From Lactobacillus sp. (GTDB taxonomy: Bacteria > Bacillota > Bacilli > Lactobacillales > Lactobacillaceae): a stretch of DNA of 64,000 bases. A model generated the notes under the pieces. It was not told the origin of the DNA and did not search any database. It saw only the letters and a program-made list of their open reading frames with translations. A program made the position numbers and the translations under genes. Numbering within the stretch: the stretch's first letter is position 1; every line of letters begins with the position of its first letter. Of this stretch, positions 1 to 64,000 are shown one piece after another. Where the stretch lies: NCBI RefSeq assembly GCF_051893255.1, contig NZ_JBJFHB010000065.1:223-64222 (forward strand). The letters run 5' to 3'.

Positions 1-449
1 TTCTTCTTGATCTTGTCCATCTTGGTGGCCACCACCAGGATTGGCAAGTCCAGGTATTGGGCATAGTCATACATGGCAATGTCATCAGCCGTTGGCTCAT
101 GGCGGCCATCAATCAAGAGGATCAAGCCCTTGAGATAGGCCCGGGTTTCCAGGTAGTCCTGGATCATTTCCCCAAACTCTTCTCGCTGCTTCTTCGACAC
201 CTTGGCATAGCCATAGCCAGGAACGTCAACCAGGTAAAAGTCATCATTGACCCGGTAAAAGTTCAAGGTTTGGGTCTTACCCGGTGAAGACGAGGTTCTT
301 GCCAGATTCTTTCTTTGCAAGATCGTGTTGATCAGGCTAGACTTGCCCACGTTGGAGCGGCCAGCCAGAGCAATTTCGTCTAGGCCATCTTGAGGGTATT
401 GACTCGCCTTGACGGCGCTAACGGCAAAGTCTGATTGCTTAATGATCAT
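1..449 (-). CDS. engB: Ribosome biogenesis GTPase EngB/YsxC/YihA, 3' end truncated by window edge
   Basis: Not in ORF track. Hand translation from ATG at 449 gives [65 protein letters not shown] (G1 GRSNVGKS). Overlaps clpX stop; canonical clpX-engB order. Confidence 0.95.
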
Positions 450-1695
450 CGGCGGCACTTTCCTCTAATTCTTGACGAATTACCTTAGGCTGACCTGTAC
501 CATCAATGGTCTCCTTGGTAATGATGACCTTTTCAATGTCGTCTTCACTAGGAGTCCGGTACATGATGTCCATCATGGCATTTTCAATGATGGTCCGCAG
601 GCCTCTAGCACCCATCTTGCGTTCGATAGCCAGGTCAGCAATTTCCTTGACCGCAGCTGGTTCAAATTCCAGGTCAACGCCGTCTAATGACAAAAGCTTC
701 TTGTATTGCTTAATCAGAGCGTTCTTTGGCTCAGTCAAGATTCTGACTAAGTCGTCGCTGTCCAGCTTGTCCAAAGTGGTGATGATCGGAATCCGGCCGA
801 TAAATTCTGGAATCAGTCCGAACTTAACCAGGTCACCGGTTGTCAGGAAGTGGTTCCAGTTGTCATCGTCCACCTTGCCTGATTCTTGTTCTGCACCAAA
901 GCCGATGGTCTTCTTGCCTAAGCGGTTCTTAACGATTTCTTCGATCCCGTCAAAGGCCCCGCCGACGATGAAGAGGATGTTGGTCGTGTCCATCCGGATC
1001 ATTTCTTGTTGTGGGTGCTTGCGGCCGCCTTGAGGCGGAATGGAGGCAATGGTGCCTTCCAAGATCTTTAAGAGTGCCTGCTGAACCCCTTCACCGGACA
1101 CGTCCCGGGTGATAGAGACATTTTCTGACTTCTTGGAAATCTTGTCGATTTCATCGATGTAGATGATCCCTCTTTGAGCCCGTTCCAGGTCGTAGTCAGC
1201 ATTTTGCAAAAGCTTGAGCAAGATGTTTTCAACGTCTTCACCAACATAGCCGGCTTCCGTCAAGGTCGTGGCATCGGCAATGGCAAAAGGCACGTTCAAG
1301 ATTCTAGCCAGGGTTTGAGCCAGGTAGGTCTTACCTGAACCGGTTGGCCCGATCAAAGCAATGTTGGATTTCTGTAATTCAGTAGAAGAGTCAACATCCA
1401 TTTGACTGATCCGCTTGTAGTGGTTGTAGACAGCCACAGATAATACCCGCTTAGCCCGATCTTGGCCAATCACGTATTGGTCAAGTTCTTCTTTGATTTG
1501 CATTGGCTTAGGCAATTCGCGGGCTTCTTTTAATGAGTCCAGACGAAGCTCATCATCAATAATTCTCTTGGCAAGTTCGATGTCTTCGTTGCAGATGTAA
1601 ACGCCGTTGCCAGCGATCATCTTCTTGACTTGGCTGGCTGACTTGCCGCAGAAAGAGCATTTCACTTCTTCTGGATCTGAAAACTTTGTAGCCAT
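439..1695 (-). CDS. clpX: ATP-dependent Clp protease ATP-binding subunit ClpX
   Basis: N-terminal CSFCGK Zn-binding domain, Walker [23 protein letters not shown]. Confidence 0.98.
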
Positions 1696-1783
1696 TAATT
1701 TCCTCCTATTTTTGCTAAGTTCTAGATTAGCATAAATACTGCCAATATGGGCGAAATTAGCTTTGAATTAGTGGACTTTTTTT

Positions 1784-1829
1784 GAAAAAAATAACCCCCG
1801 AACAGGGCAGTGCCATATCGGGAGTTATT
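1784..1829 (-). terminator. Intrinsic terminator after tig
   Basis: Minus-strand stem AATAACTCCCGA...TCGGGGGTTATT followed by T-run. Confidence 0.75.
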
Positions 1830-1843
1830 TGGAATCAGGACGA

Positions 1844-3169
1844 TTAGTCTTCGCTGTTTTCGTCTTCTGAGTCTTCAAGCTTAGCCTTAGCTACTTGCTT
1901 AGCAGTGTCAGTAATGAGGTCCATTGCCTTACGTACGTTGATGTCATGGGCCAGCATTTCGTCACTCAAAGCGTTGCGAACAGCCTTTTCGCTCATGTTG
2001 TAAGTATCTGCCAAGTCCTTGATTTCAGCGTCAACTTCTTCCTTGCTTGCTTCGAAGCCTTCCTTGGCAACGATCGCTTCAAGTACCAAGTTAGTCTTAA
2101 CGCGTTCTGCAGCGTTAGCTGACAATTGCTTGCGCAATTGATCTTCAGTAGTGTTAGTCAACTTGAAGTAAGTTTGTGGGTCGATCCCTTGACGTTGCAT
2201 GTCGCCCAAGTATTGGTTCAGTTGGTTGTCAACGTCTTCTTGGATCATCACGTCAGGAATTTCTTCAACAGTTGCGTTCTTAACAGCAGTTGAGATTGCA
2301 GCTTCTTGGATAGCAGCCTTAGCAGCTTCTTCCTTTTCGCTCTTCAAGTCAGCCTTGATCTTTTCCTTCAATTCGTCAAGGGTTTCAACAGAGTCGTCTA
2401 CGTCCTTAGCAAATTCGTCGTCAAGTTCTGGCAATTGCTTTGACTTAACTTCGTGGATCTTAGTAGCAAAGTGAGCTTCCTTGCCTGCCAAGTCCTTTGC
2501 GCCGTAGTCTTCTGGGAAGGTTACAACGACGTCAACGTCTTCGCCAGCTTCGTGACCTACCAATTGGTCTTCAAAGCCTGGGATGAAAGTGTTTGAGCCA
2601 AGTTCCAGTGAGTAGTTTTGAGCTGAGCCGCCGTCGAATTCAACGCCGTCAACAGTACCTACGTAGTCGATAGTTACAGTGTCGCCGTTTTCAGCCTTGC
2701 CGTTCTTCAAAACCATTTCAGCGTTTTGTTCTTGACGCTTAGCAAGTTCAGCGTCGATGTCCTTTTGGTAAACGCGAGTGTTTTGCTTTGGTACTTCGAT
2801 TTCCTTGTATTGGCCAAGTTCAACTTCTGGTTCAACAGTTACAACTGCCTTCATTTCCCAGTCCTTGCCCTTGTCCATGGATACAGGAACGATTTGTGGT
2901 TGGCCAACAGCCTTGATGCCAGTTTCCTTAACAGCAGCGGTGTAAGCAGCTGGCAAAGCGATGTTCAAAGCGTCTTCGTAAAGTGCTTCTTCACCGTAGT
3001 ATTGGTTAAAGATCACCCGTGATACGTGACCCTTACGGAAGCCAGGTACACGCAAGCTCTTCTTTACACGGTTAAATGCTTGGTCAAGACTCTTCTTGAC
3101 TTCGTCTTGAGAAATTTCGAAAGAAAGTTCACCAGTAGTCTTACCGGTAGTTTTCCAGTTTGCAGACAT
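1844..3169 (-). CDS. tig: Trigger factor
   Basis: Ribosome-binding signature [12 protein letters not shown] domain (FDGG...FIPGFEDQL). Confidence 0.98.
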
Positions 3170-3290
3170 TAATAAAATACCTCCAATGTCTATTTTGAGT
3201 TTGAGTTGCTACTCTGCATACTTAAATATCTTACCTTAAAGATGGGCAAAAAACAATCATCAGGCCCCATAAAATAAGGATTTTTTCAAT

Positions 3291-3325
3291 AAAAAAAGGC
3301 GCCCTTCATAGAAGGAGCACCTTTT
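3291..3325 (-). terminator. Intrinsic terminator after tuf
   Basis: AAAAGGTGCTCCTTC-TAT-GAAGGGCGCCTTTTTTT on minus strand. Confidence 0.8.
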
Positions 3326-3356
3326 CTACTTGTTAGAACTAAAATTCAGAACTAAA

Positions 3357-4547
3357 TTAGTCGTCGATTTCAGTAACAGTACCGGCACCAACAGTTCTAC
3401 CACCTTCACGGATAGTGAACTTAGTACCAACTTCGATAGCGGCTGGCTTGATCAAAGTAACTGAGAATTCAGTGTTGTCACCAGGCATAACCATTTCAGT
3501 ACCTTCTGGCAATTCGATTTCACCAGTGATGTCAGTGGTGTGGAAGTAGAATTGTGGACGGTAGTCTGAGAAGAATGGAGTGTGACGGCCACCTTCGTCC
3601 TTGCTCAAGATGTAGACTTGACCCTTGAAAGTTTCGTGAGTCTTGATTGAGCCTGGAGCTGCCAAAACTTGACCACGAACGATTTGGTCACGGTCGATAC
3701 CACGAAGCAATACACCAACGTTGTCGCCGGCTTCACCAAGGTCAAGAGTCTTGTGGAACATTTCCAAACCAGTTACAACTGAGCTCAAAACCTTTTCTAC
3801 CAAACCAACGATTTCAACGCTGTCGCCAACCTTAACAGTACCACGGTCGATACGGCCTGAAGCAACAGTACCACGACCAGTGATAGTGAAGACGTCTTCA
3901 ACTGGCATCAAGAATGGCTTGTCAGTTTCACGTTCTGGAGTTGGGATGTATTCGTCAACAACGTCCATCAGTTCTTCGATCTTCTTTTGAGCTTCTTCGT
4001 CGCCTTCAAGAGCCTTAAGAGCTGAACCACGAACTACAGGAACATCGTCACCTGGGTAACCGTATTCTGAAAGCAAGTCTCTTACTTCCATTTCAACAAG
4101 GTCGATCAATTCTGGGTCGTCAACCAAGTCGCACTTGTTCAAGAATACTACGATGTAGTTAACACCAACCTGACGAGCCAACAAAATGTGTTCACGAGTT
4201 TGTGGCATAGGACCGTCAGTTGCGGCAACAACCAAGATAGCACCGTCCATTTGGGCAGCACCGGTGATCATGTTCTTGATGTAGTCGGCGTGGCCTGGGG
4301 CGTCCATGTGGGCGTAGTGGCGCTTTTCAGTTTCGTATTCAACGTGGGCAGTGTTGATAGTGATACCACGTTCCTTTTCTTCTGGAGCTGCGTCGATTTG
4401 TGAGTAATCTTCAGCTTGTGCCAAACCCTTCTTAGCCAACACAGTAGTGATAGCTGCGGTTAAAGTAGTCTTACCGTGGTCAACGTGGCCAATAGTACCA
4501 ATGTTAACGTGTGGCTTAGTTCTAACGTAATGTTCTTTTTCTGCCAT
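3357..4547 (-). CDS. tuf: Elongation factor Tu
   Basis: [36 protein letters not shown]. Confidence 0.99.
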
Positions 4548-4727
4548 TAAAATGACCCTCCTGAAATTTTACAAGAAGTCCGTTGAGACAAAACTAACGG
4601 ATGATTCTCTGTTGAATATTGTACTACTTTCCTAAGAAGTACGCTAGTATCTAAGCGCATCTTCTTGAAAATATCCAAAAATGATTATACTAAAAGTTGC
4701 CGAAAAGTAAAGACTTTTGCTTCAAGA

Positions 4728-5561
4728 TTAACCAGCATTTTTCGAATAAATTTTTTCCAGCAGTTTTTGGTAGGAATATGCCGGCTTTTTCTGTAAAAAA
4801 TCAAGCAAATCCTTGGCAAAGGCATCGGGATTTGAGATAAAAACTTTTTGACAAGGATAAAGACTCCCAAGAGCAAAATTTGCTTCTGCTAGGTAAAGGG
4901 GCAGTTCACTTGGCCGGTTATGAAACTTGCCAGCGATCGCAGTGATAACCTCTTTATAAACCGTATCCTGGTTGAGCAGCGGCACCTCTTTAGGAACAAA
5001 GGCGTGATTTTGCCCCAAGATGGTAACCGTAAACTGCTCTTCGCTCCCCAGTTTTACCAGATCTTCAGTCAAAGCAACCTTGACGGTTGAGTCTGCTAAA
5101 GGATCGATCAAGACGCTTTGGACAAAAGCCAGGTATGTCGGCAGATCCAGCTTAAAGAGCTCTTGATACTGGCTTAAGGTGACCGCATTGCTAGAGCGAA
5201 ATTGCTGCATGATCGCCTTTTGCTCAGTTGGCTTGGCCGGCTCCACCAAAAAATCCAATTCACCTTGGGTCAAATTCCTCACTTGCAGGGCTTCAATCAG
5301 ATAATGGTTGGCAGCTAAAACTTTTTCATATTCATCTAAAACCTGCTCGATAGAAAAAAGATCAGGCACCGCCTTGATGACGGCATATGCCTGATCTTCT
5401 TGGCTGCTTTGCCGGTAAAGCTTAGAAAGCTCCAAGGCAATCTGGGTGTCAAAGCCCATTCTCAAGGCTTCTTCCAGGCTGTCGATTGCCTTTTGCTTTT
5501 GTCCTTTTTGGGCAAAGTCCTTGGCCAGTTCTAGCAGGTTGTCCTGACTGCGGTTAGTCAT
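4728..5561 (-). CDS. Conserved hypothetical helical (TPR-like) protein
   Basis: 277-aa ORF, helical-repeat-like N-terminus, overlaps rnj stop; no catalytic motif recognised. Confidence 0.7.
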   Translation of the reverse strand: MTNRSQDNLLELAKDFAQKGQKQKAIDSLEEALRMGFDTQIALELSKLYRQSSQEDQAYAVIKAVPDLFSIEQVLDEYEKVLAANHYLIEALQVRNLTQGELDFLVEPAKPTEQKAIMQQFRSSNAVTLSQYQELFKLDLPTYLAFVQSVLIDPLADSTVKVALTEDLVKLGSEEQFTVTILGQNHAFVPKEVPLLNQDTVYKEVITAIAGKFHNRPSELPLYLAEANFALGSLYPCQKVFISNPDAFAKDLLDFLQKKPAYSYQKLLEKIYSKNAG

Positions 5562-7488
5562 TCTTTACCTTGCTTTCACTTTTACTTGCTTTTGCATTAT
5601 TTGCATTTTTACTGTTTGACTTCTTAGCAGCATTTGCTGGCTTTTTGCCGGCAGGCTTCTTCTTGCCGTTAGTCTTCCCCTTAGGTGCTGACCTCTTGGC
5701 AGGATTCTTAGCAGTCGTCTTGCTTTGCCGCTTACGCTTATTTGGCGCCTTCTTTGCGTCTTGCGTGCCCTTGCCGTCTGCTTGGTCCTCAGCCCGCTTT
5801 TGCATCGCCCGGTGGCGGTTTTGGTTGACTTCCATGACCACTGGCAAGACCACTGGGTGGCGGTTAGTCTGCTTGTAGAGGAACTTCTCTAGGCTAGAGC
5901 GCATGTCCTGCTTTAATTCAGTCCAGTCAAACTTCTTGTGTTCGAAGTTGGCTTGAATGGAATTCTTGATGACTTCAATAGCGTCATTCATCAGCTGGTG
6001 GTTGGCCTTGATGTAGACAAAGCCCCGGCTGGTTACTTGCGGTTCAGCAATGATCTTCTTTTTCTTGCGGTCAATCGTCACTACAGCGATAAAAATCCCG
6101 TCATCTGACAAGACTTCCCGATCACGAAGAACGATGTTGCCGACATCGCCCACGCCTGAGCCATCGATCATGGTGTCTTCACCAGGAACGGCATCCGTCT
6201 TAAAGAAGCTGCCGCGCTTAGCATCATATGCCAGGCAGTCGCCATTTTGGGTAATGAAGACGTCGTCTGGGTCCATGCCCGCTTCTACAGCCAGATTCTT
6301 AACAGCTTCAAGCAAGCGGTAGTCACCGATCACTGGGATCAAAATCCGCGGCTTCAAAAGGTCAACCAAAGTTTGGATGTCCCGACCAGTAGCGTGGCCG
6401 CTCGTGTGCATGTTCCGGCCTAGTTCAACTACCGTACCGCCAGCCCGGTAAACCATGTCGCTGGTTACGGCAACCGTCGTTTCGACTGAGTGGGATGGGG
6501 TCGTCGCGATAAAGACCAAGTCCCCTTCGTGGATCCGGATCATCCGGTGGCGGTTGTTGGCCATTTTTTGCAAGGATTGGAGCGGTTCACCCATCCGGCC
6601 TGTTTCAAGGATAACGGTCTGCTTGTCAGGCATGTCCTTCAGCTCTTTAAACTTCATCAAGAGGCCATCTGGCACTTCCAAATAGCCTAATTTCATGGCC
6701 GTATGAACGATCTTGTTCACATCCCGGCCAGTCAACAGCACCCGGCGGCCAGTTGCTGCGGCAGCGTTAATTACCTGTTGCACCCGGTTCAGGTTGGAAG
6801 CCTTGCCGGCAACGATGATCCGGCCTTTAGCATTGCGGAAAACGTCAGTAATGTAGTTTCCAACCTCGTTTTCGCTAGCGTTCGGGAAGTGAGCTTCGGC
6901 GTTTGAAGAGTCGCTCAAGAGGGCTAAAACGCCGCCTTCAGCAATCTCTGCCAAGCGGGTCATATCGGTCCGGTAGGCTGGGCTAGCAGATGGGTCAAAC
7001 TTAAAATCACCCGTGTAAACGATCTGCCCTTGCGGAGCGTGGATGACGATCCCTAATGAGTCAGGCACGGAGTGAGTCGTGTGGAAGAAAGAGATGCTGG
7101 CATTCTTAAAGTCGATTTCGGTGTCGGCATCGATCACGTTAAAGAGGCGATTATTCCGCTTCTTGTTTTCTCTTTGGACGTCGATCTTAGCCAGTTCAAT
7201 GGTCAATTTTGACCCAAAAACAGGAATGTCCCACTTGCGCAGGATGTATGGCAAAGCACCGATGGAGTCAGCGTGGCCGTGAGTTAGGAAAATCCCGGCA
7301 ACTTTATCGCCATATTGTTCAAAAAATTCCATATCTGGAATGACCACGTCAATCCCGAATAATGAGCTGTCTGGGTACTTGAGCCCAGCATCTAAAACGT
7401 AAATTTCATCGTTGACTTGAACGGCAAACATGTCCTTGCCTTGTTCGCGGACGCCGCTCAAGATCATGATTTTTAACTGATCTGACAT
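5554..7488 (-). CDS. rnjB: Ribonuclease J, J2-like paralogue with basic C-terminal tail
   Basis: beta-CASP/MBL motifs HGHADS, TTHSVPD, GDFKFD, HTSGH, SRGFVY; RBS AAGGAGG. Confidence 0.9.
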   Translation of the reverse strand: MSDQLKIMILSGVREQGKDMFAVQVNDEIYVLDAGLKYPDSSLFGIDVVIPDMEFFEQYGDKVAGIFLTHGHADSIGALPYILRKWDIPVFGSKLTIELAKIDVQRENKKRNNRLFNVIDADTEIDFKNASISFFHTTHSVPDSLGIVIHAPQGQIVYTGDFKFDPSASPAYRTDMTRLAEIAEGGVLALLSDSSNAEAHFPNASENEVGNYITDVFRNAKGRIIVAGKASNLNRVQQVINAAAATGRRVLLTGRDVNKIVHTAMKLGYLEVPDGLLMKFKELKDMPDKQTVILETGRMGEPLQSLQKMANNRHRMIRIHEGDLVFIATTPSHSVETTVAVTSDMVYRAGGTVVELGRNMHTSGHATGRDIQTLVDLLKPRILIPVIGDYRLLEAVKNLAVEAGMDPDDVFITQNGDCLAYDAKRGSFFKTDAVPGEDTMIDGSGVGDVGNIVLRDREVLSDDGIFIAVVTIDRKKKKIIAEPQVTSRGFVYIKANHQLMNDAIEVIKNSIQANFEHKKFDWTELKQDMRSSLEKFLYKQTNRHPVVLPVVMEVNQNRHRAMQKRAEDQADGKGTQDAKKAPNKRKRQSKTTAKNPAKRSAPKGKTNGKKKPAGKKPANAAKKSNSKNANNAKASKSESKVKND

Positions 7489-7634
7489 AGATTCCTCCTT
7501 TTCGTTTACTAAATCAAATAATATTTAATTGTTTATTTTCTATGGATCTGATGATCACAACGTTTTAAATCCTTTTAATTCTATCATAAAGTAACGAGGC
7601 TTGATAGTCGATAAGCTTAGAAGAAAAAGAAAAA

Positions 7635-7658
7635 GGCTTGGAGAATATTCTCCAAGCC
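7635..7658 (-). terminator. Intrinsic terminator after rpsO
   Basis: Perfect palindrome GGCTTGGAGAATATTCTCCAAGCC followed by TTTTTCTTTTT on minus strand. Confidence 0.8.
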
Positions 7659-7676
7659 CTGAAAGTCTTTATTAGA

Positions 7677-7946
7677 TTAACGACGCAGACCAAGACGAGC
7701 GATCAATGCACGGTAGCGTTCCAAGTCGTTTTCTTGCAAGTAACGAAGCAAGTTACGACGGTGACCGATCTTCTTCAGCAAACCAACGTATGAGTGGTGG
7801 TCGTGTGAGTGTTCACGCATGTGTTCAGTCAAGTTGTTGATGTCTTCAGTCAAAACTGCAACTTGAACTTCTACTGAACCAGTGTCACCTTCGTGAGTTG
7901 CGTATTCCTTGATGATTTCGTTCTTTCTTTCTTTTGAAACTGCCAT
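7677..7946 (-). CDS. rpsO: 30S ribosomal protein S15
   Basis: [34 protein letters not shown]. Confidence 0.99.
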
Positions 7947-8030
7947 TTTAAAAGCACCTTTCTATAAATAATTGCCTCAAACAGCGTAAACCGCTAGGTG
8001 GAGCGAGTGAACAACGTTTGAGGTTCACAT
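7947..8030 (-). promoter_or_regulatory. S15 autoregulatory leader RNA (Firmicutes type)
   Basis: 5' UTR of rpsO with closing stem CCTCAAAC...GTTTGAGG; position matches known S15 leaders; no covariance model run. Confidence 0.6.
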
Positions 8031-8080
8031 AACATATATAATCATACAGGATTTTTTTGAAAAAGCAAGTAAAATTTTGC

Positions 8081-8109
8081 TTGCATCTAGGCCAATCATT
8101 CAGTATAAT
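8081..8109 (+). promoter_or_regulatory. Sigma-A promoter of rpsT
   Basis: TTGCAT-N17-TATAAT. Confidence 0.8.
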
Positions 8110-8148
8110 AATTGAGTGAATTTTAATCAGTTATTGGAGGTGAACCTA

Positions 8149-8400
8149 ATGCCACAAATCAAATCTGCTATCAAGCGTGTTAAGACTCAAGCTGCTGCTA
8201 ACGAACGCAACGCTGCTCAACTCAGCACGATGAGAACTGCTGTTAAGAAGTTCAAGGCTGCTCAAGCAGCTGGTGCGGACAACGCCTCCGAATTACACGT
8301 AGCTGCTGTTCGTGAATTGGACAAGGCCGCTTCAAAGGGCTTGATCCACAAGAACAAGGCTAACCGTGACAAGAGTCGTTTGGCTAAGCTTGCTAAGTAA
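8149..8400 (+). CDS. rpsT: 30S ribosomal protein S20
   Basis: [13 protein letters not shown]...[16 protein letters not shown]; start moved to ATG 8149 behind GGAGGTG RBS. Confidence 0.98.
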
Positions 8401-8414
8401 TTAAATTAGCAATC

Positions 8415-8448
8415 AAAAGGCGAGAAACAATGTTTCTCGCCTTTTTTA
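8415..8448. terminator. Bidirectional terminator between rpsT and holA
   Basis: AAAAGGCGAGAAAC-AAT-GTTTCTCGCCTTTTTT. Confidence 0.85.
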
Positions 8449-8484
8449 TTTTCTCTTATTAATCTCATAACTAATTTCTTCAGA

Positions 8485-9489
8485 TTAACAATTCAGCAAA
8501 AAAAGCTCTAAAAAGCGCTCATCCCGGTATGTCCCGTTCTTGTAGCCATAATCCAGCTGGATCAGTTTGCCCAGCATTTGCTGCAATTTTTCCAGCTTAA
8601 TGGAATTTTTCAGTGCTAGCTTGACCCGGTAAGGGTGGGCACTGAGTTCTTGGGCAATATCTTTTTCACTCCGCCTTCTTTTAGCCAAAGTCTTGACGCA
8701 GAGCAAAAATTCCACCTGGTTGATAAAGACAGCCAAAATCTGAACAGGATAGCTCCCCTCCCTGATTTGACCATTTAGTCGCTCAATCGCTTCTGGGTAG
8801 TTGCCCTTTAAGGCCGTCTCCAAAATGGCAAAAACATTCTGGGCAAGACTGCGGTCCACATTGCGGTCGACTAGGTCCCGGCTAAAGTCCTTATCCGGGC
8901 TGATCATCTTCAGCTTCAGATAGTTGCTAAGGGCCGTATCAAGCACCTGGTCGCTCCGCTCCATCAAGAGCGTGAAGGCATCTGGATAAAACTGGTAGCC
9001 TTCGGCCTTCACCAATTTTCTCATAAAACGGTCGCTGTCATAGCTCTTGACTTCAGCAGTAACCGTATTAAACTTCTTTTCTGCCAGCTTGGTGATCTTC
9101 TTGCGCCGGTCCAGCTTTTCATAGCTGGCCACCATAACAACTACATCGTCTAGCTGATCCAAGTGGTCAAAAATTTCCTGCAGCTGTTCTAGCTGCTTTT
9201 TTATTTTGGCCTGGTTCTTCTTGGGAATCGCCTTCCCCGTCAAAAAGTAGGGATTTTTCACCAGAACCAGCTTGCTCTGGCTAAAGAGACTGGCTTCAGT
9301 TAGGTCCGCAATTAAGTCATCCAAAGAATCCGTTTCGCAGTCCACCGTCACCTTTTCCAGGTCATTAAAGGCAGCTTGAGCGACATAGCTCCGGACTAAA
9401 TAATCATTTAAAAAGTCGTCTGCCCCTTGCAAGAGCAAGTTTGGGTTATTGGGCTGACTGTTTGGAAAAAGCGACACTAGATTGGCCAT
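8485..9489 (-). CDS. holA: DNA polymerase III delta subunit
   Basis: SLFSQSKLVLVKNP, KLDRRKK, HPYRVK; canonical comEC-holA-rpsT context. Confidence 0.92.
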   Translation of the reverse strand: MANLVSLFPNSQPNNPNLLLQGADDFLNDYLVRSYVAQAAFNDLEKVTVDCETDSLDDLIADLTEASLFSQSKLVLVKNPYFLTGKAIPKKNQAKIKKQLEQLQEIFDHLDQLDDVVVMVASYEKLDRRKKITKLAEKKFNTVTAEVKSYDSDRFMRKLVKAEGYQFYPDAFTLLMERSDQVLDTALSNYLKLKMISPDKDFSRDLVDRNVDRSLAQNVFAILETALKGNYPEAIERLNGQIREGSYPVQILAVFINQVEFLLCVKTLAKRRRSEKDIAQELSAHPYRVKLALKNSIKLEKLQQMLGKLIQLDYGYKNGTYRDERFLELFLLNC

Positions 9490-9519
9490 GTTTGCACCTC
9501 TTACTTTTTTGTTAGCTAT

Positions 9520-11805
9520 TTAATGATAACACAGCTGCCGCCCCTGCAAAAAGCTGGTAAAGTAGCTCAGCCCAAAACCGTAATGCCAGGTGATCATCCC
9601 TGAGTCTTGAGTCGACAGGTAGGGAATCCCTAATTCCTTCAATTTTTCTAGGGTAGCGGGCTTAGGGTGGTGGTAGCGGTTGTTGCGGCCTGCCGAAATA
9701 AAGACCAGCTGCGGCTTAATCGTCTCTAAAAATTTCAAAGACGAAGAAGTATCGCTGCCGTGGTGGCCCAGTTTAAAGTAATCGATCCGCAGATCAGGGT
9801 GTTCACTGATAATTTTTTCTTCGCCGGCCTGGTCCAAATCCCCGGTAAAGCCCCAGGTCTTGCCAGCCAGGTTGCAAATTAGCGACAAGGAATCCTTGTT
9901 TTCGCCTAAGCCAGGTTCTTCTGGGTGGAGGACCTGAAAAGGAATTTTTTCTTTAACGGTCATCCCGGCCTGCAGTTCCACTAGCTGGGTATGATCCACC
10001 CGCCCGGCCAGCCTTTGGGCAAAGCTGGGGTTCTGAATGAGGCCAACCCCCATGTAAAGGCGCTTGACCGGCATTTTTTCTAGCAGAGTGCTGAGGTCGC
10101 CCACATGGTCAGCGTCCTGGTGGCTGACAAAAACGCCGTCCAAGTGGTCAATCCCCTGAGCCTTGAGCATGGGCAGGGTAATTTGGTTCAGCTGGGCGCG
10201 CGTTTTCTTATGACCAAAAGACAGCTTGCCGCCGGTGTCAATCAGGTAGCACTTCCTAAAAATCGGAGTGGTCAGCAAAATACTGTCGCCTTGCCCCACG
10301 TCAATGAAGCTGACCTGCCCCATCAGGGGAAAGTGGATGCTGACAAAAAAGAGACTGTAGGCCAAGGCTAAGAATTTTAAGAGCTTGATCCTTTTCCTTT
10401 TTTCTTGAGCAAAGAGCAAGGCTAAGACAGTTAGACTTAGCAGCAAGAGCAGCTGCCAGGGCTTGATCTGGCCAAAAATCACCTGCCCCAGCCGCTGCCC
10501 AGCGATCCAGTCAATCCCCCATTCGGCTGCTTCTAAGATTTTTTCTAAAAATTGCCAGAGAGCTAAATTGGGAACAAACACTGCCAAAAAGGTCGCCGGC
10601 ATGACCACAAAATTGAAATACGGCACAACCAGTAAATTGTAAAAAATCGTCGCCACGTTCACCTGGTAAAAGAAATAGAGCAAAAACGGCGTTAACAGCA
10701 AATTCAGCCAGGCTGATTGACTTAGCCCCTGTATTTCCTGGGTTAAGACCAGCCCGGCTGCCAAAACATAGGTCAGCATCCCCCCAGTTTGGAGGAGCAG
10801 GCGCGGGTTAAAGAACAGCTGCAGGCTAAAGACCAGACCCAAGAGGTCGGCAGACGTGATATTCAGCCCTCTATAGGCTAAAAAGCGCCCCAGGCAATAC
10901 ATCAGGCTGGCCCGGATAAAGCCCGGCTGAAAGCCGCTTAAAAAGACTTCTAAAAGCAAAAAGACACTAGTTACGGCAAAAACTTCGTCTCGCGGGATCA
11001 ACAGAGTTGACCCGACAGCCGCAAAAACTAAGACGTAAAGGCCCACATGCATCCCCGAGATGCTCAGGATGTGGATGACGCCAAGATCGCGGTAATTGTC
11101 CAGATTGCCTTGATTTTCGCTATCGGGGTTTTCCGCCAAGATCAACTCGCTGGCAAAAAAAGCAAGAAGCCGCGGCAGCTTGGCCAAATATTGCTTGATT
11201 TGCCAGCGGATGCGGTGCAGACTAATCTGCCAGTTACTCCCAGCCACCAGCACCTGATAATTGGTCACTTTGACCTGGCCGGCCAAGTGCTGACTATAGG
11301 CGTAGCGGCGGTAGTCAAATTGGCCCGGGTTAGTCGCTGGCTCTGCCTCTTTGGCTTCGCCCGCAAGTTGAGTCAGGTAAACTGCCTGGCCCTGGGCAAG
11401 GGCAGCTTCTAGATCATTTTTAGCAGGACCATACAAGCTGACCTTTTGCCCCTGACAGTGGCCTTTGCCGCTTAACCAATTATCGCTGATTTTGGCTTCA
11501 TCGGGATAAAGGAGAAGTGCCGTATTTTCCCCTAACTGAAAATTTTTTGCCTGCCGGTCGCAAAGAATGGCGCCGGCCATCAGCAAAATTGCTAAAAAAG
11601 CCAAAGCGAAGGCTGCTGGGTATTTGCGCTTGATCAGCCAGGCTAGATAAAGGAGAGTCATAAGGCTCACGATTTTTAAAGTGGCTGCCTGAGCATAGAC
11701 CAAACCAGATAAACTGACTAAGAGCAAGCCCAGCAAAAAGTAAAAACCGCTCTCTAGACTAGATCGTAAGCTGGTCTTTAATCGCGGCGAAGGTCTTGTC
11801 GCCAA
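9520..11805 (-). CDS. comEC: DNA uptake channel ComEC
   Basis: NPGQFDY, HILSISGMHVG competence domain, MBL domain DVGQGD / SHQDADH / HHGS; uninterrupted; TTG start overlapping comEA. Confidence 0.95.
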   Translation of the reverse strand: MATRPSPRLKTSLRSSLESGFYFLLGLLLVSLSGLVYAQAATLKIVSLMTLLYLAWLIKRKYPAAFALAFLAILLMAGAILCDRQAKNFQLGENTALLLYPDEAKISDNWLSGKGHCQGQKVSLYGPAKNDLEAALAQGQAVYLTQLAGEAKEAEPATNPGQFDYRRYAYSQHLAGQVKVTNYQVLVAGSNWQISLHRIRWQIKQYLAKLPRLLAFFASELILAENPDSENQGNLDNYRDLGVIHILSISGMHVGLYVLVFAAVGSTLLIPRDEVFAVTSVFLLLEVFLSGFQPGFIRASLMYCLGRFLAYRGLNITSADLLGLVFSLQLFFNPRLLLQTGGMLTYVLAAGLVLTQEIQGLSQSAWLNLLLTPFLLYFFYQVNVATIFYNLLVVPYFNFVVMPATFLAVFVPNLALWQFLEKILEAAEWGIDWIAGQRLGQVIFGQIKPWQLLLLLSLTVLALLFAQEKRKRIKLLKFLALAYSLFFVSIHFPLMGQVSFIDVGQGDSILLTTPIFRKCYLIDTGGKLSFGHKKTRAQLNQITLPMLKAQGIDHLDGVFVSHQDADHVGDLSTLLEKMPVKRLYMGVGLIQNPSFAQRLAGRVDHTQLVELQAGMTVKEKIPFQVLHPEEPGLGENKDSLSLICNLAGKTWGFTGDLDQAGEEKIISEHPDLRIDYFKLGHHGSDTSSSLKFLETIKPQLVFISAGRNNRYHHPKPATLEKLKELGIPYLSTQDSGMITWHYGFGLSYFTSFLQGRQLCYH

Positions 11806-12511
11806 TTCCCGACACCTCTTTCAGCTCATCGATAGACTTAAAGCCCCCCTTTTCCTGCCGGTAGGCAATGATCTGCTGGGCTTTCTTTTCCCCGATACCG
11901 TTTAGCTTTTGCAATTCTGTGGCCGAAGCCGTATTGATGTTGACCTGGCCGCCACTAGCGCCGCTAGCTGAATCTCCACTTGCTGCAGAAGCATCAGCGC
12001 TAGTACTAGTGGCCATACTTGCACTGCTAGCAGTAGCAGCACTCGCTGGCACGTTCTTTTCGCCCTTATAGGGGATGTAGATCTTGTCTTGGTCGCGGAG
12101 CAGCTGACTCCGGTTAATTGCCTTTAAATCGGCCCGCTTCGTCAACCCGCCGGCACATTCAATCAGGTCTTCCAGCCGCATCCCATTTTTCAGGGTATAA
12201 ACGCCCTGGTGCTTGACGGCTCCAGAAATATCACAGACCACCTTATTTGAGGAAACTTGCATACTGGACGTCTGGGCATTAGCAGTTGATGACACTCCAC
12301 TGGCGCTGCTGCCTGACGAAGAAAAGGACGATCCAGCAGAGCCTGACTGCGAGCTAGTCAGCAGGGCTGAATTATCAACCTGTTTTTGATTTGCCTGGTA
12401 AAAGTAAAAGCCACCTGCAACCAGGACGATCCCAATCAGGTAGATTTTCTTTTCTAAAAGCCAGTCAACGACTTGACGAAATTTGCTTTCTGTATGGTTT
12501 TCTTGATTCAT
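11759..12511 (-). CDS. comEA: DNA receptor ComEA
   Basis: N-terminal TM, SLBB domain (DISGAVKHQGVY), C-terminal HhH (VNINTASATELQKLNGIGEKKA); start at ATG 12511 after GAGGTG. Confidence 0.95.
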   Translation of the reverse strand: MNQENHTESKFRQVVDWLLEKKIYLIGIVLVAGGFYFYQANQKQVDNSALLTSSQSGSAGSSFSSSGSSASGVSSTANAQTSSMQVSSNKVVCDISGAVKHQGVYTLKNGMRLEDLIECAGGLTKRADLKAINRSQLLRDQDKIYIPYKGEKNVPASAATASSASMATSTSADASAASGDSASGASGGQVNINTASATELQKLNGIGEKKAQQIIAYRQEKGGFKSIDELKEVSGIGDKTFAAIKDQLTI

Positions 12512-12523
12512 TTTTTTCACCTC

Positions 12524-12567
12524 ACTTATTAGTACACCGAAAATCGAAATTTTCACGAAAAAAGTTG
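12524..12567 (-). promoter_or_regulatory. Candidate competence-specific promoter, copy 1 (comEA-comEC)
   Basis: CAACTTT-N15-GATTTTCGGTGTA, shared at identical spacing with the radC upstream region. Confidence 0.7.
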
Positions 12568-12616
12568 TGGATAAGTCAATTTCATCCGTCTTTCAGAAAG
12601 TGTAAATGAAAAAATA

Positions 12617-12644
12617 AAAGCTCAGACACTTGGTCTGAGCTTTT
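12617..12644 (-). terminator. Terminator after ylbL, isolating comEA from the upstream operon
   Basis: AAAAGCTCAGAC-ACTT-GTCTGAGCTTTT with A/T tails. Confidence 0.8.
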
Positions 12645-12690
12645 ACTCTCGAATAATATTCTTGAATTATTTTTTATCTTAGCGATTCAC

Positions 12691-13737
12691 CTACTTGTAA
12701 TGCTTTTGCAAGTAGGTCAAAGCATCATCAAAAGTCGCAACCGGCACGATCTTCATCTTGGTATGGATCTTCTTCGCCGTTCTCTTAGCTACCGCGTAGT
12801 TGGTTTGCGACTTCTTGACGCCGGTTTGGTCGGTTGGGGCAAAGAAGACTTCGGCTCCCGCCTTAGAAGCAGAAACCACCTTCTTGTCAACGCCCCCAAT
12901 GATGCCGACCTTGCCGGTCGCATCAATGGTTCCGGTTCCGGCCACCTTGTGACCATTAGTCAGGTTGGTCTTAGTGAAGTTCTGATAGCAGGCTAAGGAG
13001 AACATGAGCCCTGCAGATGGACCGCCGACATCGCCGACGCTAATCGTCGTCTTCGGCGTCACTTCCACCTTAACCCGTTCAACCATGGAGATGCCGATCC
13101 CCGGCTTGCCCGTGCCCTTCACTTTAACAATTTTCCCGGTAAAAGTCTTCTGCTTGCCAGACCGCTTAACGGTAATGGTCACCTTCTGGCCGATCTTCTG
13201 CTTTTGCAGGTAGGCCATAAAGCCCTTGACCGACTTGAACTTCCGGCCATTGGCCGCCACGATCGTGTCTCCGATCAGCAATTTTTTCTTAAAAGAAGAG
13301 CTCTTTTGCACGGCCATGACGTACACGCCCTGGTACTTGAGCTTGGGATGGCGGCCTGCCTTTTTGGCGGCGTAATAGATCGCCGTCTGCTGGCTGGTCT
13401 GCATGTACCATTCCTGCAGCTGCTCATATTGCTCAGTCGTCGCGCCTCCCGTCGCCTCTTCTAAGGTCATCCGGTCTTCAAAAGGCTGGGTGAAAGACCA
13501 GAGGTAGTCGCCCAAAACGGCGCGCCGCTCGCTAACGGTAACGAAATAGAGGTTCTTCGGCGACTTCACGCCATCAGTTTTTAAGTAGTCGCCTACCACA
13601 AAGCTCTCGCCTGGCGCCTCAATCACGTAATTAGTCGGGATCAGGGCGATAATGGCCAAAAGCAAGGCGACGCCCAGGCCGATGAGGGGCTTGCGCCATC
13701 TGGAATGCTTTTGCTGATCTTGCTTAGTCTTCGCCAT
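12691..13737 (-). CDS. ylbL: YlbL/SepM family PDZ + Lon-type protease
   Basis: N-terminal TM, PDZ region, GPSAGLMF Ser motif, AGTGTID, GGVDKK. Confidence 0.88.
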   Translation of the reverse strand: MAKTKQDQQKHSRWRKPLIGLGVALLLAIIALIPTNYVIEAPGESFVVGDYLKTDGVKSPKNLYFVTVSERRAVLGDYLWSFTQPFEDRMTLEEATGGATTEQYEQLQEWYMQTSQQTAIYYAAKKAGRHPKLKYQGVYVMAVQKSSSFKKKLLIGDTIVAANGRKFKSVKGFMAYLQKQKIGQKVTITVKRSGKQKTFTGKIVKVKGTGKPGIGISMVERVKVEVTPKTTISVGDVGGPSAGLMFSLACYQNFTKTNLTNGHKVAGTGTIDATGKVGIIGGVDKKVVSASKAGAEVFFAPTDQTGVKKSQTNYAVAKRTAKKIHTKMKIVPVATFDDALTYLQKHYK

Positions 13738-14212
13738 GCAGTTTCTCCTTTAATGCAATAGCGGCTTTTGCCGGCAAAAATTGCGAGATGTCGCCGCCAT
13801 ATTTGGCGATTTCTTTCACCATGCTGGAGGCAATTGCGGCATTTTCCCCGCGGGCTAAAAACAGGGCCGTTGGCAAAGCCGGTTCTAGATGCCGGTTCAT
13901 TTCCGCAATCTGCTGCTCATAAAGAAAGTCGCTAGTATTGCGGACGCCTCTGACCAACACGCCGGCACCGAGTTCTTTGGCCAGCTTGACCGTCAATTGG
14001 TTGGGCCGGGCCAGTACCTCCACATTAGGAAGGTCCCTCACGGCGTCTTGGATCAGCACTACTCGCTCTTGTTCGCTAAATAGAGGCTTTTTACTGGTAT
14101 TGGTCATCACGACCACCAGCAAGCAATCAAAAACGGCTGCTGCTTGCTCAATCGTGTCTAAATGGCCCAAGGTAATTGGGTCAAAGCTGCCTGGAAATAA
14201 TGCAATCGTCAT
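13724..14212 (-). CDS. coaD: Phosphopantetheine adenylyltransferase
   Basis: FPGSFDPITLGH, VRGVR, SSMVKEI. Confidence 0.97.
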   Translation of the reverse strand: MTIALFPGSFDPITLGHLDTIEQAAAVFDCLLVVVMTNTSKKPLFSEQERVVLIQDAVRDLPNVEVLARPNQLTVKLAKELGAGVLVRGVRNTSDFLYEQQIAEMNRHLEPALPTALFLARGENAAIASSMVKEIAKYGGDISQFLPAKAAIALKEKLHGED

Positions 14213-14213
14213 C

Positions 14214-14765
14214 TTATTCTGCCTTTTGATAAAATCTGACCAAGGTCTTGCCCAGATGGTGTTCTTTTAAGAGGTCATAGCCGGAGATCTCTGGCAAATC
14301 CGTCTCATCGTCGGTTTCAACGACTATTTTTGCACCGTTATTGAGCAAGTCAAGATTTAGCAAGGCGCCCATGTCCTTCACCATCTGCTGCTTGGCGTAT
14401 GGCGGGTCTAAAAAGACTAGGTCAAACTTGATGCCTTGATCGGCGTAATACTTTAAAGCAGCCTTGGCTGGCATGTTGGTGACGACGAATTTGTCTTCTT
14501 CCTTGGTCAAGGCCACGTTCTTTTTGATGATTTGGCACGCAGCCCGGTTGATGTCGTTTAAGTAGGCTTGGTCATAGCCCCGCGACACGGCTTCAATGCC
14601 CAAGGCGCCGCTGCCACCATAGAGGTCTAAGACGGTGCCACCTGAGAAAAATTGGCCAAGAGAATTAAACAAGGATTCCTTCACTTTGTCGCTGGTTGGC
14701 CGGGTCTTTTGACTCTTCAGGGTAAACAAGTTGCGCTTAGCGTATTTTCCAGAAATAATTCTCAC
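14214..14765 (-). CDS. rsmD: 16S rRNA m2G966 methyltransferase
   Basis: RIISGK, TRPTSDKVKE, LDLYGGSG, FLDPPY; GTG start at 14765 overlapping ylbG stop (GTGA). Confidence 0.95.
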   Translation of the reverse strand: MRIISGKYAKRNLFTLKSQKTRPTSDKVKESLFNSLGQFFSGGTVLDLYGGSGALGIEAVSRGYDQAYLNDINRAACQIIKKNVALTKEEDKFVVTNMPAKAALKYYADQGIKFDLVFLDPPYAKQQMVKDMGALLNLDLLNNGAKIVVETDDETDLPEISGYDLLKEHHLGKTLVRFYQKAE

Positions 14766-15106
14766 TTCATCCACCCCTTTTTCTTGCTGTCATCGTTCAA
14801 GATCTCTTCCGCTTCTTTGGCCAGGTCCTTGATCTGATCTTCAATTTGCTGGTTGTCCAAATCGATTTGGTCGGCTTCAGAAACCTCAACCTTTTTGACA
14901 AAAGTCAGCCTCTCTAATTGCTGCACCGTTTCTTCGACTTTTTCCTGGTCAACATACATGATCAGGTAGTGCATTTTTTTGGAAAAATAAACGATATCGC
15001 CAAAGCGGCGGAGCTTAAACTGATCGCTATTGGCATTGCGCAGGTAAACGATCAAGCTCGTTCTCTTTGGCAGATCCAAATCGGCTAATTCCTGATTAAT
15101 AGTCAC
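14762..15106 (-). CDS. ylbG: YlbG family (UPF0298) protein
   Basis: RTSLIVYL, LRRFGDIVYFSKKMHYLIMYVD; conserved ftsW-ylbG-rsmD context. Confidence 0.85.
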   Translation of the reverse strand: MTINQELADLDLPKRTSLIVYLRNANSDQFKLRRFGDIVYFSKKMHYLIMYVDQEKVEETVQQLERLTFVKKVEVSEADQIDLDNQQIEDQIKDLAKEAEEILNDDSKKKGWMK

Positions 15107-16319
15107 TTGCTGCCTCCATTTCTTCTTGCATTCTCAAATATTCTTTGTGTTCTTTCTCTTCCCGGTCAACATTCAAAACTAGGCCGATGGCGGCTGATAA
15201 GACCCAAAGAGATGACCCACCATATGAGATAAAGGGCAGGGTCACCCCGGTGATTGGCAAAAGGCCTAAAACCGCCCCGACGTTAAAGAGGGTTTGGAAG
15301 AAGATAATTGCCGTCACGCCAAAACAGATTAAAGACGTGTATTGAGATTCGGCTCTAACGCCCTTTTCCATGATCAAGAACATGAGGTAAAAGAGCATCC
15401 CTAAGACCAGTAAGGCCCCTAAAGAGCCAATTTCTTCGGCGATAATTGACAAGATAAAGTCTGTGTAAGGTTCTGGCAGGTAGCCCCGCTTTTGGATGCT
15501 GTTGCCCAGGCCCGAGCCAAAGAGGCCGCCGTTGTGGATGGCGTAGTATGAGTTAACCAGCTGGGCCCCTTCATTGGCCGCCGTTTTGAAGGGGTGCAAA
15601 AAGGCAATGAAACGCTTGTAGACGTAGACATTTTGTAAAAAGCTGGGGTTCCAGTGAACGATCAAGCTAAAGCCGCCGACAACCATGATCAAGATCCCCA
15701 GCAGACTCAAAATGGCATAGCCAGATGGCATCCCTGAAACGGAGTACATAATGGCCACCATGCAAAAGAGGATGGCCGTCCCCCCGAAGTCCGGTTCAAT
15801 CAAAACCAAGAACATGGTAACCACCGCAATCAAAGAAGTTGGCAACAGCTGATTAATGATATGTCCCCTGACCAGACGTCCATCCAGCTTAAAGAGCATT
15901 TCCGCTAAATATAGAAGCAAGATCAATTTAGCCAGTTCTAGAGGCTGAATGTTGATCGGCCCTGCCTTGATCCAGCCCCGAGCCCCATTGACTTCTTGCC
16001 CAAAAAAGCGGACATAAAAAAGCAAGCCCCAACTAATCAGCGTTAGATACATTAGATTTCTTCCTTTCCGGAAAAAATCCAAGTTCAAGCTATAAAAAGT
16101 TAGGCATATCGCCACCCCAAAGCAGGCATAGATAAACTGTCTTACGCCGTATACCGTTGCCTTAAAGCCGTTAATCATCAAGATTTCGGAACTTGCCGAA
16201 TATACGGCCACGATCCCGACCGTCATCAAGAGCAGGTAGACGATAAAAATGCGGTAATTCAGGTATTTAAACTTTTCCTTGAGCTGTTTTGCGAAACTTG
16301 GCTTGCTTTGTCCCTTCAC
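15096..16319 (-). CDS. ftsW: SEDS family peptidoglycan polymerase FtsW
   Basis: NGARGWI, IQPLE, EPDFG, PEPYTDFI, LPFISYGGSS. Confidence 0.92.
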   Translation of the reverse strand: MKGQSKPSFAKQLKEKFKYLNYRIFIVYLLLMTVGIVAVYSASSEILMINGFKATVYGVRQFIYACFGVAICLTFYSLNLDFFRKGRNLMYLTLISWGLLFYVRFFGQEVNGARGWIKAGPINIQPLELAKLILLLYLAEMLFKLDGRLVRGHIINQLLPTSLIAVVTMFLVLIEPDFGGTAILFCMVAIMYSVSGMPSGYAILSLLGILIMVVGGFSLIVHWNPSFLQNVYVYKRFIAFLHPFKTAANEGAQLVNSYYAIHNGGLFGSGLGNSIQKRGYLPEPYTDFILSIIAEEIGSLGALLVLGMLFYLMFLIMEKGVRAESQYTSLICFGVTAIIFFQTLFNVGAVLGLLPITGVTLPFISYGGSSLWVLSAAIGLVLNVDREEKEHKEYLRMQEEMEAASDY

Positions 16320-16428
16320 GTTTTTTCCCTCATAAAAAATAGTCTTACCTTCAATTATAAAACAAAAAAGCCTCCACTCCTATATTTAGGAGCAAAGACT
16401 TTACTAAAAAGCTAAGAAATTATCGAAA

Positions 16429-18276
16429 TTAGTTGTTCTTGGCCTTCTTCTTGTCGAACTTTTGCCGTTCTGAAGTGTTCAAGATCTTCTTCCGCAGGCG
16501 CAAGCTTTCTGGCGTTACTTCACAGTATTCGTCATCGTTCAAGAATTCGATTGATTCTTCCAAAGTCAAGGTCTTTGGCGTTCTGATGGCTGCTGCGTGG
16601 TCCTTACCGGAAGCACGGGTGTTAGTCAAGTTCTTACCCTTAGTGACGTTAACGGCGATGTCACGGTCACGTGAAGATACGCCGACAATCATCCCTTCGT
16701 AAACTTGAACGCCGGCACCGATGAAGAGTTGGCCACGTTGTTCAACTGATTGCAAGGAGTAAGTGGTTGATTGGCCTTGGTTGATAGAAACCAAAGCACC
16801 GTTGCGGCGGCCTGGGTTCCAGTTCTTAACGACTGGCTTGTATTCGCTGAAGGTGTGGTTCATGATCCCGTAACCACCAGTTGCAGACATGAATTCGTTG
16901 TTGTAACCGATCAAACCACGTGAAGGAACTGAGAATTCCAAACGGGTTTGGCCGTTGCCCTTGGATTCCATGTTTTGCATTTCACCCTTACGTTGGGACA
17001 AACCGTCGATAACGGAACCAACGTATTCGTCTGGAACGTCAACTTGAACAGCTTCGTATGGTTCGCACATTTGGCCATCAACTTCGCGGTAGATAACCTT
17101 TGGACGAGACAGTTGCAGTTCAAAGCCTTCCCGGCGCATTTCTTCAACCAGGATGGACAAGTGCAGTTCCCCACGGCCAGATACAGTCCAAGCGTTCAAT
17201 TGGTCGGTTGGTTCAACCTTCAAGGAAACGTCAGTCCGGGTTTGCCGCATTAAGCGTTCTTCCAACTTAGCTGGAGTAACTTGTGAGCCTTCTCGGCCAG
17301 CAAATGGAGAGTCGTTGGCAACAAAGTCCATTTGCAGGGTAGGTGGGTCGATCCGCAGGAATGGCAAGGCTTCTGGTTGGTCCTTAGCAGCAATGGTTTC
17401 ACCAACGAAGATGTCGTTAATCCCGCTGATGGCGATGATGTCGCCGGCCTTGGCTTCCTTGATTTCGTTACGCTTCAAACCGAAGTAACCAAACAGCTTA
17501 GTAACGCGGAAGTTTTGCTTTGAGCCGTCCCGCTTCATAACCGTTACTTCGTCGCCGACCTTGATCTTGCCCCGGTAAACGCGGCCAACACCGATACGGC
17601 CAACGTAGTCGTCCCAGTCAAGCATAGTAATTTGGAATTGCAGTGGTTCGTCTTCGTTGTCAAGCGGAGCTGGGATGGCCTTCAAGATGGTGTCGAAGAT
17701 TGGATCCATCGTTTCTTCTTGGTCAGCTGGGTCATCAGAGTAGCTGGAAGTACCGTTCAAAGCTGAAGCGTAAACAACTGGGAATTCCAATTGTTCATCG
17801 TTAGCACCAAGTTCGATGAAGAGTTCCAAAACTTCATCCAAAACTTCTGCTGGACGCGCACCTGGACGGTCGATCTTGTTAACGACAACAACTGGCTTAA
17901 CGCCAGCTTCCAAGGCCTTTTGCAAAACGAAACGAGTTTGTGGCATTGGACCTTCGTAGGCGTCAACCAAAAGCAAGGCACCGTCGACCATGTGCATGAT
18001 CCGTTCTACTTCACCACCAAAGTCGGCGTGGCCTGGGGTGTCCAAGATGTTGATCGTGGTACCCTTGTAGCTAACAGCAGTGTTCTTGGACAAGATGGTA
18101 ATCCCACGTTCACGTTCAATGGCGTTAGAGTCCATTGCCCGGTCTTCCAAGTTCATGTGTTCTGGTAAAGTATCAGATTGCTTAAGCAATTGGTTAACCA
18201 AAGTAGTCTTACCGTGGTCAACGTGGGCAATAATTGCAATATTTCTGATGTTTTCTCTTCTCTTTTGATCTGCCAA
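16429..18276 (-). CDS. typA: Translational GTPase TypA/BipA
   Basis: [46 protein letters not shown]; TTG start at 18276 after GGAGG. Confidence 0.97.
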
Positions 18277-18300
18277 AAATGTTTCCTCCCCGTTCCTCAT

Positions 18301-18380
18301 AAAAAGAACTGTGACTTACGCACAGTTCCCTTTAGCCTGATTCAGGCTGGCCGAAGTTTTCCGTTTATATTTTTTACAAT
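18301..18380 (-). promoter_or_regulatory. typA 5' leader containing an intrinsic terminator (candidate attenuator)
   Basis: Hairpin AGCCTG-AAT-CAGGCT, then GAACTGTG-CGTAAGT-CACAGTTC-TTTTT, ending 25 nt before the start codon. Confidence 0.6.
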
Positions 18381-18385
18381 CATTT

Positions 18386-18414
18386 ATTGTACAACCTCAA
18401 AGAAAGCAGGTCAA
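18386..18414 (-). promoter_or_regulatory. Sigma-A promoter of typA
   Basis: TTGACC-N17-TACAAT. Confidence 0.75.
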
Positions 18415-18525
18415 CTGATTTCCTTTAGTTGATTATCGATTTAGGCAAATATTTCCCCATACCCGGCTATTTTGTGGTAAAAATATAGTAGCAAGAAAAT
18501 ACATTTTAAAAAGGAGTCTTAAATT

Positions 18526-19080
18526 TTGATTTTAATGAAAGATATTGTCCGCGACGGCGATCCAGTCTTACGGCAAGTTGCCAAGAAGTTGACTTTCCCT
18601 TTGTCTGACCATTACCGCAAACTGGCAGACGACATGATGGAATACCTGGTTAATTCCCAAGATCCAAAGACTGCGGCTAAGCACCAATTGCGGGCCGGCG
18701 TGGGTCTGGCAGCTCCGCAAGTTGGCGAAGGCGTGTCCATGGCAGCCTTACTTGTGCCAAATGACAAGGGCGAAATCATCTTTAAAGAAGTTTACGTTAA
18801 CCCAGAAATCATTTCTGAATCAGTCCGCAAGACCTGCCTTGGCGAAGGCGAAGGCTGCCTGAGCGTAGACAAGGTAATCGATGGCTACGTTCCGCGCCCA
18901 AACAAGGTAACGATTCACTACTGGACCGTTGACGGCGAAGAAAAGACCATTCGCCTCAAGGGCTACCCAGCCATCGTTTCTGGCCATGAAATCGACCACT
19001 TGAACGGTCACCTCTTCTACGACCGCATCAACAAGAAGAACCCATTTGAATTAGCAGACGACACCATCGTGATCTACTAA
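18526..19080 (+). CDS. def: Peptide deformylase
   Basis: [21 protein letters not shown]. Confidence 0.98.
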
Positions 19081-19088
19081 TTCCCTTG

Positions 19089-19133
19089 GCCCAAGCTAGG
19101 CTAGACCTTTCGTCTACCTGACTTGGGCTTTTT
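19089..19133 (+). terminator. Terminator after def
   Basis: GCCCAAG...CTTGGGC-TTTTT. Confidence 0.7.
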
Positions 19134-19263
19134 CTTACTATTAACTATGTTGTTTTCTAGCCTTGTATTTTCAAATATGCTAAAATTTAACTAGCTATTG
19201 AATATTTTTGACAAACTATCTCAAATTGAGATCTAACAAACAGTTATAATTAAGGAGATTTTT

Positions 19264-19497
19264 ATGATCTACAAAGTTTTATATCAAAAGGACAAGATCG
19301 TTAACCCACGCAGAGAAACTACCCAAACTCTCTACATGGAAGCTGACAACGTGGTTGAAGCCAGAGCCCTTGTTGAACAAAACACCCCCTACAACATTGA
19401 GCTTATCCAAGAATTAACTGGCAACTCTTTGAAGTATGAGCAAGAACATGCCGACTTCAAGTTGACCACTTTCGGCACTGACAATAGTGAAGATTAA
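19264..19497 (+). CDS. rpoY: RNA polymerase epsilon subunit (YkzG/UPF0356)
   Basis: [27 protein letters not shown]; conserved rpoY-rnjA pair. Confidence 0.92.
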
Positions 19498-21166
19498 GAA
19501 AAACGAAGTTGCCGTTTTCGCAATCGGGGGATTACACGAAATCGGCCGGAACATGTACTGCGTCCAATACCAAGATGAAATCATCATCATGGACTGCGGG
19601 ATCAAGTTCCCTGAAGATGAACTCTTAGGGATCAACTACGTAATTTCTGACTACTCTTACCTGGTTAAAAACCGGGAAAAGATCAAGGCCTTGGTAGTCA
19701 GCCACGGCCACGAAGACCACATCGGCGGGATTCCCTTCCTGCTGGAAAAGATCCCTGAAATTCCGGTCTACGCAACGCCTTTTGCCCTAGCCTTGATCAA
19801 GAGCAAGTGTGAAGAACACGGCATCTTGGACAAGACTGAGTTGCACGTTGAAAGCGAAGACCTGGTTTTGCAATTTGACAAGCTGAGCGTCAGCTTCTTC
19901 AGAACCACCCACTCCATCCCTGACACCTTGGGGATTGCCGTTCATACGCCACTTGGCGCTGTTGTCTTCACTGGCGACTTCAAGTTTGACTTGACGCCGG
20001 TCATGAACCAGCCAGCACCAAACTTCCAAAGAATGGCTCAGCTGGGCGAAGAAGGGGTCTTAGCCCTCTTGTCTGACTCAACCAACGCTGAAGTGCCACA
20101 ATTTACCAAGTCTGAGCGCTTTGTTGCTGGTTCACTTCACAACATCATTACTGGGATCAAGGGCAGAATCATTTTTGCCACTTTTGCTTCAAACCTTTAC
20201 CGGGTTTCAACCGCTATTAAGGCTGCCATTGATACTGGCCGCAAGGTTGCGGTCTTTGGCCGAAGCATGGAAAATGGGATCCAAAATGGGATTGAGCTCG
20301 GCTATTTGAATGTTCCAGACAACTTGATCGTGGATGCCGAAACCATCAACTCCCTGCCACCGGAAAAGGTCATGATCCTGTGTACTGGTTCTCAGGGTGA
20401 ACCATTAGCTGCTCTTTCCAGAATTGCTAATGGCACCCACCGGCAAATCAAGCTGCACCCAGACGACACGGTCATCTTCTCTTCAAACCCAATTCCAGGC
20501 AACACCCTGAGCGTCAACCACCTGATCAACAAGCTGATGGAAGGCGGCGCGCATGTGGTTCACGGCAGAGTCAACAATGTCCACACTTCTGGGCATGGCG
20601 GCCAAGAAGAATTGAAGCTGATGGTCGAGCTGGCCAAGCCGAAATACATGATCCCTGTTCACGGCGAATATCGGATGCAGGTTGTTCACGCCCATCTGGC
20701 TCAACAAGCTGGCGTACCTGCCGAAAATACCTTTGTCCTGAAAAATGGTGAAGTAGTCTGCTTCAGCCCAGAAGGTGCTAGAATCGCTGGTGACCTCCAC
20801 GTCAAGGACGTCTTCGTTGATACTTCAGGTGCAGCCGACGTTGGCAACGTGGTTGTCCGCGACCGGCAGATCCTGTCTGAAGAAGGTTTGGTAGTTGCCG
20901 TAGCCACGGTTGACTACAAGCACAAGCGCGTTTTGGCCGGACCTGACATCTTGAGCCGGGGCTTTGTCTACATGCGCGAATCCCAAGACCTGATCAACGC
21001 TGCGCAAAAGCACGTTTACCACATCCTGAAGACCGAAATGGCCAAGGATGAAAAACCAAAGGACAGCGAAATCAGAAAGGCGATCATTGAAAATCTGCAA
21101 GACTTCTTGTACTCAAGAACCGAAAGAAGACCAATGATCCTGCCAATGCTGATCGAAAAGAAATAA
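19487..21166 (+). CDS. rnjA: Ribonuclease J1
   Basis: Intact HGHEDH, TTHSIPD, GDFKFD, HTSGH, PVHGE motifs. Confidence 0.96.
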
Positions 21167-21177
21167 GGCTTGATAGC

Positions 21178-21209
21178 AAAAAAGAACTCCTCTCCGGAGT
21201 TCTTTTTTT
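21178..21209. terminator. Bidirectional terminator between rnjA and the reductase
   Basis: AAAAAAGAACTCC-TCTCC-GGAGTTCTTTTTTT. Confidence 0.85.
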
Positions 21210-21227
21210 ATGTCCTTTTGTCATTTT

Positions 21228-22577
21228 TTACTGCTTAAAGAGATCGTTAAAGGCCTCGCTCATGGTCGGGTGGGTGTAGATTTGGTCGCGCAGGAAGCTG
21301 TAAGGCAGCTTGGCCTGCATCGCCAAGGTAATTTGGTTGATCAGCTCATGGGATTCCAGGCCATACAGGCTGGCCCCCAGGATCTGTCCGCTTGCCGGGT
21401 CAACCAGGGCCTTGAAGAAGCCCCGGCTGTCCTTGGCTACTTTGGCCTTTGGAATAGCGGCAACTGGCAACTTGAAGAGCTGATAGCTGATCCCGGCTTT
21501 TTGGGCGGCTTTTTCATTAAGGCCAACAGCTGACAGAGGCGGAGTAATGAAGACGCTGGTCGGCAGGATTTGCCGGTCACTGACTTTCCGCTTGCCTTCG
21601 CCAAAAAGCTGGTCCTTGACAATCCGGAAGTCATCTAAAGAAACATAGGTAAATTGCGGTCCGCCCTTGACGTCCCCTAAGGCCCAGACCTGGTTGGCGC
21701 TTGTTCTTAAATGGTCATCAACCTTGATGTTGCCCCGGTCATCTGTCTCAATCCCGGCTGCCGCCAGATTAAGGTCAGCCGTGTTGGCCCGCCGGCCAGC
21801 CGCGACTAAGATTTTGTCGGCTGAAAGCTGCATTTTTTCACCGCCTAATTGGTAATGGGCCACGACCTTATCAGCTTCATCGCTGACTTTATCGACATCC
21901 GCGCCTAAGATGAATTTAACTCCAACTGCTTCCAGGTCAGCCTTGACAGCGGCTCTGATATCATCGTCTTCTCTTGGCAAAAATTCCGGGCTATGGTCCA
22001 AAACAGTCACCTGGCTGCCAAAATTGGCAAACATGGCCGCGAATTCCAGACCAATGTAGCCGGCCCCCAGGATCAAGAGCTCTTTTGGCAGGTCGTTTAG
22101 ATCCATGGCTTGGGTGGAGTCCAGCCGTTTCTTGCTTTCCTTTAAGCCAGGAACTGGCGGCAAAACCGGGCTGGCCCCGGTGTTGATGAAGATCCGGTCA
22201 CCTTGAAAAATCTGCTTGCCTGCCGGCCCAGTGACTTCAATCTCTTTTTCGCCGATAAAATGGGCTGCCCCATCAAGCACGGTCACTGTCTCTTCTTGGG
22301 CCAACATCTGGTAGTTTTTCTCCCGCAAAAGGGCTGTCATTTCATTTTTACCAGCTACTGCCTCAGAAAAATCACTCCCGACCCCTGCTTCCAAAATCAA
22401 GCGCTTAGACGGCAGGCAGGCGATGTTGATGCAGGTTCCCCCGTACATCTTGGGTGACTTTTCAACCAAAAGAACCTCTTCGCCTTGCTGGCCCAGGAAC
22501 TTAGCTAGAGTTTTGCCCCCCTTGCCAAAACCAATGATGATGTTTTTGACTGTCTTCATTGTTTCGTTTTCTATCAT
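21228..22577 (-). CDS. Pyridine nucleotide-disulfide oxidoreductase, RclA/Har/MerA-like
   Basis: GFGKGG FAD site, GGTCINIACLPSK redox disulfide, GAGYIG, FLPRED, C-terminal HPT; no C-terminal Cys pair. Start could be 22559. Confidence 0.85.
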   Translation of the reverse strand: MIENETMKTVKNIIIGFGKGGKTLAKFLGQQGEEVLLVEKSPKMYGGTCINIACLPSKRLILEAGVGSDFSEAVAGKNEMTALLREKNYQMLAQEETVTVLDGAAHFIGEKEIEVTGPAGKQIFQGDRIFINTGASPVLPPVPGLKESKKRLDSTQAMDLNDLPKELLILGAGYIGLEFAAMFANFGSQVTVLDHSPEFLPREDDDIRAAVKADLEAVGVKFILGADVDKVSDEADKVVAHYQLGGEKMQLSADKILVAAGRRANTADLNLAAAGIETDDRGNIKVDDHLRTSANQVWALGDVKGGPQFTYVSLDDFRIVKDQLFGEGKRKVSDRQILPTSVFITPPLSAVGLNEKAAQKAGISYQLFKLPVAAIPKAKVAKDSRGFFKALVDPASGQILGASLYGLESHELINQITLAMQAKLPYSFLRDQIYTHPTMSEAFNDLFKQ

Positions 22578-22627
22578 TTTTAAACCAACTTTCTTAAGCC
22601 ATAACTAACTTTTTGTAAGTTGGTTTA

Positions 22628-22656
22628 AGTATACCTCATCTCTTCCTTTTTGTCAG
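22628..22656 (-). promoter_or_regulatory. Sigma-A promoter of the reductase
   Basis: CTGACA-N17-TATACT. Confidence 0.65.
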
Positions 22657-22745
22657 CACTTTACTTACAAAAAGTAACCTTCTTATTTTTGGGGTAAAAA
22701 AGAAAGACCGGTCAATCCGATCTTTCTGTCAAAAACTTTCTTAAG

Positions 22746-25136
22746 TTAAGCTCCCGGCCCCTTGGTCCGGACAATTTCCGCCAGATTCTTGCATCCCTGA
22801 ACCAGGTCCGCCATGCCAACCATCGGGGAAATCTCTCCCCGGCTGATCCGGGCCCCGGTCAAGATGTAGTCTTCGACTTTTTCGTCTACAGCAGGAATCT
22901 TCTCTTCAGGGGCACTATTTTCTTGCCCTTCATCTGCCTTTTTGCCTTCTTCAGGCTTAAAGTGATCCTTTAAGAGCCAAACCAGGTTGGTCCGCCGCTC
23001 ATTGCCCTTCACGGCCAGGGCTTGGGCAAAGGCGCGCTCTTCCCCAACCATGACCAGCTTGCTGGAGGCCCGGGTAATGGCCGTATACAAGAGATTGCGC
23101 TTCAGCATGATGTAGTTCTGCATGGTCAGGCAGAGGATTACCAGCGGAAATTCTGAGCCCTGAGACTTATGGATGGTGATGGCATAAGCCCGGGTCAGGT
23201 TGTTTAAGTCCAGCTGAGTTAAAGCAACTTCCTTCCCGTCAAAATTGACGATCAGCTTGATATCATCATCCTCATCTTCCATTTCGGGTTCAACCGCAAT
23301 CACCTTGCCGATTTCTCCGTTGTAGATGCCCTTATCGGGGTTGTTTTGCAGCTGCAGAACCCGGTCATTGAGGCGGAACTGCTCTTGGTGGGCTTCTACG
23401 ACTTTGCTAGTCTCGCTCACCGGATTAATGACGTTCTGCAAGACGTCATTTAAGTGGGTAATCCCGCTCTCGCCCCGGTACATGGCACCTAAGACCTGGA
23501 TGTCGTCAGCTGGAAAGCCGCTCTTGAGGGCGGCGCGGGTAATCTGTTCTACTGCGCTGGCAACATTGCGGGGACCGCATGGAATAAAGGAGTAGCTCTT
23601 GGTCTTTTGCGTCAGCATCTCCGGATTAGCCCCTTGGTTGACGGCGTGAGCAAGCGGGATGATGGTTGAGCCATCTTTTTGCCGGTGAACGACCGTCAAC
23701 TTAGTAGTTGGAATAGTCCTTGAGGCAATTAAATCTGCAAACACGTTGCCGGCCCCTACCGATGGCAGCTGGTCCTTGTCCCCCACGAAGACCACGTGCT
23801 TAACGTTCTTGATGGCTTCCAGCAATTTTTCAAACAAGTAGATGTCAACCATCGACATTTCGTCAATGATCAAGATCTCGCCTTCCAGCTCATTAAGGTC
23901 AGCGTCTTCCCCGTCAATCCCTAGGCCAAGCAGCCGGTGGATGGTTCTAGCTTGGTAGCCCGTCACCTCGCTCATCCGCTTGGCGGCCCGGCCAGTTGGG
24001 GCGGCTAGCAGGATATTGTCTTCAGCTTCCTCTTCGTCAAAACCGGTCAGTTCTTTTAAGGCTAAAAGGATGCCGTTGATGATCGTCGTTTTCCCACTGC
24101 CGGGACCCCCGGTCAAGATAGAAACCGGCTTGGTTACCGCATTTTTGACCGACTGCTTTTGCTCAGGGTCATAGGATATCTCAAGGCGGGCCTCTGCATT
24201 TTCGATGGCCTCGCTTATTTCCGCATCCTCGTAGTCGCTGTCTTTCGTCTTTAAAAGGCGCTCAATCTCAAAAACAATATTGCTTTCAACCTCATAAGGC
24301 TGCTTGAGGCTGGCCCGGTTATTGACAGCCACGACTTTACCCTTTTCCTGCAGGCTATTGACGCCATCGGCTAGGCGGTCAAAGGGACAGTCAGTTAATT
24401 CATTAGCACGCTTTAAGAGGTCCTCTAAGTCTAAATAGGTTTCCCCATCTGCCCCTAGCGCTTGGAGCAAGACCGCGATGATGCTGCCTTCGGCCCGCTC
24501 AAGAGATGTCATTTTGATGCCAAAATGCCTTGCCAGCTGGTCAGCCATCTTAAAAGAATAGCCGGTCACGTCAAGAGGCTCATAGGGATTGACCTGGAGC
24601 TTTTGCAAGGTTTGGTCATGGAACTTTTGGTAGAGTCTAGCCGCAACTTTTTTATTAACGCCAAAAGGAGCCAATTTTAAGTAGAGGTCGTCAAATGAGT
24701 CAATGGACTTCAAGCCGGCCAGCAGGCTGTCTTTTTGCTTTTGAGTCAGGTCCAGCTGGGCCACCTGGCTTGGATCAGCCTGGAGGCTCTTTAAGCTGTC
24801 TGGGCCCAGCTGCTGGACGATCTTAGCTGCAGTTTTTTCCCCGATACCCGGAAACTTGTCTGAGGACAGGTACTTTTCCACGCTGCCATCCCCGCTTGGC
24901 AAGACTGCTTGGCAGGCATCAGCTTGAAACTGCAGGCCATAGCGGGGGTGGGTCACCAGCTGGCCAGTAAACTGGTATTCTTGCCCCTCTTCCAGGTCGC
25001 CAAAGGTGCCAGTCACCTTGATCTCATCGTCATCGTAATCTGGCACGGGACTAGTCAGGTCAATCACCAGAATTTTGTACATGTTTTGTGGATTTTGGTA
25101 GATAATGCTCTTTAAAGTACCGGTAATTTCCGTCAT
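22746..25136 (-). CDS. recD2: RecD2-like SF1B helicase
   Basis: HPRYGLQF, GIGEKTA HhH, GGPGSGKTT, APTGRAA, IDEMSM, TIHKSQGSE. Confidence 0.95.
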   Translation of the reverse strand: MTEITGTLKSIIYQNPQNMYKILVIDLTSPVPDYDDDEIKVTGTFGDLEEGQEYQFTGQLVTHPRYGLQFQADACQAVLPSGDGSVEKYLSSDKFPGIGEKTAAKIVQQLGPDSLKSLQADPSQVAQLDLTQKQKDSLLAGLKSIDSFDDLYLKLAPFGVNKKVAARLYQKFHDQTLQKLQVNPYEPLDVTGYSFKMADQLARHFGIKMTSLERAEGSIIAVLLQALGADGETYLDLEDLLKRANELTDCPFDRLADGVNSLQEKGKVVAVNNRASLKQPYEVESNIVFEIERLLKTKDSDYEDAEISEAIENAEARLEISYDPEQKQSVKNAVTKPVSILTGGPGSGKTTIINGILLALKELTGFDEEEAEDNILLAAPTGRAAKRMSEVTGYQARTIHRLLGLGIDGEDADLNELEGEILIIDEMSMVDIYLFEKLLEAIKNVKHVVFVGDKDQLPSVGAGNVFADLIASRTIPTTKLTVVHRQKDGSTIIPLAHAVNQGANPEMLTQKTKSYSFIPCGPRNVASAVEQITRAALKSGFPADDIQVLGAMYRGESGITHLNDVLQNVINPVSETSKVVEAHQEQFRLNDRVLQLQNNPDKGIYNGEIGKVIAVEPEMEDEDDDIKLIVNFDGKEVALTQLDLNNLTRAYAITIHKSQGSEFPLVILCLTMQNYIMLKRNLLYTAITRASSKLVMVGEERAFAQALAVKGNERRTNLVWLLKDHFKPEEGKKADEGQENSAPEEKIPAVDEKVEDYILTGARISRGEISPMVGMADLVQGCKNLAEIVRTKGPGA

Positions 25137-25160
25137 CTTGCACGTCCTTGCTTCTCGCTC

Positions 25161-25823
25161 TTACTTCTTAACTTGCCCGCCCTGCTTTTGGCTGACCAGT
25201 TTTAACAGTGACTGGTACTGGTCTTTAGCCTGTTTGTAGTATTTGGGATCCATTTTTTCTGCCTTGGCAAAAAATTGGTCCGCCCGGTCCCGGTCAGCCT
25301 CAAGGCAGCTGACCCCCAGCAAAAAATTCACCTTAGCTGAGCGCTTTTTCTCCGGAATGGCCAAAAAGCTGCCTTCAGCTGCTTTTAGATCGCCCAGTGC
25401 CAGCCAAATGTCACCAAGTAATTCTTTGACCTTGTCGCCTTGCTCTTTAATAGACAGGGCATGGGCCAAGGCACGTGAGGTCTGCCCCATTTTGAGGTAA
25501 ACCAGGGCCTTTTGATAGAGGGTCAAGTCATCATTCGGGATGTTTTTTAACAATGCCAAGGATTTGTCAAAGTCACCATTGGCATAATAAGCTACAGCTA
25601 GGTCATAGTCCAGGTCGCCAGGATTGTCGACTAATCCTCTAGCCTTCTCCAAAAGCTCCTGGGCTTGTTCTGGGCTGCCCTGGTCTAATAAATAAGTGGC
25701 CAGCTGCATGTAGTTATTGGCGTTTTTGGGCTTTTGGTCAATCAAGGCAATCAACTGGTGAATTGCCTCTTTGCTCTTGCCAGCTTGGTAGAGCTCATCA
25801 ATTTGCTTGTTTTCGTTCATCAT
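25161..25823 (-). CDS. TPR-repeat protein (YrrB-like)
   Basis: Tandem TPR-like helices; mnmA...TPR-recD2 synteny; start reassigned to ATG 25823 (ATGA overlap). Confidence 0.8.
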   Translation of the reverse strand: MMNENKQIDELYQAGKSKEAIHQLIALIDQKPKNANNYMQLATYLLDQGSPEQAQELLEKARGLVDNPGDLDYDLAVAYYANGDFDKSLALLKNIPNDDLTLYQKALVYLKMGQTSRALAHALSIKEQGDKVKELLGDIWLALGDLKAAEGSFLAIPEKKRSAKVNFLLGVSCLEADRDRADQFFAKAEKMDPKYYKQAKDQYQSLLKLVSQKQGGQVKK

Positions 25824-26476
25824 AGACCGTCCGTTTCTGACATCTGGTGGCCAAGAGGCGTAACGTCTGACCACTTGACCAGGTCAAACTTGCCGCCATC
25901 CCGGCTCTTTAAAATGGTTAGGCTGGTATTGTAGATTACGCCGTTTTGCCTTAAATGAGACAGGTCATAGCCAAGCAGCGCCCCCATGATGGCAGATAAA
26001 ACGGCGCCGTGGCTGACTACCAAGATCTTGTCGCTGTCTTTAGGGTATTTTTCCGCCATTTCCTGGCCAAAAGAGAGGCCTCTTTCCATGGCGCTTTGGT
26101 AGCTCTCCCCACCAACTACAGCTGCATCGTATTTTTCTGGGTGGTGCCAAAAGTTGTCGATCTCTGCTGGAAAAAGCTTTTCTGCATCAGCATACTTCAT
26201 CCCTTCCAGTTGCCCCAGATTCATCTCCCGCAGGCGTTCATCTAAGTGGATGGGCAGGCGGCACTGGGCTGCATCAGCAATGCCCTGAGCAGTCTGTCTG
26301 GCCCTTTCCAAGGGACTGGAATAAACGGCTTGAAAGTGGGTCCCGCGCAGGTAGTGGCCCATTTTTTCAATGTCCTCCCAGCTGCTCTTTAAGAGCTTGG
26401 AGTCGCCTTGCCCCCCTTGAAAGCGTTGTTCCAGATTCCATTCGGTCTTGCCATGTCTGATAAAATAAATCTCCAT
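25820..26476 (-). CDS. Histidine phosphatase (phosphoglycerate mutase family)
   Basis: RHGKT, SSPLERA, LREMNLG, VSHG. Confidence 0.92.
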   Translation of the reverse strand: MEIYFIRHGKTEWNLEQRFQGGQGDSKLLKSSWEDIEKMGHYLRGTHFQAVYSSPLERARQTAQGIADAAQCRLPIHLDERLREMNLGQLEGMKYADAEKLFPAEIDNFWHHPEKYDAAVVGGESYQSAMERGLSFGQEMAEKYPKDSDKILVVSHGAVLSAIMGALLGYDLSHLRQNGVIYNTSLTILKSRDGGKFDLVKWSDVTPLGHQMSETDGL

Positions 26477-26566
26477 AAATTATTTTCGCCTCTTCGTAAA
26501 CTGTCTTCTTCATTATAGCAAAAAAAGGCCGAGTCAAATTGACTCAGCCTTGCTAAAAAGCAGATA

Positions 26567-27700
<1,134 letters not shown>

Positions 27701-28042
27701 TCAATCCTTCACTTCAGATAAAATCTTGCGCTCCTCCAGGTCCTTCAAAATGTAGTTTAAAAGTTCCACCGTTGGAGCCAGCTGCTTATTTTTGAAAATA
27801 TTTACTTTTTGCAAACCGCTTGGATCCGTAACGACCATGGTGAGGTGGCTCAAATCGCTCTTAACCGTCATCTTCAGCTTAGTCGTCGCGTTGTATGGAG
27901 ATTCATTGTAAAGTGGGTGTTCGTAGACGAAGTTGCCCCGAGCCGTCTTTTGAAAACCGGCATCGATCAAGGCATAAAGCTTCACGTCTGGGTTCAAAAC
28001 AAACTTTCTTTGATCGCCATTGATTGTCACAGTATTAGCCAT
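27701..28042 (-). CDS. Conserved hypothetical protein, DUF1831-like
   Basis: 113 aa between iscS and mnmA; family assignment from synteny and recollection only. Confidence 0.6.
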   Translation of the reverse strand: MANTVTINGDQRKFVLNPDVKLYALIDAGFQKTARGNFVYEHPLYNESPYNATTKLKMTVKSDLSHLTMVVTDPSGLQKVNIFKNKQLAPTVELLNYILKDLEERKILSEVKD

Positions 28043-28095
28043 AAAGTAAAACCTCGCTTATTAATTGTAAGTATTTTTCTAAAAAAAGCAAGAAT

Positions 28096-29259
28096 TTAGT
28101 CTTGCGTCTTCTTTTCCTGCATTCTCTTGGCCACCTTGATCAAGGCATCCGCAAAGGCAGCCACCTCTTCGGCCGTGTTGTAGCGGCCAAAGGAGACTCT
28201 GATTGACTCCGAAATCCGCGGAGAGTCTGGTCCAAACATGGCAGTCAAGACATGAGATGGGGTCAAGCTCCCGGCCGTACATGCGGATCCGCCAGAAACG
28301 GCAAAGCCAGCAAGGTCCAAGTTGGCGATCAAGAGGTAAGTGGAGGCGCCCTTGATCCGCAAGTTCAAGACGTGGTGAGAAACCAGACCAGTCAAGGGGC
28401 TGTTGACTTCGTAGTCAATGCCAGCTTGGTCTAAGCGGTCTAAGACCAGCTTTTGGAAGTTGGTGTACTTTTCCTGCAATTCTGCCTTAGAAACTACTTG
28501 GGTTTCCTCTACAGCCAGGCCAAAGCCGGCGATGCCGGGCACGTTTTCCGTACCAGCCCGCCGCTTCATTTCCTGGTCACCGCCGTAAATCAGGTTTGGC
28601 AGGCGGATGCCGTCTCTTTCGTACAAAAAGCCTAAGAACTTTGGCCCATTGATCTTGTGGGCCGAAGTGGACATAAAGTCAATCTTCATATCTTGCACGT
28701 CCAGGTCAATATTGCCAAGACCCTGCACAGCGTCCACATGGAAGTAGGCGTTAGTCTCAGCGACCATCTCACCGATTTCCTTTAGCGGGTTAACGGTGCC
28801 AACTTCGTTATTGACGGCCATGACTGAAACCAAGATGGTATCAGGCGTCAGAGCCTGTTTTAAGTCATCTAAAGAGATGTGGCCATCCCGGTCAACGTCC
28901 AGATAAGTAACGCTGTAGCCTTGGCTTTCCAGTTTTTGCATGGACCGCAAAACGGACTCGTGCTCAATCTTGGTCGTGATCAGGTGCTTGCCGATGTCTT
29001 TTCTCAGTTCGGCCACGCCAAAAATGACATTATTATTGCTTTCTGAACCACCAGAGGTAAAGATGATTTCCTGGTCCTTGGCGTTAATGGCTTGAGCAAT
29101 GGTGTGACGGGCACTTTCGACCACGTTGCGGGCCTTGCGGCCAAAGCCGTGGGTGCTTGAGGCATTGCCAAAGTCATTCTTCATCTCATTGCTGATCAAG
29201 TCAATGACGGCTGGCGACATGGGAGTCGTCGCCGCATTGTCCAAATAAATCTGCTCCAT
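28096..29259 (-). CDS. iscS: Cysteine desulfurase (IscS/YrvO-type)
   Basis: YLDNAATT, HVDAVQ, SAHKING (PLP Lys), SGGSACTAG. Confidence 0.93.
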   Translation of the reverse strand: MEQIYLDNAATTPMSPAVIDLISNEMKNDFGNASSTHGFGRKARNVVESARHTIAQAINAKDQEIIFTSGGSESNNNVIFGVAELRKDIGKHLITTKIEHESVLRSMQKLESQGYSVTYLDVDRDGHISLDDLKQALTPDTILVSVMAVNNEVGTVNPLKEIGEMVAETNAYFHVDAVQGLGNIDLDVQDMKIDFMSTSAHKINGPKFLGFLYERDGIRLPNLIYGGDQEMKRRAGTENVPGIAGFGLAVEETQVVSKAELQEKYTNFQKLVLDRLDQAGIDYEVNSPLTGLVSHHVLNLRIKGASTYLLIANLDLAGFAVSGGSACTAGSLTPSHVLTAMFGPDSPRISESIRVSFGRYNTAEEVAAFADALIKVAKRMQEKKTQD

Positions 29260-29957
29260 TAAAACTCACTCTCCTGCAAGAAATTGACGATCATGTCGGC
29301 AGCCTTGGCCCCCACCTTTTTGACAAAGGCAGCAAAGTCATCATCCGCATTTTCATCGCCGTTGTCAGAAATAGCTCTTAAGGCAATCAGGGGCACGTTA
29401 AAGTGGTAGGCCACTTGGGCAAAGGCTGCCCCCTCCATTTCACAGCACAGGGCATCTGGGAAGTTCTTGATGATTTCGTCTTTTTGCGCCTGAGCAGAAA
29501 TAAAGGAGTCGCCAGTCACCACTAGGCCTTGGTGGTACTGAATGCCCTTTTGGTCCAAAAAGGCCTTGAACTGGTCCCGAGCTGGGGAATCCAGCACAAA
29601 GCGGGCAGGCTCTTGCGGAATTTGCCCTTCCACATAGTTGCCGGCTGAGGTGTTGTGGGCATCGTGGTAGGCAAATTCTGTAGGCAAGACCAAGTCTTCT
29701 TTGCGAACCTTGGCGTTGAGTGAGCCAGCTGAACCCGTCATGATCACGAGGTCAATTTTTTCTTTGGCCAAGAGGCTGGTCAGGTTCATCGCTGCCTGCA
29801 CCTTGCCAATCCCGGTTAAGCCCAGGTAAAGATCGTTTCCTTGAACGGAAAAATGTTCGAATTCTGTCGAACCGAACATTTCTTTCTTGCCTGAGGAAAA
29901 GTACTGGTGATAAAATTCGGCTTCTTCAGCCATTGGTACAACGATTGCAATTTTCAT
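29259..29957 (-). CDS. mtnN: 5'-methylthioadenosine/S-adenosylhomocysteine nucleosidase
   Basis: GIGKVQAA, VTGDSFI, EMEGAA, RAISD. Confidence 0.95.
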   Translation of the reverse strand: MKIAIVVPMAEEAEFYHQYFSSGKKEMFGSTEFEHFSVQGNDLYLGLTGIGKVQAAMNLTSLLAKEKIDLVIMTGSAGSLNAKVRKEDLVLPTEFAYHDAHNTSAGNYVEGQIPQEPARFVLDSPARDQFKAFLDQKGIQYHQGLVVTGDSFISAQAQKDEIIKNFPDALCCEMEGAAFAQVAYHFNVPLIALRAISDNGDENADDDFAAFVKKVGAKAADMIVNFLQESEF

Positions 29958-29975
29958 CGCTTATCCTCAATTCAA

Positions 29976-30218
29976 TCAAAATTTTAATAAAATTACCCAA
30001 ACTAGGATAATCAACAGACACACAATTAGAATAGCAAAGTTTAGCCTTCTTTTCAGGATTTTTGTCTTGTACTCTGCTGGAGATTCGGCTAAACCGGGCT
30101 CTTGCGGTCTTCTCGTATCTTTTCTCTTAGAAGCAGGAAAAGCAGCTGAATCAGCTGCTTCCTGAGTATTCTCTTGTTGCGCCTGGCGGCGTCTGTAATC
30201 GGAACGTTTTTCTGTCAT
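29976..30218 (-). CDS. Small single-pass membrane protein, MacP-like by synteny
   Basis: 80 aa, charged disordered N-terminus and C-terminal TM helix; sits between nudF and mtnN. Confidence 0.6.
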   Translation of the reverse strand: MTEKRSDYRRRQAQQENTQEAADSAAFPASKRKDTRRPQEPGLAESPAEYKTKILKRRLNFAILIVCLLIILVWVILLKF

Positions 30219-30222
30219 AACT

Positions 30223-30780
30223 CTAACCTTGTGAACCGGTCAGCAGCATGTTTTCCCATACGGAAATAGCATAAATGGTCTTAGCATCAACTATTTTGCC
30301 CTCTGTTAACAGGTTCTTTAATTCTTCTAAGCTATACCAGTCTGCTGTCAAAAATTCGTCATCATCCAAAGCCAGCTTGTTTTCAACTTGGCTTAGAGTG
30401 TCACAGTAGTAAAGATAAAGCTTTTCATTACTAAATCCTGGTGAAGTATAGAATTCGGAGACCTTTTCCCAGTATTCGGCTTTAAGGCCCCCTTCTTCAT
30501 TTAACTCCCGCTTCATTGCATCCAAGGGACTCACGTCGGTGACATCAATCATTCCAGCTGGAATTTCTAGAGTCAATTGCTTTACGGCTTCACGCCACTG
30601 GGTAACCAAGAGCATCTTTTTTTCATTGTTGATGCAGATGGCGGCAGCGGCTGGCCGGTGGTCAACCAGCTCTCGGGAAGCGGTCTTGCCGTTAGGCAGA
30701 TTCACGGTTTCAACGCTGACGCTGATAAAATTGCCGCGAAAAGCTTCCTTTGATGAAATTTCAGTTTCTTTTAAATCCAT
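30223..30780 (-). CDS. nudF: ADP-ribose pyrophosphatase (Nudix)
   Basis: EIPAG...AMKRELNEEGG Nudix box, YTSPGFSNE, DAKT. Confidence 0.9.
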   Translation of the reverse strand: MDLKETEISSKEAFRGNFISVSVETVNLPNGKTASRELVDHRPAAAAICINNEKKMLLVTQWREAVKQLTLEIPAGMIDVTDVSPLDAMKRELNEEGGLKAEYWEKVSEFYTSPGFSNEKLYLYYCDTLSQVENKLALDDDEFLTADWYSLEELKNLLTEGKIVDAKTIYAISVWENMLLTGSQG

Positions 30781-30795
30781 ACGTCATTCCTTTGC

Positions 30796-31005
30796 TTAGT
30801 CTTTGGCCAAGTAAACGTTAATGCACTGCAAGCCGTTCTTACCTTGGGCAAGCTGGTACCTTACCCTTTGGCCAACTTCCAGCCTCTTATAGCCCTCCTC
30901 CTTGATGGCAGTATAAAAGACAAAATATGATTTGTGGTTTAGATCGTCTTCGATAAAGCCAAAACTGGCTTTATCATCAAACTGTTTGACAATACCGGTT
31001 CTCAT
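30796..31005 (-). CDS. Cold-shock domain protein
   Basis: 69 aa, GIVKQFDDKASFGFI (RNP1), YFVFYTAI (RNP2 variant), GQRVRY; TAATG overlap with ileS. Confidence 0.85.
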   Translation of the reverse strand: MRTGIVKQFDDKASFGFIEDDLNHKSYFVFYTAIKEEGYKRLEVGQRVRYQLAQGKNGLQCINVYLAKD

Positions 31006-33800
31006 TACTTTTCCAGACCTTCTTCAAGTGCTTCGGGGTGATCCAGTGCTACTACGCTTGCGCAGCGGCCACACAATTCTGGCAGGCGATTGTCAGCGCC
31101 AATGTCGTTTCTGATCATCCGGCAGCGAGGACAAACTTCGCCTTCGGCGCGGCGGACAACAACGCTGGCATGGTCAAACTTGTCAGCATCTGCAGGAACT
31201 GGGCCTTGGCCGAACTTGAGCTGGGAAACGATCAAGATTTCCCGGAAGTCTTCACCAGCAAGCTTATCAAGGGCTGCTTGACTTTCTTCGTCTGGGTAAA
31301 CCGTTACTTCAGCTTCAAAGGACTTACCAATCAGCTTTTGGTCACGGGCCTTTTCCAGAGCCTTCAAAACGTCATCGCGCAGCTTCATGAAGGCATGCCA
31401 GTCTTCCTTCAATTCGTCTTGACCATCATAGTCTTCGATTTCTGGGAAGTTTGACAGGTAAACGTCATCTTCGGCTTCCTTGAGGTATTCCCAAACTTCG
31501 CCCATGGTGTGTGGCAAGATTGGGGCCAAGATCTTAGCCAATTTAACGGCAGCATCGTAGATGACCGTTTGCATAGACCGGCGAGCGTGGCTGTCCTTAG
31601 CCTCGATGTAAAGGACATCCTTGGCAAAGTCAAGGTAGAAGGCTGACAAGTCATTAGTGATGAACTTGAAGACTTGCTTGTAAACATCAGCAAAGTCATA
31701 CTTCTTGTAGTCGACCAGGCATTCAGCAACCAGGTCGTTTAACTTAACTTCCAAGTACTGGTCGATCTTGCGCAGGTCCTTAAAAGCAACCCGGTTTTCC
31801 TTTGGATCAAAGTCACTGGTGTTGGCCAGCATGTAACGGAAAGTATTTCTGATCTTCCGGTAGGCTTCTGACACTTGCTGCAAGATTTCCATAGATACGC
31901 CAACGTCGGCTGAGGAGTCAACTGAAGCTACCCACAAGCGGATAATTTCAGCCCCCATCTTCTTGATGACGTCGTTAGGAGAAATGGTGTTGCCAAGGGA
32001 CTTAGACATCTTCCGGCCTTGCCCGTCCAGGGTGAAGCCTTGTGACAAGACTGACTTGTACGGTGCTACCCCATTAGCGGCCACGCTAGTGATCAAACTA
32101 GAGTTGAACCAGCCACGGTATTGGTCGCTGCCTTCCAGGTACATGGAAGTTGGGTATTGAACATCGTAGCCCAAGGCCCGAACGCCGCTCCAGGATGTCC
32201 CTGAGTCAAACCACACGTCCAAGATGTCCGTTTCCTTAGTAAACTTGCCATTTGGTGAGTGTTCTGAAGTGAAGCCTTCTGGAAGGAGGTCTTCAACTGG
32301 GTGGGTAAACCAAGCGTTTGAGCCTTCCTTTTCAAAGAGGTCAGCGACGTGGTTGATGGTTTCTGGAGTCACGATTGCCGTACCGTCTTCAGCGTAGAAG
32401 ATTGGCAATGGCACGCCCCAAGCTCTTTGCCGGGAAATTACCCAGTCGCCCCGGTCCTTGATCATGTTGTAAAGACGAGTCTTGCCCCAGGATGGGTAGA
32501 AGTCAGTCTTTTCGATTTGGTCCAGAATTTGGTCTCTAAACTTGGAGATTGACGCAAACCACTGAGTCGTTGCCCGGTAGACAACTGGCTTCTTGGTCCG
32601 CCAGTCATGAGCTGCGGAGTGGACAAAGGTGCTGTAGTGCAGCAGGTTGCCGGCAGCAGCCAATTTGTCCTTCACGATTTCGTTGGTGTCCGTGTAGAAC
32701 TTACCAACTAAGTCCTTGTCAGGGATTTCTTCAGTGAAGCAGCCCTTGTTGTCCATTGGGGACAAAACGTCAAAGCCGTAGCGCATGGCGGTGTTGTAGT
32801 CGTCTTCACCAAAGCCAGACGCAGTGTGGACCAGGCCAGTCCCATCATCGGCAGTAACGTAGACAGCGTTCATCAAAAGGCTTTCTCTGCCTTCCAGGTA
32901 TGGGTGCTTGGCAACCATATATTCCAGGTCAGTCCCCTTCAGGTGCTGAACGGTCTTGTAGTCGCTCCAGCCCAAGATTTCCGCTACTGCTTCCAGGCGC
33001 TCAGTCCCAACCACGTAGCGGCGGTCACCAACTTCAACGACTGAGTAGTCAAACTTTGGGTTAACCGCGATCCCTTGGTTTGAAGGAATGGTCCATGGGG
33101 TAGTCGTCCAGATCAAGAAGTAAGTGTTCTTTTCATCCAGCTTGCCCTTGCCATCCTTAACTGGGAAAGAGATGTAAATGGATGGTGATTCAATATCGTG
33201 GTATTCAACTTCGGCTTCAGCCAGGGTTGATTCACTGGACCAAGACCAGTAAACAGGCTTCTTGCCTTGGTAGATGTAGCCATTTTCAAACATCTTGCCA
33301 AAGACGCGGATTTCTGCAGCTTCAAATTCTGGCAGCAAGGTGATGTATGGGTGGTCCCAGTCACCGATCACACCCAGACGCTTGAAGTCAGTCCGCTGCT
33401 TTTCTACTTGGCTCATGGCAAAGTCATAGCACAGCTTGCGGTAAGCAGCCCGGTCCATGGTCTTGCGATCAACGCCTTGCTTGGTCAGTTGCTGCTCAAT
33501 TGGCAAACCGTGAGTATCCCAGCCTGGAGTGTAAGGAGCGTAGAAGCCTGCCATGTTCTTGCTTCTGATGATGATGTCCTTAGTAATCTTGTTCAAGGCG
33601 TGACCCATGTGGATGTTGCCGTTGGCAAATGGCGGGCCATCGTGAAGGTCAAATCTTTCATGACCTTCATTTAGCTTCAGTCTTCTTTGGTAAAACTTCT
33701 GATCTTCCCAGTTCTTTTCCCATTCCGCTTCCCGCTTTGGCAGGTTGCCGCGCATTGGGAACTTGGTCTTGCCAAGATTCAGCGTATCTTTAACTCGCAT
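31005..33800 (-). CDS. ileS: Isoleucine-tRNA ligase (type 1)
   Basis: [18 protein letters not shown]-terminal CPRC...CGRC; start ATG 33800 after GAAAGGA. Confidence 0.98.
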
Positions 33801-33821
33801 ATAAAAATCCTTTCGATAAAA

Positions 33822-34020
33822 CAAAAAATCTCATCCTGAATAGGACGAGATTCTCGTGGTACCACCTAAATTGAGCCTATTGCTAGACCCCACTTATTGC
33901 CAACTTATCGGGTCAGCTGCCGGTCAGACCAATTGGCAGCTGATCGCTTTCAGGCCTTTTGTTAATCTTCCACCATCATTAACTCGCTAGATTCGCCTTC
34001 AAGCTTGACTGTCAGTCTGA
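33822..34020 (-). promoter_or_regulatory. T-box riboswitch, Ile specifier AUC
   Basis: T-box AGGTGGTACCACG (33855-33867), terminator AATCTCGTCCT...AGGATGAGATTTTTT, specifier ATC at 33942-33944. Confidence 0.92.
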
Positions 34021-34084
34021 GTTTATTAATCAAAATTATGCAATAGATAAAAAGTAATGAGAAAACTTTTATCTACATTAAAAG

Positions 34085-34113
34085 AGTTTAAGCCATTAAC
34101 TCAGGCATGTCAA
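34085..34113 (-). promoter_or_regulatory. Sigma-A promoter immediately after ylmH stop
   Basis: TTGACA-N17-TAAACT. Confidence 0.65.
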
Positions 34114-34117
34114 ATGA

Positions 34118-34918
34118 TTATTGCCTTTTTGCGGGCCAAAATTGTCCTTCAAGGTAAAAACGGCCCTTTTTGGTTGGGTAAATTGATAAGATCTTGACTC
34201 TGCCAAAGTGGCGGAGGCTGACTAAGTCACCAATCTGCACTTCTTTTTCAGCCTTCGTTTCTGGATGCCAGTTAAGGCGAACCTCCCCCGCTTCTAAAGC
34301 CTGCTTGAGCTGGGTCCTGGATTTGCCGCTTAAAGCCGCTAAAACGGCATCTAAGCGAAGAGACGCCGCTACCCCATCAAGAGCCTTAGACCCATCTTCA
34401 ATGGCCAGGAGGTCCCGCATTTCCTTTTCTTCCAGCTTCACCTTGACCGGCCCCATCCGGTAGATATTTTCGGTAAAAAAGGTTACCAGCTCTTTTTCGG
34501 CAAAAAATTGCCAGCGGCCCTGGCCATCAGTCACGATATCGCCAAAGGTCTCGGTTTTGACGCCAGAATTGGCCAAGCTGCCCAGGATTTGGCTGTGCCT
34601 TAGCTGGGCAAACTTTTGCGGATAAGAAATTTCCAGTAAAGAAACGCCAAATTCTTTTTTGGGCAAGGGCAGCCAGTCACTAGTCAAATAAACCCGCTTT
34701 TTCTCTGCTTCATCATAGCCGCCATATTCATCCAGCATGATTTCTCCGCCAGCAACAGCTTGTAAAATCTGCCTTTTGCGGGGATCCAAGAAGTCGGTTA
34801 AGACTGGTTCACCCTGGTAAAGAACCCGATTAAAAAGACCAACAAAATAGTCAATTGTTGGTCTTTCTTCTTGTTCAAAATAAGGGTAAAAGCTGCTAGC
34901 TTGTTTTTTCTCCATCAT
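34118..34918 (-). CDS. ylmH: YlmH family S4-domain RNA-binding protein
   Basis: TDFLDPR, HSQILGSL, GDIV, SLRLDAVL, LRHFGR. Confidence 0.9.
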   Translation of the reverse strand: MMEKKQASSFYPYFEQEERPTIDYFVGLFNRVLYQGEPVLTDFLDPRKRQILQAVAGGEIMLDEYGGYDEAEKKRVYLTSDWLPLPKKEFGVSLLEISYPQKFAQLRHSQILGSLANSGVKTETFGDIVTDGQGRWQFFAEKELVTFFTENIYRMGPVKVKLEEKEMRDLLAIEDGSKALDGVAASLRLDAVLAALSGKSRTQLKQALEAGEVRLNWHPETKAEKEVQIGDLVSLRHFGRVKILSIYPTKKGRFYLEGQFWPAKRQ

Positions 34919-35217
34919 GCAAAGATCCTTGCTAAGATGTTAAAAAGCCAGCCTAGTGCCACGCTTTGGATGAAATAGATAACAAACAAAGCAATCATCG
35001 GTGAAATGTCAATTCCAGTGGAGTAGATCAAGCGCAGAACTGGTCCTTGCCGGAACAAGTTGATAAAGGGGTTGACCAAGCGGTCGATCCACTGACCAAT
35101 TTGTGATTGTCTCACTCCCGGAATCCAAGACATGAAGGCGTCGATGACGATTAATAAACTGTAGGCCTCACAAATAAAATTGAGCAAGCGGTACAGAATC
35201 AGTAAAAAACTCATCAT
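34915..35217 (-). CDS. ylmG: YggT/YlmG family membrane protein
   Basis: SWIPG, LVNPF, IDISPMIA. Confidence 0.9.
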   Translation of the reverse strand: MMSFLLILYRLLNFICEAYSLLIVIDAFMSWIPGVRQSQIGQWIDRLVNPFINLFRQGPVLRLIYSTGIDISPMIALFVIYFIQSVALGWLFNILARIFA

Positions 35218-35663
35218 TAACCTAAAGTATCTTTCTTATCCAGCAATTCGGTAATCTTGCCGTCCGTTTCAAACTTTGGTGGAGTGGCCAAGAAAATCTT
35301 GTCGCCAACGCGTTGAATTTCGCCATTCAAGGCGTAAACGGTCCCGGTGATAAAGTCAACCACCCGGCGGGCAGACGCATCGTCCATCCGGGAGAAGTTG
35401 ATGATAATCGCCTTTTGGTTGAGCAAATTCTGGGCTACTTCCTTAGCATCAGAATATACTCTTGGCTCGTACAAGACAATCTTACTTGGGCCGGCGTTAA
35501 CCTGACCAGACTTAATGGAAACGACATTGTTGTCACGCGTATTGCTGCGCATGTATGCAGTGCTATCCACTTGGTCATCCATCATTTGGTCTTCGTAAGT
35601 GTCTTCTTCGTAGCTTTCGCTGTCGCCAAAGCCGAAAAAGTCCTTAAGCTTGTTGCTGCTCAT
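35217..35663 (-). CDS. sepF: Cell division protein SepF
   Basis: EPRVYSDA, RRVVDFITGTVYALNG, IFLATP. Confidence 0.95.
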   Translation of the reverse strand: MSSNKLKDFFGFGDSESYEEDTYEDQMMDDQVDSTAYMRSNTRDNNVVSIKSGQVNAGPSKIVLYEPRVYSDAKEVAQNLLNQKAIIINFSRMDDASARRVVDFITGTVYALNGEIQRVGDKIFLATPPKFETDGKITELLDKKDTLG

Positions 35664-35678
35664 TATTTAGTCGCCTCC

Positions 35679-37019
35679 TTAGCGGTCACGGCGATGCTTG
35701 AAGAATGGGATGTCGTCATCATCATCGTCATCGTCGTCATCAGTGCTGATATCAATTTGAGAAATCATGTTGCTTTGGTCAGCCGCAAATGGTGCTGCTT
35801 CTTGCTCTTGAGCCTGCTTTTCAGCCTTTGGGCTTTGCCGTCTAGAATAGTCATCATCGTTTAAGCCCCACACGCTGGTTGGGTCCATCATGCTGGCTGG
35901 CTTTTCTTCCTTGACTTCTTCTTTAGCTTCTTCCTTAACGGGTTCAGCTGCTTCTTGAACTTGTGGCTTTTCTTCTAAAATCTTAGGAGCTGGGGCCTTT
36001 TCGCGAGGAGCTGAAACTTGGTGACCGCGACCTGGCAATTGGCTAGATGCTTCTTCTTCAGCAGCTGAGTCAATCCCAGTAGCGATTACCGTTACTACGA
36101 CTTCGTCGCCCAGGTTAGGGTTGATGGCCGTACCGAAGATGATGTTCACGTCATCACCAGCTGCACTCTTCACGATATCTGAGGCATCTTGAGCTTCAAA
36201 CAAGGTCAAGTCTGGACCACCAGTGATGTTGAGCAAGACTTGCTTTGCCCCATCGATAGAAACTTCCAAAAGTGGTGAAGAAATCGCCATCTTGGTAGCT
36301 TCGGCTGAGCGGTTTTCGCCGCTGGCCCGGCCGATCCCCATCAAGGCAGCACCTTGATTTTCCATGACCGTCTTCACGTCGGCAAAGTCCAAGTTCACGT
36401 AGTCGTTAGAAGTGATCAAGTCGGAAATGCCTTGAACACCTTGCTTGAGGACATTGTCGGCTTCCTTGAAGGCTTCCATCATCGGAGTCTTCTTGTCAAC
36501 GATTTCCAGCAAGCGGTTGTTGGCAACGATAACCAAAGTGTCAACGTATTGCTTCAACTTGGCAATCCCTTCAGCGGCATTCTTTGACCGCTTTGGCCCT
36601 TCAAAGCTGAATGGGCGGGTAACGACCCCAACTGTCAAGGCGCCGGTTTCCCGGGCGATCTTGGCGATCACTGGCGCAGCACCAGTACCAGTACCGCCGC
36701 CCATGCCGGCCGTAATGAAGATCATGTCAGCGCCCTTTAATGCGTCTTCGATCGTTTCTTCGCTTTCTTCAGCAGCTTTTTGTCCAGTTTCTGGATGAGA
36801 GCCTGCCCCCAGGCCCCGGGTCAACTTTGGCCCCAGCTGAATCTTGACTTCAGCCTTGTTGCTGTTTAAGGCTTGGACGTCAGTGTTAGCCGCGATGAAA
36901 GAAACGCCTTGAACGCCATCTTCAATCATCCGGTTAACCGCGTTGCCGCCCGCGCCACCAACGCCAATTACCTTGATAACTGCGTTGTTGTTGTCATCTG
37001 AATCAAAAGTAAAATCCAT
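35679..37019 (-). CDS. ftsZ: Cell division protein FtsZ
   Basis: [26 protein letters not shown], acidic linker and DIPFF core. Confidence 0.99.
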
Positions 37020-37033
37020 CTACTCTACCACCC

Positions 37034-38422
37034 TTAATCAAAGAACTTTCTGAAAAATGCAGCTAAGCCTTTGTCTTTGTTTTTGCTTTCTTTATTATTT
37101 TCTTCTGGGTCTGCTAGTTCTTGAGCGTCTTCAAACCCATCATGCTTAGTATTATTATAAGCTAAATCCCGGTCCTTTTCATCAGTCCGGACAGCTCTTT
37201 TAAGATTTTTTTGATTATTGCTTGCGGATCTAGTCGTTTCATTGCCAGCTAAAGCCTGATTATCATAAATCACGGTATTAGCCAAGTAGCCAATATCGCT
37301 TAGGCTGCTGGCATAGGCAACTAGACCATAAGCAACGGAATAGATCGGATTGCGCAGACCAATTTGGGCTGGCTGGTAGATCTTGGCTTTAACATCGTAG
37401 TCTTCAGCAACTAGGCCATCAATGCCCTGCAAAAGCGCGCTCCCGCCGGTAATGATGAAGCCTGCTGGCAGCCCCAAGGCACCGTGCTTATACAGGCCCT
37501 TGCCGACGTGCTTCAAGATCTGCTGCAAGCGGGCAAAAATGATCTCGCTCAGGTACTTTTCGCTGACCAAATTATTTTGGTCTTGACCAACGGCTTTAAC
37601 AGAAAACTTTTCATTTTCTGAAGCCAGCTCTGGATCAGCATAGCCATAGTCCCGCTTCAAGGCTTCAGCATCGCTCATGGTCGTTGAAAGAACAACGGAA
37701 ATGTCGTGGGTAATGTCAACAGCCCCTCTTAAGTCAACTGTAGCATAGCGAATCTGCCCGTCTTTGATGACCGTCGCCGTCGTGCTGCCACCGCCTAGAT
37801 CCAGCAAGATTGCCCCGAAGGTTCTCTCCGCTTCGTCCAAAGCCACACTAGAGACAGCCATCGGCGCTGGCACAAAGAAATTGTTGCTGATGCCGGCGTG
37901 AGCCAAAGCAGTATTGATATTGTGAATTTCGCCAGCTGGCGCCGTCATCACGACCCCTTGCACCAGCAGAGACCGGGCGATCATCGTCCGGGGATCGTCA
38001 ACGTCTTTTTCCCCATCGATCAAAAAACGGTTAGGGAAAAAGGAAACTGCTTGCCGGTCCTTCTTTTTTACAGAGCTGATCGCTGCCTGCATGACGTGTC
38101 TCACGTCTTGGTCGGTTACCTCCCGGCCTTGATCAGAAATATTGATCATGCCAGTAGCAGTTTCTAGCTGCAGCATGCTGATTGGCAGAGAGGTTACCAC
38201 GCGAAAAATATGGCTACTGGTCTTTTCCCCAGCCTGCTTGAGCGTATTTTTTACAGATTCTGCGACTTGGTCAATGTCGACGATCTTGCCATGCCGCATC
38301 CCCTTGGTTGGGCTGGCCACTGCTCCATAAACCTGCAGCCCTTGTCGCCCAGCGTCGGCGACAACAACTTTGACGCTTGTGGTCCCAATGTCCAAGCCAA
38401 CCAGTAAAGTTGAATTATCCAA
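37034..38422 (-). CDS. ftsA: Cell division protein FtsA
   Basis: GLDIGTTSVK, LDLGGGST, ITGGSALL, C-terminal FFRKFFD amphipathic helix. Confidence 0.96.
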   Translation of the reverse strand: MDNSTLLVGLDIGTTSVKVVVADAGRQGLQVYGAVASPTKGMRHGKIVDIDQVAESVKNTLKQAGEKTSSHIFRVVTSLPISMLQLETATGMINISDQGREVTDQDVRHVMQAAISSVKKKDRQAVSFFPNRFLIDGEKDVDDPRTMIARSLLVQGVVMTAPAGEIHNINTALAHAGISNNFFVPAPMAVSSVALDEAERTFGAILLDLGGGSTTATVIKDGQIRYATVDLRGAVDITHDISVVLSTTMSDAEALKRDYGYADPELASENEKFSVKAVGQDQNNLVSEKYLSEIIFARLQQILKHVGKGLYKHGALGLPAGFIITGGSALLQGIDGLVAEDYDVKAKIYQPAQIGLRNPIYSVAYGLVAYASSLSDIGYLANTVIYDNQALAGNETTRSASNNQKNLKRAVRTDEKDRDLAYNNTKHDGFEDAQELADPEENNKESKNKDKGLAAFFRKFFD

Positions 38423-38480
38423 GGTCTATTCCTCCAATACTATTATTTAAATGATATCATAAGGCTTAAAAAATATAAAG

Positions 38481-39323
38481 CTAAGACAAGCCATATGCCT
38501 TTTTTTCTGCACTAGTCAGGGGTCTGGTAAAGGCGCCAACCTCTAAATCCACGACGCTGCTAGTCGTCAAGTCCTGCTTAATTGAATTATAGTACTTGAC
38601 CTTAGATTTGATCGTTGCCGTATTGCCGATGATCACATTGCCATCTTTCATGACCATGATAATCTGGGTCTTACGGCGGGTGTTGCCAGACAGCATCTTT
38701 ACCTGCTTTTTAAAGTAGTCAGGGAAAGAATTGAAAATCTTCAGATTCTTTTTCAAAGAAACTTTCTTGCTGTAGCCAATGAAGAGCGGCTTGTCATGGT
38801 CAATCTCACTCCAAGTCAAGCGTCTAGTGCCTAGACGACCATCGGTCAAAATTTTGCGGTAGCTGCTGCCATCTTTAATATAGCCGATAATGCCTCTTTC
38901 CTGGACCTTGAAAGAAACGGTGTTGAAGTCTTCAAGAGCAAATGAGACTGACTGCACTTCTGGATAAAGCTGAGACAGCTTCTTGCTGATGCTTTTTTGC
39001 TGCTGCAAGACATCAACAACCTTTTCACTGGCCTTGATCTGGGCGGATTCGACCAAGCTATTGGCGCTCAGATCATCTGCTCCGCTCACCTTGACCGTTG
39101 ACACGTCGGCTAAAGGCGACACGTAGTAGCCTAAAAAGGCGATCATCACCGCGCAAAAGACGATGATTGAGCCCAGGCGTATCAAAAGACTCCGCCGCCG
39201 CTCTTTTTGCAAAGAGGGAAGCTGATTGGACAGCTTGTGCTGGCCCTGGTGATTCGATTCATGGTTTAAAAATTTTGAAAGCTCTTCTTGAGGGTCTTTC
39301 TTGGTAATTCGCTTACGAGCCAT
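38481..39323 (-). CDS. divIB: Cell division protein DivIB/FtsQ
   Basis: Single TM, POTRA domain, IDLEVGAF-like end; murG-divIB-ftsA context. Confidence 0.9.
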   Translation of the reverse strand: MARKRITKKDPQEELSKFLNHESNHQGQHKLSNQLPSLQKERRRSLLIRLGSIIVFCAVMIAFLGYYVSPLADVSTVKVSGADDLSANSLVESAQIKASEKVVDVLQQQKSISKKLSQLYPEVQSVSFALEDFNTVSFKVQERGIIGYIKDGSSYRKILTDGRLGTRRLTWSEIDHDKPLFIGYSKKVSLKKNLKIFNSFPDYFKKQVKMLSGNTRRKTQIIMVMKDGNVIIGNTATIKSKVKYYNSIKQDLTTSSVVDLEVGAFTRPLTSAEKKAYGLS

Positions 39324-39361
39324 CTTCTCAGCCTCCTTTTTGTTCTCTAAAAAATTGTTTT

Positions 39362-40474
39362 CTAATTCTTTTTGGCAATTTCCTGCATCACCTGGATGAC
39401 TTGGTCTGAGGCATCGGGCACGCCCAAGGCCTTAGAAGCCTTGCTCATCTTTTCGGCGTAAGTGGTATCTAAGAGCAGGTGGTCGATTGATGAAACAAAG
39501 GTATTTTCGTTTAAGTCATCTTCGGCAATCACCAAGGCCGCGCCTGCCTTTTCCAGGTCCATGGCGTTCTTCATTTGGTGGTTGTGGGTAACGTTTGGAC
39601 TAGGGATCAAGATGACCGGGACGCCCAAAGCCGTAAATTCAGCCAAGCTAGTTGCCCCAGACCGGGAAACAACGCAGGTCATTTCTGGTAGCAGGCCTGG
39701 CATGTTGGCAATGTATGGCACAACCTTGATGGAAGTGCCGTAGTCAACGTCAGCCAGCTTCTTTTCAATGGCCTTATAGTAGTAAGTCCCGGTTGCCCAG
39801 ATAACTTGATACGGCTTTTTCTTGAGTTCCATCAAGCTCTTCAGCATGACCCGGTTGATGGCCAAGGCCCCGCGTGAGCCGCCAAAGACCAAGACCGTTG
39901 GGATTTGCGGATTTAGGCCCATTTCGCCTGCTAAGTCAACCGGCTTGGCGTTCAAGCTCAAGACCTGCTGAGAGCGCGGATTGCCAGTCTTGACCAGCTT
40001 CTTTTTCTCAGGGAATTCCTTAGCTGCATCATCGAAGCTGTAGCAAATCTTGTCCACGTAGTGGCCGAGGAACTTGTTGGCCACCCCAACCACGGAGTTT
40101 GATTCGTGGATCATGGTTGGGATGTGCATCTTGCTGGCTTCATAAACGATAGCACCGCTGACATAGCCGCCCGTCCCCAAAACGACGTCTGGCTTAAAGT
40201 CAGTCAAGATTTGCCGCGCCCGCTTAGTAGCCTTCAAGAACAGACTAATCGTCTTGAAGTTCTTCATTGGGTGCTTGCGGTCAAAGCCTTGAATTTCAAT
40301 GGTTGCAAAGTTGACGCCAGCAGCTGGGACGATCTTTGATTCAAGCCCCTTTTGCGTGCCGACAAAAAGGATTTCATCGTTAGTAGAAATGCCTTCTTCT
40401 TTCAAGCGTTCGATCAAGGCCATGATTGGGTAAATGTGGCCGCCCGTGCCGCCACCGGAAAAAATAACTCTCAT
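39362..40474 (-). CDS. murG: MurG glycosyltransferase
   Basis: GGGTGGHIYP, GGYVS, HESN, GGSRGA, SRSGA. Confidence 0.98.
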   Translation of the reverse strand: MRVIFSGGGTGGHIYPIMALIERLKEEGISTNDEILFVGTQKGLESKIVPAAGVNFATIEIQGFDRKHPMKNFKTISLFLKATKRARQILTDFKPDVVLGTGGYVSGAIVYEASKMHIPTMIHESNSVVGVANKFLGHYVDKICYSFDDAAKEFPEKKKLVKTGNPRSQQVLSLNAKPVDLAGEMGLNPQIPTVLVFGGSRGALAINRVMLKSLMELKKKPYQVIWATGTYYYKAIEKKLADVDYGTSIKVVPYIANMPGLLPEMTCVVSRSGATSLAEFTALGVPVILIPSPNVTHNHQMKNAMDLEKAGAALVIAEDDLNENTFVSSIDHLLLDTTYAEKMSKASKALGVPDASDQVIQVMQEIAKKN

Positions 40475-40475
40475 T

Positions 40476-41858
40476 TTACTTTTCTTTCAGTTCCTGTACA
40501 TACTTAACAAATTTTTCGCCGCGTTCTTCAAAGGTCTTGAATTGGTCCCATGAAGCACAAGCTGGTGAGAACAAGAAGACGTCGCCTGGCTCTAAGAGCT
40601 TGGCAGCTGCCTCAACCCCTTCTTGTAAGTTGTCAACGACAACGATAGTTTTGATGCCGGCCTTTCTGGCAGCATCAGCCAGCAAGTAGCGAGTTTCCCC
40701 GTAGGTGACGATCGCCTTAACGTGCTGTTTAAAGAGGTCAACCAGGTCGTCAAAGACAAAGCCCCGGTCCAGACCCCCGCAAAGAAGGACTTCTGGCTCC
40801 TTAAAGGCCGGAATGGCGACGGACGCAGCTTCGATGTTGGTAGACTTAGAGTCGTTATAAACCTTAGCGCCATTTAATTCAGTGACGTATTGGAGACGGT
40901 GCTCAGCCCCGGTAAAGGTGGACAAGACGGCATAAATGTCGTCTTTGCCAGCACCCAGCAAGGTCGAAATGCCGATGGCAACCAGGGAGTTTTGCAGGTT
41001 GTGCATCCCCGGCAATTTGATATCAGCAATCTTCATCATCTCGTCATCGCCGTGCATCAGGTAGTCTTGACCTACGTAAAAGTCTGCCTTAGCGTCTTCT
41101 TCGCTAAAGGTCAAAATCTTAGCCTTAGTCGCCTTTTCTTCCTTAGCCAAAATGTCCTTTTGATCGTAGTTGGCCAAGAAGTAGTCATTTTCGTCTTGGA
41201 AGCGGCCGATGTTCAGCTTGGCGTCGACATAATTGTCAAAAGTCTTGTGGTAGTCCAGGTGAACGTTGTTGTAGATGTCAACGATGGCTGCAACTTTAGG
41301 CTTGATGTCGGTAACACCCATCAGCTGGAAGCTGGACATTTCTACTACCAAGAGGTCGTCTGGACCAGCTTGATCTAAGACAACTTCTGAAATTGGCCAG
41401 CCAATATTGCCGACAGCAAAGGCGCGGTGACCTTTTTGCTGCAGATAGTGGTCCATGATCATTTGCGTCAGCATGACGGTCGTGGTCTTGCCGTTTGAGC
41501 CCGTGACGCAGACATATGGCGCTTCGCTGGCGCTCAAGGCAACTTCCGGTTCCGTAATAACCGGAATCTTCTTCTCCATGGCCTTAGCCACCATCGGATT
41601 TTCGTAAGGGATGCCAGGATTTTTAACCAAGTAGTCAAAGTGCTCTTCGTCAAAAATTTCCGTTGGGTGGTAGCCGCCAATGACTCTTACGCCCAGTTTT
41701 TCCAGTTCAGCTGCTTTTTCATTATTGGCTAAATCTGCCTTGTCGTTTAAAGTCAGCTTGGCGCCAAGCTTTAAGAGCAGCTTGCTGACTGCAAAACCGC
41801 TCCGGCCGAGGCCCAAAACCAAAATATTTTTACCAGTATAGGTGTCAATCTCTTTCAA
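40476..41858 (-). CDS. murD: UDP-MurNAc-L-Ala-D-Glu ligase
   Basis: LGLGRSG, TGSNGKTT, EMSSFQL, NDSKSTN, SPACASWDQF. Confidence 0.98.
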   Translation of the reverse strand: MKEIDTYTGKNILVLGLGRSGFAVSKLLLKLGAKLTLNDKADLANNEKAAELEKLGVRVIGGYHPTEIFDEEHFDYLVKNPGIPYENPMVAKAMEKKIPVITEPEVALSASEAPYVCVTGSNGKTTTVMLTQMIMDHYLQQKGHRAFAVGNIGWPISEVVLDQAGPDDLLVVEMSSFQLMGVTDIKPKVAAIVDIYNNVHLDYHKTFDNYVDAKLNIGRFQDENDYFLANYDQKDILAKEEKATKAKILTFSEEDAKADFYVGQDYLMHGDDEMMKIADIKLPGMHNLQNSLVAIGISTLLGAGKDDIYAVLSTFTGAEHRLQYVTELNGAKVYNDSKSTNIEAASVAIPAFKEPEVLLCGGLDRGFVFDDLVDLFKQHVKAIVTYGETRYLLADAARKAGIKTIVVVDNLQEGVEAAAKLLEPGDVFLFSPACASWDQFKTFEERGEKFVKYVQELKEK

Positions 41859-41864
41859 CGTTAT

Positions 41865-42824
41865 TTACCCCCAGATCAACAAATAACAAATGCTTCCGGC
41901 TAAGCCAACCAGCCAAAAGACAATATCAACTTTCCATTCCGACCAGCCCAGCATTTCAAAGTGGTGGTGGATTGGCGTCATCTTAAAGATACGCTTGCCA
42001 GTGGTTTGGAAGGAAATGACCTGCAAAATAACGCTGGCTGTCTCACAGACAAAGACAATACCAATTAACAAAAGTGACCATGGCCGGCCTAAAAAGAGGC
42101 TGACCGCAGCCAAGCCGCCGCCTAAAGCCAAAGAACCTGCATCGCCCATAAAAATCTTGGCTGGCTTGTGGTTGAACATGAAGAAGGCGATAAGCCCGCC
42201 CATAACTGCCATGCAAAAGACCATTACTTGGTAGTTTTGACTCTTCATGGCCAGCCAAGCATAAGTCCCGTAGGCAATAAAGGACAGACCCGTTGCCAGA
42301 CCGTCTAGGCCATCTGACAGGTTGACAGCATTAGAGAAGCCAACCAGCCAGAAGACTTCAAACAAGACAAAGAGCACGATATTGTGCACGACGCCGGCTA
42401 AAGGAATGTACAAGGCGAAGTCAAAGTGGTCATTTGCCGCTAAAATCACGATCAAGGCTGCAACCAGTAGCTGCAAAGCCATCTTTTGCCAAGCCCGCAG
42501 GCCCAGGTTGCGCTTGAAAAAGAGCTTCAAGCCGTCATCGAGGAAACCGATAATGCCGTAGCCTAATAAGGCAATCAGCAAAATCCAAACAGTGTTGTTG
42601 ATCAAGCCCTTGAAGGCGCAAACCGCAACAGTGGCAATAGCAGCCGCCAAAACAAAGACCGTACCGCCCATGGTTGGCGTCCCTGACTTTTTTTCATGCC
42701 ACTTTGGGCCTTCGTCTCTGATCTGCTGGCCCTCATCGTGGCTGTGCATCCACATGATCAGCCATGGCAAAAATAAGGCACTTAGTACCAATGAAATCGT
42801 AAAAGCAATCAAACTTGCTTGCAT
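41865..42824 (-). CDS. mraY: Phospho-N-acetylmuramoyl-pentapeptide transferase
   Basis: [38 protein letters not shown]. Confidence 0.98.
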
Positions 42825-42831
42825 CGAACTC

Positions 42832-44994
42832 TTACTCCTTTAATTCTACTTTCAATTTTGTTCCTGCTTTAATGGTCGTCCCGGCGTCAAGGCTCTGCGA
42901 CTTGACCTTGCCTGACCCAGATAGGGTCAGTTTTAGTCCGGTCAATTCAGCAAAGGCTTCAACTTGGCTTTGGCTGTAGCCGGTCAAGTCCGGCATGGTA
43001 ACTTTGCCGCTAGTCAGGGCAAAGACAGTGCTGCCGGCAGAAACCGTCTCGCCGGCCTTGGCATTTTGACTAGTCACCGTATTGCCAGTACCCAGCTTCA
43101 CCAAAGTCAAGCCGTTTGAGCTGGCGGTGGACTTGGCTTTGGCCACGGTCATGCCGGTCAGTTTTGGCACGGTAACCGCACCAGTTGCCGACTTGTTGCC
43201 CTTGCTGAGCAAAACTAACCGCCGCATCATCGGCTTAAAGATCTGGGATAAGATCGTTTCAGCCCCGCTCCCCAGCTTGCTTGGCTGCTTCATGGTGATG
43301 TAGATGCAGTAGCGCGGGTTGTCCGTTGGGGTGATGCCGACAACGGAGAAGATGTAATTGCGGTCCCCCGTCATGTAGCCGCCCGTTGCCTTGGCAATCT
43401 GGGCCGTCCCGGTCTTGATCCCGAAGTCCTTGCCCTTCATGTAGTAGGCATGACCAGTCCCGATGGTCTGGCTCAAAACCTTTTTCATATTTTGCATGAC
43501 CACCTTGCGGGTAGCTGCCGTAAAGACCGGCTTGCCCACCTTCTTGACCGTGTAGCCCTTGACCGTCTTGCCGGAAGCGTCAGTAACTTTTTCCACTAAC
43601 TGCGGCTTAACCATCTGGCCGTTGTTGGCTAAGGCACTGTAAACCTGCATCATCTGCATGACATTGACCGTCACGCCCTGGCCAAAGGCGGTTACCGCTT
43701 GGTCGACGGGGCTGGCAAAAGAAATGCTGCCGGAAACTTCGCCTGGCAGGGTGACGCCTGTCTTATGGGTGATCCGGAACATCTCGAGGTACTTCTTCCA
43801 GAGCTTAGCTCCCATCTTCTTTTCTAGGTAGACCATCCCGACGTTACTTGAACGCGGAAAGGCTTGTGAAAAAGGAATCGTGCCCCAGCCTGACTTTTGC
43901 CAGTCATAAATGGTGCTGCCGGAAACCGTGATTGACCCTGACCGGTAGTACTCTTTAGGGTTGTAGTTGCCGCTATTGACGGCAGCTGACAGGGACAAAA
44001 TCTTGAATACAGACCCTGGTTCATAGCTAGACTGGACCAAAAGGTTGCTTCCGGCCTTGCTGATGCCGGCTTTGGTTTGCGAGTTAAAAGTTGGTCTTTG
44101 GCTGGCTGCCAAAATTTTCCCAGTCTTTAAGTCCTCAACCACCGCCGTTATGGCCTTCGGGCTGTAATTTTTTTGCACCTTGGACATGTAGGACTCAAGG
44201 GCACTTTGCAGCTGAGAGTCAAGGGTCAAGTAGAGGTTGTTGCCGTCTTTGGCTGCTTGATACGAGTGCGAGCCGCTTGGCAGCTGATTTTCTGAGGAGT
44301 CAACGGTACTGGTCTCATAGCCGTTGGTCCCGGTCAAAGTTTTGTTAAAGTAGGCTTCAAGCCCGGTCACGCCAACTAATTCCGTAGACCCAGTCTTTTT
44401 GCTGGTCTGGTTGACCGTGTAGCCAATAACGTTTGAGGCGAAAACGCCATTTGGATACAGCCGAGATGGCGTCTCCATGAACTTGATCCCGGATAAGTGC
44501 ATCGCCTGAATCTTTTTCTTTTGCGTTAAGGTCAAGCCTGATCCCGCTGTCCCAAACTGGACCTGGAAGACCGACTTTGACTTGGGCGTCAAAAACTTGT
44601 AGATTTTGGCAGCCGAAAGCGGCAGGACCGTTGCCAGTTTTTCGGCCGTTTTTTGTTTATCTTGCACATAGAGGGGCTTTTTATTTGAGTCGACATAGGT
44701 CTTGTCCAAGATGGCATAAACAGTATAAGTATGGGAATCTTGGGCAATCACCAGGCCATTTTTATCATAAATCGTCCCCCGATTTGCCGTTAAAGCGGTA
44801 TTGCGGCGGTAAATGGCCGCTGTCCGCTTGCTGATGTCTTGACCATCAATGGTCTTAGAAATCGACAAATACAGCATGCGACCGGCGAATAAAAGAAAAA
44901 CCAAAGCAACGGCTAGTTCAAGTGTCCTCCCGACAGTGAACCGATAGCCGTGTGCTCTGGATTTGATCTTCTTTAAATTATTGGTCTTCTTCAT
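42832..44994 (-). CDS. pbpB: Class B division PBP (PBP2x/PBP2B-type) with two PASTA domains
   Basis: RGTIYD, RLYP, EPGSVFK (SxxK), SSN (SxN), KTGT, C-terminal PASTA repeats. Confidence 0.92.
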
Positions 44995-45356
44995 TAGCGA
45001 ATAGTCCTAATGTTGTTTTCCCGTAACTTAAGTCCTTCTTTAGCAGCAATCTTGTTTAAACGTGAATTTGATGACAATTCACCGATTTCTTGCTGCAGGT
45101 TGGTAGTTACGTTTCTTTGCTTGGTAATTGCGGTTTCGATATTTGACAGCTGTCTTTGCACCGAAGTAGCCGAGACGCTGGCTGAGACATTTAAGGTGAT
45201 CAAGGCCACAGCCACAATTACGCCAGCAGCTACCAAGACCTTCTCAAAAGGGGAATAAGGGACCTTTTGGGGGTCAACGACGATCCGGGGGCGCTGACGC
45301 TCACGTTCTTCTTGTTCTGGTTCGTAATTGTATTTTCTAACAGTATTTCCTGGCAT
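44994..45356 (-). CDS. ftsL: Cell division protein FtsL
   Basis: TM followed by coiled coil, ELSSNSRL...IA; rsmH-ftsL-pbp order. Confidence 0.88.
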   Translation of the reverse strand: MPGNTVRKYNYEPEQEERERQRPRIVVDPQKVPYSPFEKVLVAAGVIVAVALITLNVSASVSATSVQRQLSNIETAITKQRNVTTNLQQEIGELSSNSRLNKIAAKEGLKLRENNIRTIR

Positions 45357-45369
45357 AGTGTGGTCCTCT

Positions 45370-46314
45370 TTATAACTTCTCTGCTACTCTCAATTTGGCA
45401 CTGTGTGAACGGTTGTTATGCTCTAGCTCTTCTGCGCTAGCCGTAATCGGCTTACGGTTAACCAGCTTCAGGGCAGGCTTCATTCCCTCGGGCACAACCG
45501 GCATCCCGCGCGGAATCTCAACTTCTGAATATTTTTTAAAAGTCTTCTTGACAATCTTGTCTTCCAAAGACTGAAAGGTAATGACGCTGATACGGCCACC
45601 TGGCGCCAGCAGCTCGATTGCTTCTTCTAGGGATGCTTGCAAGACATCCAGTTCGTGGTTGACTTCAACCCGAATCGCCTGAAAGCTCTTCTTGGCTGGG
45701 TGGCCCCCAGTCCGTCTAGCTGCCGCTGGAATGGCTTCTTTAATGATGTCCACCAATTCAAAAGTGGTCTCAATTGGCTTAATCTGCCGCTTTTCTACGA
45801 TCTTCCGGGCAATTTGCCGGGAAAACTTTTCATCGCCATAGCGGTAAAGAACATCAGCCAGCTGCTTTTGGCTGTACTGGTTGACTAGCTGATAGGCATC
45901 AAAATCCTGGCTTTGGTCCATCCGCATGTCTAAGCGTGCATCAAACCGGTAGGAAAAGCCGCGCTCTGCCTGGTCTAGCTGCGGAGACGAAACGCCCAGG
46001 TCATAATAGATGCCATCGATTTGCCCATGCCCCAGCTTTTCCAGTTCTTCAGTCAGGTGACTGAAGTTGTTATGAACGAGTTCTAGCCGCGGCTGGCTGT
46101 CAGCCTGTAAATAGTCGGCGAAATTGCTTTGAGCTGTCTTGATTGCATACTCGTCTTGATCAAAGCCCACCAAGGTGCCTTTCTTGAGCTGACTGAGAAG
46201 GTAGCGGGCGTGGCCGCCCCCACCAAAAGTCGCGTCAACATAGAGGCCACCATCGTGCACTTTTAAATTGTCGATCGTTTCGTGCAAGAGCACGCTAGTA
46301 TGCTTAAATTCCAT
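45370..46314 (-). CDS. rsmH: 16S rRNA m4C1402 methyltransferase
   Basis: [37 protein letters not shown]. Confidence 0.97.
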
Positions 46315-46316
46315 CT

Positions 46317-46748
46317 CTATAACTCAATATCGTCCAAACTCTCTGCTATATCGTCATAACTCTCATTTGCCTCTTCAGAGTAATCATCCCAGCGCTCTTT
46401 AGCCCAGATTTCGATCCGGGTCGACACGCCAACGATTACGCACTCCTTCTTTAGACCAGCGTGTTCTTTCAAGGTGGGGGAAATATTGATCCGTCCCTGC
46501 TTATCGAACTCGCCTTCCATTGCCCCAGAATAAAACATTCTGGTGAAGCTGCGGGCATTCTTCTTGGTTAAGGAGAGCTTGGCCAGCTTGGCTTCAATCT
46601 TTGCCCATTCTTCTAAAGGATAGCCAAAAATGCAGCCTTCCATGCCCCGGGTCAATACCAATTCTGAACCAATTTGTTCACGCAATTTAGCTGGAATGAT
46701 CAAGCGACCTTTAGCATCTAAATTGTGCTGATATTCACCCATCAACAT
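46317..46748 (-). CDS. mraZ: Transcriptional regulator MraZ
   Basis: [29 protein letters not shown]. Confidence 0.98.
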
Positions 46749-46777
46749 GGCCTGGTCCTCCCTTCTGTTAACAATTT

Positions 46778-46802
46778 ACCACAAATCCCCACTTTAAACC
46801 AC
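46778..46802 (-). promoter_or_regulatory. MraZ-binding repeats
   Basis: Three GTGG(T/G) boxes at exact 10-nt spacing (GTGGTTTAAA GTGGGGATTT GTGGT) upstream of mraZ; matches established MraZ operator architecture. Confidence 0.85.
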
Positions 46803-46879
46803 CAAATATGGAAAAGAGAGGAAATTTTCCCTAAAAATTAAAAAAATGCACCGCTTAGCAAATTAAAGCGGTACATTTT

Positions 46880-47209
46880 TTAAATCATGGTGACTAGCAA
46901 GAGACCCAAATACCAGAAAAAGGAGCAAGCATCGAGGTAGCTCCAAAATTGCCGAAACATCTTGCTCAGAGAAATATTCTTGTTGATCATGGCCCACTTG
47001 ATGGCCGACAGCAAGATTAAAATGAAGTAAAGCAAAAAGGCAGATGGTAAAAATGAGGGGAGCTTTTTCAAATCGGTCAGCAGCTGACATGCATAAATCA
47101 AAAAGAAAGGCATCACGTCATAGCCCCGAAAGCTGGCCTTGGGCCAAATTAGATTGACGACGTAGGCAGCCGCCAAACCGATCACAGGCAAGAGTAATAT
47201 TTGTGTCAT
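46880..47209 (-). CDS. Small membrane protein, DUF3397-like
   Basis: 109 aa, about 4 TM, upstream of mraZ; family from synteny. Confidence 0.65.
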   Translation of the reverse strand: MTQILLLPVIGLAAAYVVNLIWPKASFRGYDVMPFFLIYACQLLTDLKKLPSFLPSAFLLYFILILLSAIKWAMINKNISLSKMFRQFWSYLDACSFFWYLGLLLVTMI

Positions 47210-47268
47210 AAGAATCCTCCGTATCTAGTCTATTTTAACTTTTTTCAGCACTTAATCCTAGCAATAAA

Positions 47269-47297
47269 TTGCAAATCAATGGCAAACAGGTTATAAT
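47269..47297 (+). promoter_or_regulatory. Sigma-A promoter of the 40-aa ORF
   Basis: TTGCAA-N17-TATAAT. Confidence 0.75.
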
Positions 47298-47318
47298 TTC
47301 TTCATACAGGAGGCTCAT

Positions 47319-47441
47319 ATGGCACGCAAGAAGAAAAAGTCAACATTTCAAAAGATTGAAAATGTCATGGTTATCTTGATGGCAGTGATCACCTTGTTCG
47401 GTGTTGCTGCTTCTGTAGTCTACTACCTGATGGGTCAATAA
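47319..47441 (+). CDS. 40-aa small membrane protein, DUF4044-like (not in ORF track)
   Basis: MARKKKKSTFQKIENVMVILMAVITLFGVAASVVYYLMGQ; CAGGAGG RBS, own promoter and terminator. Confidence 0.85.
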   Translation: MARKKKKSTFQKIENVMVILMAVITLFGVAASVVYYLMGQ

Positions 47442-47459
47442 GACTGACAAGTACCATAA

Positions 47460-47499
47460 AAGAGAAAAGCGATCAGCAGCTGCTGATCGCTTTTCTCTT
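47460..47499. terminator. Bidirectional terminator, perfect 40-bp palindrome
   Basis: AAGAGAAAAGCGATCAGCAG|CTGCTGATCGCTTTTCTCTT between convergent small ORF and mreD. Confidence 0.8.
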
Positions 47500-47513
47500 G
47501 CGTTTATTTTAGC

Positions 47514-48053
47514 TTAATAACGGTAATTATCCAGGTCAATCAAGAATGGGTAGCTGCGAGCCAGTTTTGACCAGATCCAGTAGGTCAAAACCGTAATCCC
47601 CACGCTCCACAATCCCGTATAAAGCACGCTGGGCACGGCAGCTTGGAAGGATTGGTTGGTCCAAGTCAAAATGTGGAAGACCAGCCAAATGTAAAGGCTA
47701 GCCCCGCAACTGGCCAAGAAGGTCCCGATCAGGCGCACAATGAAGAGCTCCGGTGAAACGCGGGCGTACCAGCGGCCAAATGCCGACAGGGCCGGCAAAA
47801 CGACGATGTAAATGCCAATAATGCCGTAAAAGTATAAATCTGCTACTAGCCCAGCGCCAAGGGCCAGCCAAAACTCTTTCGGGTTGCGCTCATCTTCAAA
47901 ATTGATGACCAAAACTGCTAAAGGGAGCAGCATCAAGCTAGCCTTACCGTTGCCATATTTTAAGATCGGCTGCAGGTAAACGGACAAAACGCCATCAAGG
48001 GTCAGGGCAACATATAAGGCAATTGCCAGGATCCACTGCTTAAAAATGCGCAT
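47514..48053 (-). CDS. mreD: Rod shape-determining protein MreD
   Basis: Hydrophobic 179 aa, GLVADLYFYGIIGIY; follows mreC. Confidence 0.88.
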   Translation of the reverse strand: MRIFKQWILAIALYVALTLDGVLSVYLQPILKYGNGKASLMLLPLAVLVINFEDERNPKEFWLALGAGLVADLYFYGIIGIYIVVLPALSAFGRWYARVSPELFIVRLIGTFLASCGASLYIWLVFHILTWTNQSFQAAVPSVLYTGLWSVGITVLTYWIWSKLARSYPFLIDLDNYRY

Positions 48054-48901
48054 TAGGACACGCTCCTTTGAACGACCGTGACGACCGATGGGTCAGACAG
48101 GTTGCCGGCAGGCGTGATCTTGATCAAGTCAGACAAGCCAAAGCTGTCTTTGGTTGTTTCGCTAACCGTCCCGATCAAGAGGCCCTTTGGTGAAACGCCG
48201 CCAAGACCACTGGTATAAACCTTGGTGCCCTTGGCCAATTTGCTAGAGCTAGAAGCCTGGGTAAAGGTCAAGACGCCGCCTGATTGAACGCTAATGATGC
48301 CGTGCAGGGTCTTGCCAGAACTAGAAACAGCTTGAACGGCAAAGCGGTTGGCTGAGCTGTCAGTCGTCGTGATCAATTCAACCTTGCTAGTTGCCGCATC
48401 AACTTCGGTCAAACGGCCGATAACCCCGCCGCCAGACATCACCGCCATGCCCTTTTTAAAGCCGGCATTTTTGCCCTTGTTGATGGTTAGCTGCTCGCTC
48501 CAGCTGTCAGAAGAGCGGGAAATAACTGAAGCGGTCGTAGTCGTATAACTGGTCAGGGTCTTTTTGATCCCGGCAGCGGCTTTCAGCTGCTTGTTTTCCT
48601 TTTCTAAGACGGCATTTCTCGCTTCAACTTGCGCCAATTCAGAGACCTTTTTCTTCAAGTGGTCGTTTTCACTAGCCGCATTGAGGAGGTCATCAATCGA
48701 ATTGATCCCATCAGACAGCCAAGCAACTGGAGCACTGACGATTCTGGAGCCAACTGAAACCAGGTCGTTGCCCAGCCTTTGCACGAATAAAGGAGCATTT
48801 AAGTTATTCCGCAAGGTCACGGTTGAGCCCAGCAAGGCCGCCACCACAGCGACCGTTGCCAAGGCTGATAACATTTTTCTGTTTTGAAAAAACTTCTTCA
48901 T
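48053..48901 (-). CDS. mreC: Rod shape-determining protein MreC
   Basis: TM plus coiled coil, TINKG, GVIGRL, TSGLGG..PKGLLIG. Confidence 0.95.
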   Translation of the reverse strand: MKKFFQNRKMLSALATVAVVAALLGSTVTLRNNLNAPLFVQRLGNDLVSVGSRIVSAPVAWLSDGINSIDDLLNAASENDHLKKKVSELAQVEARNAVLEKENKQLKAAAGIKKTLTSYTTTTASVISRSSDSWSEQLTINKGKNAGFKKGMAVMSGGGVIGRLTEVDAATSKVELITTTDSSANRFAVQAVSSSGKTLHGIISVQSGGVLTFTQASSSSKLAKGTKVYTSGLGGVSPKGLLIGTVSETTKDSFGLSDLIKITPAGNLSDPSVVTVVQRSVS

Positions 48902-48951
48902 ATAAACTCAAATCCAAGATAAAAACCGGCCTAAGGCCGGTTTATTGCTGC

Positions 48952-49956
48952 TTATCTACTAGTTCTGCGCATTACGTCCAAATGCTTCAGTGATTCACCA
49001 GTACCAATAGCTACGCAGTCAAGTGGATCTTGGGCGATAAATACTGGTACCTTGGTTGCGTCAGAGATGACTTCTGGCAGGTTCTTGAGCAAGGCACCAC
49101 CACCGGTCAGGACGATACCATGATCAATTACGTCAGCCGCAATTTCAGGAGAAGTCAATTCCAGAGTTTCCTTGATAGCCACGATAATGTCTTGAACGAC
49201 ATCTTGAATGGCCGTAGCCACGTCAACGGCGCTGATTTCCAAAGACTTAGGCAAGCCTGAAACTAGGTCCCGGCCACGGATCGTCATTGATTCAATTTCC
49301 TTGGCTGCTTCAACAGAAGCTGAGCCAATTTGAATCTTGATGTCTTCAGCAGTTCTTTCACCGATCAGCAGGTTGTACTTGCTGTGAACGAAGTTGGTGA
49401 TCGCTTGGTTGAACTTGTCGCCGGCTTGGCGGATTGAAGTTGAAGAAACGATCCCGCCTAAAGAAATAGTGGCAACGTCGGTCGTACCGCCACCGATGTC
49501 AACAACCATTGAACCAGTTGGTTCCATCACTGGAAGACCAGCACCGATGGCTGCGGCAAAAGGTTCTTCGATGACGTAAGCTTCACGGGCACCAGCCACG
49601 CGGGCAGCGTCAATGACAGCTCTCTTTTCAACTTCGGTAACGCCGGAAGGAACACAGATCATGACTGATGGCTTTGAGTTGCCAACCGTCTTGCCCATGA
49701 AGTACTTCAGCATAGATGCAGTAGTGTCGTAGTCGGCAATTACCCCATCCTTCATTGGCCGAATGGCCACAATTGAACCAGGAGTACGGCCAATCATTTC
49801 CTTGGCTTCAGAACCAACGGCGATGACTTCGCCAGTCTTGGTGTTCTTTGCCACAACAGAAGGTTCGCGCAAAACGATGCCCTTGCCTTCAACATAAACC
49901 AGAGTATTGGCAGTACCCAGGTCGATACCAATATTTTTTGAACCAAATCCAAACAC
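48952..49956 (-). CDS. mreB: Actin-like protein MreB
   Basis: [24 protein letters not shown]. Confidence 0.98.
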
Positions 49957-50046
49957 GGATATCTCTCCTTATTTACTCGCTTAATCTTGCTTAATTATAG
50001 CATAATGCCCGTGAAAGTCATGGATTGGCAGAAAATTAAGCTAAAT

Positions 50047-50661
50047 TTAAAACAATTCTCTTTCACGCAGGCTCAAATAGTCGCCCCCACCCACAATGAA
50101 GTGGTCCAAGAAGGCGATCTTCATGATCTTGCTTGCCTCCTTGAGCCCCCTGGTCAGCTCCAGGTCATTTTTGGACGGGGTCAAATAGCCACTTGGGTGG
50201 TTATGAGCCACAATCATGCTGGCACAGCCGTAAACGACCGCCCAGCGGAAAATTTCCCTTGGGTGCACCCAGGAGCGGTCCAGGGTGCCTTGGAAAAGCA
50301 TCTTCTCTCCTAACAGATTTTGCTGCTTGTCAAAGTAAAGAACCCAGAACTGCTCTTGCTTTTGCCCTTGCAGCTTTTCAGCCAGGTAATTGCCGATCTT
50401 GGAGCTGGATGACCAGTCACAAGACCGGCGGTGGTCGGTTGCTCTCAACCGGTCCATTACCACCTCGATGGTCAATGCTAGGTCTGGCGGACAAGCGGGA
50501 CCTGATGCATAATCCAGCAAGTCCTTGAAGCTGGTGATCTTGTCTTTCCGCAGCCGCTTGTCCAGGTCCTCCCAGCTGGTCAGCTGCAACTGGCTGGCTA
50601 AAAGCTTGAGCAAGTCCAGATCATTTTCGATGTAGTAGTAGTTAAACGTTTGTTCAGTCAT
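50047..50661 (-). CDS. radC: RadC/JAB-domain protein
   Basis: QEQFWVL, VHPREIF, HNHPSG, LDHFIVG. Confidence 0.93.
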   Translation of the reverse strand: MTEQTFNYYYIENDLDLLKLLASQLQLTSWEDLDKRLRKDKITSFKDLLDYASGPACPPDLALTIEVVMDRLRATDHRRSCDWSSSSKIGNYLAEKLQGQKQEQFWVLYFDKQQNLLGEKMLFQGTLDRSWVHPREIFRWAVVYGCASMIVAHNHPSGYLTPSKNDLELTRGLKEASKIMKIAFLDHFIVGGGDYLSLRERELF

Positions 50662-50693
50662 GACAACTGCCTCCTAAAAATAAAAACGCCTCT

Positions 50694-50737
50694 ACTTGTT
50701 ATTACACCGAAAATCAGAAAATTAACGTCGAAAGTTG
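50694..50737 (-). promoter_or_regulatory. Candidate competence-specific promoter, copy 2 (radC)
   Basis: CAACTTT-N15-GATTTTCGGTGTA; 34/44 identical to the comEA copy without gaps. Confidence 0.7.
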
Positions 50738-51394
50738 GAAGAAGTTTTGGCACACTATTATTGCTCTTTGTCTATCAACCGCTCTAGGTGCCTTCAGGTC
50801 GGGAATCATCACGCAATCGATGCCGGCATTGGCCGCTGCTTCAACCCCCATGCTGGAATCTTCAAAGATCAACAGCTCCTCTTTAGCTAGGCCGCTTCTT
50901 TTTTGCGCTTCCAGGTAGAGATCAGGAAAAGGCTTAGAACGCAGCTTGTGTTCAGCCACTTCGTCGTGGGTGACGATGTAGTCAAAATAGTTGCGGCATC
51001 CCGTAACCCAGAGGTCATGGTCAACCACGCTCTTGTAGTTGTTGCTGGCTAGACCCATGTTGATCCCGAGCTCTTCAAACTTATCGAGGATTTCTTGAAC
51101 GCCGGGCTTTAAGACTAGCTTGCCTTCATCGGCCCATTGCCAAACCAGGTCATCGGTTCTCTTGACGAAGGCCTGGCGGACTTCGTCACTAGCAAAATAC
51201 TTGGCGTAAAAGTCATCCATCGTCTTGACGCTGGCCCCGACCAAGGTGAGGTAACTGTCGTCAGGGATGCCCAAATTATACTCTTTAGAAGCCTGAATGT
51301 TGGCCTTCCAGTAGAGCTCTTCTGAATTGACTAAAAGACCATCCATGTCAAAAATGACGCCCTGTTTTTCGTGTTCAATGCCTTTGATCTGCAT
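50714..51394 (-). CDS. HAD-IA family phosphatase
   Basis: IFDMDGLL motif I, ASN, KPFPDLY, IFEDS. Confidence 0.9.
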   Translation of the reverse strand: MQIKGIEHEKQGVIFDMDGLLVNSEELYWKANIQASKEYNLGIPDDSYLTLVGASVKTMDDFYAKYFASDEVRQAFVKRTDDLVWQWADEGKLVLKPGVQEILDKFEELGINMGLASNNYKSVVDHDLWVTGCRNYFDYIVTHDEVAEHKLRSKPFPDLYLEAQKRSGLAKEELLIFEDSSMGVEAAANAGIDCVMIPDLKAPRAVDRQRAIIVCQNFFQLSTLIF

Positions 51395-51449
51395 TTTTCC
51401 TCATCTCTTTTCTTGCTCATTTTTGCTTTTTTTCAATTTTGCTTTTTTG

Positions 51450-52727
51450 TCAACCTATTTTGTTTTGCCGGCTCTTTTTAACCAGCTGCAAGACGGCACT
51501 GACCAGGTAAAAAGATCCCGTTACTAAAACAATGTCGTTTTTCTTGGCCTTTTCTAGCTGCTGGTCTAACGCAGCCTTGAGGTCGCCCTCATAAGGGAAC
51601 TTTTCCTGGGCCCAGGCCGGGAAATCAGCTTTTTTAGCTGCCCGCGGGTAAGGCAGGCTGGTCAAGAGCAGGTCTTTAGCTTGAAACAGGCTCAAGAAAT
51701 CGCTCAAGTCCTTATCTTTCATCATCGCTGTCAGTACTAAGACCTGCCCGCCCCTTTGCCCGGCCAGCTGGTCAGCATATCTGAGCAAATTTTGCCCAGC
51801 TTGGACATTGTGGGCTCCGTCTAAGAGCAGCATTGGCGCTTCCCCCAGCTTTTGGTAGCGGCCAGGGACTACCGTTTCAGCAATCGCCGCTTCTGCATCC
51901 CCTGTAGCTAACGTTAGACCCAGGCAAGAAAATGCCTTTAACGCCATGGCTGCATCTTTGCCTTCGGCTTCGGGCATAACCGGCAAGATGTATTTTTCTG
52001 GCAAGGAAATTTCAGTTTTGCCATTTTTTTCCATTACGAAAAAATCTTTCCCCAGCCAGTAGCCTTGGCTGTCCGCTTTTTCCAGCTTGTCCTCGACAAT
52101 CCCTTTTACGCTTTCTGGGATGTCGCCTAAGACAGCTGGGACATGCTTTTTGATGATGCCACTTTTTTCTTTAGCAATGTCAGCCAGGGTTGGCCCGATG
52201 ATCTGCTCATGGTCCAGGCCAATCGTCGTAATTAGGCTGACTGCCGGAATGATCACATTTGTCTTGTCATGTTCAGCCCCAATGCCCACTTCAATCACAG
52301 CATAGTCGCAGTGCATTTTGGCAAAATACAAAAAGGCCATTGCCACTTCGTATTCAAAGGTCACGAGCGAAAAATCAGGCTCATTTTTCTGAATTTCGCC
52401 AATTTTTTCATCCACCTGGTTGGCGATTGCCAAAAGCTCCTGGTCACTGATCGGCTGGCCATTTAACTGGATGCGCTCATTAAAGCTGACGATAAAGGGA
52501 GAAACAAAAAGGCCAGTCCGCTGACCAGCCTTTTGGAGCAGATTGCTCAAATAATATGCAGTTGACCCTTTACCGTTGGTGCCAGTAATATGGCAGCACT
52601 TGACTTCTCTTTCTGGATGGCCAAGTTCAGCCAAAATCCTCTTCACATAACTCAGGTCGCTTTTTTCATGCAGCTTGGGCAAATGATAGAGGTAATCTGT
52701 AAATTCGGTAACAGTCTCAAATTTCAC
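51450..52727 (-). CDS. folC: Folylpolyglutamate synthase
   Basis: GTNGKGS, NERI, EVGIG, LDH, LDGAHN, GSFYL. Confidence 0.95.
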   Translation of the reverse strand: MKFETVTEFTDYLYHLPKLHEKSDLSYVKRILAELGHPEREVKCCHITGTNGKGSTAYYLSNLLQKAGQRTGLFVSPFIVSFNERIQLNGQPISDQELLAIANQVDEKIGEIQKNEPDFSLVTFEYEVAMAFLYFAKMHCDYAVIEVGIGAEHDKTNVIIPAVSLITTIGLDHEQIIGPTLADIAKEKSGIIKKHVPAVLGDIPESVKGIVEDKLEKADSQGYWLGKDFFVMEKNGKTEISLPEKYILPVMPEAEGKDAAMALKAFSCLGLTLATGDAEAAIAETVVPGRYQKLGEAPMLLLDGAHNVQAGQNLLRYADQLAGQRGGQVLVLTAMMKDKDLSDFLSLFQAKDLLLTSLPYPRAAKKADFPAWAQEKFPYEGDLKAALDQQLEKAKKNDIVLVTGSFYLVSAVLQLVKKSRQNKIG

Positions 52728-52731
52728 GTCT

Positions 52732-55371
52732 TTAACGACTTTCCTTCAATTCTTGGATTCTTTCCTTGACCCCAGCCAGTTGGCTTTCGTATTCAGCCTT
52801 CTTGGCCTTTTCCTTGTCAACGATGGCTTGCGGAGCGTGATCTACAAAGCCCTTGTTGGCCAGCTTCTTTTCAGCCCGGTCAACTTCGCTTTGCAGGCGC
52901 GCTTCTTCCTTGGTCATCTTGGCGATTTCTTCATCAAGGTCAACCAGTTCTGACAGTGGGACAAAGATTTGCGCCCCGGCAATCACAGCAGTCTTGGCCA
53001 ATTTTGGCGCATCGATCTTGGTTGAGATTTCCAGCTTCTTAGGGTGTAGGAAGTTTTCAACGTAATCCATGTTGTCCTTCAGTATGTGTTCGCTAGCTTC
53101 ATCGTCTAATTGGATCAAGATATCGATTGCACTTGACATTGGCGCGTTCACTTCCATCCGGATGTTCCGAACAGCCTTGATTGTTTCGATCAAGAAGGCC
53201 ATGTCACTGTCGGCTTGGGCATTGTCAAATTCCTCATGGGCTACTGGGTATTCAGCCACCATGATGGACTTGCCTTCATGTGGCATGGACAGCCAAAGCT
53301 TTTCGGTTACGAATGGCATGATTGGGGAGATGAGGCGCAGGATTTGGTCCAGGATGTAAGTCAAGTTGGCTTGCTTTCTGGCCTTCAATTCTGCATCGTC
53401 GCCGTACAGGGCAACCTTGGAAATTTCGATGTACCAGTCACAGAAGTCGTTCCAGATGAAGCTGTACATTTCCCGGCCGGCTTCACCAAATTGGAATTCG
53501 TCAAAGAGACGGGTGGTTTCCTTAACCGTGTGGTTCAGGCGGTCAAAAATCCAGGCATCAGCCAGGTCAAAAGTGCTAGTATCTGGCATTTGAGCAGGCT
53601 TAGCGTCTTCTGGCAAGTTCATGATCACGAACCGGCTTGCGTTCCACAGCTTGTTGATGAAGTTCCAAGCAGAATCCATCTTCTTGTAGCTAAAGCGAGT
53701 GTCTTGACCAGGCGCCGTTCCGTTCAACAGGAACCAGCGAAGTGCGTCAGCGCCGTACTTGTCGATGACGTCCATTGGGTCAATCCCGTTGCCCAAAGAC
53801 TTAGACATCTTCCGCCCTTGTTCGTCCCGGATCAAGCCGTGCAAGACAACGTTGTCAAATGGCCGCTTGCCGGTAAAGTGCAGACTTTGGAAGATCATCC
53901 GGGAAACCCAGAAGAAGATGATGTCATAACCCGTTACCAAGGCGTTGGTTGGGAAGTAGCGCTTGAAGTCTTCAGAGTCTTCATCTGGCCAGCCCAAAGT
54001 GGAGAATGGCCACAAGGCACTAGAGAACCAAGTGTCCAAAACGTCTTCGTCTTGATCCCAGTTTTCGATGTCCTTTGGCGCTTCTTCGCCAACGTACATT
54101 TCACCGGTTTCCTTGTTGTACCAAGCTGGAATCCGGTGACCCCACCAGAGCTGACGAGAGATTACCCAGTCGTGGACGTTTTCCATCCAGTGACGCAGGG
54201 TCCCTTCAAAGCGTTCTGGCACGAAGTTGACCTTGCCGTCAGTGTCTTGGTTTTCCAAAAGCTTGTCAGCCAATGGCTTCATCTTGACGAACCACTGGGT
54301 TGACAGTCTTGGTTCAACTTGCACGCCGGAGCGTTCTGAGTGACCAACTGAGTGGACGATTGGCTCAACCTTGATCAGGTAGCCTTCTTCCTTCAGGTCT
54401 GCTACCAATTGCTTGCGGCAGTCAAAGCGGTCCATGCCAGCGTACTTGCCAGCCTTGTCGTTCATGGTGCCGTCATCGTTCATGACGTTGATTCTTTCCA
54501 GGTTATGCCGGTTGCCGACTTCAAAGTCGTTCGGGTCGTGGGCTGGTGTAATCTTTACCAGACCAGTCCCAAACTCTGGATCAACGTGTTGGTCTTCGAT
54601 GATTGGAATTTCCCGGCCAACCAGTGGCAGGATCAATTTTTTGCCAACCAAGTCCTTGTAGCGTTCATCGCCAGGTGCAACGGCAACGGCGGTGTCACCA
54701 AACATGGTTTCTGGACGGGTCGTTGCAATTTCAACAGAGCCTGACCCATCTGCTAGTGGGTAGTTGATGTGGTAAAAAGCACCTTGGTCATCTTGGTGGA
54801 TAACTTCGATATCAGACAGGGCAGTCCGCAATTTTGGATCCCAGTTGATGATGTATTCACCGCGGTAGATCAAGCCTTCGTTATACAGCTGCACGAAGAC
54901 GCGGCGAACGGCCTTGGACAAGCCCTTGTCCAAGGTAAAGCGTTCTCTTGAGTAGTCAAGAGACAAGCCTAATTTTTGCCACTGGCTCTTGATAATGTTG
55001 GCGTATTCATCCTTCCATTCCCAGACCTTGTCGACAAACTTTTCCCGGCCTAAGTCATAGCGGCTGATGCCTTGTTCGCGAAGGCGCGCCTCAACCTTGG
55101 CTTGAGTCGCAATCCCGGCGTGGTCCATCCCTGGCAAGTACAAGGTGTCATAGCCTTGCATCCGCTTGTAGCGGATCAGGGTGTCTTGAATCGCCGTGTC
55201 CCAAGCGTGACCTAAGTGCAACTTGCCAGTTACGTTTGGGGGCGGGATAACGATTGAGTAAGGCTTAGCTTTCTTGTCGCCAGATGGCTTGAAGAGGTCT
55301 TCGTCAAGCCATTCTTGGTAGCGACCAGCTTCAACCTCTTGTGGGTTATATTTTGGTGCTAGATCTGTCAT
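52732..55371 (-). CDS. valS: Valine-tRNA ligase
   Basis: [26 protein letters not shown]-terminal coiled coil. Confidence 0.99.
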
Positions 55372-55384
55372 AAATTTCCTCCAT

Positions 55385-55575
55385 AAAAAAAGTCCTAGAC
55401 AAACTGTCTAGGACGATTTAATTAACCGCGGTACCACCTATTTTGAGCATGCTGCTCCACTTAAAGGCGGTTAACGGGGCATAACCGGATTGGCCTACTG
55501 GGCTTCAGCCAATCAGCTCTTCAAGCTACTAGGTGCTTCCGGTCTCTCAGCATGCTGACCTTTCTCTGTCATGAA
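55385..55575 (-). promoter_or_regulatory. T-box riboswitch, Val specifier GUA
   Basis: T-box AGGTGGTACCGCG (55427-55439), terminator GTCCTAGACA-GTT-TGTCTAGGAC-TTTTTT, specifier GTA at 55527-55529. Confidence 0.92.
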
Positions 55576-55630
55576 GCGCCACCTCTTGATCTTTGCTTTG
55601 TCAAAAAGTATAGCATATTTTTTCAGATCA

Positions 55631-56356
55631 TTAAAGGGTCTTTGCCTTTAACTGAGCAAGTTCTTCAGCGGTCAGTTCCCGGTAGGCAGCAGGCGCCAAT
55701 TTTTCATCTAGCCTTAAAGGACCCATCGATAGGCGCTTTAAGGCAACCACCTTCATCCCTTGGGAGGCAAACATCCGCTTGACCTGGTGGTACTTGCCCT
55801 CAGTGATGGTCACTTCGATTTCTGATTCATCGCTTGCAAAGTTCTGCGACAAAATTCGCAGCTTGCCAGGCTTGAGAATCGTGCCATCCTTTAATGCCAG
55901 CCCCTTGGCAAAAGCTTCAGCTGTTTCCGCAGTTGCTACGCCAGCAAGTTTAGCATAGTAAACTTTCGGCACGTGATGCTCTGGGGCTAGCAGCTGGTGG
56001 GTCAATTGACCATCGTTAGTGATCAATAAGAGACCCGTCGTATCCTTGTCCAAGCGCCCGACCGGTGCTAGATTTTGGTAGCGGTCCTTCTCCTTTAACA
56101 AATCTAGTACCGTCTTTTGGCTCCGGTCTTCAGTTGCTGATAAAACGCCAGCCGGCTTATTGAGCAAGAAGTAGTGGAATTCCTGGTAGACGACCGCTTG
56201 CCCGTTAACCGTCACCTGGTCGCTTTCTTTGACCTTTTGCTTAGCCGTCCGGCAAACCTTGCCGTTGACCTGGACCTGCCCTTTTTTAATGATTTCATGA
56301 ACCTGGCTTCTTGAGCCAACTTTCATGTTGGCCAAAAATTTATCAAGGCGCAGCAT
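55631..56356 (-). CDS. RsuA-family pseudouridine synthase
   Basis: MLRLDKFL S4 domain, PVGRLDKDTTGLL, EGKYHQVKRM. Confidence 0.93.
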   Translation of the reverse strand: MLRLDKFLANMKVGSRSQVHEIIKKGQVQVNGKVCRTAKQKVKESDQVTVNGQAVVYQEFHYFLLNKPAGVLSATEDRSQKTVLDLLKEKDRYQNLAPVGRLDKDTTGLLLITNDGQLTHQLLAPEHHVPKVYYAKLAGVATAETAEAFAKGLALKDGTILKPGKLRILSQNFASDESEIEVTITEGKYHQVKRMFASQGMKVVALKRLSMGPLRLDEKLAPAAYRELTAEELAQLKAKTL

Positions 56357-57573
56357 TAAAGGAGGTCCGCGTCTTCTTCAGACAGGTCGTTTAAGAAACT
56401 TTGGCCTGGGTAAATTGGCGTCACCTTGATGCCGGCCAAGGCCCGTTCGATAAGGCCATCGACGTCCAGACGGCTTTCGTATTCCCGGGCCTTGTCAATC
56501 CGCGGCTTGGTCTTCGGACGCGGCGGCGCAAAGATGGTGCAGCAGTCTTCAAATGGCTGGATGGACAAATCAAAGGTGCCGATTTCCTCAGCCTTGGCAA
56601 TAATTTCGTTCTTGTCCATGGTGGCAACTGGACGGATAACTGGCGTAGTCGTCACGTCATTGATGGCTGCCATGGATTCCAGGGTTTGCGAAGCAACCTG
56701 GCCAACGGATTCCCCGTTAAAGATAGCCAAGCCATGCCGCTTTTCTCTGATAATGTCAGCTAAGCGGAGCATGAAGCGGCGCTGCACCGTCATTAAGTAG
56801 CCTTCTGGCAATTTTTCCTTGATGGTTTCCTGGATTTCGGCAAATGGGACTTCAATGAAGTTGATCCGGCCGCTGTACTTGGCTAAGATGCTGGTCAAGT
56901 CCTTAGCCTTAGCCAGCGCCTTTTCAGAGGTATAAGGCGGTGAGAAAAAGTGCACCATTTCAATGTTGACGCCGCGCTTCATGGCTAAGTATGAAGCAAC
57001 TGGGGAGTCGATCCCGCCGGACAGCATCATCACTGCCTTGCCGGCCGTGCCCACTGGCATCCCGCCGGCCCCGTGGAGGAGCTGGTTAGAAATATAGGCC
57101 CCATCTTGGCGAACTTCTAGACGCAAGACCATGTCCGGGTGCTTCATTTCCGCTTCCAAGCCTTCCATGTGGTTGTAGAGGTAGTCGGCCACTAATTGGT
57201 TCAACTGGTTGGTGTCATAGATAAACTTGTGGTCGCTTCTTCTCGTATTAACCTTAAAGGTCATGCCTTTCTTGTAAGTAGCCTGCATCAGCTCTAAAGC
57301 GGTCTTTTCAATGGCTTCTAGGCTCTTTTCCGTCTTGATGACTGGGGAATAGGTCTGGATGCCGAAGACTACCTTCAAGCGCTCATCTACTGCTTCAAAA
57401 GGCGTCCCGTTCAACAGGATGTGCATCCGGTCATGGTGGGTTTGAATCTTTAAGTCCTTGAAGTCATGCAAAACCTTTTGCACGTTGGCTGAGAGCCGGT
57501 TGATAAAGTCCATCCGGTTCTTGCCCTTGGTTGACAATTCGCCGTAGCGAATCATGATTTCTGTGTATTGCAA
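56356..57573 (-). CDS. thiI: tRNA 4-thiouridine synthase ThiI
   Basis: [16 protein letters not shown] domain, [17 protein letters not shown]. Confidence 0.96.
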
Positions 57574-57576
57574 AAT

Positions 57577-58734
57577 TTACTCTCCTAAATGGTTAATCTT
57601 GGCAAAGTGCTGGTAGATCTTGTCAAAGACGGCGATAAACTGGTCAGCCTCTTCCAAGGTGTTGCTTTCGTCAAAACTGAGGCGAACGGCGCTAGTCGCA
57701 ATTGGGTCTGGCGTCTTCATCGCCACTAAGGTTGAAGCCTCATCAGCCGTCTTAGATGAGCAGGCTGAGGTCGTTGAAATAAAGATGTCTTGCTCTTCCA
57801 AGGTGTGGACCAGGGTTTCGCCCCGGATGCCTTCTAGGGCAAAGCACAAGATGTGTGGCGCAAAGTCGTCCTTAAGCGGTGAAAAGATATGAATGCCTGG
57901 CTTGTCTTTCAGGTAGTCTGAAATTCTGGTCTTGATGGCCAATTCCCGAGCAGCCTTTTCACTTTCGCCGTCTAACAGCAGCCGGGTCGCCTTGGCCATG
58001 GCCGCAATGGCTGCCAGGTTTTCGGTCCCGCTCCGCAGGCCCTTTTCCTGTCCGCCCCCTTCACATAATGGCATGATCATCCGGCCCTCTTTTTTATACA
58101 AGATGCCGATGCCGCGCGGGCCATGGAATTTGTGAGAAGAAAAGCTCATCATGTCCACTCTTGGGGTGAAGACTTGGTCCCAGATCCCCTTGCCTAAAGC
58201 TTGAACATTGTCGACATGGAAGTGAACGTTTGGGTAGTCTTCCAAGATTTCGGAAATCTCTTGAATTGGCTGAATGGTCCCTACTTCGTTATTGACGCCC
58301 ATGATGGAAACCAAGGTGGTGTCTTTGTCGAGAGCTGCCTTTAGGTCTTCTGGATTAACCCGGCCTTCCTTGTCAACTGGCAGTCGGGTCACCCGGAAGC
58401 CCAGGTTTTCCAGTTCGGTAAAGGCATTGGCTACGGAAGCATGCTCAACTGAAGAGGTGATCAGGTGCTTGCCGAATTCCCGCTTGGCCCAAGCCGTCCC
58501 CTTGATAGCCGTGTTGTTTGACTCGGTCCCGCCGGAAGTAAAGAAGATCTCGTCTGCCTTTACCCCCATCAAGTCCGCAATCTGCCGGCGCGAAGCCTCA
58601 AGCAGCTGGTGGGCCCGGTCGCCAAGTTTGTGCAGGCTGGATGGGTTGCCCCAGATCTTGGTCACGACTTGGCTATAGGTATCTAAAGCTTCTGGCGCCA
58701 TCTTGGTCGTGGCGCTGTTGTCAAAATAAATCAA
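57577..58734 (-). CDS. Cysteine desulfurase (NifZ-type partner of ThiI)
   Basis: YFDNSATT, SSHKFHG, STTSACSS; ezrA-desulfurase-thiI order. Confidence 0.92.
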   Translation of the reverse strand: MIYFDNSATTKMAPEALDTYSQVVTKIWGNPSSLHKLGDRAHQLLEASRRQIADLMGVKADEIFFTSGGTESNNTAIKGTAWAKREFGKHLITSSVEHASVANAFTELENLGFRVTRLPVDKEGRVNPEDLKAALDKDTTLVSIMGVNNEVGTIQPIQEISEILEDYPNVHFHVDNVQALGKGIWDQVFTPRVDMMSFSSHKFHGPRGIGILYKKEGRMIMPLCEGGGQEKGLRSGTENLAAIAAMAKATRLLLDGESEKAARELAIKTRISDYLKDKPGIHIFSPLKDDFAPHILCFALEGIRGETLVHTLEEQDIFISTTSACSSKTADEASTLVAMKTPDPIATSAVRLSFDESNTLEEADQFIAVFDKIYQHFAKINHLGE

Positions 58735-58833
58735 AGTCTTACTCCTTAAAAAAAGCGGCCAACAATTGACCGCTTAATCTTAATAATGTTCAATTTTAAT
58801 CCAAAAGCCGCTTAACTGCAATTAATTACACTC

Positions 58834-60552
58834 TTAATCCAGCATTTCTTTTTGCTCTTGGTAGTAAGCATTTTCGATCCGCTGGTAGCTACCAGGATCA
58901 ACCCGCTCAACTGCCGTGGCAATCGTGTCTAAGGCGTCTTTATAGTTGTAGTCGCGGTCATAAAGCTTCATCGCGGCTTTTCTAGCCCGGACTACCCCTT
59001 CATTGTCTAAAAACTTGTTGGAGTACTGCATGGTCAATTCAAAAAGATCTGCTGAATTGACGATATCAGCGGCATCTTTTTTCAAACGGTCCACGTCATC
59101 AGAAATCTGCACCAGTTCTTGGGAGATCTTCTCCATGTTGATCCGGATCTGGTTGAGCTCCCTGGTCGTCTTGCTGATCTCATTGATGACCAAGGTGTAC
59201 ATCTGCAAAAAGGCATCCGGGATGCCGGGCAGCTGGTGCCGGCTCAAGCGTCTGTAGATCAGGGAAACTTCCTGCTTAAATTCCTTGATGGAGCGGTGAG
59301 CCACTTCTTCTGCTTCATAAAGGCCATCCACTGCTTCTGAGAGTTCTTGCTGGCGCTGACCGATTTCGCTTAAGCGATTTAAGATCCGAACCCAGGCACT
59401 TTCAACTTCAGAATAAACGGCATTACCATCGGCAATCTTTTGACTGCTTCTGATGTAGTCAGAATCCATCTTGTGGACTTCCCGCTCAAGGCCCCGAGCC
59501 TCATCCAGCTCACCGTGAGTCAATTCGTAGCTCTCATCGATGTGGCGCAATTTCTTAACTAGCTGCTGGCTGACCACTTGCTGGTGGGCCAGGAGGTTTT
59601 GCAGCTTGTCTTGATTTTCTTCGACAAAAGGCCGTGCCCGGTATTCCTTCTCCAGGATCTTGTACAAGGTATCAATTTCCTTGTCAACCTTCTTCATGCC
59701 CTTCTCGCAAGCGTCTAAATCCAGCTTAGCCAGGTCTTGGAGCGATTTGTCAATTTGGTCATTGCTTTGCTTGATTTCCAGCAAAATGTCCAAGCTGCCG
59801 AAGCTGTATTTTTCTGACCGCATCTTCTTGTAGGCATCGGCAATTTCCGATAATTGCTCGGCAAAAACCGTCTCCAGTTCATGCTGGTCTTTTTTCACTT
59901 CTGGCAATTGCTTGCCCAAACTGTCCAAAGCTGCCCGAATCTTGGATAAAACACGCTTCGCTTCCACATGGTCACCTTGAGCTGAAAGGTTTTTAGCTTG
60001 GGCAAAATCTTCTTCCATCGCTGACAAGCGGTTTTCGATTTCATCTAAAGCTGAGCTGTAGTCAAAAGAAGCTGCTAAAATTTCCTTGCGCATTTCCCGG
60101 TAGGTCTTCATCAGCTCATCGTATAGAGCTTGATTCTCCCGGTTAGATTCTAAAAGCTGGGTAAAGACGTCAGAAGAATTCTTAACGTCTTCACTGATGG
60201 TGTCCAGAAGCTCTCGAGCCTGTTTAATATCCTGGTGTGCCTTCACCAAGCGGTAGCGGGCATTTTCATCAGCGCCGTCTTCAATCAGCTGCTGAATTTC
60301 CGGAAAAGCCTCAGCAGCTTTTTCATAGCTCTTCTTCCAGGTGGTTAAGGTTGCTAGGCTCTCCCCAGCCAATTCCATCTGGTCTAGCTTGCTGATGGCC
60401 CGCTCCAGGTGCAGATCTTCCATGTTGCCTAGATCATTGTCCAGCTCTTCAATTTCTTGCAGCTGGTGGCGGTTGGCGATGAGCATGGCAGCCACGGCAA
60501 CAATAATTGCAATAATGATCGTGATGAGTAGTAGAGATTGTGTTGATGACAT
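58834..60552 (-). CDS. ezrA: Septation ring formation regulator EzrA
   Basis: N-terminal TM, long spectrin-like coiled coil, QYSN motif; divergent from rpsD. Confidence 0.93.
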   Translation of the reverse strand: MSSTQSLLLITIIIAIIVAVAAMLIANRHQLQEIEELDNDLGNMEDLHLERAISKLDQMELAGESLATLTTWKKSYEKAAEAFPEIQQLIEDGADENARYRLVKAHQDIKQARELLDTISEDVKNSSDVFTQLLESNRENQALYDELMKTYREMRKEILAASFDYSSALDEIENRLSAMEEDFAQAKNLSAQGDHVEAKRVLSKIRAALDSLGKQLPEVKKDQHELETVFAEQLSEIADAYKKMRSEKYSFGSLDILLEIKQSNDQIDKSLQDLAKLDLDACEKGMKKVDKEIDTLYKILEKEYRARPFVEENQDKLQNLLAHQQVVSQQLVKKLRHIDESYELTHGELDEARGLEREVHKMDSDYIRSSQKIADGNAVYSEVESAWVRILNRLSEIGQRQQELSEAVDGLYEAEEVAHRSIKEFKQEVSLIYRRLSRHQLPGIPDAFLQMYTLVINEISKTTRELNQIRINMEKISQELVQISDDVDRLKKDAADIVNSADLFELTMQYSNKFLDNEGVVRARKAAMKLYDRDYNYKDALDTIATAVERVDPGSYQRIENAYYQEQKEMLD

Positions 60553-60646
60553 AACTTTCTCCTCCGAACTTTATTTCATTATACCAAACTCCAGGCTAAA
60601 AATATTTCCTTACACGCAGACTTTCTGTGCTTTTTTATCTTTTTCC

Positions 60647-60675
60647 TTGCTTTCTCCAGTCAAACCCCTTATAAT
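60647..60675 (+). promoter_or_regulatory. Sigma-A promoter of rpsD
   Basis: TTGCTT-N17-TATAAT. Confidence 0.8.
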
Positions 60676-60681
60676 GGTCAA

Positions 60682-60857
60682 CGTGTAAAATATTTGCAGC
60701 CATAAGTGACAAGAACGTCAACATCTTGGGACGCCTAAGTGAACGAGTAACCCACGCTGCACGGGTGAAAATGTAAACTCAAGATGCACGAATGTTGAAC
60801 TTATATTGTGATATTTTACTCCAAGAATTTTATTAATTTTTATTGGAGGAATTTTAT
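60682..60857 (+). promoter_or_regulatory. S4 autoregulatory leader RNA (Bacilli type)
   Basis: About 175-nt 5' UTR with GTAAAATAT...ATATTTTAC and GCAGC...GCTGC stems. Confidence 0.65.
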
Positions 60858-61469
60858 ATGTCAAGATACACTGGTCCAAGTTGGAAGCGCTCAAGAAGAT
60901 TAGGCATCTCTTTGTCAGGCACTGGCAAGGAACTTGCTCGTCGTTCATACGCTCCAGGTCAACACGGCCCTAACCAACGCGGTCGTCTTTCAGAATACGG
61001 TATGCAATTGCACGAAAAGCAAAAGCTGCGTTGGATGTTCGGCTTGAACGAACGCCAATTCCGTACTTTGTTTGAACGCGCTGGTAAGATCCGTGAAGGC
61101 CAACACGGTACCAACTTCATGATCTTGCTTGAACGTCGTTTGGACAACGTTGTTTACCGTTTGGGTCTTGCTACTACTCGTGAACAAGCTCGTCAATTGG
61201 TAAACCACGGCCACATCACTGTTGATGGCAAGCGCGTTGACATTCCTTCATACGAAGTTAAGGTTGGTCAAACCATTAGCTTGAAGGAAAAGTCAAAGAA
61301 CTTGCAACAAGTTAAGGACGCTTTGGAAGCTACTGCTTCACGTCCATCATTTGTTTCATTTGACGAAGACAAGATGGAAGGTCAATTGGTTCGTTTCCCA
61401 GAACGTGACGAAATGGAACCAGAAATTGACGAAGCCTTGGTTGTTGAATACTACAACAAGTTGCTGTAA
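60858..61469 (+). CDS. rpsD: 30S ribosomal protein S4
   Basis: [29 protein letters not shown]; start ATG 60858 after GGAGG. Confidence 0.99.
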
Positions 61470-61484
61470 TTCATCGCCTGCTTC

Positions 61485-61516
61485 AAAGCCTTTCCCCTTT
61501 GGGGAGAGGCTTTTTT
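61485..61516 (+). terminator. Terminator after rpsD
   Basis: AAAGCCTTTCCCC-TTT-GGGGAGAGGCTTTTTT. Confidence 0.85.
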
Positions 61517-61593
61517 CTTGCCTAAAAAGCCCCCAAGATTGCTATAATTAGGAAAAAGACAATTTATTTTTTCCAAATAGAAAGGGTAAAAAG

Positions 61594-62058
61594 ATGTCTG
61601 AAGACTTAGAGAAAAGAGTTGAATACGCGGCAAGCGGCATCACCCCGCAAACCAAGCCCGACGAACGGCGCCGCTACCTGGGCTCTTTAAGAGAACGGGT
61701 CTACCTCCGCATGAATTTAACAGAATGCCAAGACCCTGCCCTTACCCAGCTGTTTTTGGCGCATTTAAAGGACTACCAGGGCTATACCATCTTGATCAAC
61801 GGCAATACGCCTAACCCCGCCTTCATCGGCAAGATTGAGAGCCAGGCCAGCAAGCTGGGCATCCCCTTCCGCCTAGTTAACGATGAAACAGCGAAAAACG
61901 GTGATGACGACTCTGCCATCTTGGTTGTGTCAAATACTGCTATCAACAAAATGCGGGTTGAAATTGGCCAGGTCTACCCGCCAGAATTGCCTAAAGAAGA
62001 GTTGCCGGCACCGAAGAAAAAAGGGCTATTAGAAAGATTGTTTGGTGATCACCAGTGA
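61594..62058 (+). CDS. YueI (DUF1694) family protein
   Basis: KPDERRRYLGSLRERV signature; upstream of rarA. Confidence 0.8.
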   Translation: MSEDLEKRVEYAASGITPQTKPDERRRYLGSLRERVYLRMNLTECQDPALTQLFLAHLKDYQGYTILINGNTPNPAFIGKIESQASKLGIPFRLVNDETAKNGDDDSAILVVSNTAINKMRVEIGQVYPPELPKEELPAPKKKGLLERLFGDHQ

Positions 62059-63380
62059 AGCCTTTAGCCTACCGCATGCGGCCCCGCGACTTAGATGAAG
62101 TGGTCGGCCAGCAGCACCTAGTTGGGCCCCATAAAATTATCCGCCGGATGGTTGAGGCCCACCGCCTGTCTTCCATGATCCTCTATGGCCCGCCAGGCAT
62201 CGGCAAAACCAGCATTGCCAGCGCCATTGCCGGCTCAACCAAATACGCTTTTCGCCAGCTAAACGCTGCGACTGATGGGCAAAAAGAACTGGCACAAGTA
62301 GCTGCTGAAGGCAAGATGAGCGGGACCGTTATTTTGCTCTTAGACGAAATTCACCGCCTGAACAAGGTTAAGCAGGACTTTTTGTTGCCCTTGCTCGAGA
62401 GTGGCCAGGTGATTTTGGTTGGGGCAACAACGGAAAATCCATATTTGGCCATCTCCCCTGCTATCCGGTCGCGCTGCCAGATTTTTGAGCTCAAGCCCTT
62501 GAGTGAAGCGGATGTCTTGACTGCCGTCAACCGCGCTTTAACCGATGAAGAGCGCGGCCTTGGCAAATACCATGCCAAGCTGACTGAAGAAGCGGGAAAA
62601 TTTTTAGCCGAAAAAGGCAACGGAGACCTGCGATCAACCTTAAACAGCCTGGAGCTGGCGGTCTTGTCAACCAAGCAAGAGCTGGCAGACGAAGGCAAAG
62701 ACACAGAAGCCTTCACCATTGGTCTCGAAGAAATGGCGGATTCGCTCCAAATGAAGGCGCAAAATTTTGACAAGGACGGGGACGGCCACTATGACCTGGT
62801 TTCCGCTTTTCAAAAGTCCATCCGGGGTTCTGACACCGATGCCGCTCTCCACTACCTAGCCCGCTTGATCGAATCCGGCGACCTGATCTCCATTTGCCGC
62901 CGGCTCACCGTCATTGCCTACGAAGACATTGGCCTAGCCAACCCGCCGGCCTGTGAAAGGACTGCTCTAGCCGTCCAAAGCGCCCAGCAGCTGGGCCTGC
63001 CGGAAGCACGGATCCCTTTGGCAAATGCCGTTATCGAGCTCTGTCTGTCCCCAAAGAGCAACTCGGCGATGGCAGCCTTAGACCGGGCCCTAACCGACGT
63101 CAGAGAGGCTAATATCGGCCAAATACCAGACAATTTGAAAGATGCCCACTATCAAGGGGCAGCGAAGCTGGGACACGGCAGCGGCTACATCTACCCACAT
63201 GATTATCCAGGCGACTGGGTACCGCAGCAGTACCTGCCGAGCAAGCTCACCGGCAAGCAATACTTTCAGCCTAAGGGCGAGAGCAAGTATGAGGGTGCTT
63301 TTAAGAAGCAGTATGATCGCTTGCATCAAATGCAAGCCGAAGGTTTAAAAAAGGCACAAAATCAAAAGAAAAAAGGTTAA
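62055..63380 (+). CDS. rarA: Replication-associated recombination protein A (RarA/MgsA)
   Basis: PLAYRMRP, GPPGIGKT, LDEIHR, ATTENP, KSIRGSD, LKDAHY. Confidence 0.97.
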   Translation: MKPLAYRMRPRDLDEVVGQQHLVGPHKIIRRMVEAHRLSSMILYGPPGIGKTSIASAIAGSTKYAFRQLNAATDGQKELAQVAAEGKMSGTVILLLDEIHRLNKVKQDFLLPLLESGQVILVGATTENPYLAISPAIRSRCQIFELKPLSEADVLTAVNRALTDEERGLGKYHAKLTEEAGKFLAEKGNGDLRSTLNSLELAVLSTKQELADEGKDTEAFTIGLEEMADSLQMKAQNFDKDGDGHYDLVSAFQKSIRGSDTDAALHYLARLIESGDLISICRRLTVIAYEDIGLANPPACERTALAVQSAQQLGLPEARIPLANAVIELCLSPKSNSAMAALDRALTDVREANIGQIPDNLKDAHYQGAAKLGHGSGYIYPHDYPGDWVPQQYLPSKLTGKQYFQPKGESKYEGAFKKQYDRLHQMQAEGLKKAQNQKKKG

Positions 63381-63405
63381 GATTTTGTAAGCGCTGTTTT
63401 TGGCC

Positions 63406-63434
63406 TTGACAAGAGGCATGGCTTTCTATATTAT
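63406..63434 (+). promoter_or_regulatory. Sigma-A promoter of 6S RNA
   Basis: TTGACA-N17-TATTAT (overlapping TATAAT 3 nt further). Confidence 0.75.
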
Positions 63435-63441
63435 AATAAGT

Positions 63442-63634
63442 GATCTGAGTTGATCGTCAGAAGCTTATTTGTAAATTAGTTGACCGATCAAACTTAAGGA
63501 CGTGGTGGCCTGTCAGTAACTACTGAATCGGAATGCTGCCTTGGCAGAATCCATATTCACTGCGCGATGGGCCGGATTTTGTGATTTTTTTACGGGATCA
63601 ACAAGCGCCATTTATGCTTTGGTCAACTCGGATT
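63442..63634 (+). ncRNA. ssrS: 6S RNA (SsrS; Lacto-usp-type)
   Basis: About 193 nt with own promoter and terminator; ends pair (GATCTGAGTTGATC / GGTCAACTCGGATT) into a long rod; position downstream of rarA; no covariance model run. Confidence 0.8.
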
Positions 63635-63646
63635 TTCTTAGATAAT

Positions 63647-63674
63647 AAAGGCGGCCCAAATGGGCCGTTTTTTT
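63647..63674 (+). terminator. Terminator after 6S RNA
   Basis: GGCGGCCCA-AA-TGGGCCGTT-TTTTT. Confidence 0.85.
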
Positions 63675-63712
63675 GTATATCCAGTATTATTAAGAAAGAG
63701 AAAGTTGGTTTA

Positions 63713-63997
63713 ATGCTTTACATTCGCATCTTCATGGGGATCTTCATCTTAATGCTCCTCCTCACCTCCTGGTACCTCTGGCACCGCAGAAACGGCGCCT
63801 TTCTTGTCTTTGACGTTGCTGGCAATCCTGGCCTCCATACCCTGATGACGGCCTGCTCAATCGCCCTTTTGGCCGTCAGCATTATCGGGATTATCCTGCT
63901 CTTTATGCCCAACAGGTACCTGAATTTAATTACACTTTTCCTTGGCTCTGGCGTCATTTTTGCCTTTGCGCTGCTGCTTTCACAAAACCAGCAGTAA
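63713..63997 (+). CDS. Small hypothetical membrane protein (about 3 TM)
   Basis: 94 aa from ATG 63713; the longer ORF call from 63533 runs through the 6S RNA and terminator and is unlikely. Confidence 0.75.
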   Translation: MLYIRIFMGIFILMLLLTSWYLWHRRNGAFLVFDVAGNPGLHTLMTACSIALLAVSIIGIILLFMPNRYLNLITLFLGSGVIFAFALLLSQNQQ

Positions 63998-64000
63998 GAT

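Follow-up and report, generated by a model that had tools for sequence, protein, structure and literature searches.

The window, that is the whole stretch of 64,000 nucleotides analysed here, carries comEA, comEC and radC, of which the first two form a presumed operon (Table 1). The closest species-representative genome is that of Lactobacillus equicursoris DSM 19284 (91 % amino-acid identity in ComEA and 96 % in RadC), followed by the L. delbrueckii group. The gene 5' of comEA is a Lon/PDZ ylbL-like gene, and the terminator that the initial annotation had placed between the two is a real hairpin. Its statement that no sigma-A consensus precedes comEA holds as well, and a simple sigma-70-type scan returned no site in either the comEA or the radC region. 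The genes of the window include no sigma factor and no com genes beyond these three.

Read on the minus strand, the 44-mer of comEA (reverse complement of 12524-12567) is CAACTTTTTTCGTGAAAATTTCGATTTTCGGTGTACTAATAAGT and that of radC (reverse complement of 50694-50737) is CAACTTTCGACGTTAATTTTCTGATTTTCGGTGTAATAACAAGT. As first described, the two are identical at 34 of 44 positions without a gap, lie immediately 5' of their genes and share the exact 13-mer GATTTTCGGTGTA, each with CAACTTT at a distance of 15 nt on its 5' side. No further copy of this 13-mer is present in the window, and allowing three mismatches or fewer in the bipartite pattern yields two matches in the window as against none in 100 shuffles. 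When all 56 window genes were compared pairwise (1540 pairs) over the 120 nt upstream of each, comEA/radC is the top gapless 44-mer match, its score of 34 standing about 8 standard deviations over the mean of the best pair matches (mean 21.9, sd 1.5) and the second-ranked pair reaching 29. The 44-mer of radC overlaps the HAD-hydrolase ORF: its positions 1-24 belong to the 3' end of that ORF, whose TGA stop (50714-50716) is the "TGA" within CTGATTTTCGG.

In the same comparison ileS/valS (28/44) was one of the pairs ranking next, because both genes have T-box leaders (33838-34030 and 55406-55602, both on the minus strand; E 6e-12 and 1e-16). With 56.7 and 74.8 bits these T-boxes fall under the Rfam gathering threshold of 93, and a default Rfam scan therefore misses both. 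A Lacto-usp RNA (RF01710, 96.6 bits) at 63486-63574 (+) overlaps the start of the last window ORF (63533-63997, +).

Table 1. Features of the comEA-comEC and radC loci, in window coordinates
Feature	Position	Strand	Remark
comEC	9520-11805	-	Pfam Competence and Lactamase_B
comEA	11759-12511	-	Pfam SLBB and HHH_3 domains
comEA-comEC operon	9520-12511	-	presumably driven by the comEA com-box
Predicted transcription start (T 12524 / G 12523) and Shine-Dalgarno GAGGTG of comEA	12518-12524	-	prediction
comEA com-box, extended -10-like element GATTTTCGGTGTACTAA	12529-12545	-	exact 13-mer shared with radC; orthologues
Candidate -35-like element of comEA, CGTGAAAA	12550-12557	-	GTGAAA, 14 nt, TGTA
CAACTTT upstream of comEA	12561-12567	-	probable T-rich flank 5' of the -35-like element
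Intrinsic terminator of the ylbL-like gene	12610-12650	-	dG -23.2 kcal/mol, z -6.5, followed by a U-run
radC (RadC-like JAB domain)	50047-50661	-	Pfam PF04002, E 1e-41
radC com-box GATTTTCGGTGTAATAA	50699-50715	-	exact 13-mer; orthologous radC promoters
HAD-hydrolase ORF upstream of radC	50714-51394		
Candidate -35-like element of radC, CGTTAATT	50720-50727	-	GTTAAT; within the HAD-hydrolase coding sequence
CAACTTT upstream of radC	50731-50737	-	HAD-hydrolase coding sequence

Conservation and specificity of the box

At the orthologous position, about 9 nt ahead of the ribosome-binding site or GGAGG-like run, all of the approximately 20 Lactobacillus comEA loci whose 5' end was read have a run of T's and then G(G)YGTA. 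The comEA box is TTTTCGGTGTACTAA in the window and in L. equicursoris, ATTTTTGGCGTAYTAG in the L. delbrueckii group, and T6GCGTAYTTA or T6CGTACTTA in bee-gut Lactobacillus. The radC box is likewise conserved in nine Lactobacillus loci, among them those of L. delbrueckii (TTTTTGGCGTAATTAG), L. nasalidis (CTTTTGGCGTAGTTAG), L. xujianguonis (CTTTTTCACGTATTTAG) and a Lactobacillus MAG (GCTTTTGCGTAATTAA). In L. xujianguonis (locus L069, 2949-3200) the ORF after the radC com-box stays open for 74 codons and the tblastn match spans residues 7-204, which suggests a frameshift or a pseudogene.

The comGA loci were reached stepwise, from B. subtilis and S. pneumoniae ComGA sequences to cluster representatives, to the ComGA of Agrilactobacillus and then to that of L. 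nasalidis (P0319, partial), which as query returned 31 loci. The initial annotation had expected the motif before comGA and called for a check of its conservation in relatives: the box stands ahead of the comGA-GG operon in L. equicursoris (ATTTTTGGCGTAATAA / CCTTTTTTCGGTAAAAATTGCATTTTTGGCGTAATAAATAGTGGGGGG), in the L. delbrueckii group (CTTTTGGCGTACTAG / CAGAAAAAAATCGCCACTTTTGGCGTACTAGTAAGTGGAGG) and, as a T-run with GCGTA, in L. colini and several further Lactobacillus species, so that it occupies the same place before comEA, radC and comGA across Lactobacillus. The comGA and comEA promoters of L. equicursoris are identical at 34 of 44 positions, and at 17 of 20 in the upstream half. The extended pattern is thus common, in the lineage of the window, to three late operons that are not linked to one another.

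Related boxes were found beyond Lactobacillus, before comEA in Granulicatella and Secundilactobacillus and before comGA in Holzapfeliella, Loigolactobacillus, Philodulcilactobacillus and Lacticaseibacillus. Two Lactiplantibacillus comGA loci (L283 and L285) have CTTTGCGCAACTAG at the position of the box, with GCGCA instead of GCGTA, a core variant that may reflect the very divergent SigH of these species. As to the surroundings of the comG operon (L. equicursoris locus L272, 9686-15662; L. curvatus locus L297), genes for a YtxK-like N6 methyltransferase and ackA lie downstream of it and genes for a YebC/TACO1-family regulator and a VanZ-like protein precede it, in an order kept from L. curvatus to L. 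equicursoris. Searching the fetched Lactobacillaceae loci by tblastn with approximate queries for SigH, ComX, DprA, Ssb and RecA gave no match.

The box is nearly confined to the comEA, radC and comGA promoters in the DNA that was read. Scanning both strands of the 282 kb of fetched delbrueckii-group loci with TTTT[N]GG[CT]GTA returned 22 on-target sites, all of them in comEA, radC or comGA promoters and on the sense strand in every case, and a single off-target site where about two would be expected by chance. A looser filter, in which the box is followed by a ribosome-binding site and an ORF within 70 nt, selected almost exclusively comEA, radC and comGA when applied to all Lactobacillaceae loci fetched. 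In the window itself the sole other exact match to TTTTNGGYGTA, TTTTCGGCGTAAGTGG at 39450-39460 (+), lies antisense in murG (39362-40474, -); it is probably a chance occurrence, or else it could drive an antisense transcript.

Anatomy of the proposed promoter

When 18 promoters were aligned on YGTA, the informative columns were the T-run (-7 to -3), G at -1, C or T at 0 and G, T and A at +1 to +3, the last three being invariant in 18/18 and the Y being a C in 16 of them; a T at +5 is frequent. Counted from the Y, position +12 is a T in all 18, and a GGAGG-like run comes next (12512-12524 and 50682-50694 in the window). This run is retained even when it does not serve the gene as Shine-Dalgarno, namely at radC in the window and at the comGA of L. 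equicursoris and the L. delbrueckii group, the latter genes having a second, real Shine-Dalgarno further downstream of the run. Judged from the alignment, the T at +12 with its GGAGG may mark the 5' end of the transcript, in the manner of a 5'-terminal stabiliser of the Shine-Dalgarno type. As this position is 7 nt past the -10-like hexamer YGTAnT, the predicted starts fall at about 12523-12524 and 50693-50694.

Both boxes of the window have TGTA and not the dominant CGTA. The T in place of C may signify weaker promoters or a shifted specificity; as the comGA box of L. equicursoris keeps the C, there is no clean co-variation.

The region 5' of the T-run is weakly conserved among the 18 promoters. 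In the window the G of GTGAAA (comEA) and of GTTAAT (radC) lies exactly 20 nt before the T of TGTA, and GTGAAAA, GAGAAAA or CAGAAAA is found at the same offset in several com promoters of Lactobacillus and in that of L. curvatus. The corresponding position of comEA reads GGTAAA in L. equicursoris, and the first four bases of the radC GTTAAT fit the lactococcal GTKACA. Column conservation of this -35-like element is weak, and it is missing in the bee-gut lactobacilli. In the comEA loci of the latter (L007-L020) the terminator of the ylbL-like gene runs into the com-box about 30 nt before comEA, its T-tail being at the same time the T-run of the box; terminator and promoter thus share bases, leaving no room for a -35 element.

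The initial annotation had assigned the -35 role to CAACTTT, and this part of its proposal is unlikely. CAACTTT starts 31 nt upstream of YGTA (its CTTT at 28-25 nt), approximately 12 nt too distant; at radC it is coding sequence, in relatives its place is taken by a T-rich stretch or a terminator stem, and its information content is low. GTGAAA/GTTAAT, which match as "CGT.AA" and lie 14 nt before the box, would make the better -35 candidate. We also considered CAACTTT as an AAC -35 of the ECF type and rejected it because the 27 nt to the YGTA core are too long. Within the delbrueckii group a CTTT-like sequence occurs at about the same offset, at comGA of L. equicursoris the sequence is CGCCTTT, and in bee-gut lactobacilli the terminator stem occupies this region. 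The upstream half C..CTTT...CGKKAAWW is common to all three promoters of the equicursoris lineage and may therefore have a lineage-specific role.

Proposed competence-sigma promoters and alternative readings

Based on these comparisons we propose, at a probability of about 0.75, that the comEA and radC sites are promoters of a competence sigma factor of the SigH/ComX family, read mainly via an extended -10-like box. The reading is well supported since the box is conserved, is nearly confined to com promoters and resembles the lactococcal ComX box. The negative sigma-70-type scan, the strong terminator that separates comEA from its 5' neighbour and the induction of comGA by sigma-H in L. sakei, whose sister species L. 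curvatus has the box before comGA, also speak for it. The idea of a shared competence-sigma promoter that marks the competence regulon, put forward in the initial annotation, thus has strong comparative support. RNA polymerase carrying this competence-specific alternative sigma factor would read both late competence promoters, its main determinant being an asymmetric com-box of 4-6 T, G(G), YGTA and nT(A/T)A, which in the window reads TTTTCGGTGTA(C/A)TAA, together with a weak A-rich -35-like element (GTGAAA or GTTAAT) 14 nt upstream. Transcription would start 7-8 nt past the box, at the GGAGG-like sequence, and production of the sigma factor would turn on comEA-comEC, radC and the comG operon together.

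Chance likeness of two AT-rich intergenic stretches, both of which are indeed T-rich, is excluded by the shuffles (0 matches in 100), by the rank of the pair as best of 1540, by the conservation among orthologues and by the third operon. Conservation and restriction to com genes would fit equally well with the operator of a conventional transcription factor that co-regulates these genes while the housekeeping sigma transcribes them, and the upstream half common to the three equicursoris-lineage promoters could be a separate protein-binding site. Nevertheless, the box is asymmetric and has no dyad, its distance to the GGAGG/start region is fixed and -10-like in all species, no sigma-70 promoter accompanies it, and it fits the -10 half of a lactococcal box that was defined on ComX-induced genes; in addition, the Lactobacillales have no ComK (PMC3364868). 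We therefore regard an operator as unlikely.

Still less probable is that these are ordinary sigma-A promoters with a TG-extended -10 (TGTACTAAT / TGTAATAAC), alike by common descent of promoter style. The window sequences TGT-ACTAAT and TGT-AATAAC each agree with TATAAT at 4 of 6 positions after the TG, yet the TG is specific to the lineage, with CGTA standing in relatives and in comGA of L. equicursoris, and the hexamers lack A2 or T6. Moreover there is no TTGACA-like -35 (scanning both regions for TTGACA, a 16-18 nt spacer and TATAAT gave no site), and the invariant columns, that is the G, T and A of YGTA and the T-run, are unlike a sigma-A -10. An element acting at the RNA level in a transcribed 5' leader, for instance a protein- or ribosome-binding site, seems to us similarly improbable. 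It would account for the nearness of the box to the ribosome-binding site and for a GGAGG-like run kept at a fixed distance even when it is not the gene's own Shine-Dalgarno, but the element matches no Rfam family, reading of the aligned sequences disclosed no conserved pairing partner, and because the upstream terminator of bee-gut lactobacilli ends in a U-tail that doubles as the T-run of the box, read-through RNA would rarely contain the box there. Partial matches to cre and CodY boxes were noticed by eye and set aside, as they are not common to both sites.

Streptococcal and lactococcal ComX boxes and the control of L. sakei com genes by sigma-H are already known, and the competence-sigma box described here is most likely the Lactobacillus version of the lactococcal one, as judged by its sequence and placement. 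The literature searched, with subscription journals outside its scope, yielded no responsive element for the SigH of lactobacilli, and a review of 2022 gives none and presumes the ComX and SigH elements to be too distant from each other (PMC9300618). According to the same review natural transformation had yet to be demonstrated in any lactobacillus, even though the com genes of many are intact and accompanied by a SigH-like factor (PMC9300618). A defined Lactobacillus com-box would permit genome-wide prediction of the regulon and clean reporter fusions with which to find the conditions or regulators that switch competence on, and it would show which point mutations to make. Because elements of this kind are familiar from streptococci and lactococci, what is gained is incremental and of practical rather than conceptual value.

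Comparison with known competence boxes

The sigma-H of Bacillus and Listeria, likewise an alternative sigma factor, belongs to the same wider family; its consensus is RMAGGRWWW-N11-12-RRMGAAW, and in Listeria it drives comG, comE and coiA (PMC4754846). Examined by eye, the comEA and radC sites have neither AGGA at -35 nor GAAT at -10, and a sigma-H promoter of this type was rejected.

The streptococcal cin-box, or combox, is TACGAATA. Like the Lactobacillus box it is an asymmetric, -10-proximal element preceded by T's that stands before late com genes including comEA and radC, and it differs in having CGAATA where Lactobacillus has YGTAnT. The initial annotation had held that the motif does not match the known cin-box. 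Taken literally this is correct for the streptococcal sequence, whereas the lactococcal version, TTTTCGTATA with an upstream GTKACAA, is close. The combox is also given as TTNCGAATAA (PMC9300618).

In L. sakei, overproduction of sigma-H raised the expression of comGA 280-fold, comEA 261-fold, comC 608-fold and dprA 2163-fold, the induced set comprising comEA-EC, comGA-GF with the methyltransferase and ackA (ack2), comFA-FC, comC and dprA (PMC3364868). The gene set is thus the same as that considered here, except that radC is missing from the list, and no promoter motif was reported (PMC3364868). Sigma-H-like genes are present in L. acidophilus, L. gasseri, L. helveticus, L. crispatus and L. 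jensenii (PMC3364868). As the L. sakei qPCR primers for comGA (forward and reverse), dprA (forward) and comEA (forward) (PMC3364868) had no exact match in the genome and metagenome contigs, its sister species L. curvatus was read in its place. The comGA box of L. curvatus (TTATTTGCGTATCT / TTATTTGCGTAT / GGTTATTTGCGTATCT) is, in the form GGTTATTTGCGTATCT, almost identical to that of L. lactis comGA, gattatttgcgtata.

The closest known counterpart is the lactococcal ComX box, 5'-GTKACAAWNNHWNWTTTTCGTATA-3', as listed in S2 Table of PMC11244767 after David 2017 and Mulder 2017; the genes on which it was defined are those that respond to overproduced ComX with induction. It stands before comEA (gaaactttccaagagtttttcgtata) and radC (gtgacaaaggccagatttttccgtata) as well as comGA, comC, comFA, ssbB, dprA, coiA and recA (PMC11244767 S2 Table), with 20-22 nt from the G of its GTKACA to the C of CGTATA (PMC11244767). 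The two boxes have in common a run of T's with CGTA behind it, their place before comEA, radC and, in relatives of the window, comGA, and an equal distance to the GGAGG/start region; the radC locus of Lactococcus hircilactis, GTTTTTCGTATAAAAAAGTGGAGG, has the same box-to-GGAGG spacing. They may share a bipartite build as well, with a GTK-type element, in Lactobacillus a candidate one, at 20-22 nt upstream. They differ in the core, which is GG-YGTA-nTAA in Lactobacillus (with the C changed to T in the window) and (T)CGTATA in Lactococcus, and in the -35-like element, A-rich (GTGAAA) and weakly conserved in the former as against GTKACA in the latter. The presumed factor of Lactobacillus, furthermore, would belong to the SigH and not to the ComX branch.

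A wider and more tentative reading, which we hold possible and rather less probable than its opposite, is that the SigH-type factors of Lactobacillaceae read essentially the box of lactococcal ComX, so that the com cis-element would be continuous across the Lactobacillales and the equicursoris lineage would have drifted from it. The drift would consist of a change from CGTA to TGTA at two of its three promoters and of the shared upstream CTTTTTTCGKKAAAA, possibly together with its sigma factor, and the invariant T/GGAGG 8 nt past the box would be a 5'-terminal, Shine-Dalgarno-like feature of com transcripts. Such continuity runs against the presumption of too-distant ComX and SigH elements (PMC9300618), and the likeness of the boxes points to a greater similarity between ComX and SigH promoters than has been assumed.
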